Below are positions 1-54,034 of a stretch of 54,034 bases of DNA, in pieces. Numbering within the stretch: position 1 is the first letter of the stretch; the number at the start of each line of letters is the position of its first letter. Source of the stretch: Vitrella brassicaformis CCMP3155. Taxonomy: Eukaryota > Protista > Chromerida. The stretch spans positions 1 to 54,034 of the forward strand of contig CDMY01000545.1 in assembly GCA_001179505.1 (NCBI GenBank), in the 5' to 3' direction. The notes beneath the pieces are model-generated. The model was not told where the DNA came from, did not search any database, and worked only from the letters and a program-made list of their open reading frames with translations. The translations under genes were made by a program, and so were the position numbers.

Positions 1-483
1 AGGAAAGCATTCTGAGGAGACACGATCTTATCAGCCATCACCGAAGTGAGATCTGTGTTGACCACCCTTCATGATGCCATACATGGACAGAAACAACTTT
101 GACTAACTGGCCAGTCCATCGGTCTTATTAAAGTAAAAGCACTCTTCCTCTGGGACTTACCGCCCAGCAGATCCTCTATTCAGCTAACTACAGGAAAGGT
201 CCTCACCGGCCTTTTCGCACAGGGAGAGAGGGAGAGATTCCATCAATTCCACCTCCATCACTGAGTCCGACGGTGAACGAGGCGGGGGAGTACAGGGACG
301 TGAAATCTTCAACCGCAGATCTTCACCTCCCGCCTTAGATCTTCCACTTCGACTTGTCAGCGACTCTCCAACGGCTGCACCCAAGAGCATCAACCGACTC
401 GCTCCCTCTGTCATCTCCTGCCTGTTTGCCTGCACCCAAGAGGGGAGGAAGTTTGTCCACAGACGCCAAGAATCTGAGTAACG

Positions 484-1575
484 ATGCCGTCTGTGCTGGT
501 GGACGCCACGGCCTCTCCGCTATACAACGAGGAAGCGCCTCACACTGATGCTCCCGCCCCCGAGCGCGCTCCTCCCGTTCAGCCTTTTGACTTCTTTGGG
601 TTGAACTTTCTTCTGAGCAAGCCAAAGGCCAAGGTGAGGAACACGCCACACGAATGCCCGACAGGGTTCATCCTATCCCGTGCTTCTTGGTCTTGCTTCT
701 GCCTTCAGGTCGAGGGCGCTGACTTCTATGCGTTCATCTTGACCCACCAGCTGCTGTTTCTGGTCCCGGTGGCCTTCGCGTCCTACCTGTTCTACAGCCG
801 ATACATCTTCTCCCAGTATACTTTGGACATCGACCAGACCTGGCCCTTCGCGTCCTACCTGTTCTCCGTCCAATACATCTTCTCCCAGCTGTCCTACGAC
901 AACGGCAAGACCTTTCCAGTCTATGACTTCGGCGAGACCGTGCGACCCCTCATTATGGGCCTCTCTATCGGGACTTTGGTCCTCTTGGCCTTGTGCTGCT
1001 GGCCCTTCTTCAAAAGGATGTCAGTCCTGGCGCCTCGGAGTGGTGCGCAGTTCCCCCACAGGAAGGCGGGGTGGCAGCTGACGACCCACATCATCCAGCT
1101 GATCCTACTGAGCAGTCTCCTTCCTTTCCTTCCGTGGTTTGACGTATTTCTCTCTGAGATTCTCTATAAGATTGCCGAGAACTTTCATATAATTGACGAA
1201 TGGGTGTACGGGGTTGTCGCCGCGCTCTTCCCCATCGGTGTCGTGGGATTGCGGGTGTTGCTTTTCGGGCTGGTCACTCGGTTTCTGGGATTGTATGCCA
1301 TCTCGGGGGAGAATGCGACTGCACTTGCCATGGCCTGGGGCACCGTGTACTCCGACACTATGCGGTGTGTCGCTGTGCCCTTTCTGTCTGTGGTGGCCTT
1401 ATCTGCGACTTCCCTCTCGCTCCTCTGGCTCTTCGGTCTCGCCGGGGCCTTCTGCATGATCGTTGTGTTGATCCGTCTGGTTCTGTCGCTTTTCGTGGCT
1501 GCACCAGCAAAGACACAGGGTCCATCTCGTGGCTGCCGTCTGTCGGCAGCCTGTGGTGAGCAATCATATGTGTAG
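484..1575 (+). CDS. Hypothetical multi-pass membrane protein
   Basis: 363-codon ORF with many hydrophobic segments. A likely in-frame 75-nt intron lies at 634-708 (AAG|gtgagg...ttcag|GTC). A possible donor near 1555 makes the 3' end uncertain. No family recognised. Confidence 0.7.
   Translation: MPSVLVDATASPLYNEEAPHTDAPAPERAPPVQPFDFFGLNFLLSKPKAKVRNTPHECPTGFILSRASWSCFCLQVEGADFYAFILTHQLLFLVPVAFASYLFYSRYIFSQYTLDIDQTWPFASYLFSVQYIFSQLSYDNGKTFPVYDFGETVRPLIMGLSIGTLVLLALCCWPFFKRMSVLAPRSGAQFPHRKAGWQLTTHIIQLILLSSLLPFLPWFDVFLSEILYKIAENFHIIDEWVYGVVAALFPIGVVGLRVLLFGLVTRFLGLYAISGENATALAMAWGTVYSDTMRCVAVPFLSVVALSATSLSLLWLFGLAGAFCMIVVLIRLVLSLFVAAPAKTQGPSRGCRLSAACGEQSYV
773..888 (+). repeat. 44-bp intragenic direct repeat (773-816 and 845-888)
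   Basis: 40/44 nt identical with a 72-nt period; encodes FASYLFYSRYIFSQ and FASYLFSVQYIFSQ. Confidence 0.9.
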
Positions 1576-2790
1576 CGGATGCGAGGGATGGGTTGGCTGG
1601 CTGCTCGTGGGTCATGCATCTTTGGTGATGTATGTTTGTATGTGTGTATGTATGTGTGTATGTGGGTCTTTGGCCAATTGTAGATAGATTCATGTCGTGT
1701 GTTGGGACTGTGTGCATGTGTGTGTATATGGCTCAGATGGTCGGTCTGCCTTGCTGTGTCCATGTGTGTGTGCATGTGTATCTATAATGCTGTCTGCACT
1801 GCCTAATCGATCGACTGGCGCGGCGTGTTGTGTGCGTCGCCCTGCCTGCCCTTCGCCTCATTGTCTGTCTCTCTGTCTGTCTCTCTGCTGTATTCCCTCC
1901 GTACCGTTCATCTCAGTGAAGGGATCTGCCAGCGCACCGCTGGTCGTTGTTTGTTCAAGTTGTGTCTGTTCATTCATTAGTGAGTACGGTGGCTGGACTG
2001 CAATGCATGAGTGACAGTTGCTGCCTGCGAGTGTGTCGTCATCCTGCGTCAATGTTGCGCGTAACGCTCTGGTCAACTTGCGGACTCTGTTGTCGCGGCC
2101 CTCTGTTCTCTCTCAACCATTCATATGACGTCTCTACGCGGCATGATTGCGTTGGCCTTGAATTGAGATGTGATAATAATAATGAGGGGCCGGGTGGTTT
2201 TGCACCACCCCTGCTCTCGCTGTTCAACTATTGCTGCTGGTGATACTGGGGGGGCTGTCCTTGGTGGTTCACCGGTCGGTGACTTAGTTACTGCGTGCGG
2301 GTGTCTGTGTGTGTCTGATGGTGTGCGTGTGTGGATGGAGGGACACACGAACAGGTCGCTTTCATGTTCGGAATCAATCAATCTCGCTCACACGCTGTTG
2401 ACGGGCAAAAAGGGCAGCACATCGTCACCCCATGCTGTTTCCCTCACTGCCACACGTTGGGACACTCACAAAACGACAACATGACAACATGATTCCGCCA
2501 CTACCATTCATCCATTCACTCAGTCATTCACCCGCCTTGATTGACGCACAACCACACCCACACGCCGATCGCTCCGTCAATCTGTCTCTGTGGGCAAGTG
2601 CCCCTGTCTGTCTACCTCTCTGTGGACGAAAGCAGAGGTCCATCACCACACCACTAAACCGGCCACCTGGACTCTCTGGGCTCGCGCAGGCACGCAGAGA
2701 GCGTCGGCCCACCCCACGCACAATACAAACACCGCAGCACACTACGCAAACAACCACTCTCGCTCCCTTTCTCTGCCTCTCTCCCTCCGA

Positions 2791-2829
2791 GTGTCATTTC
2801 TCGCTGCACCGACCGTGTCATTTCTCGCT
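2791..2829. repeat. 15-nt perfect direct repeat GTGTCATTTCTCGCT x2
   Basis: Copies at 2791-2805 and 2815-2829 in intergenic DNA. Confidence 0.85.
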
Positions 2830-3029
2830 TTTTAGACAAGGGCTGCCCGATGCGCGCAGAGCCAGGGAGAAGATACTCTCCTTTGCCAGCCCTACACACC
2901 GACTTCGCGACACCACATAAATCACATCACGCGGCACTACCATCCACTCAGAGCGCACCATCGCACCCGACAAAAGGCACCACACCCACGACACTTTCAG
3001 ATACGCCGCCACTCCGCCACTCCTCCTCA

Positions 3030-3355
3030 TACACAGACACACACAAACACTCACACACGCACACGCGCACATACAGACACATACAGACGCATACATACAG
3101 ACGCATACAGACACACACGCACACACGCACACAAACACACACACACACACACAGACATACAGACACAGACAGACACAGACAGACACAGACAGACACAGAC
3201 AGACACAGACAGACACAGACAGACACAGACAGACACACGCGCACACACGCACACCTCCTCCTCCTCACACACATACAGACACACACATACAGACACACAC
3301 ATACAGACAGACACATAAAGACAGACACATACAGGCACATACAGACACACGCGCA
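3030..3355. repeat. Compound AC/ACAG microsatellite
   Basis: Includes 7 perfect AGACACAGAC units at 3161-3230. It produces spurious T/H/R- and V/C-rich ORFs in several frames. Confidence 0.95.
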
Positions 3356-3440
3356 CCCACAAAACTGGAACTGTCTTAATTAGCCACATAAAACGCCGCT
3401 CACTGCCCCACCGACCTGACTGAAATGTGGCTCTGTCAAG

Positions 3441-4429
3441 TCAGTTTTTGGCATAGCAGACGGAGAGCGAGGCGGTGGTTGGCGCCATGACCACCTGCAG
3501 CTCGCACAGGTCGCGGACCTCTACGCCCGTGCAGAAGGGCTGGTTCGTCTGCGTGCTGATGGCGCCCTCCTCATCGTTCATCCGCAGACAATACCTACAC
3601 ACACACACGCACACAGAGAGAGGTGAGGCAGCTGTGTGAATGTGGGTGTGTGACGGGCTGGCTCACTCGAAGCAGTATTCGGCCGTGATGTTGGTCCCCG
3701 GCGACTCGTGGAGGGTGTAGTGGGGCCCGATGATCATGATGCCCTCCTCACTCTCGACTCGGCAAGAACCGGTGCCAACACTCTCAAACGCTGACAACCG
3801 GACACGGACACGCAGAAAACCGTTCACCTCTGTATCAGCTGTCTCGGTGCCTCTGTGTGTGTCGTCTGCTCACATCCATCGACGAATCTGAAGCACTCGT
3901 TGGCCTCTCCGCCCATTGCGCCGTCGGGTTTCTCGTTGAGGATGACGAGGCACGAGTCGGTGGTGGCGTCGTGCTGGATGCCCTCGCACACGCCCAGGTC
4001 AGTAGTAAGGTTGCTGCACAGACGGGCCTGCATAGAGCATCACACACAGACACACACACGAATGAACGAATGAACGAGTGAACGCGACAGAGAATGAGTG
4101 AATTGGCTTACGCATTCAGCCACAGGGACGCCAGCCACGGCGACTGCACATCCGTGGAGACATCCAGATGGCATCTGCATCACACGCAATGCGACAGTGA
4201 GTCACTGTTCACAATGCTCGCGTACAGATCCGAGTGACGTGCCCACCCCGTCCTGCACAGGGGGGCTGTAGAAGTCGAGTGGCTTGCCGCCAGACGCACA
4301 CACGCCAGAGCCCACACGGGTGAAGCCCTCGACGGCGTTGGGCGCGGCCACCTGTGCCCGGCACCGGGGCGCGACGGCAATGATGCAGATCTCGATGCAG
4401 ATCAGGTGCAGCACCACTCGCGCGACCAT
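3441..4429 (-). CDS. Secreted Cys-rich protein with two PAN/apple-like modules (~5 exons)
   Basis: Signal peptide MVARVVLHLICIEICIIAVAPRCRA. Module 1: GFTRVGSGVC...VAEC|ARLC...CEGIQHDATTDSCLVI. Module 2: FESVGTGSC...AEYCFE/RYCLRM...FCTGVEVRDLCEL. Ends YAKN-TGA at 3441-3443. GT-AG junctions; the exon 1/2 junction is uncertain. Confidence 0.7.
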
Positions 4430-4881
4430 CCTGACGGCTCCGGGGGGGACGTGGCGGCCAAGGGGGGGAGGTTGGTTGGTTGGTTATTGTGTTTAACGAG
4501 ACTCGTGTCTGTAACCCCGAGGGGATCCTGTCCAGGTCACGCACTAAACTAGCAGCATGCACATGCATAGAAGCATGCACACGGCCTGTCTCCGGCGTGG
4601 ACTTACACGAAAGGGACGATCCGCACGAGCTGAAAGCTCGCGTGAAAGGAAGATGGAGCCTAGTACCCTAGCCCAGTTGATTAAACGCACCCCAGTTTGG
4701 TCTACGAAACTCGCGTTTCTTCAACAGGGAGATCTATCAAGCCGACAGTGAGATCTCTCCTTTCTTCCATCTGGTGTCAGCTCCCTCGTCCCCCTCTCAC
4801 GTAATCGGTGGCAAGCGGCCTCTGACTGACCTCAACAGACAAGGCTCTCCGTCCTCTTCGCTCATCTTTTCCCCTCACACG

Positions 4882-5793
4882 ATGGCGACTGTTCTCATGA
4901 TGATGATTCTGTGTGTGGCGTCGACCAGTGTCGCCACGGAGGCAAGACCCGCACAACAGGTGAGTATACACCCCCCCCCCCATGACCCAGTCATTAGATT
5001 CTCTGGCGTGCACGGCTGATTCGTGTGTTCAGGTCCAGTTGCGTGGCCTGCAGGTGTCCCCTCCTCGCAACACGTCGCTGTCTGCGTCAGAGTATGAGGC
5101 GCTGGTCGGCCTGATGGGGGGCGATGACACTACACAAGTCACCTCACTCTACCGGTAGACACACACATTATGCCATCAGACAGCCAATGGGCAGATTCCG
5201 TCTATGTGTGCGTGTGTGTATTGAAGGACGTCTGTCCACGGCACCAACTATAGCGACCTGCTGGACAACGTGGGCGAAACAAAGCCTCTCGTCTTTGTGG
5301 TCAGGAAGGACAAGTATGTCTTCGGCGTCTACGTCAGTGACGGCATCCAGCTGCCCGACGACTTGACTACCTGGCACAACTACGGCAGTGATGTGTCGTG
5401 GTTCTCAGTGGCCTCGACAAACCGACCGAGATCGAGATCGACGAAGAGGATCAGTATGTGAAAGTGGCGGGGAGGAAGGGGGCGTGGAGAGGAGGGATCG
5501 GTGGGGGAAATGCGAGGGTAGGGATCGGTGGGTTTGTGTATCTGGGTTGGGGTGGCTCTGTCCAGCCTGCTGCCGACATCCGTGTTTGCCAGCAGTCCAC
5601 TCGCAGCAAATATCTGCCTGAGGGCTACACGGGAAAGAGGGATGGTTATGGCAATGCTGTGTTGGGCGGGTCGCTGACGTTCATAGCTGACGAGATAGAA
5701 GTGCTGCAGACGCCTTTCATTTCGTCAGCGGCGCAGATGGGTGTCTGTCTGTCAGTCTGTCTGTGGCTGTCGCTATTCCTCTTTTCGATGTAA
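4882..5793 (+). pseudogene. Secreted TLDc-domain gene with a 7-nt frameshifting deletion (pseudogene or assembly error)
   Basis: Signal exon MATVLMMMILCVASTSVATEA, then SLSASEYEALVGL...SLY|RTSVHGTNYSDLLDNV...LVFVVRKDKYVFGVYV...WFS. The frame changes at 5413/5414 and continues ...LGGSLTFIADEIEVLQ. Clearly paralogous to 51526-53553. The 3' end is uncertain. Confidence 0.75.
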
Positions 5794-5822
5794 ACCAGCC
5801 GTGAGTTGTTCGTGTCGTTCAT

Positions 5823-5865
5823 CTGGGCGGGTCACTCGTCTTCATGGCGGATGAGATAAAGGTGT
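5823..5865 (+). pseudogene. Orphan duplicate of the TLDc C-terminal strand
   Basis: Encodes LGGSLVFMADEIKV, matching LGGSLTFIADEIEV about 140 nt upstream. Confidence 0.65.
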
Positions 5866-7125
5866 CCCCAGACGCACGTGGTGGAGTAGTGGGGGAGAGA
5901 GGGAGATGTGGCTCTCCCTCTATGGTGCTGTGCTGACATAGCCATCCACTTATCTGTACCGTCCTCTCTGCGCCCCTGCCTGCCTGTCTGTCTGCCTGTC
6001 TGTCTGTCTGTCTGTTTGCCTGTCCTCTGAGTGCAGCTGATCTGTCAGCACACTGCTGGTGCCCCGTGTGTCTGTTTGAATATGTGTGTGCCCATGTGTG
6101 TGTGGGGGGGGGATGCATGTGAGTGTCTGTGTCTGTGTCTGTGTGTCCGTTGACTGGACCAAAGTGAAAGTGTGTGCGTGTGTGTGTTATGTGCGGTGTT
6201 GTTTGTTTGTTGAAGTTAGTGTGTGTGCGGTGGCTGGACTGACTGTAATGACTAAGTGGCTGTGGCTGACTGTGTGTGTGTCGTCATCCTGCCCTGATGT
6301 GCTTCTGCGAAGGCGAGTGTGAGTGTGAGTGAGTGAGTGTGTGTGTGTGCTGATTGAGTGACAGCCGGCATGATTACGTGGACCCGGATGCCCCATGAGT
6401 GATTTAATGATATGCGCCAATGATACAGTCGGCCGATTGGTTGAGTGCATTCTGTCGCTTCGCCCGTGCAGCCAACGAGGCCGCTAGCAGCTCATCCACA
6501 CACGGGATGCAGGACGGATGTCATTCATGTGCTCGCAGACTAATACGAGTTGGGACTGCGCATCGTGGACACTTACTCGTTGCTGGGTCGACTTGGAAGA
6601 CAGTGTGCGTGTATGTCGATTTGTCTATTCTGCGTATGCATACGTATGTGGACTTGTTACCCAGTCGAAACGGATGCGACGTAAGCCATCTGATATCACT
6701 TGTCAGCAACATGGGCCGTCAGGTTGGTTGTCTCAATATTACTTACATTTGTACCAATCAGTCCCCTTCCCCCTTCCTGTCCGCTGGGCCGTCTCTCTGT
6801 TTCTAAGTCAGGACGCGACGCGCGGACAATAGATACACCAGCAAAATCGCAAAACGGCGGTCAGGAGAAGCAAGTCACACCAAGCAGTCAAGACGGTAAA
6901 CACACACTCCTTCTCTCACTCGTCTGTTGATAGCGCTATCAATCGCGTGAGGAATCGGTGACGGAAGCCATAGACAGTGGATGGATGATAAACAGATTGC
7001 ACTACAATACATAGCTATATGGTACACGCCAGCAAAAAGGCATACCGAAAGAAGCCCCCTCCATGTACGCGTCTCGCATCAGGTGTCGCTTCTGCCGCAT
7101 TGATGGACAAGTGATGGCTCGACAC

Positions 7126-8666
7126 TCACTCTCCCACCGTGCCATCTGTGCCTCCCGAATTCTCCACCTGTTTAACACGACAGCAACCGTGACGTCCAGC
7201 TCCGAGCAGGCCTCCCGGCATGGCCCCTCACCTCATCGGTTTGCCCGTCAGCTTCCTGCGCATCCTCCCCGCCCTCGAACAGTCTCCTGGCCAGCGGCCC
7301 CAGCACTCGCCTCGCCAGCGCCGCCGTGCGGGGATACGTCAGGGCCCATGATGTGTCACCATCGTCACTGCCAGGCCGTACGGTGCACGGCGGCTCGGTG
7401 GTCAGAATGGAGACGTTGCCTTCGTTGCTGAGAGGGCTGATGCGGCGGGACAGGACGATCCATGCCAGGAAGGGCCGCTCGCTGGCGTCGCCGCTGGCTT
7501 CAGGGGACAGCAGAATGTGCCTGAAACAAAGGGCAAGACACAGAGACTGGGCGTGTGGGCGCTCCCTGGTCCTGCGCTTCTCTCCCGCACCTGAATGCAG
7601 TCTTCTCACCAGCAATGTCCGTCTGGAAGCCCACAGACCCATCTGCCGCACTACCGCCCTGCCCCTCGCCACCGAATAGCTTCATGAAGTGGCCCCCACA
7701 TGCATCCACAGGCACACTCATGCCGTGCTTGGCCGTGCCCCTCAGCCCCTCCTTCCAGCACACCAAATTGACGCTCATGAACGCGCTGAAATGGGGATGC
7801 ACCTCGCGGGCGATGCCGTTGTCGAGGAATTGCAGCTGGGGCGGCTCCTGGCCATCAACCACAAGGCCGCGGCATTCGACTATGGGGTCGGTCCCATCGC
7901 AGTGAGATGCGTAGGGGTGGCCGGGGACGAGAGGGGGCGCAGGAAAGGCCAGCTGGTTGGATGCCTGTCGGCTGAGAAGGAAGTACTGGCCTTGGTTGCT
8001 GTCGTGGACCAGGGAGAGGGGCCGCTTGCAGCCGTCGCATCCCTGGTTGAGGACGATGCGGTCACCGAAGAGCATGTACTGACGAATGCTCTCCGGGTGG
8101 CTCATGAAGGCCCTCCCGCTGCCCATGCTGGTAGTGGCTCGTCTTGAATTGGCAGTGGTAGGCCGCCTTTCACTATCCCTTTCACGCAGCCGGCGATGAA
8201 TGCCAGCGTGAGGAATCTTTCCCATCGGTCGAAGCTGCCGCTTTTCTCGAAGACAAACAGGCCCCTGCACATACAAACAAGAGGAAGACAGACAGGCAGC
8301 GTAGTGTGGTGGGTGTGGTGGCGTGTGTTCCGGCTGCTGTACTAGTACCTGAGGTAGTACATAACAACACCGTCGGCCTCATTCCCCTCGACCTGTATGG
8401 CATTGCTGTGGCGATTCTCGAGGCGTATCAGAGTTGTTGTCTTTGCCTTTTGTCCAGCCACGTGTTGATAGCGCTCCCACAAACACCTGTACAGACAAAA
8501 ACGGAAGCAGTCAGTTCGTTCTGCGTCTCATTGGACTGTGTGTCGCCTCTCACGTTCTTCCTGTGTTAGTCCTGTGGTCCCTGGTGAGTCTTCGAAAGGG
8601 CAGCAGCACGTCGAATGGAAGAAACAAGGCCACCGAGTGAATTGCAGGGGGAGGCAGCTCCTGCAT
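7126..8666 (-). CDS. Hypothetical protein with an F-box-like N-terminus (~5 exons; possible frameshift)
   Basis: ATG at 8666 gives MQELPPPAIHSVALFLPFDVLLPFRRLTRDHR. Phase-consistent exons: GRT|CLWERYQHVA...YYLR|GLFVFEK; TAFR|HILLS; GQTDE|VENSG...GE-TGA (7126-7128). An apparent frame switch lies near 8125-8165. Confidence 0.6.
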
Positions 8667-8733
8667 TGGCTACACGGCGATGAGGCGTCACATAACTGAA
8701 GAGAGCAGCGCTGACAGGAAAGGTGGAAAGGGG

Positions 8734-8768
8734 CGCGAGCTCAGCTCACGAAGCAGTCTAAGCTCGCG
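8734..8768. promoter_or_regulatory. Candidate bidirectional promoter element (CGCGAGCTCAGCT...AGCTCGCG)
   Basis: Sits in the 173-bp gap between divergent ATGs at 8666 and 8840. The same AGCT-N-AGCT dyad recurs at 17980, 34613 and 43515. Confidence 0.5.
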
Positions 8769-8839
8769 AAAAAAGGTCAGAGAGCAGAGTGTGAGAAGCA
8801 AGCTGGTATTCTTCGCGCCGATAGATCCGGATATATCGT

Positions 8840-12621
<3,782 letters not shown>

Positions 12622-14306
12622 GGGACTGAGGGAGGAACAGACTGATTGGGTGGGTAGTGGGTGGGTGGGTTGCGATATGGGGTGAGGGGCTTTTGAGGGA
12701 GGGAAGGAGGGTGGAATTAGCCAGGAGAGGAGGGGCTGGGGTGGGGGTGGGGTGGGGGGATTGTTGTAGATGGATGGGTAGAGAGGGCCGGGGACGGTCC
12801 GCAGGTGTGCTGTGCTGTGCTGTGCTGTGGAGTGGGGTGCTGGTGTGTCGTGGATTGGATTGTTGTGTCATGCGTGCCTGTGCATACCTGAGCGGTTGGG
12901 TCAGACAGCAACCCGGAGTTTGCCTTCCCTCCCTCCCTTCCTCCCTCCCTTCCTTTCTGTCTGTCTGTTTTGCTTTTGATCAACACAATCCCCTCGTCCA
13001 GAGAGGCGGTGGGTGTGTCGTCTGCTTGGGCGGGCAGACGGACTGTTGGGAGAGTGTGAGCGGCAAAGCGACTGATTTGTTCATGAGACACAGCATACAA
13101 CACACCGGCTCGCTGAGACGCACGTGGCGCATGAGGGGGATTGCCTCGTCGGTCAAGTCCCTGTTTTTGCTTTTTCAACACCATGTCTGTCTGCCTGCCT
13201 GCCTGCCTGCCTGAATTCGCTGCGCCTGCGTGTGTCCATGATATGATGGGTGAGTGGGCGGGGTCATGTGGATGTTGGCCGACTGCATTCTACTGCCTGA
13301 TATACCTTGCTCCCATGCCACTATGCTATGGATGGACGCTCATGTACCTACTGGCTCTGTCTTGGTTGCACCGCTGTCTGTTTTGGGCAGTGAACACGGC
13401 GGCGTTCTCCATTCGACCGCTTGTAGCCATTCCTTTCCTCCGTGCCTTTCCCTCCCGATAGCCTGTTGCGATGATGCTTGGGGCCCCTCCAGACCTCATT
13501 GCGAGAGGTTGCGGACAGGCAGAGGCACAGAGGCAGGAGTGTGATGAAAGACAGACACGCTGCTGCCATGCTGTGTGCGCGAGTCAAGTCCGGGGAAGGA
13601 CCGGTGGGAGGGCAGGGGGGGAGGGGAGTTTGAACGGGAAGGGACAGATATAGTTCTTCCATCGGTGTGTGGGTGCATTCTGTGTGTATGTGTATGTGTG
13701 CTTGTGTCCATGCCCGTGTGGCTGAGGGGCTGCTGGCTGCCCGACTGAGTGGCTACCTGCCCGCCTGACGAGTGGATTGGGGTGACCGATAGATAGTCCA
13801 CTGGTGTGGTCTGCCTGCATGGGCTGTGTCATGGCTGGCTCTACATTCCTCCTCTCTTGGTGCTGCATCTCCTTTGCGGACGCATAATCGATATTGTGTG
13901 AGTGAACCCGTCGACTGAGTGATGATTCCCATTCGACCTTACACACCACGCACATGAGTCACGTGTTCATTCGCCAGCAGCCATACACTGTCCACAGTTA
14001 GCTACTGTGTCACGAGGCTGACACTCAACCATCTGAATGCAGGCAGCAAACATACCCGACAGCTGCACAGATGGATTGGCGAGGAAAGACACACGACCAC
14101 GAGCAGCTCAAAACCGGAGGGCAAGCGATTTTTTAAAAAGGCCCCCACCACTGTCTCAAAATTTGGTTTGGCTGCTGCACTTGTTTCCAGCTCTTTCACA
14201 GTCCGCCTCTCTCTCGATCTGTCAGACACCCCCCCGTTGACAAGGTCTTTGCAGCGCGGCTGTCCCCCGGCTGCACCTTGTTCGTGTCAGCACCACACGA
14301 CGCACC

Positions 14307-15693
14307 ATGCCAGCCCCCGATGAGCTCGGCGGCGGCATTCCCGTCAGCGTTGAGTGCCTGATGGGCCTCGTGACCATCATGATCACCACTTGCCCACACG
14401 CGGAGGTACGGATGCACTGAGACGTGAATGCATCTGTTCGGAATCCGCCGATGCTTCGTTGCATGCATCATCATGTCTGCAGACGGGCAATGAGTGGCTG
14501 TGGGGCAACATGTGGAAGCACGTCAAGTACAACTTCAAAATGCGGTAACCAGAAGCCAGATTCGGCGCATCTTGTCGCGCTATGTACTCCTTTCTCTCTG
14601 TGTGTTGGTGGTTCGCATGGCTGCAGGAGGAGCATCACTCCGCGGTTCATCGCTGATTGCATCAGCAACACCATCGTGGCATATCTGGGGCTGGGGATCG
14701 TGCTGGATGCCTTCTCTGGCGTAGGGGGACAGACGGCCTCCCTCCTGGCCGCAGGGCTGACGGTCTACGCCTGCGATATCGACCGCACCAACGTCGAGCA
14801 CACAACACACAACGCAAGTGTCCATGGTATGGCAAGCACATGTGTGCTGCTGATATCATAGCATGTTCATTCAGCTGTGTTCATCGCTGCGCTGTCTTCA
14901 TTAATTGTCTGCAGGCAGGGGAGTGCTGGAGCGGCTGTTCATGAAGTGCGGGGACTACTTCAAGCAGGTCGCCAGCCTGGCCAGCAGATGGGCCCGCGAG
15001 GGAAAGAAGTTCGCCGCCATTCATTTTGATATGCCGTGGGGCGACGAGTACAAGAACAAGACATATGATATCAACAAGATGGGCGATGGCACGATGGTGA
15101 GTGAACGCAGAGACGCACCCATCCACCATGCCCTGTGTGAGTGTGTGTTTGTGTATGTGTGTTGCCACTTGTATGACTTGCAGTCGGCATTCAGAGTGCT
15201 GGACGTCGCGGCGTCGTTGACCGACTCGTTCGTCGTCAAGTGCCCCAAGACTGTCCCCATCGCCGATGTGGTAAGTTGGCGAGTCCATTCGAAGTCTCCG
15301 TGTGTCGAGTCCGTATGGTCTGCGTGTGTGTGTGTGTGTGTGTCTGTGTGGATGCAGCTCAAGCTGGCGTACTATGTCCAGTCCATCGAGAGTCGCGTCG
15401 GCACGGCGAATACGCCACTCGTCGAGGTCTTTATGAGCGGCAACAAAACCACCAAGGCCGTCATCTACATCGGAGACATCGCCAAGAAGTGAGATGGAGA
15501 CGCAGACAGAGACACAGCCACAAAGCATAATGCCCACATGTGTGTCCGCAGGCGTCTGGCCGATATCCCCCCGGCCGCCCGCGTCAGAGACCTGACTCGC
15601 CAGCAGCTGACGATCGAGGAGTGTGCGAGCGGCATGAGTGCCCAGGGCAAAGCCGTCGGCTGCGCCAAGGTGCTGTTCGAGCCCCACGCGTAA
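14307..15693 (+). CDS. TGS1: Trimethylguanosine synthase-like SAM-dependent cap methyltransferase (divergent)
   Basis: SITPRFIA; VLDAFSGVGG; ACDID; HNASVHG; GDY; DMPWG in place of SPPWG; KCPKT. The last exon joins AA|gtgaga...ccgcag|G RLADIPP and ends FEPHA-TAA at 15691-15693. The start codon is uncertain and may lie upstream. Confidence 0.8.
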
Positions 15694-16444
15694 AGCGCGA
15701 GATGGGGCTGCCCCCTTGCGAGTATGCCAGTGGTGACACGACTGTCGGGCGATAGGTAGCGTCGACAGATAGACGGACGGACAGAGCAAAGGACAATGTA
15801 CGTGCGGGCGTGTGTATGATGCGACCGCCCCCGTTCGGTAGCATTTTCTGAAGACTTTATGGACATCCTTCTGTGGACAGTGCGTCGCCATGTGAATCTG
15901 GTGGATGGAGGATGTACACAGCATGTCAGTCATCAGAAGAAGACAGCAAACCCACGACGGCAAACGGGACAATTGATTTACACACCTGCACACATCATAA
16001 CCATCCTCCAACACGGTTACACCTCAGGGTCAAGGGTCGAGTCATACGGACATACATCCATGCATCTGTGTGGTCAATCCATGAAAGAACTGTCCATCTC
16101 TACGGCTACGGCTCATGCACAGTGTTCGGCATCATCTCCACTTGTCGAGCCTCTGCCGAGCGAGCCGCTTGCTGCACACAGAGACAGACAGATGTCAGAC
16201 ACCGACCACAAAGACGGGTTGAAGTCATCATGCGATATCAGACATCCGGTGGTCTATGCAGGCGTCACGCACACTATGTGCACATCGCCAGGCCACATAC
16301 ATAAAGATGGATAGGGGTGTGTATCCAGCCATCTCTCCAGACCGATCCAACTAACAACCCTGCCCTCAACACACACCCCATCCGCCGCTTGCACGATCAC
16401 ACGCGGGGCCAGCCCAGGCCAGCCCAGGCCATCTTGGTCTTGTC

Positions 16445-17957
16445 TCATCTCAGCCAAGCAGGTGGCTGTGTCATGACCTCCCTCTTCTTCTTGACCGGCC
16501 CGCCACCCGCACGCTCACCCTGCTCATGCTGCTGCTGCTGCTGGAAAAACCTGTGTCACACACAGACACACACACTCGTGCACAATCGGATCTCATCCGC
16601 AGCCACTACTCTGCCTGCCTGCCTGCCTGCCTGTCTGATCGTGTGGTTTCTCTCTCACTTGATGTGGGCGTTGGTCTGTAGTCGTCCGAATTCGCCATTG
16701 TTTCTTTTGTACGCCGCGACGATCCTGCACACACATACAGCACCAAGCCGACCACGCAGCAGAGGGAAGACACGCAAGCAGACGACCATCCATCAAAAGG
16801 CAGCTGGCTATGTGTCAGTTAGTTGCATCAAGTCAATCGGCCAGAAGCGACGGCAGTACCGAAGTGGCCTTCCCATAAATTTCTGCTCGTCCAGCTGCGA
16901 CAAAAAGCACAGAGTATTGGAGTGCAAGTCCAGGAGCGCAACGACCTCCATCGAGTGGAGTGAGTGTGTGTACCTCCAGTGCCTGCCTCAAAGCCTTAAA
17001 CCAGACACACCAACAGGACAACACACGTGCGATGCGATCAGTCACCACGGGGCAGCCACGTGCCACATACACGTCCGTGTACGCACGAATGCAGCAAGGT
17101 GCGCGTCTCTCTCCTCTCTGACTCCCCTCCCCTCCCTCCCCTGCCCTCCCCTCCCACCGCATGCCCTCCCTACTTGGTAAGTACGGAACTCAACGTATGC
17201 CCGCCCCTTGTGGTCCGCTTTGGCGAACTTGGGGTTGGACGGCACAGATGAAGTGTTGGACTGGTGCGGGTCGGGCACGATGCTCAGGATGGGACCGCAG
17301 GACTGGAAGAACACCTTCAGGTCCTCAAGTCTCGCGTCAAACGAGATGTTGCTCACGAAGGCGAACCGCACTTGGTCCAGCTCGTCTTTATCGCCCGACG
17401 CCGCAGCTGGCGTCTTGTCGTTGTTGTCGTGGGCGTCGACTTCATCCTCCTCTGGCTGAGAGTCCTCGTCCCCGTACAGCTCTTCGTCGTCCTCATCCTG
17501 CAGGTGAGCCAGCGAGGGAAGCAGAGATCACACACAAACGTATCGGTGACTCCTTCTGATTGCTTCTGACTGTCCTCTCTTCTGGTGGTGTTGACACACG
17601 TACCATCCAGGCGAAGTGTTTGCGCTTCTTGCTCTGGTCCTCGATCTCTGGCTGATTCTCCTCGTTGCTCACGTCCTTCTTGGGCTCATCCTCCTGACAC
17701 CACGAACTCACCACGCCAATACATCCATGCCCGTCTTCACTACTCATGCCTGTGTGTCTGTGGCTGACCTCTTGCCCCGCCTCTGCGTTCTCCCCGGCGT
17801 CATTAGCGGCATCGTCGGCCACATCCTCATCGGCCGCCAGCCTCTCGAGCTCCTCCTTCTCTTCCTTTGTCGGCGACGCTTGGGGATCCTTTTCCTCTTC
17901 CAGTTCCAGCTGCCACCTCTTCTTGGCCGGCTTGTGCTCGCGCTTAGGACCCAGCAT
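16445..17957 (-). CDS. Single-RRM RNA-binding protein with an acidic N-terminus (~7 exons)
   Basis: RNP2 FAFVSNISF; RNP1 KGRAYVEF; then ALRQALE (21-nt exon, 16974-16994)|LDEQKFMGRPLR|IVAA; ends PAWLR-TGA at 16445-16447. Confidence 0.85.
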
Positions 17958-17978
17958 ACTGTCCTCCTCCTCCCTTCT

Positions 17979-18015
17979 GAGCTAAGCTTGCAGACCGATC
18001 GCCTCTGAGCTCGCG
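17979..18015. promoter_or_regulatory. Candidate bidirectional promoter element (GAGCTAAGCTTGCA...GAGCTCGCG)
   Basis: Lies within the 96-bp gap between divergent ATGs at 17957 and 18054. The 14-mer is identical to 34612-34625. Confidence 0.55.
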
Positions 18016-18053
18016 ACGAAGAAGCGAAGGACAGATCGCCGACAGATCCATCC

Positions 18054-19674
18054 ATGGGAGCGTTCCTCACTTGCGTGGCAGCCCTGGTTGCGGCCTCCCA
18101 GGCCACCGCGTCATGCCGGGGATGCAGAGCTGCCGATGGAGTGTGCTTCGCGGCGATAGATGCCTTGCGGCCTTCCTATGCCCGGCATGCAGCCCTTCCA
18201 GTCGGCCACCGGCCTCGTCAGGCTCTGCCGTCGCTCAATCTTCCCGCCCTCAGCCGGCGAACCAGGCGGACTATCCCGTCTGCAGCGACGGTGAAGTCTG
18301 CAGATGTGGCCGTGGCGAGCGAGACCGACAGTGAATCATCCGACAGCACTAATGCGTCGAACGCCGCTCAACGAGGGGATGAGGATTATGTCCCTGTGTG
18401 GATCCCTCGATGGGTGGTGCGGCTGTCGCGGCCTGTGTTGGTGCAGGTGGTGGCTGCGTTGGGTTTGTACTTCTTCCACATGCTGGTTCTATCCCGCAGC
18501 TGCATCGCCTTCCCTGTGCAGCTCATCCCCAACAAGTACGGCCTCTTCCAGTCCATCGGCCTCGACTCATGTGCCGGCCTCGTCGCACTCGCCGCCGCTT
18601 ACATTGGGCGGGTCAGCATGCTCACCAACAGGGCCGCTGCACTGAGAGGACACCGAGATGATAAGGCGCTCCCGCCAGTCGACGGCAACCGGCCCAATGC
18701 GACGACCGCTGTGGTAACGAGCGGCGAAGACGGGCAGCCAGATCCTCTGCTGCCGCTGTCGCCCTATCCATGGAAGATCCCCGTAAAGTCGCGTCCGAAG
18801 GCACTGATAGTGCTGGCGCTGCTGATCCTGGCCTACTTCAGCTCGGGGTATGGCGCCGTGGTGTTCGAGTGGAGCCTGTATGGCCTGTCAGCACTGGGGG
18901 TGCCCATCAGCATCGCCATGCACAGATCACTGCAGGTCGGGCAGTCAGCCAGCCAGCCAGCCATGAGAAAGGGGCAAGCACATCTGTCTGTCTGTCTGTC
19001 TGGTTGTGTGTGCCTGCAGGTGCTGTTGGGTCACTTGTTGTGGGTGGGCACCGGCTGTCTGATTCTGGGGATTGGTCTGCGTCCGTTCTTCCCGCCCCGC
19101 GGCTCGTGGTACCGACTGCAGTGGCGCCGCAGTTGGCTGTGGTGGGTGGTGGGGGGCTACTACGTGTCGTCGCTCCTATTCAACGGCGCCGACGTCATCA
19201 ACCAACTCGTGCTGCCACCATCGGTCTTTCAAGAGGTGAGTGAAGGAGGACCGGCCGACCAGGGGCATGAAGGGAATGACTAACGCTACACTTCTGTTTG
19301 TGCGCGTGTGTGTGTGTGTTCAGGGTGGTGAGTCGGTGGTGACCAAGATGATCAACCCCGAGAACAACGACATCCTGGCGCTGGCTGTGGGCTCGATCGC
19401 CCCCTGCGTGTCTGCCCCATGGTGGGAGGAGGTGCTGTACAGGGGCTTCACTTTGCCGGCTCTGAGCGTGTTCATGCCGCCGTGGGTGGCGCTGCCCGTG
19501 TCCGCGGTGCTGTTTGCCGTCCACCACATGTCGATCCAGTCGATGATCCCCCTGGCCACCCTCGGGCTGGCATGGGGCATACTTTACATGCTCAGCAACA
19601 ACCTGCTCGTCACAGTACTCATACACGCCATGTGGAACTCTAGGGTCTTCCTTGGCTCTTTCCTCGGACTCTAA
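18054..19674 (+). CDS. CPBP (CAAX protease/Abi) family intramembrane metalloprotease, probably plastid-targeted
   Basis: Motifs EEVLYRGF, FAVHH and IHAMWN; multiple TM segments; signal-like start followed by an R/S/A-rich transit-like segment; introns near 18935-19019 and 19237-19323. Confidence 0.9.
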
Positions 19675-20285
19675 TGGATGGATGGATGACGTGACTGACG
19701 TATATATGAGTGACGTAATGCGATGCGAACTGGGCCCTTGGTTGTGAGTGTTTGGTGCGTGCGGTAGGTTAGCATGGTGTGCATTCAGTCATTCATTCAT
19801 GTCAGTCATACATTCACAAAACCAATCCATCCATCCATCCATGGTACAGCGAGATCCAGGTCTCAGCACATGCACGGCAGACACGACAGACAGACGAGCA
19901 GGAGCAGGCAAGGCAAGACACCACGCCGGGCCTGCAGAAGGCTGCAAAGGCAAACAAACTTGATCTTTCATCGCCCCCTGCCCGCCACACCAGCCGCTCA
20001 CCCACCGCTCCCCTCTCTGGCTAAGCAAGCAGACTACGACCAGGGAGAGAGGGAGGGAGGGAGGGAGGGACAAGAGAAGCACGTAAAGCCGGCTGTCTGT
20101 CTGTCCGTCTATCATGTCTATATACATACAGCTCAAAGCCCCCCAGCCACGGTCGACGACCGTGGGGGACACGTACGGTGTGTTTTGTCGCATCGTATGC
20201 ACCTAGCCTGTCTGCCTGCCTGCCTGTCTGGTGCGTACGGCGTGGAGTGGTGTGAGTAGGTAGGCGGGTGGGTAGTGTAGTACAG

Positions 20286-21766
<1,481 letters not shown>

Positions 21767-22332
21767 CTTGCTTGTCTTGTGCCGCTACGATAAGGCCGCT
21801 GCTCAGCACACGTCGTAGATCTGCAGACAGTCACCTCACACAGCCACGACAGGCTACAGAGCGAACAGGTGTGCGCCTTTCCCCATACGTGATTGCGGTC
21901 TGCCCGAACACGTACTTACACCGCCTCCTGGCTCAGTGGATATATGGCTCGGCCGCGCCGGGCAAGGGGCAGGGCGCTCACACGAAGCCTCACAACCGCT
22001 CGCAGTAGGCCAGTCGACCGAAGATGTTGCACGGCGTGCTTATTTGCCAGATCAGCGCACGATGAGCTCTCGCCTCAGGTGTGCAAGGAGGGAGAAAGGA
22101 GGAGAAGAGCTTCGTCTTCTGCGAGCTCGAGGGTTGAGCTTTTTCGTGTTCGGGTCGGTGTGAAACAAACACAGAGAGGCGATTCCAGCTGCTTGTGGTA
22201 TACCACGCCTCTCCCGCGGCAGACCGCGGCACAAATCGAACAGCGAGACTCCTGCGAACGCACGAAGGCGGCCGGCCACGCGATCTTGTCTTGGCAGGCG
22301 GACTTCCTTTCTGCGTCAGTACCTGTGCCGGG

Positions 22333-24686
22333 ATGGACAACTGTTCGCTGGAAGATCCCCACCTTTATCGGTTCAGCACCTGTTCGGTGTACATCGATAG
22401 CCACCACAGGGACATCCTGAAGGGCTTTGACGCGTGGAGGGAGGATGATTCTCGATTCAGAAGCCTCCTCAACGCGTCAATGGCAGAGAACCCTCGTTCC
22501 TCCACCTTCGACGACCTTCTCTGGGGCTACGTTGCCGTGTTTGGTGTTCTCCTCCTTACGACTTTCCTGCATACGGACAACCGCTTTCTCCGCCAATATC
22601 GACGCTTCTTCCTCTGGCCCATCTTATCGATTATTCTCAACGTCATGCTCGCCTCCGCCCTCTGCCGTCATGATCACTGGAGGTGGTATAAGAGGCAGCT
22701 TGCTGAACCAATCGCTCTGAGACTGACTTTGGAGCGCCTCAACGACACCAGCATCCCCGGCCCGCTACTCTTGCCCGACACCCAGACGTGGAAAGAGACG
22801 GAGACCTGGAAGGAAGGGTATAAGTGGATCACTCGGGACGCCAGCCGTGCGCGTGCGCTATTGAGCATGCTTGGGTCGACATCTATTTACGTGGTGGTGC
22901 TGACATTCTCGGTGACCATCCTGGCGCTGCAACTGTTCGCTAGCAAGTACTCCCCTCGACTGGTGAACAGCTATATGCGAAGCTCAGCCAATGTCCGCTG
23001 CCTCAGGTGAGTGACTGACTGCTGGGCATTCCATAAAAAGAGATGGTCCACTTTGCCGTTCGTTGTCTGTCTGTGTGTCTGTGCAGTATTTTCATCGGCT
23101 TCTTCGCCTACTGTATGACTATCATTTTCTGGGTGGGCGGCGAGGCCCCAGGAGACCAGTGGGAAGACTCATTCACACCTGAGTGGGCCATGAATACCCT
23201 GGGCCTCTGTAAGCAACCATCAGCAGAGGGGACGGACAAAAGCAATGCCGCAAATGCGCCCGCATCTTTCTCATCTGCAGATAGCATCTTCTTCCTGTGG
23301 ATGTTGGTCTTTTTCATGCACAAGTATGCAGGCGTATGATACCAAGCAGATAGGTCACGCTGTATGTGTGCATTCTTCTTTGCTTCCTCAGCTTCCTGTG
23401 CGGTCTTCAGCTGCAGCACATCCTTCGGCAAATTGTCCAGGAGAACAAATCAACTGAGGATTCTTGCCATTGGATAACAAAGATGACGGGATGGGCCTTT
23501 GGAAGCGCGAAATCATTCAAGATGCAGATGGTGGACCAGCCGCGAGAGATCGATGAGACCGACGCATTAGACGACTTCGCTCTCGGACTTCGACACGCCG
23601 TCCTCGCCAATAGCAGTGGCTACATCTGCTCAGCCGATTTACATTGGCTGGCTCATCAGCTGCGGAAGGAGCGGCCGCCTCTCCAGCTGTGCGTGAACCG
23701 TCGTATCATGATGGGCACATTTGTCACAGAAGGAACAGTCCTGGTAAGTGAAGTATGGCTCTGCTCGTCGCTGTTATGTGTCTATCCCTGTATTTGTGCC
23801 TAGGCATGGGTTCGAGTGCATCCCGAGAACGACAGTTCGAGTTCGACTTCAGTTGCTAGCGCCGGTGACATGAGAGGCGAACAACAGCTGCACCGTGTGA
23901 CAAAGATGGTGGATCGGGCCCTTCGTCTGAGTAGGGAAGATCACGGTAGCGACAGCATCTCATTCGGAGGTAGGCAAAACAAAGAGAGTGACGGAATCAG
24001 ATCAGCCCACGCCACCTGTGACACAAAAGACGTCTCCTGCCTGCCTGTTGGATTGATGTGCGCTGTGACATGATCAGTTCGCGAGCTGACAGGCATCGCC
24101 GTACGTTGCATGACATCGTCAGCCAGCGACCCCCATGCAGCAGTCAGCACTATCGATCACATCAGCGAGCTCTTCAAGGACATCGTGCGCAACAAGCTCC
24201 ACCATCACTTTGTCAGAATCGGCGGGGTACGTGTGCAGAAGAGGGGGAAAAGCAGTCATGCAATGCTGAGCGTCTATATGCGTGTGTGTATTTCAGAGAC
24301 TCTACGTCGCGATGCGGTCATGGTCATTTGAGGAGCTGCTCGCCCTGTGCATGCACAGCCTGCGTTTCTATTGCCAGACAGATCTCTTCGTCATGGAGCG
24401 GTCGATCGACATGCTCGCTGACCTCGGCTTCATGTGCATTCAGGGGACGACCGGGCGCAGCAGTGTGCCCATCGGGCCATCAGGAGCAAGCCCACAAGAG
24501 ATGAAGAGGCGTTTCGATGTCATCCAGACGCATCTCGATCAGCTGGCCGCAGATGCGCGCAGCCAATTTGCTGACAAAGGTAGCACTGAGAGACGTGTGA
24601 TTGAGGAAGCTCTCGACCGAGCGCAGGATCTCATGAGGGAGGAAGATCCACGGGTAGTGACCAGACGGAGCTGGTCCCTTGCATGA
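22333..24686 (+). CDS. DUF2254-like predicted membrane protein (multi-exon)
   Basis: VLTFSVTILALQLFASKYSPRL; IFIGFFAYC; SGYICSAD; GTFVTEGTVL; SFG|VRELTGIAVRCM...SDPHAAVSTIDHI; WSFEELL. These match my recollection of the DUF2254 pattern. The start may extend upstream. Confidence 0.8.
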
Positions 24687-25868
24687 CTGAATGACGTGCT
24701 TGATGCATGGCTGTCTGTCCTCACTTGGGACACTGCACTGTGTGTCTTGTCTGTTTGTGGACGGGCAGCCAATCAGCAGCCTCGCTTGCCTGCCTGGCTG
24801 CCTGCCGGGTGTCTGAGTGTTGTCCTTCTGTCCCTTTTGTCTGTGTTTTGGGGTTGCTGCCTTGGTGTGCGTGGGTGTTCACTTGTGAGTGGGCTGGGCT
24901 GCGTACTGCACTCAGTGAGACTGTGAGGTGTCTATTTCGACCATTTTGCCTGGGTGCATCATGCAAATTGCACCCAGGGGATGTGTGTGTCTGTGTGAGG
25001 GTGTGTGGAGACTTTATCGACGGCCACGGCCACGTGCAGCTAGGAAGTCAGTTGGTAAGGCGTTTGTGCTTTGTGTGCTTTGTGTTGTGCTGGGCTATGC
25101 TGCGTGGTCGCAAGCTACATACGAACTATATAGCCGCGGCGCGATGAATGCATATGTTCGTGTCTGATGATGACTGACTTGTCTTCGATGATGCAGCCTC
25201 CCTTCCTCTCTGCATGTGGAGCGTGCGTGGGTGATTCCTGTTGCGTGTCGTTCGTTTGATTGTGCGTGAAAGACATGGGACTTGGCCGTCAGGCCGCCTA
25301 GGACATTCAAGGATGCAGTGCAGAAAGAGAGCAAGAGGGATCGATCACGTCTTCTGCTGCAGCCCGTTTGTTGCTTCATCTCACGATGATGTGGCGTCTG
25401 CCTTCTCTTGGTGTGACGTCGGCGTGGCATTGCTCGTCTGTCATGTCAGCAACACAACACGCCAGACAGACCAAATGAGGGAGGACTGCAGAGGGGGGTA
25501 ATCTAGTGCAGTCAATGTACCGTCGGTGCATCAATCCATCCATCACTCGCTGTGAGTGAGTCACCGCACTCAAACACACACATCCATCTGCACTGCAAAT
25601 GATCCGTCCCTCCGGTCACTTCTCGTAGGGTCGGGATCGTTTACACGGAAGCTGTCTAGATGGATTTGCTCACGCAAAGACACAAGCAATCGCAGAAACA
25701 CATGCGCACCATACGGCATGGATGATCTCGTAGGGTCAAATGTGCAGGGTTCCAAACCCCTGAGAATCTGCGAGCTGAAAAGTGGCGGGAACGACGCGAT
25801 GAAGGAAGCCACCTGACAGAACACCCTCCTGCGCCAAGTGCAAGCCTTTCATCAGAGCCACATAGCAT

Positions 25869-28123
25869 ATGGACGCCGCGGAGAGCGAAGGGAGTATCCG
25901 ACTTCCGTCTGAGGCAGCCAACCAGGACGACAGCAATGAGCTCAGACACCGACACGCCAGGCACAAGAGGAGAAGGCGCATCTCCGACGCCAGAGAAGCG
26001 GCGGTCAGTCTGTCAGATCACTCCACATCACACACGCCTCTCTGAGACGTCACGGGCCTTCCCGGGTGCGTGTGTGTGTTGGCAGACATCCATCCAGAAG
26101 TTCTACCGAGAGCGGTTGCAATTCCGGAAGTATCAATACGAGATACTGGTCAGCAGACTGACGGGGGATCTATCTATGCGCCGTGTGAGGGCGCGGCGCA
26201 TCCCCCTCTGTCTGTCTGTGGTTGTGTTGTTCGTGTGGTGTGTGGTCAGGTGCGTGGAATCATGACGGTTCGCGTGATGGCGTCGATCGAGGTGCAGCGT
26301 GTGTGGCGTGGCTACAAGGCACGAAGTGTTTACTACGAAGAACGTAACAGACTCGTGTTCAAGGTCAGCCAGCCAGTCGGCAAGACATCCAAGGACGGGA
26401 GAGCAGGGCAGGGCATGTATCTTGGTGTCATGGGTTGGTTCATCGATCAGTGGGAGTGGGACGATCCGGGACAGGAAGTCATGGTAACCAATCCATCCAC
26501 CACACACACAGATGCACACATCGGTCTTTATCTGTCGTCTGTTGCTGTTGCTTGCTGTGTGTCGTCTTCTATGCTATGCAGTTGGTTGGAGGTGCGTGTG
26601 TGCGTGTGGACCTTCCTGATGAATGACGAATGAATGACGGCCACTCACCGCTGCTTTTGTGTGTGTGTGTCGGTCTGTATCTGTATCTGCATCAGACTTC
26701 ACACGGGATCCATGGCGCGATCGTCTGGAGATGAAGTACTGCCGCCTGCGCCAGTGTTTCGTCAGACCGTGGGCATATATTCCGGGTAATGTATGGAGTA
26801 CTTACTCAGCAGCCAGCCAGCCAGCCAGCCAGTCAGGCAACACAAAGATGGACGTCGTTTCAATTGTTCTGTGTCTGTCTGCCCGTGTACGTATGTGCAG
26901 GGACGTATGTTTTTAAATTCGTCGTCAATGGTGAGAAAAATGGAGCGGCCGGTGCGGTGGTTGAAGGAATGGATGTGTTGGCTCGTCTGTCGGTCGGTGT
27001 GATCTTCATGTGTGCAGGCAACTGGGTGTGCAATGGGGCGCTGCCGCTGGTTCGTGATGCCCACGGCAACATGAACAATGTGCTCGATGTGGCCCCGAAG
27101 CCAACCAAGGAAAAGAAAAAGACACCTGGCGGTCAGTGCACTCACCGAGCCAACATCAGCCAGCCACGGTACAGTATACCTTTGTTTCCGTGTGCCTGCT
27201 GTATGTATGTCTTGCAGAGGAGGCAGCAGCGGCTGCGAGTGGTGGTGGCCCCCGCACATCATCGAGCTCGGGCAGCGGTGACCAACAGCCGCCCGGCCCG
27301 CCAGACAACAACACCAGCTCCACCACACCACCCACCGAAGGCCAACAGCAGCAGCAACAGCAACAACAACAACAGCAGCAGCAGCAGGGGGGCCGGAGCA
27401 AATCGGAGGCGCAGACGCAAACACAGCATAGCACAACGGCAGGACCCTCTGCGTGAGCAAACAAAAGGACACCCACACAATACATCCGCGAATTCATGCT
27501 GTTGTGTGCTGTGTTGTATTGTATTGTGCAGTAGCAAGCAGCCGCCCGGCCAGCACGCCAACAATCGGACATCGATGTTTGAAGTGGCCCTGGCGCAGGA
27601 GGCCGGGGGTGAGGGCGACGGCCACCCACCGTCTGCGGCGTCCGTCAAGTCCGATGAGATCCCCCGCCGCAGACACCAGCAGCAGCAGCAGCACCATGGG
27701 GGTCATCACGGCGTTGGTATGGCCCGTGCCAACGGTCCAGTGGTCAAGGAGCACAGCCGCAGCTCGCCGTCACTGCGGCTCGGCTCACAGGATGGCGGGA
27801 GGGAAGGGGAGAAGCTCACGCAGCCACCGCACCCCGTGTCAGCCGACCAGATCAGCAGCAGGGTGCACGGCAAGCAGCTGGTGCATCAGGATGGCCTCAC
27901 CAACCATGCCGTCAGCAACGGTCCCTCCAACAGCACCAACAACGGCAACAATGCCTCTTCCTCCACGCCCCAGTTCCCTCCCGGTGTGCAGTCGACCAAG
28001 CAGTTCGGGCTGCTGGCCATCCCGCGGCTCAAGCTGGACAACGCGCTGCACGAGGGGCGGGCACGGACACACCAGAGCGTCCTCAAGATGATGCGCGGAT
28101 CGCACTCACAGGTCATCCTGTGA
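25869..28123 (+). CDS. Protein with two IQ motifs, a CBM48/AMPK-beta-type carbohydrate-binding module and a low-complexity tail
   Basis: MDAAESEG...EAA|TSIQKFYRERLQFRKY (IQ1); IEVQRVWRGYKARSVY (IQ2); WEWDDPGQEVM|LVG|DFTRDPW...PG|TYVFKFVVNG|NWVC...DAHGNMNNVL (CBM48); poly-Q; ends SQVIL-TGA. Confidence 0.85.
27343..27387 (+). repeat. CAA/CAG trinucleotide repeat encoding Q15
   Basis: In frame once the phase-1 intron GGC G|gtcagt...gcag|AG GAG is spliced. Confidence 0.85.
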
Positions 28124-30370
28124 GGGTGGGTCGGGCCAGCCGAGCCGAGCCGACTGGGGAGCCGCCCTGCCTGCCTGTCCGCCTGTCACTTTTCATTTCC
28201 TTTGGGGGAGGGAAAAGAACGGGGAGGGGCGTCGGCCCGCCTGCCTGGCTGCGGTCTGAATGCATGCATTGTCTGTCTGTCTGTCTGTCTGTCATCGACT
28301 GATTGATTGATTGATTGATTGATTTGCCCGGGAGGGAGGGTGGGCACCGGGGTGGTGAGTGTATGAGGGATGTATGGGATGTGCTTGTGTGCTGCAGTGT
28401 GCTGCACGCGGGGTCCGGGCCGGGCGGATGCTGGCTGGCTGGCTGTCTGGGACTGTAAAGGTCATGTGATGGGAATCGATCGGCCGATGACTTACTTGCT
28501 CCGTGGATGGGCGGTGGGGGGGTGTGAGGCAGACAGGCAAGGCTGGCTGGCTGGCTAACTCTGCGGCAAGGAGGGGGGCTCTGGCTGACTGAATCTGTTA
28601 TGGTACGTCGGTGATTTCTTTTTCTGGGCTGGCTGGCTGGCTGCCTTGCCCCCTGCTGGTCGGTCGCCAGTCAGTCAGTCAGTCAGTCAGTCATAGACAC
28701 GGATGCATCCATCCGCCGGCCGCCGACACGTCGATTCATCGATCGACGCACCCGTGTGTGTACATGTAAGTGATGTCTCTCCCTACCCCCTCCCTCCCTC
28801 CCTCCTGCTGCATGCTGGATGCCCTGATGGATGGATGGATGGATTGGCTGATGATTTTGTGAGTGGTTGAGTGGTCGAGTGGTCGCCTGGCAGACAGACA
28901 GACAGACAGACAGCAAGCAGTGAGTGGGGTCTGGTGTGCGGGGCGCTGTCTGTCACTACTAACTAACTGACTATATGCTGATCTCTCTCGACATCGTCAT
29001 CCCCATCACATCATGGGTGTCTGTGTGTATGTCTGTACGTACCGTACCCAGCTAAGACTAAATGTTAGGTCCGTGGAGGGACGAGAGGAACCAACCAACA
29101 CACAGACTGACTGACTGACTGAGCACTGAGCGAGCTGGCAGGGAGCGACGGGGCGCACAGAGGCACATACAGACAGGAATGCACGGAGAGATGAAGCTCT
29201 TCACAGAGTGCACACACGCATCCACGTGTGGATGGATGGTGTGAGTCTGTCTGTGTGTGTGTGGATCTGTGTGGTACGTATGGCCGTAGTAGTTGTGCAT
29301 TGCTGAGTGAGTGAGTGAGTCGACGGACCGACCGACCTACGTGAGCGGGTGGGTGACGGACAGATATTGAAATTAACCTCTGTATGCCTGATGGATGGAT
29401 GGAGATCCTTGTTGGGGCAGAATGTGATGATCCATCTTTAAAATTGTCCACCAGTGTCCGTCACGTCACACACACATCCATCTCACCACCGCACCGACGC
29501 ACACGAACGACGCACAGACAGACACGAATCACCCGAGACACACACGAGCATAAGCACGAACATGCACACAGACACATGAATGAATCGGAAAATTGATTGA
29601 GCCTGCTTTGTGTTTGCTGCCCTGCCCCATCCTTCCCTCCCTCTCTCTCGCCCCTCTCTGGCTGTCCGTTTGTCTGTCAAGACTGAGCATCTTGTGTGTG
29701 GGCTCCCCGAACGTCTTAGGCCACATGCACCTGTACGACACACACCGAACCGCACCTGTCTGTCTGTCTGTCTGTCTATCTGTCTTGGATGATTCTTAAG
29801 GAAAAAGAAGCACAGAAAGCGAGGCAACGTCCGCACGCACCACACGAAGGGAGGGAGTGACTACGCAGGCAGGCATCTACGCAGCGACATCCATGGTGTG
29901 GTGGGGGGTGGGATGGTTGTGGGAGTCAGTGCGGCACTTTCGACCACTTTCGCATGCAGGCATGCAGGCAGGCAGGCAAAGAAACAACACAAAGAAACAA
30001 CACAACAAAGAAGAAACAAAAATGACAACAGACACACCTGCATATATCCCTCCGCCATCCATCCATTCCTGCCTGGCCGGACGCATCCACGCACTCGTAC
30101 GTACGTACAAACAGACCTGTACGCAAGCGTATCGCTCCCTCTGCCCGTCTGTCTGTCTATTCATCATTCATCCGCCCCCTCCAATCAGTTAGTTGGTGAG
30201 TGACATCCATTCGTTCGTTCAGGCTTTCATGTGAACGCACCGTAGATAAATAGATAGCCTTCCTTATTGTGTCGTGTACGTATGATATGCAATGCAAACA
30301 AGCAAACAAGTGAGTGAAGAGTACGGATGGCATGGACGTCCGCAGGTGTCGTGTCATCCGTCAGGTCAGG

Positions 30371-33300
30371 TCAGCCCATGAAGTCTTGGTCGGCACCCCT
30401 CATCTGGCGGCTAGCCGTGGGCCCTCCAAGCAGCTGCAGAGTCACACACACACACACACCAAGCAGCAACAAACAGGGCAATGCCGCACAGGCAGACATA
30501 GAGGTGCACACCGTGTGTAAGCTGGCTGGCTGGCTGGCGCATTCGTGTCACTCATAGTCCCTCCCTGTACCCTGTGTGTGTGCATATGTGTGTGCGAGCG
30601 TGTGTGTGTGTTTACAGGTGCGTGTTTCCACATACTTCTGGGGTCGTGTCCGGCAGCGGCAGCCATCATCTCAGCCTTGGTGGCGTGGAACAGCTCCACA
30701 TAACGGTGACCCATCGTAGCCTACGCAAAATCACACCCACACGACAGATAACCATCCATCCGTCCATCCATCCATTCAGGCAGGTAGAGCCGTGCGGCAA
30801 CGGCACGGCCATACCCTGTTTCTGGCGATGTAGGCGCGCTGTGCCTCATCGGGCGAAGCGAACTCAACATACGCCTGCCCCAACCAACGCGCGCACACAC
30901 ACAGAGAGACAGAGACACAGGGTGTGTGGGTGCTGTGCTGTGCTGTTTTGATTGATGAGGCGGCCCGGCCTGCCATGTCTGTCTGTCTGTCTGACCTCGC
31001 CGGAAGGTCGTCCGTTGATGGGTGCGGTCGAGGGCAGCACAGCCAACATCTGGAAACCCGCAAAGAATTGCTGCACACAACACCACACACATAACACACA
31101 GACCATTTGTTTTGCGTATGGCTGATCAGCCCTCGTCTCTCTCTCTCTCTCTCTCTGTCTGTATGTGTGTGTGTGCGCGTGTGTATGTCTCAAATGCCTA
31201 CCACGATGTCGGTCTCGGTGGCCGAGTAAGGCAGTCCGCGCATCCTGATGACGCTCTCGCCCGGGAAGGGACTCGACTGGTAACCACCCCCCCCACCATA
31301 CTGACACACACACAGCGCACAGCATAACAACCACAACGACACCCGTTGAGCAAGGGAGGAGGAGTGACATTGCGCGCACACATGCAGTGCATGCCCCATG
31401 TAACGTGGTGTGTGTGTGTGTGTGAGTGGGAAGGAGCACGAGCGAGAGCGAGTATGTGTGTCTCTCGTCTCATCTCGTGTCCGTTCTTTCGTTCGTCCGT
31501 CTACCTCCCACCTCCCCTGGCCCGTATTAATGAATGCCCGCCAAAATCCCCAAGACGAATCGAATAGTGGTCCCGCCCGCCCGCTTAGCTCCCACCAACA
31601 CATGCACTTGCTTGCCCGCCCGCCCGCCCGCCATTGTGCTTACTCCCGCCCTCTAACCAGTGAGGCAGACAGGAGGGGACCATGCCGCAGAGAGAGACGC
31701 TCGAACCAAAGGCAGCCAGCCTCCACACAGGGACAAGACATGACGTCGGGCCGGTCGCTGAGCTTGGTGAGTCGCAGTCGCAGTCGCCGTCAAGAGCCTC
31801 TCTCCTCCACAAGCCGAGTAAGCCCCCGCCATGCCACCATAAGCCGCACCCCCCATCCCCAATCCACCCAACCAGTTTGCCTATCTGTCTGTCTTCCTAT
31901 TTACTGACGACCTCCCACTAAGCAGGCAGGAACGAGCCCCCTACCTACCTCCCTGTCTCCCTGCCTGTCGAGATATGGCTGCCTGCCTGCCTCGCTATAT
32001 GTACGAATGCCTCGCTTGGCTAGATCAACTGGCCTGGCTGCTGCCTGGCCTGGGCTGCAGTGAGAGAATCTTCGGCCAGTGGATGGGTCTGGGGGGCGTG
32101 TTGGCCAGGTGGGGCGGCTGCAGGATCTGAGGGGCGGCGGGGCGACCGCGGGGTCGGCCGGGATGGACACCGACGCTGTTAGCCTTGGGACGGGGCAGCA
32201 CAGTGGGTCCCAGAGGCACACCATCGACAGTAGTGGGCGTCCTGCTGTCGCCAGAGAGGTAGATAATGGCGCCAGCCTCTTGGTCAACACCACCGCCGTA
32301 ACCATAACCATAACCAGTAGCAGCATTAGCAACATTAGCACCACCAATAGCATTAGGGCGACCACCACCAGTAGTGTTGAAGCATGCGGCGCCAGGGGAG
32401 GCGGGGTTTGGGTATCGGTGCTGCCTCGTGTGTGCGGTGTGTGTCATGGTGTGCGGATAGTGCTGGTGCGTCCTTACCCCCGCGCCGTACCCCGGCCCGC
32501 CAGGGCCCATGCCGCCGTACCCGCCGCCGCCACCCATTCCCATACCGGGCTGAATGAACCAATCAAGCAAAGGATCAAACAAACACAAGATCGTGGATAT
32601 GAGTGTGCGTGTGTGGGGGGGGGGGCGCCGTTCTCACTCTGAATCCCCTCGGCTGCTGTGCGTGGACCATCTCGGCCTTGGTCGACGGGAACAACTCGAT
32701 GTAGCGCGAGCCTACATGTGCACACGGAGCGATGCGAGAAGGCCCAATCACTCACACACACGGTGTGGATGTGAGTGAGTATGTTCGTGTATGTGAGTTT
32801 GTGTTGTTACCCATAGTCTGCTTGTTGAGCTCCATGCGCGCTTGCTCAGCGGTCGACTGACGCAGGCAGACACGCACAGACAGAAGGCCAGAGGCATGTT
32901 GCTGTTGTGTAGCTACTGCCATCTATAGATCCATGCCATGCGATGCGCACCTCCGAGTCGAATTGGACCCAAGCTTCGCCCGAGGGCCGTCCGTCGAGGG
33001 TGGTGCCGATCACCACATCCTCGGCCTTAACGTTGAAACCTACATGACCCCGCACCACACACACACCCCAGACATCGACACACAGATCTATACACACGTA
33101 TGGAATGTGCCATCGATGGCTGTGTGTGTAGTCATTGTGTGTAGCAGGGGACAGGTTAAGACAGACAGTATGGTGGATACATCGCATCTGCCTTAGTTAA
33201 TCCCTGCCTGTGTCTGTCTGCCGAGTGCGACAGATTGCCAACAGCACACGACAGCTGATGCACTATCCATACCCGGCTCGACCGCCCCTCACTCACTCAC

Positions 33301-34202
33301 TCACTCACTACGATGCCTGGCCTGGCAGCCTGAGGGAGTGCGCCCCGGGTGTGTCTGTCTGACTTACGCTGGAAGAACTGGATGATGTCGAGATACGTTG
33401 CAGACCACGGCAGACCCCTCATGCGCAACACGCCCTATACACACAAGAAACGACACCGCCACACACCAACATACACACATTGCCTCCTCCCTCCCTCCCT
33501 CCCTCCCTCCCTCCATGTGTGTGTAACGTACGTACCACGGCTCCCCCGTGTGGTCCCCCCGGGTGGTCGTGTGGCCCGGGCGGTCCGCCCATGCCGTAGC
33601 CGCCCATGTCGCCACGCGTCTGCTTGACGTACCTGTCGTACTCGGTCGCCGTGCTGCGGAAGATCTCGATGTAACGGGTCCCCAGGTGGTGACGGTTCTT
33701 GCTCAACGCCTGGTCAGCCTGCACAGCACACAACACAGCACCCAGCCAGCCAGCCAGCCCGCACAGCCAACATGACACGGAATCGATTTGTTATGTGTTG
33801 TGTGTGTTGGCGAGCGTGTGTGTCTCCTGACCTCTGCGTCGGTGTTGAAGCGCACGAATGCCTCGCCAGTGGCACGACCCTGATGAGAGCAAGCAGGCAA
33901 GCAGTGAGAGGGGGGGGAGGGGAGTCACCACGTGTGGTGTGTGCGATGGCTTCCTTACGTCAGGTCCCTGGACGATAGTGACGTCCTGGTTCTGGCACTG
34001 CAGGGGCAGCATGAACGACACGATGTCCTGCTCGGAGGCACTGTACGGCAAACCACGAAGACGCACCTGATACGCAGAAACACAGCACACACACAGCGCA
34101 CGACTATCCACCCCTTCCTCCATCTCCCTGTGTGTGCCTCTGTCTCGTGTGTCTTACAAATGCGCCATTGGATGGCATGGAGCCATTCGCAGGCTGGTCC
34201 AT
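30371..34202 (-). CDS. hnRNP F/H-like protein with three qRRM domains
   Basis: MDQPANGSMPSNGAF|VRLRGLPYSA...ATGEAFVRF...GTRYIEIFRS; MRGLPWSAT...PSGEAWVQF; IRMRGLPYSAT...PSGEAYVEF...MGHRYVELF; G/Y/M-rich linker. The last exon frame is uncertain (stop at 30371 or 30411). Confidence 0.92.
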
Positions 34203-34608
34203 GGTGAGTGCCCCTCCTCTCTCACAAACGCGAGACCACAACCACCTGCACACAGCAAAGAAACAAGCACGACAACGGTCAGGTCAGCGAGTGCTTGTCA
34301 CGTGACGGGCAGGCATCAATCCGGCGCGCCACCCCTGCGCTCCTGTCCTCCCTCTCTGTCAATGACACAACGGGCGGAGCTGCCCGCCCGCGAGTAGGGG
34401 GCGTGCAGCGGGGGACAGGCAGGCAGGCAGCTCTCCACCGCGAGGCATCCCTGAGCTGTCTGCCTTCCCCTCTCTGCATGTGCTGCCTCGCTCTCTGCGG
34501 GGATCTGTGGCTGCGGTCTGCCTGCCTGCTCCTGATCTTGGCTCTTCTCGTGTTGGCTCACCTTCGCTGACGGGTCTTCAGGCTTCTTCCTCAGGATTTT
34601 TTCGGTCA

Positions 34609-34625
34609 CGCGAGCTAAGCTTGCA
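34609..34625. promoter_or_regulatory. Candidate promoter element CGCGAGCTAAGCTTGCA
   Basis: About 410 bp upstream of the hnRNP-like ATG; shares an exact 14-mer with 17979-17992. Confidence 0.5.
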
Positions 34626-37541
34626 AACATTCTGTTTGATGCAGGATGCAGGATTGGAGCCCTAAGGTGTGGGTTCCCCCGAAAAGAGGCGTGCACGTGC
34701 AGCAGCGTCTAGATCTCATCGAAACGCTTTGTCGCTTCCGGCTGATTGAGATTTCTGTGAGTATCTTGTACGATGCCGTCACTGGAAGGTCAGCGCAAGC
34801 AAGCCGCCCTTCGCAAACAACAGCAGGTGGCGTGCAGGCGACACAGTCATTGCGTGGCGTATTGGGGTGCACCCACGCATCTCTGCTGGTGTGTTTGCGT
34901 CCTGCAGGGTTAGTTGGTGGCATCGCAATGGTATGGTGGAGGAGATGGGCGGCAGAAGCGGCGGGCGGAGGGGCAACGTAGACCGACGGGTAGTGCTAGA
35001 GCCGCCACTCACTCACTCACTCACTCACGCGCCTGCATGATGGGTGCATCCAGGCTGCCTGTGTCTGTCAGCTCGGGCTTTGTTGTTTTGTTGAGCCATA
35101 TATAGCTAGACCCATCCACCAACACAGCCAACTACACACAGACAGACAGATGAATCTCTCTAAAGAGTTTGTCAATCTCTGTCTGCCTGTCTGTTTTGTT
35201 TGTGTGTCATGCGGCTTGTGATGCGTCCACTTATTTGTGCCCTTTGTGTGCTTCCTTCCCTCACGCCTCGGGAATCGACTCCCTGCCTGCAGTGTACATA
35301 AAAACAGAGAGATGGGCGGGCCGGCGGGCGGGCGGGCGGGCGACCATGAAGCCAGGACGGGCATGTGCGCTTCTGGTGCCATGAGGCCAAGTACAGTGCT
35401 TCCAATAGCAAAGACGTGTTGCACATCTGCGGTGCACGCACCGACTGGATGACTCAGTCAGACTCACACGAGGTGATCCCTCTACCTGTGAGATGCCCAC
35501 CCACCACCCAACGCCGCTCTCTTCGCCTGGCTGTCCGTCTTGTCCGTCAATGTCGTGCGTGTGGATTGATTTGATTGATCGTGGGTTGCTGATGATATAA
35601 TGGCCTGGCCTGGCCGTGCCGTGCAGTGATGTCTGTCTGCATTTGTTGGTGGTACGGATGTATGTGTGGTTAGTGGAGTGCAGTGCATGTGATGATTGAT
35701 CGCTGCATACCTACTCAATCTGGTCAACTGACTGATGCCGTGCCCCGCCCCGTCCTTCCTATTTATTCTCTCTTGCGTACACAAGCTATGGGACTATCCC
35801 GACCAGACAGCCATCGCTGCTGACTGATATTTTTGCTGCTTTCTTCTCTCGGTGTGTACCTCTGTCTGTCTCTCCTGCCTGATTGTGTTGGGATGGATGG
35901 ATGGATGGATTCGCTCCCTCGCTCGCATTTGCTCGTTCGGTAGCCAAAACGGCACGCCTCGTTTTAAGCCATCCACCAACACACACACCACCCACAGCAC
36001 AGACAGCAGTTTTGTCTAGCTACCACTTTCGCCCGCCTCTCTGCCCCTCACCCTTGCCGTCCTCTCTCTTTCCCTCTCTATGTCCTCTCTCACTCATGTA
36101 TGCCCCAACGACCAACCAGCATGACAACGTTCTGGGCTGCACAGAGAGCGAGACAGAAAGAGAGGGGTGGAGGGGTGAGGGACGATCCAACACATCAATC
36201 CCATCACATTACACGAGCACACGGATGTGCATGGGTGGGGAGGTAGCACGGACTTGGTGTTGGTAGCTGTTGCGTGGCTGAAGGGATGGTTGGTATGGAT
36301 GGATGGATGCAAGAGACACCGGTAACGTTTGCCTTGCGCATGAACCGCTGATAGACAGCTCACGCAAATGACCATCCCATCCCATATCCACCGGAAGAAT
36401 TATTACTGATACACACATGCTCGCCATTCACAACGTCGTCATGCCCAGCCACCACCCCCACTCACTTCTACTCGTATGGATGGGTGTGTATGGGTGTATG
36501 GGTATGTGTACCTGCCTACATTGCTGTCTGCGCGAGCCAGCCAATAGTGCAGACACACACACGCGCGCGCACACACGTTTCCTCATGCACATCGATGCGC
36601 AGAGCGCAGAACTGTCACGCCACGCCACGCCACGCCACGCCACACGCACATCCCCTCTCCCCCCGCACCCACCCGGTAATTACACAATATGCACACCAAA
36701 TCGCCTGAGCTCCTTCTAGCAGTGCCATTTTTGTTCAACGTGGCAGACAGAACAACTCGTAGCTAGCAAGTCAGCAGGGCCCAAAAATGGAGAGCAATCG
36801 GCCAAAAACCCACGCGCACAGAGAAAGAGAGAGACGCATTTGTGTATGTCAGCATCGCATCGTACATGAGTGCAGTCGTGCCCTCCATGGACTTGAGCGA
36901 CGTGCACACAAGACATGCACCGTGTGTAGTGAATGCATGCCGATAATCAATAAAACGAGGACCCATCGTCACACGAATGGTTTGCAAGCGTATGTAAAGG
37001 GCCGTGTGTGCGAGAGGGATTGATCGATCAACATATACACACCAATGACAAGACTGAGGCCGACGTTCGGCCAACAGACACAAACAAACAAGACACACAA
37101 AACAACACACACGACAAACAAAACAACACAAACAACACACGTGCACGAAGGCGACCCAGCGCAAGAAAAACCTGCCTCACTCATCCGAAGGCTCCATGGA
37201 TGACACGACGTCCACCGACCCTCAATGACCCACCCACGCAACAACAGGCAGACAGGCACTCACACCCACGCCCTCACCCACACGTATGCAGCCGCCATCT
37301 CTGTGGGCCCATCATGTCTTTGTGGGCAAAGGGACAGCACATACATGTGTAATTCACTGAGCACATACATGTAGATGGACACTCAGTGACAAATCGAGGG
37401 AAAGCAGTCCAGCCACGCGTCTGCGCCATGAATGCAATCACCGATTCACGCATCGGTCGAAGCTGACTGTTCGCTCGTGAGCTTGCATCGTGCTCAGGAA
37501 ACGAAAAAGCACATCGAATGGGTCAGTGGGGAAGGGGCACC

Positions 37542-40193
37542 TCACCACATGTCCTTGGAGTCAAGAGTGTTGCCGCTGTGCCCCTTGACGCGCTCAAACA
37601 CGATCGCGCCGATGCCGTCACACAGCTTGCCGCCAAGCTGTGGGTCAATGGCGGGCTCAAAGTGCACGCCAGTCCACAGGCGGCTCTCGGCGCACACAGT
37701 CGCTATCTCGTCAAACGATTCCCACCTGAAGGAGATGCATCCATCCATCCATCCATTTGATGTGTCATTCAGCTGCATGTGAGTGTGTGTTTGTGGTTAC
37801 TCACTCGACGATAAGGTCTGTCGTTGGCGACATGCCCGTCTCGACGAGGGATGATCCCTTGGGGAAATATGCCTTCAGCTTGCCGCTGATGTCGAAGCCC
37901 TCAAATGCGGTCTTTGCGAACTCCATCGTTGCACGGCACAAGCACGCTGACCCCGACGGATACTCTGATGGAGCGATTGAGTGATGGAGTGCACGGCGAT
38001 CGAGGGAGGCAAAGGACACATAAGGACAAGAGGGTACAGTTGCACGCCTTGCTGCACCGATCGCACCTGTGTGTGGCATAGTTCTAAAGTAGGACTTCCA
38101 GTCCCTCCCCATGATCGGCTTGACGCCCTCCTTTGGCACGTACGCGGAAAATCTGACAACCACAATTGCATCCATCCATGTGTGTCTGTCCATCCATCCA
38201 CGTGGGTACGTTTGTACGTTTCGTTTTGAAGAAAGTGTTGGATGAAGGACTGCGGTCTGACGGCTTCGTGGAAGATCTTCTCCTTCCAGGCCACAATGGT
38301 GGCGTCGTGCAGCAGCCCGACGTAGCCCAAGTCGATAGCCGTGAACTCTTCAAAGGTCATGTCCAACGGCTGACAGACACACAACAGCGGCACGTAGAAT
38401 GGTTTGTATGTGTTTGGCCGGTTCATTTGCTTGTGTGCGGTGCTCACCTTGATGAGCTGGAGGAGTGTCGAGCCGAGGGAATACAGCTGAGCGAGCGAGA
38501 CAGATAGACACAAAGACCATATACGTATACATGTACGCCGATTCAAGCATATTGTACATATTTCGCTCACTCTCACCTTGTTATCAAAATACTCTCCGAT
38601 CGCCTTCTTCTTCTCTGACATACCGCCACACACGCAAGACAAGACACACGCGTCAGTCATGCGTGTCTGGCCCTCCATGAGTCAATCACATCCGCCGCCC
38701 GTTCACCGACCGTCGAGCTCGAGTGATTCTTCGATGACCTTCCAGGCCCTCTCCTTCAGCACATCTACACAGCTCGTGTCGTTACCCTTTGGCGGCTCCC
38801 CCTGGTGGCCCGGGTCCCTCTTGTGTGGCGTGTCCTGGACGCAGTTGAAAATCGGTGGCGACCTCCTGATGTCGACCTGCTGCTGCGTCAGGAAGAAGGG
38901 CCGCACTCTGCCCGCCTGAGGGGTGATGTGTTGCTGTACCACATTGTAGCCATAGCGCGTGCCAGAACCATCGAGCCCCTGTGTTTAGGGAGGGCGGGAG
39001 GCAGGGAGAGACATGCATAGAGACGCATCGATGCGAGCGGTGCCGATGCATCCATCCGATGGGCAAGTCGTGTGTGTTTGTGTACCTCTACCTCAATGAG
39101 TGGCTGCCAGTAGGTGGGATACACGAGCTCGTATGGGTCGTTTACAGGCTTGTAGCCGGTCCAGTCCTCATAAGGCAGGCCATTGTGCTCGTGCAGCATG
39201 GTGCCGTCCCTGTTGTATCCGTCGTCGTTGAACCACTCTACAGTCTCCCTCGCCACCAGGTTACCCAGGCCTGCAGCCGTCTCCTCGTCGGCCTCCGTGT
39301 CCAACGGATTGTAGCCCAGCAGCGGCATCACTTGCTTAAAAGCCTCAGCTGTACATTCGCATGCCATCCGATCAATCCCACGACCGATCAGTGAGGTGCT
39401 CGCTCTTCTGCTGACCTGCTCGAGGTATGAGGATCCTCTGGAATTCGTAACACGCATGGACGCCAGCCTCCTGGCGGTTTCGGTGGGTCCGCATGTGCTT
39501 CGGCGCGCGGCGATCGGGGCCAAAGAAGACGTGCCAATCGTCAGTGAAGGCCGCCACGGCGTGGAAGATGGCCACAGTCAGCATCAGGTTGTGGGCGTTC
39601 TGAACCGGTGGCTCGTATGTGAGAATGTTCGGCGCCCACAGCGCGATGCACATGAGGGTGGGAATTTCCTTGACGTATTGCAAGAGCCCGACATCGAAGG
39701 TATTGGCGAGCACCACACTGGGCATACTGAACACATCCTCCCAGAAGGCACGGGGCAGCCTGTCGGTGAACTCGGCTGAACGACACAACACAACACACAA
39801 ACAAACAAACGATCGACACCCTTTTACCGTTTGTCTGCCCCGTGTCGGTCTGTACGTACCAAGTCCGAGCCTTGTGAGCGCCTGCAGCTTGCCCTGCAGG
39901 CTCTCTGCGGCCTCGAGCGGGCTGAACGGTCCCATGTAGTCGCTCTCCTGCGGCGTAAGGAATCCTCCGCCGAGCAAGTTGCCGGCCGTCAAGTTGCCCC
40001 CCGTTTCCAGCCGCGTTTCCGCCGCCTGTCCAGCGGCATGTAGTGGTGGGAAGAGGAGGTCCACGATCTCACCGAGCGGGCTCTTTGGCCTCGCCTCCCC
40101 CTTCTCATCCGGACCCTCTGCGCCACAGCGAAAAAAAACAGCCGGGACCAGGAGAAGAAAGAACGCCGCGACCGCCGGCCTGAGCACCGCCAT
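37542..40193 (-). CDS. Secreted vanadium-dependent haloperoxidase-like (PAP2 superfamily) protein (~10 exons)
   Basis: Signal peptide MAVLRPAVAAFFLLLVPAVFFRCGA; WKEKIFHEAVRP (motif 1); MPHT|EYPSGSA (motif 2); ESRLWTGVHF (motif 3); N-terminal DGYNRDG...YEDWTGYKPVN...WQPL and QQHITPQAG segments. Confidence 0.88.
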
Positions 40194-40407
40194 ATTCGTT
40201 CACCAGCACTCGATTCGCTCAAGCGCTTCACGTCAAGCGGGCTGCGGTTTGCTGCATGACGATCCACTCTACAGTGCCTTGTACGCAAGGGGACTGTTAA
40301 CCTAGCCGTTGAGTCTTCGTGCAGTGACTTAATCGACGTGTGAGCGGCTGTGAAGCACGTCAACCAGATAGATACACACGATACACACGGGCTCTGAAAC
40401 TGTGCAG

Positions 40408-40935
40408 ATCTGTGACGAGGCGGACGAGCGGAGCGCAGAGAGTGAGTCGTCGTAGGATTGCCTCGCCGGTCGTAGTTGAGCCGGACGCAGCTGACGTTTC
40501 AGCCTGCCAGTGGTGGGGGGTGGGTTTGTCCGACGCCATTCTTCTCGTGCCTGCAGGTTCCACCCACACACACACACAGGGAGAGGAGAGAGAGATACCC
40601 GCATCCATCCATCCATCCGTCGATCCATCCGTCCGTCCGTCCGTCCGTCCGTGTGTCTGTCCGTCTGATTTCAAGGCCGGGCCGTCCTCCAGGCCAGTGC
40701 CTCGTCCACCTACCATCCCCTCCCGCCCGGCCCACTGCCTGCAACCGTCCAGCCTCGCCCCCCCATCATGCCAACTCTGGAGGCGACGGCAGCCCGAGAC
40801 CCCTGGACGGGAGCGCTGCCGGACGGTTTGGTGATTGACACAGATGAGGCGGCCAGGGACGGGAAGTGGAGCATCGACCATGTCAGGGCCTTCTGTGTCC
40901 TTCGTGCGGGGGAAGCCGTATGGCCCCTCGACTGA
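40408..40935 (+). CDS. Possible small hypothetical gene (at least two exons; start not identified)
   Basis: Exon 40408-40556 (...VEPDAADVSACQWWGVGLSDAILLVPA G|gt) joins in phase 1 to exon 40676-40935 (GRAVLQ...DPWTGALPDGLVID...HVRAFCVLRAGEAVWPLD-TGA). Confidence 0.4.
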
Positions 40936-41520
40936 CAGACAGGGGGGAGGGAGGGAGGGAGGGAGGGAGGGAGGGGGGCAGGGGCAGGGGAGCTATATAT
41001 ATGGCTATCTGGCGCTGTGTAGCGGCAGTTGTGTAGCGGACAGACGGGTCGAGGATACAGCTCATGAGGGGCACACTGATGCTGTATCGCCGTCTGCATG
41101 AGGGGCACACTGATGCTGGTTGGTTGCTTGATTGGTTGGTTGGTTGCTTTGGTCTGGGTGGCGGGCGGACACTGTGAATAGTTGACAAAGAACATCACAA
41201 TGGCCAGTTAGATGAATAATGACTTTGACCATTCGACAGAGCATTCACACATCCAGCGGCTCATCAATCCTTGGTATGTATCGAGCTACACGGGCCTGTG
41301 TGGTTCGGTCGGCTATGTAATTAGTTGGCGCAAATACGATGCCCACCACCGGTATTTGGCTTCTCGCTTGTCTTCTATACAATCACGGTATACACGAAAA
41401 GTTTTCGTCTGTTTGTTTGTCGCACATGATGACACATATCTGTCTCTCTATCTGTCTGTCTGTCTATGTACAGCGCACGCGTCCATCCACACGGCCAGTA
41501 AAGGCAGGCCCGCTGGCCAG

Positions 41521-42836
41521 CTACTCGAACAGTCTGCGCATCTCCTGCTCGCTCATCTTGATGCCGGTCAACGGGCAACTGCACAACAAACACACACACC
41601 CGTATATGCATTATGCCCATCTGGTCCGTCCGTTGCCTTTTCCCCACTCACTGACCATCCGTGTTGCCTGAGGAAGCTGCTCAGGCACCGATAACAATAC
41701 ACGTAACCACTCGACGCACACGCCTGCATCGGCACACAAGAACACCCAAATACCCACACGACCAAAGGCCCGTCTTCTCCCTCCCACTCTCACTCCCCGG
41801 GTTTTGCCTTGGCTGGTGGCACAGCGGACACAATCGGGGGTCCTGCGGCAGGGGAGGGGGTGGGGGAGGGGGGGCGCCGGACGATAGACTGTCGGATTGC
41901 CCAGACCCTTTGTGCTGCCTGGTGGCGATGAGCAGGGGTGCTGACGGGGGTGGTGGGGGAGGGTCTGCGGCGTCGTGCGGCTGCAGCTGCGCCTCAGTCT
42001 CATACCACCACTCAAGCAGACGCAACGCAGATATACCTGGGAAACATACACGCACATGTGTGTCTATGTGAGCTGGCACTGTTGATTGGCTGAAGCACAC
42101 GCACCAGCGAAGAGGCTCCATGAGATGGCCTCTTGCACGAGAGCTGCCCGCGACCTGCAGACACACACGAGATGGTTGACGGACCGCTCATGTATGTTAC
42201 GATCTCGTCAGCGTACATGGGCTCCTTCGACTCAGATGGTGGGGGGTCGGGGTGAGACCTGCAGGCAGCACGGCACACGTTGGGCTGTCTGTCTGTCTGT
42301 CTGTCTCTCTGTCTCTCTGTCCGCAGTCATTCACCTGAGCACCAGTCCCATGGCCTGCAGGTAGGGCGACCAGAAGGGCCACCGATGCGGGTCCAGCAGA
42401 TACAGCAACGCATAACCAGCTAGCACGCCCTCGTGGAAGCCGTACACATACGGCAGCGCCGCATCCACTGAGGGACGAAGCTTGGCGATCCGCTCGGATG
42501 CGATCCGGTGTATGGTGGCCACATGGCTGCGAATAGAGGCGACGAGGGGATCGGAGGATGCGTGTGGGCGGCTTCGTGGTGGCTGGGGAGGGGAAGGGGC
42601 CGATGGCTCGGGTGGCGGGCGGACGACAAAGCGCCATTGAAGAACATACTGAAGCAGACAAGCCGACAGGGGAGTGGGTGTTGCCTCATCGTCAGTTGAT
42701 GTGCGTACGTACGTCCATCACTCACCTCTTCCATTGCGCTGCGGATAAGAGGGACGAGAATGAGCACAGCAAGCGACGCCAGCCGATGCCGTAAAGGCAG
42801 CCGATCGCCGTACTGCAGCTGGTGGGCCTACCACAG

Positions 42837-42873
<37 letters not shown>

Positions 42874-43451
42874 GACCATCCATATGCGTCCAATCCGTCG
42901 CTGCAGTTCTCTTCGCTCGGCATACTTTGAGCTTGCGTTGGTTGTCCACATATCGCAGCGGTGCGTCCCGCCCCCCTTTGTTGGATGTGGTGCCCTTGCC
43001 AGGCCACCGCAGCAATGGGGGCGGGTCGATGACCACCTCACGCCGCAACTGGTAGAACCGCTCAGAGAACGAACTCTGTGCACACACGGCCAGACAGAGA
43101 GCGCATGACCTGGTGTCATCGACAGAGTGTCATTGTTTGCAGGTTAGTTGATTAGCTTGCCTGGTAGTGTGTGAGGTAATGCCACTCGAGCGCTGCCAGC
43201 GCCAGCCAGTACACCACCTCCCAGCGGGTCAGGTAAGGCGACCACAAGGGATACCTGAACACACAAAAGCAACACAGAGATGCATCCGTCTGCTAGATGG
43301 GTGGCTGCTGAGAGTACCTGTTGGAGATGACTTGTATGACGAACTTGACGGCAGGCCTGAGGCCCAGCAGCAGCTTGTCCTGTGCCAGCAGCTCAAAGAA
43401 GGAGGGAGTGAGGCCACGCACTCCATACAGCGAAGTGATGAATGGATCCAT
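41521..43451 (-). CDS. PEX12: Peroxin 12 (peroxisomal RING-type E3 subunit)
   Basis: N-terminal TPSFFELLAQDKLLLGLRPAVKF; HRWPFWSPY; FLRLLEWWY; C-terminal CPLC...NP|ACASSGYVYCYRCL...CPLTG...MRRLFE-TAG. Confidence 0.92.
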
Positions 43452-43510
43452 CTCACAGAAGAACTGGGAACGAGTACCACCTACGCCTGAATCGGCGATC
43501 TACCCCCATC

Positions 43511-43526
43511 TGCGAGCTTAGCTGCA
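43511..43526. promoter_or_regulatory. Candidate bidirectional promoter element TGCGAGCTTAGCTGCA
   Basis: Lies in the 106-bp gap between PEX12 (-) and the helicase (+); near reverse complement of GAGCTAAGCTTGCA. Confidence 0.5.
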
Positions 43527-43557
43527 AGGAGGGGGAAAGGCTTCTTCCGATGAACGA

Positions 43558-46453
43558 ATGGCAAGGCGTGGAAGAACGGGGAGTGCCGCTGCGTCGCCGG
43601 AGAGCAGCCGCGTGTCCAAGATCTCCGACATCAGCGATGGCCTCACCCGAAGGCTCAAGGCACTGGGCATCTTCAAGCTGTTCGACATACAGAGGGCCTG
43701 CCTGCAGCCCATACTCGAGGGTACGAGCAAGAAAGACCGATGCCCGATGAATGCAAGATGCCCTGTGCCGTCATCAGGCCACGATGTGATTGGGTACAGC
43801 CGCACGGGCACCGGGAAGACGCTGGCATACCTGCTGCCGATATTCCAGCGGCTGGATGCACACAAATGGGCGGCGGAGGAGCCCGTGCTGATACTGACAC
43901 CCACTCGTGAGCTGGCCGAACAAGTCGCCCTCTCTGCATTCCAGTAAGGGAGAGAGCACACACAGGAGGAAAGGGCACTGCAGAGGAAGAGCTGCATGTG
44001 TCCTTGTGTCAGGTTGTGTTCGTCATCCAGCAGTGTGCACGTGTCGCTGCTGACTGGCGGTGAGTCTCTGAAGGTGCAGGAGGCCTCGATGCGGGGAGGC
44101 GCACACGTCATCATCGGCACACCCGGTACAAGTCGCATGTGTCAAGCGGCATTCGTTTTCGTGTGTTCCCACTCACTGGCAGGGCGGGTGTGTGAGGCGT
44201 GTCGACAGGATGTGCTGAGCCTCAAGGGCCTCAGAGTGGTGGTCAGCAGGTTCATTCAGTGAGTGCAGGTGCGCATGTGACCATCGTAGTGCGTATGTGC
44301 AGGTGTTGGATGAGTTTGACGAGCTCATCTCTCGCGGCTTCAGCGAAGGGCTAGACGAAATCCTCAAGCACGGTGGGCGGGCCGTAAGACCGCACGTACC
44401 CACCCCCCACCCATCCATGTCTCTCGTTCTTCGCAGCGTCGAACTCGTCCTCGCCGCACCGTCACCAGACGTTGGCCTTCTCAGCGACCGTCTCGCCCTG
44501 GCTGCGCGACGCACTCAAGACATACCTCACAAAGCCTATAATCATCGACCAGATTGGCAAAGGTACGCCTGGTGGGTGAGTGGATGGCCTGATTGCCGAA
44601 TACATGTGTGTGTGCCTTGCTTGTACGCAGGCGAGTCGCCTGTCAGCGATCGGGTGCAGCATCTCAAAATGAAGGTGTGTGAGTGGACAGGGAAGGCGAC
44701 AACATGGGGATTTGTCATTTGTGTTCGTTGTTCGCTCAACTTACCCACTCAGGTGGCCTCTTCCTCTGACGTCAAGCGTGTGCGTGCTCTGACTTACCTC
44801 CTCTCGTCAGCCGGGGAAGACGCCAACAGGTCAGCTAGACGAAGGAGAGAACGGCAGATATGTCTTCACCAGCTGTGTGTCTGCGTGCTTCACCAGGGTG
44901 ATAATCTTCACGCAGACACGTCACGAGGCCATCATGCTGTCGCAGCACCGTTGGCTGCAGCCCATGTAAGGACACGCGCTGCATGCTCACTCACAGACTC
45001 ACTCTGTTCCTTCCCGTTTCTTTTCCTCTTACAGAAGCCGTGTATTGCACTCAGAGATGGTCCAGACCGAAAGACAGGACACCCTCACCGACTTCAGGTG
45101 ACCACCACCCCACACAAGAACAGCTCCCCCACACACGGATGTCACGTGCTTGCATTGGTGCGGCAGGCGTGAGTCCTTCCCCATATTGATCACCACAAAC
45201 CTGGCGTCGAGGGGGCTGGACTTCCCGGTCAGAAGAGCTACCAGCCAACACACTCGGAGATACATGGCATCGGACACTGTGTGTGGCTGGCTGGTTGTGC
45301 AGGGTGTGTCGACAGTGGTGCACTACACGCCGCCCAAGACAGTTGAAGAGTATGTCCACAGGGCCGGCAGGACAGGTACGCCAAAGTGCGCACACACAGA
45401 CAAACACTAATGGATTGTATCGATTGGTAACGCTGTTGGTGTGCCAGGTCGCGGGATGGAGGGAGGCAAATCTATCGTACTCTACGACGCATCACAGGCA
45501 TGCCGTATTCTCTTTTGCCCGTTTCTCAGCAAATGATCCATGAATGGACGTCTCGTGTGTGCAGGAGCGGACAGTGGAGCTCATCCAGCGGGGAATCAGG
45601 AAGGTCCGTGCACGGAACCAACAACGAAGAGCACACCAGACGCATGACTTTCCCGCGTCTGTGTGGGTAGGTGTTTGGAGAAATGGACGCGCCTGACGAG
45701 AGCATCGTGCGTGAAGGGCTCATCAAACGCATGGGTGAACAACAGAACAGAACACGGCTCAGAAAGAGATGCATGAGATGTCATGCATGGTTGCATCAGA
45801 GGCTGACCTCGCCCCGTCTGATCGGGTTGACGGCCGGGCGTACATGGAAGAGGCCGACAAACAAATGGACCTGCACGGACCAAAGTAACAGACACAGATA
45901 GACAGCTGAGGTGCCCTTCCTGCCCCCATGCACCATATATGTGTGCTGTATGTGTTGCTGCTCATCCATTTATTCATATTCATGTAGGCTGTTGGCGGCC
46001 TCCATGGCTCTCCTGGATCAGCGTAACAGGACAGCCTCGTGGGCGTCCCAGCTGTCTGGTCGATTCGGCTACACGCCCATCGTGCTGCATGACCCCCTCA
46101 TGCAGCACCTACGCTCACGAGCACATGTCATGAGGTACACCTTTGGACACACGCATGGACGCCCGCCATGAGTGTGCACCCGTGGGCGTACGTAGGTTCT
46201 TGACCAAGCTGCTCCCCCGCAGTGTGTCGAAGGTCGGGCGGATAGCCATGGTGGCCAAAGTGGGATACCTAGTGGTGAGTGAGCTGGACTACAACAGTCT
46301 CAGACATCCCACAAAGGTGGCTCTGTTCGCTGCTGTTTTCGTCAGGACATCCCGGTACAGCACGTGTCTCACGTATTCCGTGCTGTCAAGGCCAGGACGG
46401 CCCCAGCTGCCGTGCACGTGTCCATGCTGGCCAGGAACTGCAGATGGCAGTGA
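43558..46453 (+). CDS. DEAD-box RNA helicase, DDX21/DDX50-like (DEFD motif II; GUCT-like C-terminus)
   Basis: LFDIQ; SRTGTGKTLAY; PTRELAEQ; GTPG; VLDEFD; QTLAFSAT; TNLASRGLDFP; YVHRAGRTG; C-terminal SQLSGRFGY. The 3' end is approximate. Confidence 0.88.
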
Positions 46454-47380
46454 TCGGTGAATTGATGCAGCCGGGCAGGGGGGTTGGCGACAGGAGTGCT
46501 GCGTGTGGGCAATCAGCAGCTGGTTGTCTGTCCCTCAGGTGAGCACTCTAGTATGTCTGGCTTCTTGGTGCAGCCTACACGTGCAGATGAGTTTGCCCGC
46601 TGGCAGCCCCCCACGTGGATGTGTTCATCGGGGTGCATGTCTGCGTATGTCCATATATTTGTCGATGAGTGCCGAGAGGAAAATGAGAGGGACATGCGGG
46701 TATAGCATGCATTCCTTTTTGAACCACTCGGCCAGGGAGTCGGCCATATGCCGCGTCATTCCGCAGCTGTTGGGCAAAGATCGGACGGCTGTGGGCAGCT
46801 GTGGGTCATCTGTTTTTGTTTTTCGCACGCCTCTCTTTTACTTCACTCTCACACAACCTTTTCCCGCTTGCGGCGAGAACTCTTGACGATTCTCGACAGA
46901 CGGGAGACAAAACCGTTTCACTTGCAGATTATCTATTTCCTCAGCCCTGACCTTCCATCTCCCCCGCTTCTGCGTCTTTTCGGCCGGCTGTCGTCTCATG
47001 TGGCCCGCCGCAACCTCTTCCAAGCCTCTCTCACCATCGACGGCTCACCATGCGCCAGTCTTCTCAGTCTCTTCAGCCTGTATCTTCTCTGGCCGCATTG
47101 CCACGGTGAGGTGCGGGCTGGAGGACTGCTGCACAAGCAAGAGCGGACGCACTCTTCGGTTGAAGAAACGCGGGGTCACTTTGTCCGTTGCAAAGGGACA
47201 ACGAGTTGGAGCCTGGTGGTGGTGCGTCCGGGCTGGACAACCCGCCATCTGTCTGTTTGTGGAAGAATGAAGCGTCTCAAACATCAAGGTAGAGAGGGAA
47301 GGAAGAGGCAACAGCATCAGCGCAAAAGGCTGTGGAGCAGCAGCAGCAACAAGCAAGTGACGGCAGCAGCAGACACCGCG

Positions 47381-49706
47381 ATGGCGGCAAGCGACAGCCG
47401 GACGCTGCTGCATAGCGGCGATGGACAAGAGTATGAGTTGCATGAGAAGCTGGGCGGCGGCACGTACGCCACCACCTACGCAGGCATGTGGAACGGTCGG
47501 TCCGCTGCATTCAAGACGCTTCTGCTGCCGACGGTGGCGGACGGCAAAGGCGAGCGCCTCATCGCAGCGACCATCGAGAGGAGCCGCCTCGAAAGCCTGC
47601 GGGAGTCGGTCAGCGAGGCGGACCTGACGCCGATAGAGGGCGCCATTCGTCCGTATTCTCGGGGCCGAGACCGACGAGAACCACCCGGCTGTGCTCGTTA
47701 AAGGCGGGAGGGAGACGCCGTGTCTGTTCGTCGCGATGGAGCAGGTGCCAGCAGGTATGTGAGGTGCGTGAGACAGACAGGGAGGGAGGGAGGGAGGGAG
47801 GGAGGAACGCATGGATTTGCTTGTGTGTTTGCTTCTTCGCTTGCTGTTATTGTCTGTATGTGTGTGTATCTGTGCCTTTCAGATGCGTACATGGGGATGG
47901 ATGAATTTGTGAAGCTGCACTCCTTCACGGCCATATCGGCCCGCTTCCAGCAGCGTCCCATCCCCCCCAACTGCACACCCCAGGTCGCCAACGACACGCT
48001 GGCGTGACGGCGGGGGGCATCGATTTGTCCGTGCGCTGGCTGACGCGTGGTCTGTGGCACCTCACGAGGTGCCACAGATCGCTGCTGTCGCTTGGCGTCA
48101 TCTGCCCCGACAACTTCCTGAAGGACATGTTCCTGCACAAGAAGGAGCTCAGCAAGAATGAGCTGCCGCCGCCGTCCCCGGCACACACCACTCCCTCCGA
48201 TGACCTCCTCCTCCCCAGCATCGGAGCCATCATGATAGACCTCGCCAGCAGCGTCCGAGCCACGCACAACCTTCCCAGCCGGCTGCAATGTGAGCCCGTC
48301 ACGGCGACGAGCAAGATGCGCCCCCCCGCCCGAATCCAGAGTCCGTGCGCCGCTGACCCCTTGCTGCTGTCGCAGCAGGTGGCGGAGCAGCAGACTCCCA
48401 ACGGCACGCCGGCTGCGCTGGACGAGGTGACGGCGCTGGTGCTGGCGAGGGCGTGGCAGGAGGAGGGCAGCTCCCCGGGCAGCATGACGGAGGGCGAGCA
48501 GAAGGCGTTGTGGGATGCGTTGGCGAGGGCCGAGAGGCGGATGAGGGGGGCGGGAGACGGGAGGGTGTTTGAGTGCGACGGTGGTGGCGAGAGTGTGTGG
48601 ATGGATGAGCAGACGGCTGTGGACGGCATCGGGCAGCTGATTCTTCGGCTGCTTCGCAGCGACACCATCGTCCCGATGGTCGTCCCGCCGACCCGAGGCA
48701 ACGCGACGGCCGAAGACGACGCGAGAATAGTGGAGGGCATGTGTGCCAGAGCAGCGCTGGATGGCCTCGAGACATTTCACAAGACGACGAACCCCCACAC
48801 AGGCCTCCCCCACCAGCCCCCATCAGCGCATGCCGTCCCATCGCTGCTGGACCGGATCAATAGCGAGCCGCATCTGACGTGGGTCAAGGGCGTGGCGGCT
48901 TGGCCGGCCAATCTGGCGCGCCACGCATGCCACCCCGACCTGAGTGGCCGGCGGATCACCCTCGCGGACATCGAGAGAAGCCTCTACGCGCTGCACGAGC
49001 ACTTCTTAAAGGAGAACTTCGTCGTGCAGGCGAGTGTGTGGGAGGCCGAGGCGACAGCCGACCAGGTCATGGACCTCGCCACGACCGTCGCGGACGAGCA
49101 GGTGGGTCATGTCGTGTGTTGCATCGTGTGAGGGAGAGAGGGAACGAGGATGGGAGTCAGAGTGTGTGCCTCTTTGGGTGCGTGCTTGTTTCTTTGCAGG
49201 GGTGTGTGCCTTTCGTTTCGCTGTTCCGTGGCGCAGCGTTCAGACAGCCACCCCAGCCGCCAGTCACAGCCACACCCGTCGCAGCCACAGCCGCCGCCGC
49301 CGCAGCAGCAGGGTCACAGGTCGACACGGACAGCGCCCCCCCTGCGCGTTCGCTCCCTGATGCGCCACCAGCAGCCGTTCCCGGACGGACCCCACTGGCG
49401 ACACCACCAGCAGAGTTGGAGTCCCCCGGACGGGCACCGCTGGCCCCACCACCAGCAGCAGAGCTGGGCGGCGGCACGTACGCCACGACCTACGCAGGCA
49501 TGTGGAACGGTCGGTCCGCTGCATTCAAGACGCTTCTGCTGCCGACGGTGGCGGACGGCAAAGGCGAGCGAGACAACAGTATCATCGCAGCGACCATCGA
49601 GAGGAGCTGCCTTGAGAACCTGTGTGAGTCGGTCGGCGAGGCGGACCTGACGCCGATTGAGGACAGGCCGACGAGGGCGCGTCCGCATTCTCGGAGCCCA
49701 GACTGA
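47381..49706 (+). CDS. Divergent protein-kinase-like gene with two frame disruptions and a C-terminal duplicate of its N-lobe exon (possible pseudogene)
   Basis: LGGGTYATTY (Gly loop); AAFK; FVRILG; LFVAMEQVP; putative catalytic loop VICPDNFLKD; IMIDLAS. Frame changes occur at ~47609-47640 and ~47962-48003. An alternative start is at 47267. Confidence 0.65.
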
Positions 49707-49787
49707 CCACAACTGCCCGACTGTGCTCGCTAAAGGCGGGAAGGAGACGCCGTGTCTGTTTGTCGCGATGGAGCAGGTGCCAGCAGG
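49462..49787 (+). repeat. Recent duplicate of kinase exon-1 segment 47448-47755
   Basis: Near-identical from AGCTGGGCGGCGGCACGTACGCCAC to GAGCAGGTGCCAGCAGG, with small indels. Confidence 0.95.
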
Positions 49788-50029
49788 AGTGGCGAGTTGG
49801 AGAGTTAATGAGCGGGGACTCGTTAACTGGAGAGTTAAGGGAGGGAGGATGAGAGAGAGGGCAAATCGCTGACTACGTTTTATATTGTGGTGTCTCATAC
49901 GACCTCAGCACCGCGCCACCAGGTTGATGTGTCTGCTGAAGTTTGGCTTGTGGGTGTGAGCAGTCCGCTGTGCATGCCATTTGTTTGCATCCCAGACGGA
50001 TGAAAGGACACTGAATGGATATTTAACCC

Positions 50030-50340
50030 ATCTATGCTTGAGAACTTGTGCGTCTGGATGCCGTCTTGAATGTAGACGCCAAAGAGGATGACAATCAGCA
50101 AGTCCGGCCCATCCTCCACACGGTCCAGCAGATCGTCATAGCTTGTGCCGTCCACAGAGGCCCTGTATGACACACAGAGACACACACACACACACACACA
50201 CAAGCGACAGACAGCTACTTGCTCTTGTGCACGAACACATCTGTGTGCATGAGGGTGATGTACCGATCTGTAGAGGGTGGTGAGGTCGTATCGTTTGTTG
50301 CCTCACGCAGGCCACGGAGGCCCTCATATTCTGACGCCAG
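50030..50340 (-). pseudogene. Degraded TLDc-domain copy
   Basis: SEYEGLRGL exon nearly identical to 53221-53290 but with a small deletion; donor GT changed to AT at 50266-50267; next exon ASVDGTSYDDLLDRVEDGPDLLIVI-LFGVYIQDGIQT carries internal deletions. Confidence 0.8.
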
Positions 50341-50672
50341 TTAGGAATCACCACAGGGAGACGTTACAGGAACGCACACATTAAGACACACCACGACGGC
50401 GACCTTCATATACGTATGTGTGTGCATGCTATTGGGTGGCGTTGCTCAGCCACGTCACGGCCGTATGATTTGTCCCACTCCACTTGGCGAAATGCATCAT
50501 TCAATCAGAAAGTGCCTTTATCAAGTGATTGCACAGTCGCGTCTGCACAGTTGGGTCCACCACCGCACACATTACACACACAGGGCACCTACACACACCG
50601 AGAGAGACCTCATGCACACTGCACAAAAAATATGGTAGTTTCGCAGCGCAGGCGGTTCTCGAAAGTGACACC

Positions 50673-50971
50673 NNNNNNNNNNNNNNNNNNNNNNNNNNNN
50701 NNNNNNNNNNNNNNNNNNNNNNNNNNNNNNNNNNNNNNNNNNNNNNNNNNNNNNNNNNNNNNNNNNNNNNNNNNNNNNNNNNNNNNNNNNNNNNNNNNNN
50801 NNNNNNNNNNNNNNNNNNNNNNNNNNNNNNNNNNNNNNNNNNNNNNNNNNNNNNNNNNNNNNNNNNNNNNNNNNNNNNNNNNNNNNNNNNNNNNNNNNNN
50901 NNNNNNNNNNNNNNNNNNNNNNNNNNNNNNNNNNNNNNNNNNNNNNNNNNNNNNNNNNNNNNNNNNNNNNN
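50673..50971. other. Assembly gap (299 N) followed by a C22 run
   Basis: Directly visible in the sequence. Confidence 1.
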
Positions 50972-51525
50972 NCCCCCCCCCCCCCCCCCCCCCACCCTCC
51001 ACACACACACACGTACTCACACCCCAGCACACTTACAGTCACGCAGGCACAGAGAAAAAGAGAGAGAGGCATGTACATCATGAAATCGATCGGCTCACCC
51101 TCAGGCGTCCCAGTAGATGGCAGACGGCAGCCCCGCCACAGCACAGCACCACAGCACATGTGGCAGTCTATGGGTATGTGTGTTAGCGCAGTGCAGAGCA
51201 GTCACTACTTGACTAAGCAACACACAGCGGAACAGCACCCACATGCCAGCTGTGTCGCGGAACAACACTCCTAGCACACACACACACACACACACACATT
51301 TCGTTTGGCCAGGGCTCACTGGTGGCCATCCGATCACGGAGCTAACGGGACAGACGACACGTACACAGCACTTACATGTACTCATGTTGTCAGAGACACA
51401 CACGTTGAACACGTACACTTACAGACAACTTACAGACAGATGCACACGCACTTACACACACACATCGCTCCTACACACACACATCGCTCCTGTTCCGCCG
51501 CACCAACAACACTGGTCGAGTGCTT

Positions 51526-53553
51526 CTACAAGAGCCCCAACGTGCAGATCACCATCGCTACCACCACCCCGCCCCACCACAATCCCCCCCCACACACCGC
51601 TGCGCTCTCAGTCGGATCGGGTGGTGTTGACGTTAGCGGTGTTGCCGTAGAGGTTGGGGGGGTTGTCTCGCTGGGTGTTGGTGTCGGCTCGGGCTCGGAA
51701 GTGGATGTTCTCGTCGGCTCCGATGTCGGTGTCGGCTCGGGGGTTGTTGTTGTCGGCTGTGGGGGGGGGGCTTGTGGTCGGCTGAGGCGGAGTAGGAGTG
51801 CTGCGCGGCTCGGCGATCTCTCCGCGCACTTGCAAGATTTCTATATCATCAGCCATGAAAACCTCCGACCCGCCCAGCGGAACGGCTCGATCGCCCTGAT
51901 TCCCTGGATTCTCGTAGCCCGGAGGCAGCCAATTCCACTCAGTCAGCTGACTGCAGTTGCGGATGTCGGCAGCAGGGCGACTGCATGTGCCGTCGCAGTT
52001 ACCGTCGGCCAGGAAGAACTCACCATAGGAAGAACTCACCATAGACATCCTTGCAGCTGTATCTCGGCCACCCCACCGCCAATCACGCCGCACAGTCCCC
52101 CGCCTTCCCGCCACATCGCATGTCACCCTCTGAGGTATGTCGATCCTGGTCGGATTCTTGTAGCGTCCCGATAGTGAGAACCAAAACACCTCACACTTGT
52201 ACTTGTGGCTCTCTACCGCATTGGCGGGCGGCCGGATGCCTTCGCTGATGTAGACACCGAACAGATACGGGCCTTCGCGGATGACTATCATCAAGTCCGT
52301 CTCATTCTCCACACGGTCCAGCAGCTCGCCATACGATGCTCAATCCACAGAGGCCCTGTATCACACACACACACAACAAACAGCCACTGTAAGTGCTTTG
52401 ATGCACCACACGTGAGTGTGTTTGAACAGACACATACCGGTGGAGCGTGTCGACCATCGTGTCATTTGATGGCTTCAGCAGGCTAAGCAGCCCGCCGTAC
52501 TCCACATCAGATAGCGACAAGCCGGCAGGTGGTTGAGCAGGCGGTGGCGGGGGGGGCGGGGCAGTCGGTTGTGGCGGGTACACTTGAAGCACCTCTAGCT
52601 CATCTGCCCGAAACTCAAACGACCCCGCCAGCCAAGCATACTTACGGTCGCCCCTGTCGGTGGGGTCACCAGAGTTTCCCCCCCGCACACCCTCGTAGCC
52701 GTCTGGAACATACTCTATGGGGATGTCTTGAAAGCCGCTGTCGATCCAGCCATCGTCATAATACGGCTCGTTCAAGCCCAACATCAACCTTCCGCCGATA
52801 AGCACCCTCGATCCACACGCGATGTCCCAGGCGCTGGGTATACGGTCACAGTAGTCTCCCACCCTGCCCACCACCCGTATCTCCTGCCACGATTGCCATA
52901 GCTTGATTTCGGTCGGCGTGTCGAAGTGGCCCGCCAGTGAGAACCACGACACCTCACTCTTGTAGATATGCATCTTGGTCGCGTTGGCGGGAGTTTGGAT
53001 GCCGTCTTTGATGTAGACGGCAAAGAGATACTGGTCTTTGCGGATCACAATCACCACGTCCGTCTTGTTCTCCACAAGGTCCAGCAGATCGCCATAAAAT
53101 GTGCCGTCCCAAGTGGCCCTGCATGCCACACATACACACACACACACACACACACGACAGACAGCTATTGTTGATGAGGTGCACCAAAATACACATCTGT
53201 ATATATGTGTGTATACCGACCTGTAGAGGGTCGTGAGCTTCGTATCGTTCTTTGCTTCCAGCAGGCCACGGAGGCCCTCGTATTCTGACTGAGACAGGTT
53301 GGTGCCGACCGGAAAAGTGTCCTGCAAACGACGCACCTACACACGAATGCACAGTCAGAGAGCCGCAGACAGACAGACAAACAGACAGACATCGAGGAAA
53401 GGCAGCTGACTGATTACGTTGCGGGTGCGTGTGTGAGCGTGAGTGTGCGTGTGGTACAGACGTACATACCTCGTGTGTTGTGCTTGTGGGCGTCGAACAG
53501 AGGGCGAGCGTGACGGCCAAGGCCAACAGCATCATGCCACGGAGAGCCACCAT
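51526..53553 (-). CDS. Signal peptide + TLDc + Pro linker + TLDc + Pro/Thr stalk + GPI-like tail (carries an in-frame TGA and a homopolymer frameshift)
   Basis: MVALRGMMLLALAVTLALCST...; TLY|RATWDG...VIVIRKDQYLFAVY...LAGSFEFRADELEVLQV; second domain LH|RASVD*ASY...LGGSEVFMADDIEILQV; PTTTTPEPTPTSEPT...; ESAAVCGGGLWWGGVVVAMVICTLGLL-TAG (51526-51528). Confidence 0.75.
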
Positions 53554-54034
53554 TGGGTGAGGGACCGAAGGACACGCACACAGCTACTCTGTGAACAGTG
53601 ATCCGCGTAGATCCGCAGGAAGAAGGACACGCTGACGGACACAGAGAGATCTGGCCACGACATTCACTCACGGGACGGCAGGAAGGATACGCAACAGACA
53701 GGTGAAGACAGACAATAGATGGGTGAGTGATCCACGAGATCAGGCAAGCAGATCTCCCTCTTCCATTCCGAGTAAGGGGCACCCACTGCGTGAGCACCCC
53801 GGCCCGCGAATTGGGCGGGGGTCCAAAGCAGCGTGCGAAGTGGTGGTGAATTATGCGTCACAGAGACATGCACAGCACGAGTGTTGGCGAGAAGCACACC
53901 GACGCATGCAACAATAGCGAGAGTGTCAAAAAACATGCAGACAACAATGGCGGGAGCTTGAAAATGGCAATAACATGCAGGTACTCAGAGGGCTGCAGTA
54001 AGAACACAAGACACGCCCTTATTGAAGACGTGCT

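What the first reader, a model, noticed from the sequence alone, without database searches (positions are those of the whole stretch)
37542..40193. Secreted vanadium-haloperoxidase-like enzyme with His-to-Ser in the PSGH motif
Seen: signal peptide; WKEKIFHEAVRP, with the same K-x6-RP spacing as Curvularia VCPO K353/R360; YPSGS (Ser codon at 37948-37950); SRLWTGVH, with R-x5-H as in R490/H496. Established: VHPOs and PAP2 phosphatases use PSGH, where the His corresponds to VCPO H404. Inference: either halogenation chemistry in a marine alveolate (organohalogen defence, antifouling or wall cross-linking) or a variant phosphatase or inactive scaffold. The gene is intron-rich, so it is not bacterial contamination, and a bacterial origin is possible.
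Basis: partly seen in the sequence, partly recalled or inferred. Interest (0 to 1): 0.8.

Follow-up and report, generated by a model that had tools for sequence, protein, structure and literature searches.

The report
Secreted NapH1-type vanadium halogenase in Vitrella
This gene of the coral-reef alga Vitrella encodes a secreted enzyme of the bacterial "site-selective" vanadium halogenase family, and the serine that looked like a defect is that family's normal catalytic residue, paired with a lysine that the gene also keeps.

Summary
A 10-exon gene on the minus strand (37542-40193, Vitrella brassicaformis) encodes about 627 aa: an N-terminal hydrophobic leader, DUF6851, and a VCPO-type helical bundle carrying K-x6-RP, PSGS and SR-x5-H. 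The Ser codon TCA (37950-37948) is unchanged in all four public runs laid.

The His-to-Ser change is not an anomaly. NapH1 (active chloroperoxidase) reads PSGS and esVHPO reads PSAS. In both, this Ser forms a dyad with a lysine proposed to carry a haloamine. The Vitrella protein has that lysine (YFDNK, 38579-38577), the acidic gate residue and the conserved glycine.

Among 58 family representatives, Lys pairs with Ser or Thr in 32 and Gly pairs with His in 12.

The public gene model (621 aa) uses a cryptic acceptor inside the Ser codon and deletes EYPSGS. A spliced contig with no mismatches supports the upstream acceptor, which keeps the motif.

Three paralogues share all nine intron positions and have dN/dS of 0.2-0.3. 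In the tree they sit in a fully supported clade with green-algal proteins and unlabelled transcripts, apart from all 28 labelled prokaryotes. A recent bacterial transfer is therefore unlikely.

Activity and substrate are untested. First-stage readers of this scan also flagged the two paralogues on other pieces of the genome.

The parts
37542..40193 (-). Whole gene, ATG to stop. It has 10 exons and encodes about 627 aa with the RNA-supported acceptor (621 aa in the public model P0151).
   Evidence: The exon blocks of P0151 map exactly onto the window.
39860..40193 (-). Exon 1. It holds the signal-like leader (first ~25 codons, 40193-40119) and a low-confidence, paralogue-conserved N-terminal extension.
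   Evidence: pLDDT about 50 over the first 100 residues of paralogue P0001.
39416..39775 (-). Exon 2: N-terminal helical bundle and start of DUF6851.
   Evidence: PF21167, E 4e-10. The intron 1 joint is seen in X6.
39086..39348 (-). Exon 3: second half of DUF6851, including the PYEDWTGYKPVN and YWQPL blocks.
   Evidence: E 2.9e-32; NapH3 E 2e-18. Joint 39348|39416 is seen in X6 and X1.
38711..38978 (-). Exon 4: interconnecting region with a Vitrella-specific Cys-containing insertion.
   Evidence: Joint 38614|38711 is seen in X6 and X1.
38577..38614 (-). Exon 5 (KKKAIGEYFDNK). Gate Asp is at 38585-38583, aligned with esVHPO E327. Dyad Lys is at 38579-38577, aligned with NapH1 K324 and esVHPO K329.
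   Evidence: alignments, with chain offsets of 4 and 20 checked against the papers' numbering. (Lys in 17/17 rows of the eukaryote clade).
38448..38486 (-). Exon 6 (LYSLGSTLLQLIK). Gly at 38474-38472 aligns with esVHPO G334 at the pocket entrance.
   Evidence: Joint 38486|38577 is seen in X1.
38218..38369 (-). Exon 7. It holds K-x6-RP (Lys 38279-38277, Arg 38258-38256, Pro 38255-38253), which aligns with esVHPO K373 and R380.
   Evidence: invariant in all 109 rows.
38067..38152 (-). Exon 8.
   Evidence: Joints 38152|38218 and 37964|38067 are seen in X1.
37805..37964 (-). Exon 9 with the RNA-supported acceptor. P-S-G-S lies at 37959-37948. The Ser at the His position is 37950-37948 (TCA), aligned with NapH1 S427 and esVHPO S429.
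37947..37966 (-). Two competing acceptors of intron 8. AG 37966-37965 is supported by a spliced contig. AG 37948-37947 is the one used by the public model; it overlaps the Ser codon (TCA|G) and removes EYPSGS.
   Evidence: Paralogues read TCAACG and TCGGCG, so they have no second AG.
37542..37725 (-). Exon 10. It holds S-R-x5-H (Ser 37685-37683, Arg 37682-37680, His 37664-37662, the vanadate-binding His, aligned with esVHPO R490 and H496). The stop codon is 37544-37542.

Best explanation
The gene encodes an expressed enzyme of the secretory pathway. It belongs to the NapH1/esVHPO branch of vanadium-dependent haloperoxidases, the 'site-selective' VHPOs with a DUF6851 N-terminal bundle.

Inferred mechanism, taken from the characterised bacterial members:
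1. Vanadate binds to His (SRLWTGVH) and is held by Lys and Arg (KIFHEAVRP), Arg (SR) and the Ser-Gly-Ser loop.
2. H2O2 and a halide form a vanadium-bound hypohalite.
3. The Ser at the former His position polarises the hypohalite.
4. The halogen passes to the nearby Lys (YFDNK) as a haloamine.
5. The haloamine halogenates a bound organic substrate, so free hypohalous acid is not released.

Shown here: family membership, conservation of every one of these residues, the fold (on the 85%-identical paralogue), splicing that keeps the motif, and purifying selection. Inferred: vanadate dependence, halogenating activity, selectivity, secretion and the substrate, which is unknown. The Ser is the ancestral state of this branch, not a change made in Vitrella.
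For: - Sequence: NapH1 E 2e-42, esVHPO 3.8e-41, XhnO11 1.9e-37. Pfam DUF6851 and VCPO_2nd.
- Fold of paralogue P0001 (85% identical; pLDDT 83, pTM 0.81): TM 0.87 to XhnO11 and 0.85 to holo-NapH1, against 0.70 for Zobellia VIPO and 0.44-0.49 for CiVCPO.
- Residues: the PSGS Ser aligns with NapH1 S427 and esVHPO S429. The YFDNK Lys aligns with K324 and K329. Asp aligns with gate E327, and LYSLG Gly with G334.
- Papers: S429A and K329 mutants lose substrate bromination, and the dyad is absent from the non-halogenating NapH3. The Lys and Ser are used as selectivity markers in PMC13519999.
- Covariation in a motif-unbiased sample of 58 representatives: (Lys,Ser) 22, (Lys,Thr) 10, (Gly,His) 12.
- Expression and gene model: a spliced contig with no mismatches keeps EYPSGS, and six junctions are confirmed.
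- Selection: dN/dS 0.31, 0.21 and 0.20 among the three paralogues. All nine intron positions are shared.
- Leader: one N-terminal hydrophobic core, also present in the other eight clade members examined, Neomeris after a long N-terminal extension. Bacterial AQ-VHPOs are likewise mostly secreted (PMC11312541).
Against: - No biochemical data exist for any eukaryotic member.
- Identity to characterised enzymes is only about 26-33%.
- esVHPO D421 aligns with Pro, and H436 (needed for alkyl-quinolone bromination) aligns with Thr. The substrate pocket therefore differs.
- Run X6 holds a contig that runs unspliced through intron 8, and the runs laid are contigs, which hide rare isoforms. Use of the downstream acceptor (protein without EYPSGS) cannot be excluded as a minor or conditional form.
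- X1 is only guessed to be RNA, though spliced joints argue for it.
- The structure was predicted for the paralogue, not for this gene's own joined product.
Confidence: 0.65

Rival explanations
1. It is a non-halogenating VHPO homologue like NapH3 or MarH2. The fold and vanadate-type pocket would be reused for another reaction, such as a rearrangement, without halide chemistry.
For: NapH3 is almost as close in sequence (E 1.6e-37) and in fold (TM 0.84). No substrate is known for the algal clade.
Against: NapH3 lacks both dyad residues. It reads EHT where Vitrella reads DNK, and PSGF where Vitrella reads PSGS. The paper notes that the dyad is absent from NapH3. Vitrella keeps Lys, Ser, the gate Asp and all vanadate ligands.
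Confidence: 0.12
2. It is an active vanadium haloperoxidase that is not substrate-selective. Once secreted, it would release free HOBr, HOCl or HOI into the cell surroundings for antifouling, defence or wall cross-linking, as macroalgal VHPOs are thought to do.
For: It carries a secretory leader. esVHPO K329R leaks HOBr, which shows that the fold can release HOX. The pocket residues of the bacterial enzymes are not conserved (position +7 is Thr, not His).
Against: The Lys-Ser dyad, acidic gate and pocket-entrance Gly are all kept. In this family they accompany retention of HOX. Known HOX-releasing VHPOs carry His at this position and lack the Lys.
Confidence: 0.13
3. It is a PAP2-type acid or lipid phosphatase, as the UniRef name 'Phosphatidic acid phosphatase type 2/haloperoxidase' suggests.
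For: It shares the superfamily motifs K-x6-RP and SR-x5-H. PAP2 acid phosphatases match the C-terminal bundle weakly (TMt 0.5-0.6, E about 0.02).
Against: The PSGH His, which in PAP2 enzymes protonates the leaving group (established knowledge), is Ser. The best PAP2 hits are many orders of magnitude weaker than the VHPO hits. There are no membrane helices beyond the leader. The tree places the protein inside the NapH1-type clade, not among phosphatases.
Confidence: 0.05
4. It is an inactive copy or scaffold. Either this paralogue is decaying, or its real mRNA uses the downstream acceptor and lacks the vanadate loop, as in the public model.
For: The public model P0151 lacks EYPSGS. The cryptic AG exists only in this copy. 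An unspliced intron-8 contig is present in X6.
Against: The spliced contig supports the motif-keeping junction, and no contig shows the other one. dN/dS is 0.21-0.31 with all catalytic residues intact. The reading frame is intact over all 10 exons.
Confidence: 0.05

Closest known systems
NapH1 (Streptomyces sp. CNQ-525 vanadium chloroperoxidase, PDB 3W35/3W36)
   Same: The architecture is the same: DUF6851 bundle, interconnecting region and VCPO-type bundle. It reads PSGS with Ser at the His position (S427) and has the dyad Lys (K324, ENK against DNK in Vitrella), K-x6-RP and SRxWxGVH. Sequence E 2e-42 (P0151, this gene's public model); TM 0.85 for the model of paralogue P0001.
   Different: Identity is only 26%. 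NapH1 is a bacterial enzyme acting inside a meroterpenoid biosynthetic cluster. The Vitrella gene has nine introns, a eukaryotic secretory leader, an N-terminal extension of about 110-150 aa and a Cys-containing insertion. No cluster was seen next to it.
esVHPO (Enhygromyxa salina alkyl-quinolone bromoperoxidase, PDB 9PTR) and the AQ-VHPO subfamily
   Same: It has the Lys-Ser dyad (K329-S429) with the same 44-residue spacing from the dyad Lys to the vanadate Lys. An acidic gate lies two residues before the Lys, and the pocket-entrance Gly is at +5. D355 and D98 align with Asp and Glu. It also carries an N-terminal secretion signal.
   Different: H436, T358 and N359 of the quinolone pocket are not conserved (Thr, Tyr, Val), and D421 aligns with Pro. 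The same substrate is therefore unlikely.
Green-algal homologues (Bryopsis sp. KO-2023 BSKO_10492, Ostreobium quekettii, Neomeris dumetosa) and unlabelled marine transcripts
   Same: These are the nearest relatives outside Vitrella, in one clade with 100/100 support. All carry the Lys, and all but one (Thr) carry Ser. The five checked (Bryopsis, Ostreobium, Neomeris, P0003, P0017) have an N-terminal hydrophobic leader.
   Different: Identity is about 27-30%. They are shorter (about 510-600 aa), lacking the Vitrella N-terminal extension and insertion. Ostreobium's gene span equals its ORF length, so it has no introns. None has been characterised.
Curvularia inaequalis VCPO and macroalgal VBPOs
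   Same: They share the superfamily motifs for vanadate binding (K353/R360, S402-G403, R490/H496).
   Different: They have His404 instead of Ser, no dyad Lys and no DUF6851 domain. The fold match is much weaker (TM 0.44-0.49 for VCPO, about 0.2 for algal VBPOs). They release free HOX.

Membership tests
Vanadium haloperoxidase / PAP2 superfamily | Three motifs: K-x6-RP, PSG-x and SR-x5-H, with the His that binds vanadate. | tested here: met
   KIFHEAVRP, PSGS and SRLWTGVH align with those of NapH1 and esVHPO. K, R, S, R and H are invariant or nearly so in 109 aligned rows.
NapH1/esVHPO-type (DUF6851) VHPO | Significant full-length sequence similarity and the DUF6851 N-terminal domain. | tested here: met
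   PF21167 E 2.9e-32 on exon 3. NapH1 E 2e-42 and esVHPO 3.8e-41 over about 420 residues.
NapH1/esVHPO-type (DUF6851) VHPO | Two helical bundles joined by an interconnecting region, superposable on NapH1. | tested here: met
   The model of the 85%-identical paralogue P0001 (pLDDT 83) gives TM 0.82-0.87 and rmsd 2.8-3.8 Å to 9L8X, 3W36 and 8CXL. The window's own joined product was not folded.
Site-selective VHPO (Lys-Ser dyad class) | Ser (not His) after PSG/PSA, aligned with NapH1 S427 and esVHPO S429. | tested here: met
   The chain-index offsets (4 for 3W35, 20 for 9PTR) reproduce the papers' numbering. The codon is unchanged in the four runs laid.
Site-selective VHPO (Lys-Ser dyad class) | Haloamine-forming Lys, aligned with NapH1 K324 and esVHPO K329. 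| tested here: met
   YFDNK aligns with IMENK and LFEDK. NapH3 has Thr at this position. Lys is present in 17/17 rows of the eukaryote clade.
Site-selective VHPO (Lys-Ser dyad class) | Acidic gate residue (esVHPO E327) and pocket-entrance Gly (G334). | tested here: met
   Asp lies two residues before the Lys, and Gly at +5 (DNKLYSLG against EDKIRSLG).
Site-selective VHPO (Lys-Ser dyad class) | Vanadate-dependent, regio- or stereoselective halogenation without release of HOX. | not testable with these tools
   This needs enzyme assays. No eukaryotic member has been assayed in the papers found.
AQ-VHPO subfamily (alkyl-quinolone brominases) | Conserved substrate-pocket residues (esVHPO H436, T358, N359). 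| tested here: not met
   These align with Thr, Tyr and Val. No member of the eukaryote clade has His at +7.
PAP2 acid/lipid phosphatase | His in PSGH acting as general acid. | tested here: not met
   The residue is Ser (TCA, 37950-37948). The PAP2 structural hits are weak and partial.
NapH3/MarH2-like non-halogenating homologues | Loss of the Lys-Ser dyad. | tested here: not met
   Both dyad residues are present in Vitrella. NapH3 reads EHT and PSGF.

The most novel reading that the evidence does not exclude
Chromerid and siphonous green algae, and perhaps other protists, carry a eukaryote-specific clade of secreted Lys-Ser-dyad vanadium halogenases. These would be the first site-selective VHPOs outside bacteria. 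In the coral-reef setting shared by Vitrella and Ostreobium, they may halogenate exogenous small molecules such as bacterial signalling compounds, rather than make the alga's own metabolites.
Probability: 0.15. Interest if true: 0.75.

Novelty: new member of a known kind. Interest (0 to 1): 0.45.

Why it matters
Site-selective vanadium halogenases have so far been characterised only in bacteria, in natural-product pathways and in quorum-signal bromination. They are of interest as biocatalysts.

This gene shows that the same catalytic set (vanadate ligands, Lys-Ser dyad, acidic gate) is kept under selection in three intron-bearing, expressed paralogues of a chromerid alga, and in a clade that includes green seaweeds. 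That points to unexplored halogenation chemistry at the surface of marine eukaryotes. It also gives a clear set of eukaryotic enzymes to assay.

The work corrects the public gene model as well. By choosing a cryptic acceptor, that model deletes exactly the six residues of the vanadate loop.

It also removes a false lead: the Ser is not a loss-of-function change.

Tried and rejected
- NCBIfam scan of the six exon pieces found nothing.
- PDB searches with exon 4 and with exons 5-7 read through their introns found nothing. The intron-derived residues spoil short queries.
- The word-based protein search found only the three Vitrella paralogues, Bryopsis and two weak hits, both with P0001 and with a 14-sequence profile. 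It scored only the top 8000 candidates. Relatives came instead from the exhaustive representative search with exon 3.
A 6-row alignment worked, but one of its two patterns contained PS[GA]S, so those 78 loci are biased towards Ser. Ser frequencies are therefore taken from the unbiased set.
- Pfam on ten neighbouring ORFs found no biosynthetic neighbours.
- Recent bacterial transfer or contamination was rejected on three grounds: introns, shared intron positions in the paralogues, and placement in a eukaryote clade.
- No paper in the held library mentions DUF6851, or links Vitrella to vanadium or haloperoxidase; the two papers that mention both Vitrella and halogen are unrelated. No paper listed links ulvophytes to them either.
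- The public model P0151 and paralogue P0001 stood in for it, and dN/dS was summed exon by exon without joining.
Full report
**Gene model and observation**

Reading the minus strand gives a 10-exon gene from ATG 40193 to stop 37544-37542. All nine introns are GT..AG and 65-107 nt long. The exons are:

| Exon | Coordinates |
|---|---|
| 1 | 40193-39860 |
| 2 | 39775-39416 |
| 3 | 39348-39086 |
| 4 | 38978-38711 |
| 5 | 38614-38577 |
| 6 | 38486-38448 |
| 7 | 38369-38218 |
| 8 | 38152-38067 |
| 9 | 37964-37805 |
| 10 | 37725-37542 |

- the leader MAVLRPAVAAFFLLLVPAVFFRCGAEG;
- WKEKIFHEAVRP in exon 7;
- YPSGS in exon 9, with Ser = TCA at 37950-37948;
- SRLWTGVH in exon 10.

The leader has a single hydrophobic core at residues 7-21, and there is no other membrane-like stretch. 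No dedicated signal-peptide predictor was available, so secretion is an inference.

**Organism, public model and splicing**

The contig belongs to Vitrella brassicaformis CCMP3155. The public protein for this gene, P0151 (621 aa), matches my model everywhere except one place. It reads RTMPHT|ACLCRAT and so lacks exactly E-Y-P-S-G-S. It uses an AG at 37948-37947, formed by the Ser codon TCA and the following G, instead of the AG at 37966-37965.

The two paralogues read TCAACG and TCGGCG at this spot. They have no second AG, and their public models keep EYPSGS.

Contigs of four public runs were laid on the gene.
- Run X1 has a 211-nt contig with no mismatches that joins 37964 to 38067. It skips 102 nt, with CT..AC on the plus strand, which is GT..AG on the gene's strand. 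This is the upstream acceptor, which keeps the motif.
- No contig shows the 120-nt skip of the public model.
- Five further junctions of my model appear as joints: 38152|38218, 38486|38577, 38614|38711, 39348|39416 and roughly 39775|39860.
- X3 and X5 run through introns and look like DNA.
- X6 has spliced joints, but also one contig that runs unspliced through intron 8. That intron is 102 nt, in frame and without a stop.

Caveats: the runs are contigs, which drop rare isoforms, and X1 is only guessed to be RNA.

**Family**

Pfam finds DUF6851 (PF21167) in exon 2 (E 4e-10) and exon 3 (E 2.9e-32). It finds weak VCPO_2nd hits in the short C-terminal exons. The precomputed domains of the full proteins are PF21167 plus PF22778.

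Against solved structures, P0151 matches:

| Structure | E-value |
|---|---|
| NapH1 (3W35) | 2e-42 |
| esVHPO (9PTR) | 3.8e-41 |
| NapH3 (8CXL) | 1.6e-37 |
| XhnO11 (9L8X) | 1.9e-37 |

An AlphaFold model of paralogue P0001 (85% identical; pLDDT 83, pTM 0.81) was compared with the PDB by Foldseek:

| Target | TM-score (target-normalised) |
|---|---|
| XhnO11 | 0.87 |
| holo-NapH1 | 0.85 |
| NapH3 | 0.84 |
| Zobellia iodoperoxidase | 0.70 |
| Curvularia VCPO | 0.44-0.49 |
| Red- and brown-algal bromoperoxidases | about 0.2 |

PAP2 acid phosphatases match only the C-terminal bundle.

**The serine**

NapH1, an active chloroperoxidase, itself reads EYPSGSTSLC, and esVHPO reads EYPSASAAFC. The chain-index offsets are 4 for 3W35 and 20 for 9PTR. 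With them, the aligned residues come out as NapH1 S427 and K324, and esVHPO S429 and K329.

These are the residues that the cryo-EM study (10.1101/2025.10.24.684477) calls the Lys-Ser dyad of selective VHPOs. That study reports:
- vanadate bound to H496 and held by K373, R380, R490, S427 and S429;
- S429A keeps iodide oxidation but loses substrate bromination;
- K329 variants lose halogenation;
- the dyad is absent from the non-halogenating NapH3;
- an acidic gate (E327) and G334 are conserved.

A later survey uses the NapH1 Lys and Ser as markers of selectivity (PMC13519999).

In the window gene, DNKLYSLG aligns with EDKIRSLG of esVHPO and ENKLWGIG of NapH1. The Lys lies 44 residues before the vanadate Lys, as in esVHPO. 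NapH3 has EHT and PSGF at the corresponding places.

In an alignment of 109 family members:
- the eukaryote clade has Lys in 17/17 rows;
- it has Ser in 15 rows, Thr in one, and the gap of P0151 in one;
- the eight His-type DUF6851 proteins all have His and none has Lys, six of them with Gly instead.

In the motif-unbiased sample of 58 representatives, the pairs at these two positions are (Lys,Ser) 22, (Lys,Thr) 10 and (Gly,His) 12, with the rest scattered.

The His-to-Ser difference is therefore the hallmark of this branch and covaries with the Lys. It is not a lesion.

**Differences from the characterised enzymes**

esVHPO H436, T358 and N359 (the quinolone pocket) align with Thr, Tyr and Val, and D421 aligns with Pro. 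The substrate is therefore unlikely to be an alkyl quinolone.

The Vitrella proteins also carry a low-confidence N-terminal extension of about 110-150 aa. In addition they have a Cys-containing insertion in the interconnecting region.

**Evolution**

Vitrella has three paralogues: P0151 (this window), P0001 (85% identical) and P0152 (70% identical), on three contigs.
- All nine intron positions are shared.
- Exon-wise Nei-Gojobori dN/dS is 0.31, 0.21 and 0.20, with dS of 0.22-0.70.
- Paralogue transcripts are visible in the laid contigs. A 3.1-kb transcript contig encodes P0152 without interruption.

Outside Vitrella the closest named proteins are from green algae: Neomeris, Ostreobium, Bryopsis and, more distantly, Coleochaete. 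An amoeba (Willaertia) has one too.

Prokaryotic relatives of 27-33% identity occur in Streptomyces, Gammaproteobacteria, Acidobacteriota, Chloroflexota, Myxococcota and others.

An IQ-TREE analysis was run on 56 rows with LG+C20 and rooted on the His-type proteins. It puts the Vitrella trio in a 17-row clade with 100/100 support. That clade also holds Neomeris, Bryopsis, Ostreobium and unlabelled transcripts. All 28 labelled prokaryote rows form a separate clade (100/99). FastTree on 119 rows agrees.

One unlabelled member lies on a gene-poor 16-kb contig and another on a single-gene 1.9-kb contig, which fits eukaryotic DNA and mRNA.

The family's breadth in bacteria suggests a bacterial origin, but that is inference. 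The transfer was not recent and was not directly into Vitrella. Neither the direction nor the number of transfers is settled.

**Context**

No biosynthetic genes were recognised next to the gene. Both paralogue loci have a TLDc-domain gene head-to-head immediately upstream. In this window, TLDc-like sequence lies 11.6 kb and 32 kb away.

**Verdict**

This is an expressed member of the known NapH1/esVHPO class under purifying selection, most likely secreted. Its full catalytic set is intact, so vanadate-dependent halogenation through a Lys-bound haloamine is the best-supported mechanism (confidence about 0.65). Rivals are a non-selective HOX-releasing peroxidase, a NapH3-like non-halogenating enzyme, a phosphatase and an inactive copy.

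What is new is the host range (a eukaryote clade of this class, uncharacterised in the papers searched) and the corrected gene model.

Noticed in passing
L081:1256-2820 (-) and L082:300-2738 (-); window 51818-53327 (-) and 4922-5712 (+): Both paralogous VHPO loci have a TLDc-domain gene (PF07534) immediately upstream, head-to-head with the VHPO gene. In this window, TLDc-like sequence lies on the same contig but 11.6 kb and 32 kb away. This may be a duplicated VHPO+TLDc pair, or chance in an expanded TLDc family.
   Followed up: partly
window 37965-38066 (intron 8): Intron 8 is 102 nt, in frame and free of stops. Run X6, which shows spliced joints elsewhere in the gene, holds a 283-nt contig (37814-38096) that runs straight through it. 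Retention would insert 34 residues just before EYPSGS.
   Followed up: no
window 40325-40400: Depth in all four runs jumps 10-50 fold at 40329-40400, and many contigs have loose ends at 40325-40380. This looks like a dispersed repeat just upstream of the gene's 5' end.
   Followed up: no
window 26789-28120 (+): A 444-aa ORF has a weak match to the AMPK1_CBM glycogen-binding module (E 4e-06, just above the Pfam cut-off).
   Followed up: no
P0102 (Willaertia magna KAL9649587.1) and P0008 (Coleochaete scutata): Further eukaryotes carry DUF6851-type VHPO homologues outside the main algal clade. Willaertia has Lys with PSGT. Coleochaete lacks the Lys (Phe) and reads PSGA with GR instead of SR, so it may be a non-halogenating derivative.
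   Followed up: partly
window, introns and flanks of the gene (for example 37740-37760, 38190-38215, 40560-40600): Short GGATGGATGGATGG-type (GGAT)n runs recur in introns and intergenic DNA around the gene.
   Followed up: no

What the first reader, a model, noticed from the sequence alone, without database searches (positions are those of the whole stretch)
51526..53553. TLDc domains repurposed as a secreted, probably GPI-anchored surface protein
Seen: an N-terminal hydrophobic signal exon, two tandem TLDc-like domains, many N-glycosylation sequons (NLS, NDT, NKT, NAT, NDT, NET, NCS), a mucin-like PT stalk, and small residues (ESAA) before a terminal hydrophobic tail and stop. Established: characterised TLDc proteins (OXR1, NCOA7, TBC1D24, MEAK7, yeast Oxr1/Rtc5) are intracellular V-ATPase binders or oxidative-stress factors. 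Inference: an extracellular TLDc family would be a new use of the fold (lectin/adhesin, cyst-wall component, or an effector at a coral or host interface). The paralog at 4882 also has a signal peptide and sequons, so this is a family trait.
Basis: partly seen in the sequence, partly recalled or inferred. Interest (0 to 1): 0.88.

Follow-up and report, generated by a model that had tools for sequence, protein, structure and literature searches.

The report
Truncated secretory TLDc gene in Vitrella

Summary
The window is Vitrella brassicaformis CCMP3155.

- **What the mRNA carries.** Spliced RNA contigs from two runs (0 mismatches, 0 gaps) join the signal-peptide exon to the TLDc exons. They carry an in-frame TGA at 52342-52340, and the PT stalk and hydrophobic tail lie one base out of frame after a C10 run.
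- **What is encoded.** The product is the annotated 298-aa protein: signal peptide, RRLQD motif, one TLDc domain, a Pro-rich linker and a 35-aa stub. It has no anchor signal.
- **TLDc identity is solid.** Pfam TLD scores 30.8 bits against a cut-off of 24.5. The AlphaFold model has pLDDT 89.5, and the 16 best PDB fold matches are all TLDc structures.
- **The family-level idea survives.** About 25 Vitrella paralogs carry signal peptides. They have six times more sequons per domain than signal-less relatives, and an NDT sequon is present in 18/20 versus 0/25.
- **An intact copy exists.** P0022 (CEM33989.1) reads signal peptide, TLDc, PT stalk and the same tail in one frame.

Secretion, glycosylation and GPI anchoring are still predictions. 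Plastid targeting is not excluded. This scan's first readers had already flagged "secreted TLDc" elsewhere in this genome.

The parts
53470..53553 (-). Exon 1: start codon (53553-53551) and signal-peptide-like N-terminus. It has a basic n-region (MVALRG), a 13-residue hydrophobic core and an S/T-rich c-region.
   Evidence: RNA contig X4 record 17 joins 53542-53468 to exon 2.
53221..53336 (-). Exon 2: starts with VRRLQD (the conserved [VL]R[RG][LVM]Q motif), then the N-terminal helix of the TLDc domain with sequons NLS and NDT.
   Evidence: GT-AG introns of 133 and 102 nt are confirmed by RNA joints and pieces.
52438..53118 (-). Exon 3: body of TLDc domain 1 (sequons NKT, NAT), a Pro-rich linker, and the first helix of TLDc unit 2 (sequon NDT).
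   Evidence: Pfam TLD on spliced P0001:36-262 gives E 3.4e-7, 30.8 bits against a cut-off of 24.5. Model pLDDT 89.5. TLDc fold hits.
52340..52355 (-). Coding start of exon 4 (ASVD) and the in-frame TGA stop at 52342-52340. It sits where paralogs have the nearly invariant Gly of the 'S.DG..Y' motif.
   Evidence: Identical in RNA contigs X4 and X5 and in the X3 contig.
51827..52339 (-). TLDc unit 2 relic (sequons NET, NCS). It is open in frame but lies downstream of the stop, so it is part of the 3' UTR. It contains a 16-bp tandem duplication at 52011-52042.
   Evidence: Pfam TLD weak hit, E 0.027. 70% aa identity to D2 of paralog P0002, dN/dS 0.47. Sister to P0002 in the tree, support 100. Duplication.
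51761..51770 (-). C10 homopolymer (G10 on the + strand) where the D2 frame and the stalk/tail frame part by one base.
   Evidence: The run length is confirmed by RNA contigs X4, X5 and X12.
51610..51768 (-). PT-rich (mucin-like) stalk relic, in a frame different from D2.
   Evidence: This frame has dN/dS 0.35 against the L001 paralog, while the D2-continuing frame has 2.1. The homologous stalk is in frame in the intact paralog P0022.
51526..51609 (-). GPI-signal-like end relic: ESAA (small residues), a Gly/Trp-rich spacer, a hydrophobic C-terminus with no charged residue, then a TAG stop at 51528-51526.
   Evidence: Closely similar tails occur in L001 and in the intact P0022.
50033..50367 (-). 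Degenerate relic of a further TLDc copy (exon-2-like and exon-3-like pieces with an internal deletion), downstream of the N gap at 50673-50972.
   Evidence: tblastn and translation.
4882..5795 (+).
   Evidence: The frame offset was not checked against reads.

Best explanation
This is a transcribed, correctly spliced but decaying member of a Vitrella-specific secretory branch of the TLDc family.

**Ancestral layout.** It is preserved in one frame in paralog P0022 and, as a two-domain version, at paralog locus L001: signal peptide, [VL]R[RG][LVM]Q motif, TLDc (one or two units), Pro/Thr-rich stalk, and a C-terminal GPI-attachment-like signal.

**State of this copy.** A nonsense codon at the start of the second TLDc unit, and a one-base frame offset before the stalk, have turned D2, stalk and tail into 3' UTR.

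**Current product (shown).** The present ORF gives 298 aa: signal peptide, one TLDc domain with four sequons, a linker and a short stub.

**Fate of the product (inferred).** If translated, it enters the ER, is N-glycosylated and is released as a soluble lumenal or secreted TLDc protein, like the several paralogs that end just after the domain. It is not a membrane-anchored one. Because the stop lies in the last exon, the mRNA would not be expected to undergo exon-junction-dependent decay, which fits its being assembled at good depth.

**What the domain does (speculative).** The V1 sector that known TLDc proteins bind is cytosolic, so it cannot be the partner outside the cytosol. The most likely role is a glycoprotein binding or coat module in a family that evolves by duplication and loss.
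For: - **Organism and gene model:**
- **Exons, stop and frames:**
- **RNA:** spliced contigs with 0 differences across the stop, the 16-bp duplication and the C10 run, in X4, X5 and X12, plus the X3 contig.
- **TLDc identity:** Pfam above its cut-off, and 46 of 47 family domains hit TLD. PDB sequence hits are all TLDc proteins apart from two chance hits. The model has pLDDT 89.5 and pTM 0.87. The 16 best fold matches are all TLDc structures, probability 0.99-1.0, TM by target 0.54-0.67 for single-domain chains.
- **Ancestral frame:** stalk and tail have dN/dS 0.35, the alternative frame 2.1, with dS about 0.5 to L001. In intact P0022 the alternative frame is closed by several stops.
- **The breaks are independent:** L001 is broken at other places.
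- **Secretory branch:** signal-peptide-bearing domains cluster in the tree, 6 changes against 18.5 in shuffles. Sequons per domain are 2.40 versus 0.40, and an NDT sequon is in 18/20 versus 0/25 members. Whole-protein sequon density is 1.04 versus 0.35 per 100 aa, Mann-Whitney p = 8e-7.
- **Birth-and-death context:** relic copies in the window and tandem TLD genes at L002.
Against: - No signal-peptide, GPI or plastid-targeting predictor could be run. Those calls rest on simple hydrophobicity and small-residue rules.
- Logan contigs drop rare variants, so an intact allele in the culture is not excluded.
- All RNA and DNA runs may be from one strain, so fixation of the breaks in nature is unknown.
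- dN/dS of D2 (0.47) is no higher than that of D1 (0.30-0.52). Either the stop is recent or D2 is still somehow used.
- Sequon enrichment is partly inherited within clades, so the p-values overstate independence.
- No protein-level evidence exists for any member.
Confidence: 0.78

Rival explanations
1. One reading: this gene itself makes a two-TLDc, PT-stalked, GPI-anchored surface protein. The stop and the frame offset would be sequence errors, or would be bypassed by read-through plus frameshifting.
For: All modules lie on one transcript in the right order. D2 and the stalk/tail frame still look like coding sequence against the paralog, with dN/dS 0.47 and 0.35.
Against: The TGA and the C10 run are identical in contigs of three RNA runs and one further sample. 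Two separate recoding events would be needed. No alternative splice removes them, since exon 4 is collinear in X4 and X5. The TGA replaces a nearly invariant Gly, as a plain nonsense change would.
Confidence: 0.04
2. The whole locus is a transcribed pseudogene. The 298-aa product is not made or has no function, and the locus only documents the decay of a tandem TLDc array.
For: There are two disabling lesions here, two at L001 and one in the 4882 copy. A degenerate third copy lies at 50033-50367. The 16-bp duplication and other indels lie in D2.
Against: The ORF up to the stop is intact. It keeps the family's nearly invariant residues and folds confidently. Several paralogs naturally end right after a single TLDc domain. 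The mRNA is spliced and well represented. dN/dS of exon 2 and D1 is 0.3.
Confidence: 0.3
3. The N-terminal signal is the first half of a bipartite plastid or endomembrane targeting signal. This branch of TLDc proteins would then work inside the plastid compartments or the endomembrane lumen, not at the cell surface.
For: Vitrella plastid proteins use a signal peptide followed by a transit peptide, often with Phe at +1 (PMC6668581). Four close relatives (P0009, P0037, P0087, P0074) have Phe right after the likely cleavage site. A short S/T- and Arg-rich stretch precedes the domain in this gene.
Against: - This gene, and all tail-bearing members (P0022, P0085, P0067), lack the Phe.
- The presequence after the signal peptide is only about 14-20 residues.
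- The conserved sequons, the PT stalk and the charge-free hydrophobic C-terminus fit the surface route better.
Confidence: 0.15

Closest known systems
TLDc domain proteins with solved structures: NCOA7 (8ar6, 7obp, 7uzg), OXR2 of zebrafish (4acj), Skywalker/TBC1D24 (6r82), mEAK7 (7u4t, 7une), yeast Oxr1p (7fde), Rtc5p (9nn1)
   Same: Same fold (Foldseek probability 0.99-1.0) and the same Pfam family PF07534, scored above its cut-off.
   Different: - 10-15% identity.
- About 50 extra residues in loops.
- An N-terminal signal peptide and conserved N-glycosylation sequons in place of a cytosolic context.
- Conservation of contact residues was not tested.
Vitrella paralog P0022 (CEM33989.1, UniRef A0A0G4GT89, auto-named 'TLDc domain-containing protein')
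   Same: Same exon plan, signal peptide, R-G-L-Q-E motif, TLDc domain, PT stalk, and a closely similar tail of the form (A)ESAAVC.GGL.WGG..VAM.ICT.GLL.
   Different: P0022 has one TLDc unit and is intact in one frame. The window's gene had two units and has lost everything after the first to a stop codon and a frame offset.
Paralog locus L001 (CDMY01000770; split models P0003 and P0002)
   Same: Same two-unit layout, Pro-rich linker, stalk and tail. dS is about 0.5.
   Different: It is broken at different places: a frame offset inside D1 and another after TTSTPEP. The decay is therefore independent in the two loci.
TLD combined with extracellular-type modules in cnidarian protein clusters (EGF/EGF_CA+TLD, Ig/I-set+TLD, fn3+TLD; ESM Atlas)
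   Same: A TLDc domain in an architecture that implies an extracellular or lumenal setting.
   Different: They come from another lineage and have other partner domains. They are known only from automatic annotation, and I did not inspect their sequences or signal peptides.
GPI-anchored surface glycoprotein families of apicomplexans (e.g. the SAG/SRS type). This is an analogy from general knowledge, not homology.
   Same: Signal peptide, a globular domain, an S/T/P-rich stalk in some members, a short charge-free hydrophobic C-terminus after small residues, and multigene families with pseudogenes.
   Different: An unrelated fold. No experimental GPI evidence exists for any Vitrella TLDc protein.

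Membership tests
TLDc domain family (Pfam PF07534) | Sequence match to the TLD profile above Pfam's gathering score | tested here: met
   P0001:36-262 (spliced exons 2-3) scores 30.8 bits against a cut-off of 24.5, E 3.4e-7. 46 of 47 family domains match, best E 1.3e-11. Exon-3-only pieces fall below the cut-off, at E 0.014 and 0.027.
TLDc domain family (Pfam PF07534) | TLDc fold | tested here: met
   AlphaFold2 model with pLDDT 89.5 and pTM 0.87. Foldseek ranks 1-16 are all TLDc structures, probability 0.99-1.0. The next hit has probability 0.14.
TLDc domain family (Pfam PF07534) | Cytosolic or nuclear setting and binding to the V-ATPase V1 sector (a property of all characterised members) | tested here: not met
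   The setting was tested by sequence only. A signal-peptide-like N-terminus is spliced onto the domain, with conserved sequons. V-ATPase binding and contact residues are not testable with these tools.
GPI-anchored protein (this gene's product) | C-terminal attachment signal in frame with the mature protein: small omega residues, a spacer, and a hydrophobic end | tested here: not met
   The signal-like sequence (51609-51529) lies after the TGA at 52342-52340 and in another frame. This is confirmed in RNA.
GPI-anchored protein (paralogs P0022, P0085/P0055, P0067) | N-terminal signal peptide plus a C-terminal attachment signal | tested here: inconclusive
   Simple rules are met: small residues (ESAA, ASAS), then 13-17 hydrophobic residues with no charge, ending the protein. 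No GPI predictor, no transamidase check and no biochemistry were available.
Secretory-pathway protein | Cleavable signal peptide | tested here: inconclusive
   There is a basic n-region, a 13-residue hydrophobic core (Kyte-Doolittle 2.8 over 10 aa) and small residues at the likely cleavage site. SignalP-type predictors are not available. Indirect support comes from the sequon excess.
Pseudogene or decaying gene copy | Disabling lesions relative to intact relatives, verified as not being sequencing errors | tested here: met
   There is a nonsense codon at a nearly invariant Gly position and a one-base frame offset before the stalk. Both are present in independent RNA contigs. The upstream 298-codon ORF remains intact, so the decay is partial.

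The most novel reading that the evidence does not exclude
Vitrella has built an N-glycosylated, partly GPI-anchored surface or secreted glycoprotein family from the TLDc domain. The family evolves by tandem duplication and decay. It carries a conserved R-x-[LVM]-Q motif just after the signal peptide that could be a processing or sorting signal akin to the apicomplexan PEXEL/TEXEL. This would be the first extracellular role for TLDc, in the closest free-living relatives of apicomplexan parasites.
Probability: 0.3. Interest if true: 0.72.

Novelty: new variant of a known kind. Interest (0 to 1): 0.5.

Why it matters
The only established biochemical role of TLDc domains is binding and regulating the cytosolic V1 sector of the V-ATPase. 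A clade of about 25 TLDc paralogs carries signal peptides, clade-specific conserved sequons and, in some, a stalk and a GPI-like tail. That implies the fold has a second, V-ATPase-independent use. It also offers natural material for asking what surface of TLDc is used for binding.

For genome annotation, this locus is a warning. A tidy domain series read from DNA can be a relic. Here RNA shows that only the first third is translated.

For chromerid and apicomplexan biology, the family adds a candidate surface or secreted repertoire. It also adds a conserved post-signal-peptide motif worth testing for processing.

Tried and rejected
1. **Assembly error.** I suspected that the stop and frame offsets were homopolymer errors of an old assembly. 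This is rejected: RNA contigs from X4, X5 and X12, and the X3 contig, are identical to the window.
2. **Hidden intron or alternative splice removing the stop or restoring the frame.** Rejected. Exon 4 is collinear from 52354 to 51450 in both spliced contigs. The other listed joints have 24-30-nt sides and 'between: not known', which is typical of paralog cross-matches.
3. **The N/D-rich continuation of the D2 frame as the true C-terminus.** The annotation of P0002 reads it this way. Rejected: its dN/dS is 2.1 against 0.35 for the stalk/tail frame, and that frame is closed by several stops in intact P0022.
4. **The tail as a module shared with other Vitrella proteins.** A search with P0022:262-309 found only P0022 itself.
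5. **Relatives outside Vitrella.** The exhaustive phmmer gave 83 representatives, and every one I looked up is from Vitrella, apart from a chance Myroides hit. The profile word search also gave only Vitrella or unnamed JGI transcripts.
6. **Literature.** No paper was found on secreted or extracellular TLDc, or on TLDc in Vitrella. The Vitrella GPI search gave nothing specific.
7. **Pfam on single-exon pieces.** These gave only sub-threshold hits. The spliced domain was needed.
8. **V-ATPase contact residues.** Not attempted, because no residue-level structural alignment output or PDB sequences were available as references.

Full report
**Source and gene model**

A word-indexed protein search with the exon-3 translation returned a 100% match to a 298-aa 'unnamed protein product' of Vitrella brassicaformis CCMP3155, on a 54,034-base contig, which is the window itself. 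UniRef auto-names it 'TLDc domain-containing protein'.

The gene lies on the minus strand. Fitting P0001 to the DNA gives these exons, with GT-AG introns of 133, 102 and 82 nt:
- exon 1: 53553-53470
- exon 2: 53336-53221
- exon 3: 53118-52438
- exon 4: 52355 onward

**What the sequence shows**

- A hydrophobic N-terminus lies in exon 1.
- A first TLDc-like unit spans exons 2-3.
- A Pro-rich linker follows.
- A second unit (D2) lies at 52339-51827.
- A PT-rich stretch and 'ESAA' plus a charge-free hydrophobic end stop at 51528-51526.

However, three things break the series.
- The frame of exons 1-3 meets a TGA at 52342-52340, five codons into exon 4.
- D2 is open after it, but continues into an N/D-rich reading that ends at 51610-51608.
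- The PT stalk and tail are in a frame offset by one base. The change of frame lies in or next to a C10 run at 51761-51770.

The TGA sits where the family has the nearly invariant Gly of 'S-x-D-G-x-x-Y'.

**Are the breaks real?**

I first suspected homopolymer errors, because frame offsets also occur in the paralog at 4882 and at a paralogous locus, L001. Laying public runs on 51450-53650 settled it.
- Contig 17 of run X4 (2128 nt, depth 56) matches four blocks with 0 other letters and 0 gaps: 53542-53468, 53334-53220, 53117-52437 and 52354-51450. Contigs 22-23 of X5 match the same blocks in the same way.
- These contigs are spliced mRNA. The boundary ambiguities of 1-4 bases resolve to the GT-AG introns above.
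- The mRNA carries the TGA, the 16-bp tandem duplication (52011-52042) and the C10 run unchanged.
- X12, another RNA run, covers 51589-51790 without difference.
- An unspliced contig of a different sample (X3) covers 51450-52496 without difference.

So two things hold. But the transcript's ORF ends after 298 codons, so D2, stalk and tail are 3' UTR.

One caveat applies. Logan contigs drop rare variants, and the runs may all derive from one strain.

**Is it TLDc?**

- Single-exon pieces gave only sub-threshold Pfam TLD hits, at E 0.014 and 0.027.
- The spliced domain (P0001:36-262) scores 30.8 bits against the 24.5 cut-off. 46 of 47 aligned family domains hit TLD.
- A profile of the family finds Skywalker/TBC1D24, OXR2, NCOA7 and mEAK7 among PDB sequences. 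These hits are weak (E 0.02-0.8) and cover only the N-terminal half.
- An AlphaFold2 model built on the 47-sequence alignment is confident, with pLDDT 89.5 and pTM 0.87.
- Its 16 best PDB fold matches are all TLDc structures: NCOA7, Skywalker, OXR2, mEAK7, Oxr1p and Rtc5p. Their probability is 0.99-1.0, and the next hit drops to 0.14.

Membership of the TLDc fold family is established.

**The family**

An exhaustive phmmer search gave 83 representatives. Every one I looked up is from Vitrella, apart from a chance bacterial hit. The profile search also found only Vitrella proteins or unnamed JGI transcripts.

Many members have no signal peptide and carry RING fingers or long N-terminal regions. 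Earlier notes of this scan list further TLDc fusions in this genome, including one titled 'Expanded family of TLDc proteins, mostly predicted to be secreted'. I take those notes as leads only.

About 25 sequences start with a signal-peptide-like segment followed by a conserved [VL]-R-[RG]-[LVM]-Q motif at the first residues of exon 2. In a maximum-likelihood tree of 54 domains, the signal-bearing ones fall mainly into two clades, with 6 label changes against 18.5 in shuffles. D1 of this gene groups with P0009, P0037 and the D2/P0002 pair, with support 95.

Sequons are strongly enriched in the signal-bearing branch.
- There are 2.40 versus 0.40 per domain region.
- One NDT sequon before 'LTSLYR' is present in 18 of 20 members against 0 of 25.
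- Across whole proteins the density is 1.04 versus 0.35 per 100 aa, p = 8e-7.

Shared ancestry inflates these statistics. Even so, the pattern is what exposure to the ER lumen would select for.

**The ancestral architecture**

Paralog P0022 (CEM33989.1) has, in one uninterrupted frame, a signal peptide, an R-G-L-Q-E motif, one TLDc unit, a PT stalk and a tail closely similar to the one here. The alternative frame there is closed by several stops. P0085/P0055 and P0067 end in a different charge-free hydrophobic tail after small residues.

Locus L001 has the same two-unit layout as the window, but it is broken elsewhere: a frame offset inside D1 and another after 'TTSTPEP'.

Between the window and L001, dS is about 0.5. 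The dN/dS values are:

| Region | dN/dS |
|---|---|
| Exon 2 and first part of D1 | 0.30-0.31 |
| Rest of D1 plus linker | 0.52 |
| D2 | 0.47 |
| Stalk and tail frame | 0.35 |
| N/D-rich alternative frame | 2.1 |

The stalk and tail were therefore coding for most of the time since the duplication, and the lesions are recent and independent in the two loci.

A degenerate third copy lies at 50367-50033, beyond an N gap, and there are tandem TLD genes next to P0022. Together these fit evolution by repeated duplication and loss.

**Most likely working**

*Shown:*
- The mRNA is spliced and abundant enough to be assembled.
- Its ORF gives a signal peptide, one TLDc domain, a linker and a stub.

*Inferred:*
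- The product enters the ER, is N-glycosylated and is soluble. Several paralogs naturally end right after one TLDc unit.
- The stop lies in the last exon, so exon-junction-dependent mRNA decay is not expected.

*Speculative:*
- The function outside the cytosol is unknown. It cannot be V1-sector binding as in OXR1, NCOA7 or mEAK7, so a binding or coat role is the best guess.

Whether this truncated copy is still useful or is a transcribed pseudogene cannot be decided here.

**Rivals**

1. *Full-length GPI-anchored product from this gene.* This needs two recoding events or an unseen allele, and I rate it at about 4%.
2. *Pure pseudogene.* I rate this at about 30%. It is compatible with most of the above.
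3. *Plastid or endomembrane targeting.* In Vitrella a signal peptide is also the first part of the plastid signal, often followed by Phe (PMC6668581). Four close relatives have Phe right after the likely cleavage site. This gene and all tail-bearing members do not, and sequons, stalk and tail fit the surface route better. I rate it at about 15%.

**Novelty**

No paper in the library describes secreted TLDc proteins or Vitrella TLDc. The proteins carry only automatic names.

Extracellular TLDc is probably not unique to Vitrella. Atlas clusters combine TLD with EGF/EGF_CA, Ig/I-set or fn3 domains, mainly in Cnidaria. I did not inspect those sequences.

I therefore rate the family as a new variant of a known kind, and this particular locus as a partly decayed member of it.

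Noticed in passing
window 53336-53319 (-); also P0022, P0009, P0037, P0085, P0087, P0091, P0093 and others: A conserved [VL]-R-[RG]-[LVM]-Q motif lies at the very start of exon 2, 4-15 residues after the likely signal-peptide cleavage. It is present in about 20 signal-bearing TLDc paralogs and absent before internal TLDc repeats. Here it reads RRLQD, and in P0022 RGLQE, which fits the R-x-L-x-E/Q/D pattern of the apicomplexan PEXEL/TEXEL. It may be a processing or sorting signal.
   Followed up: partly
P0009, P0037, P0087, P0074 (paralogs on other contigs): Phe follows directly after the likely signal-peptide cleavage site (SSG|F, SDA|F, CHA|F, SHA|F), as in plastid bipartite signals of chromerids. 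Part of this clade may therefore be plastid-targeted. The window's gene lacks the Phe.
   Followed up: partly
window 50033-50367 (-), and N gap 50673-50972: A degenerate relic of a further TLDc copy (exon-2-like and exon-3-like pieces, with the 'RKD.Y' strand deleted) lies just downstream of the gene. It is separated from it by a 300-N scaffold gap, so more of the array may be hidden.
   Followed up: partly
window 4882-5795 (+) and about 5815-5860 (+): The paralog P0052 has a signal peptide, an LRGLQ motif and one TLDc unit with a one-base frame offset near 5413-5420, then SSAA plus a hydrophobic end. A stray 'HLGGSLVFMADEIKV' fragment of yet another copy follows it. The frame offset was not checked against reads.
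   Followed up: partly
L001:9090-11020 (CDMY01000770.1): A two-unit sister locus is annotated as two separate genes (P0003, P0002) because of a frame offset inside D1. A second offset lies before the stalk. The annotated N/D-rich C-terminus of P0002 is probably an out-of-frame reading.
   Followed up: partly
L002:10001-18827 (CDMY01000802.1): The intact P0022 gene lies about 3.5 kb from a run of three more TLD genes (14589-15357, 15929-16867, 17959-18827, minus strand). P0055 and P0025 are on the same contig.
   Followed up: no
P0056, P0088, P0028, P0041, P0049, P0070 (other contigs): The signal-less clades of the same family often have a RING finger N-terminal to the TLDc domain (Pfam zf-C3HC4-type hits on P0056), which is a RING-TLDc architecture.
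   Followed up: no
window 52360-52437, 53119-53220, 53337-53469 and 51380-51480: The introns and the 3' flank are rich in (CA)n and (GTCT)n-like microsatellites. The RNA contig of X4 runs at least 350 nt past 51450, so the 3' UTR after the premature stop is more than 1.2 kb long.
   Followed up: no
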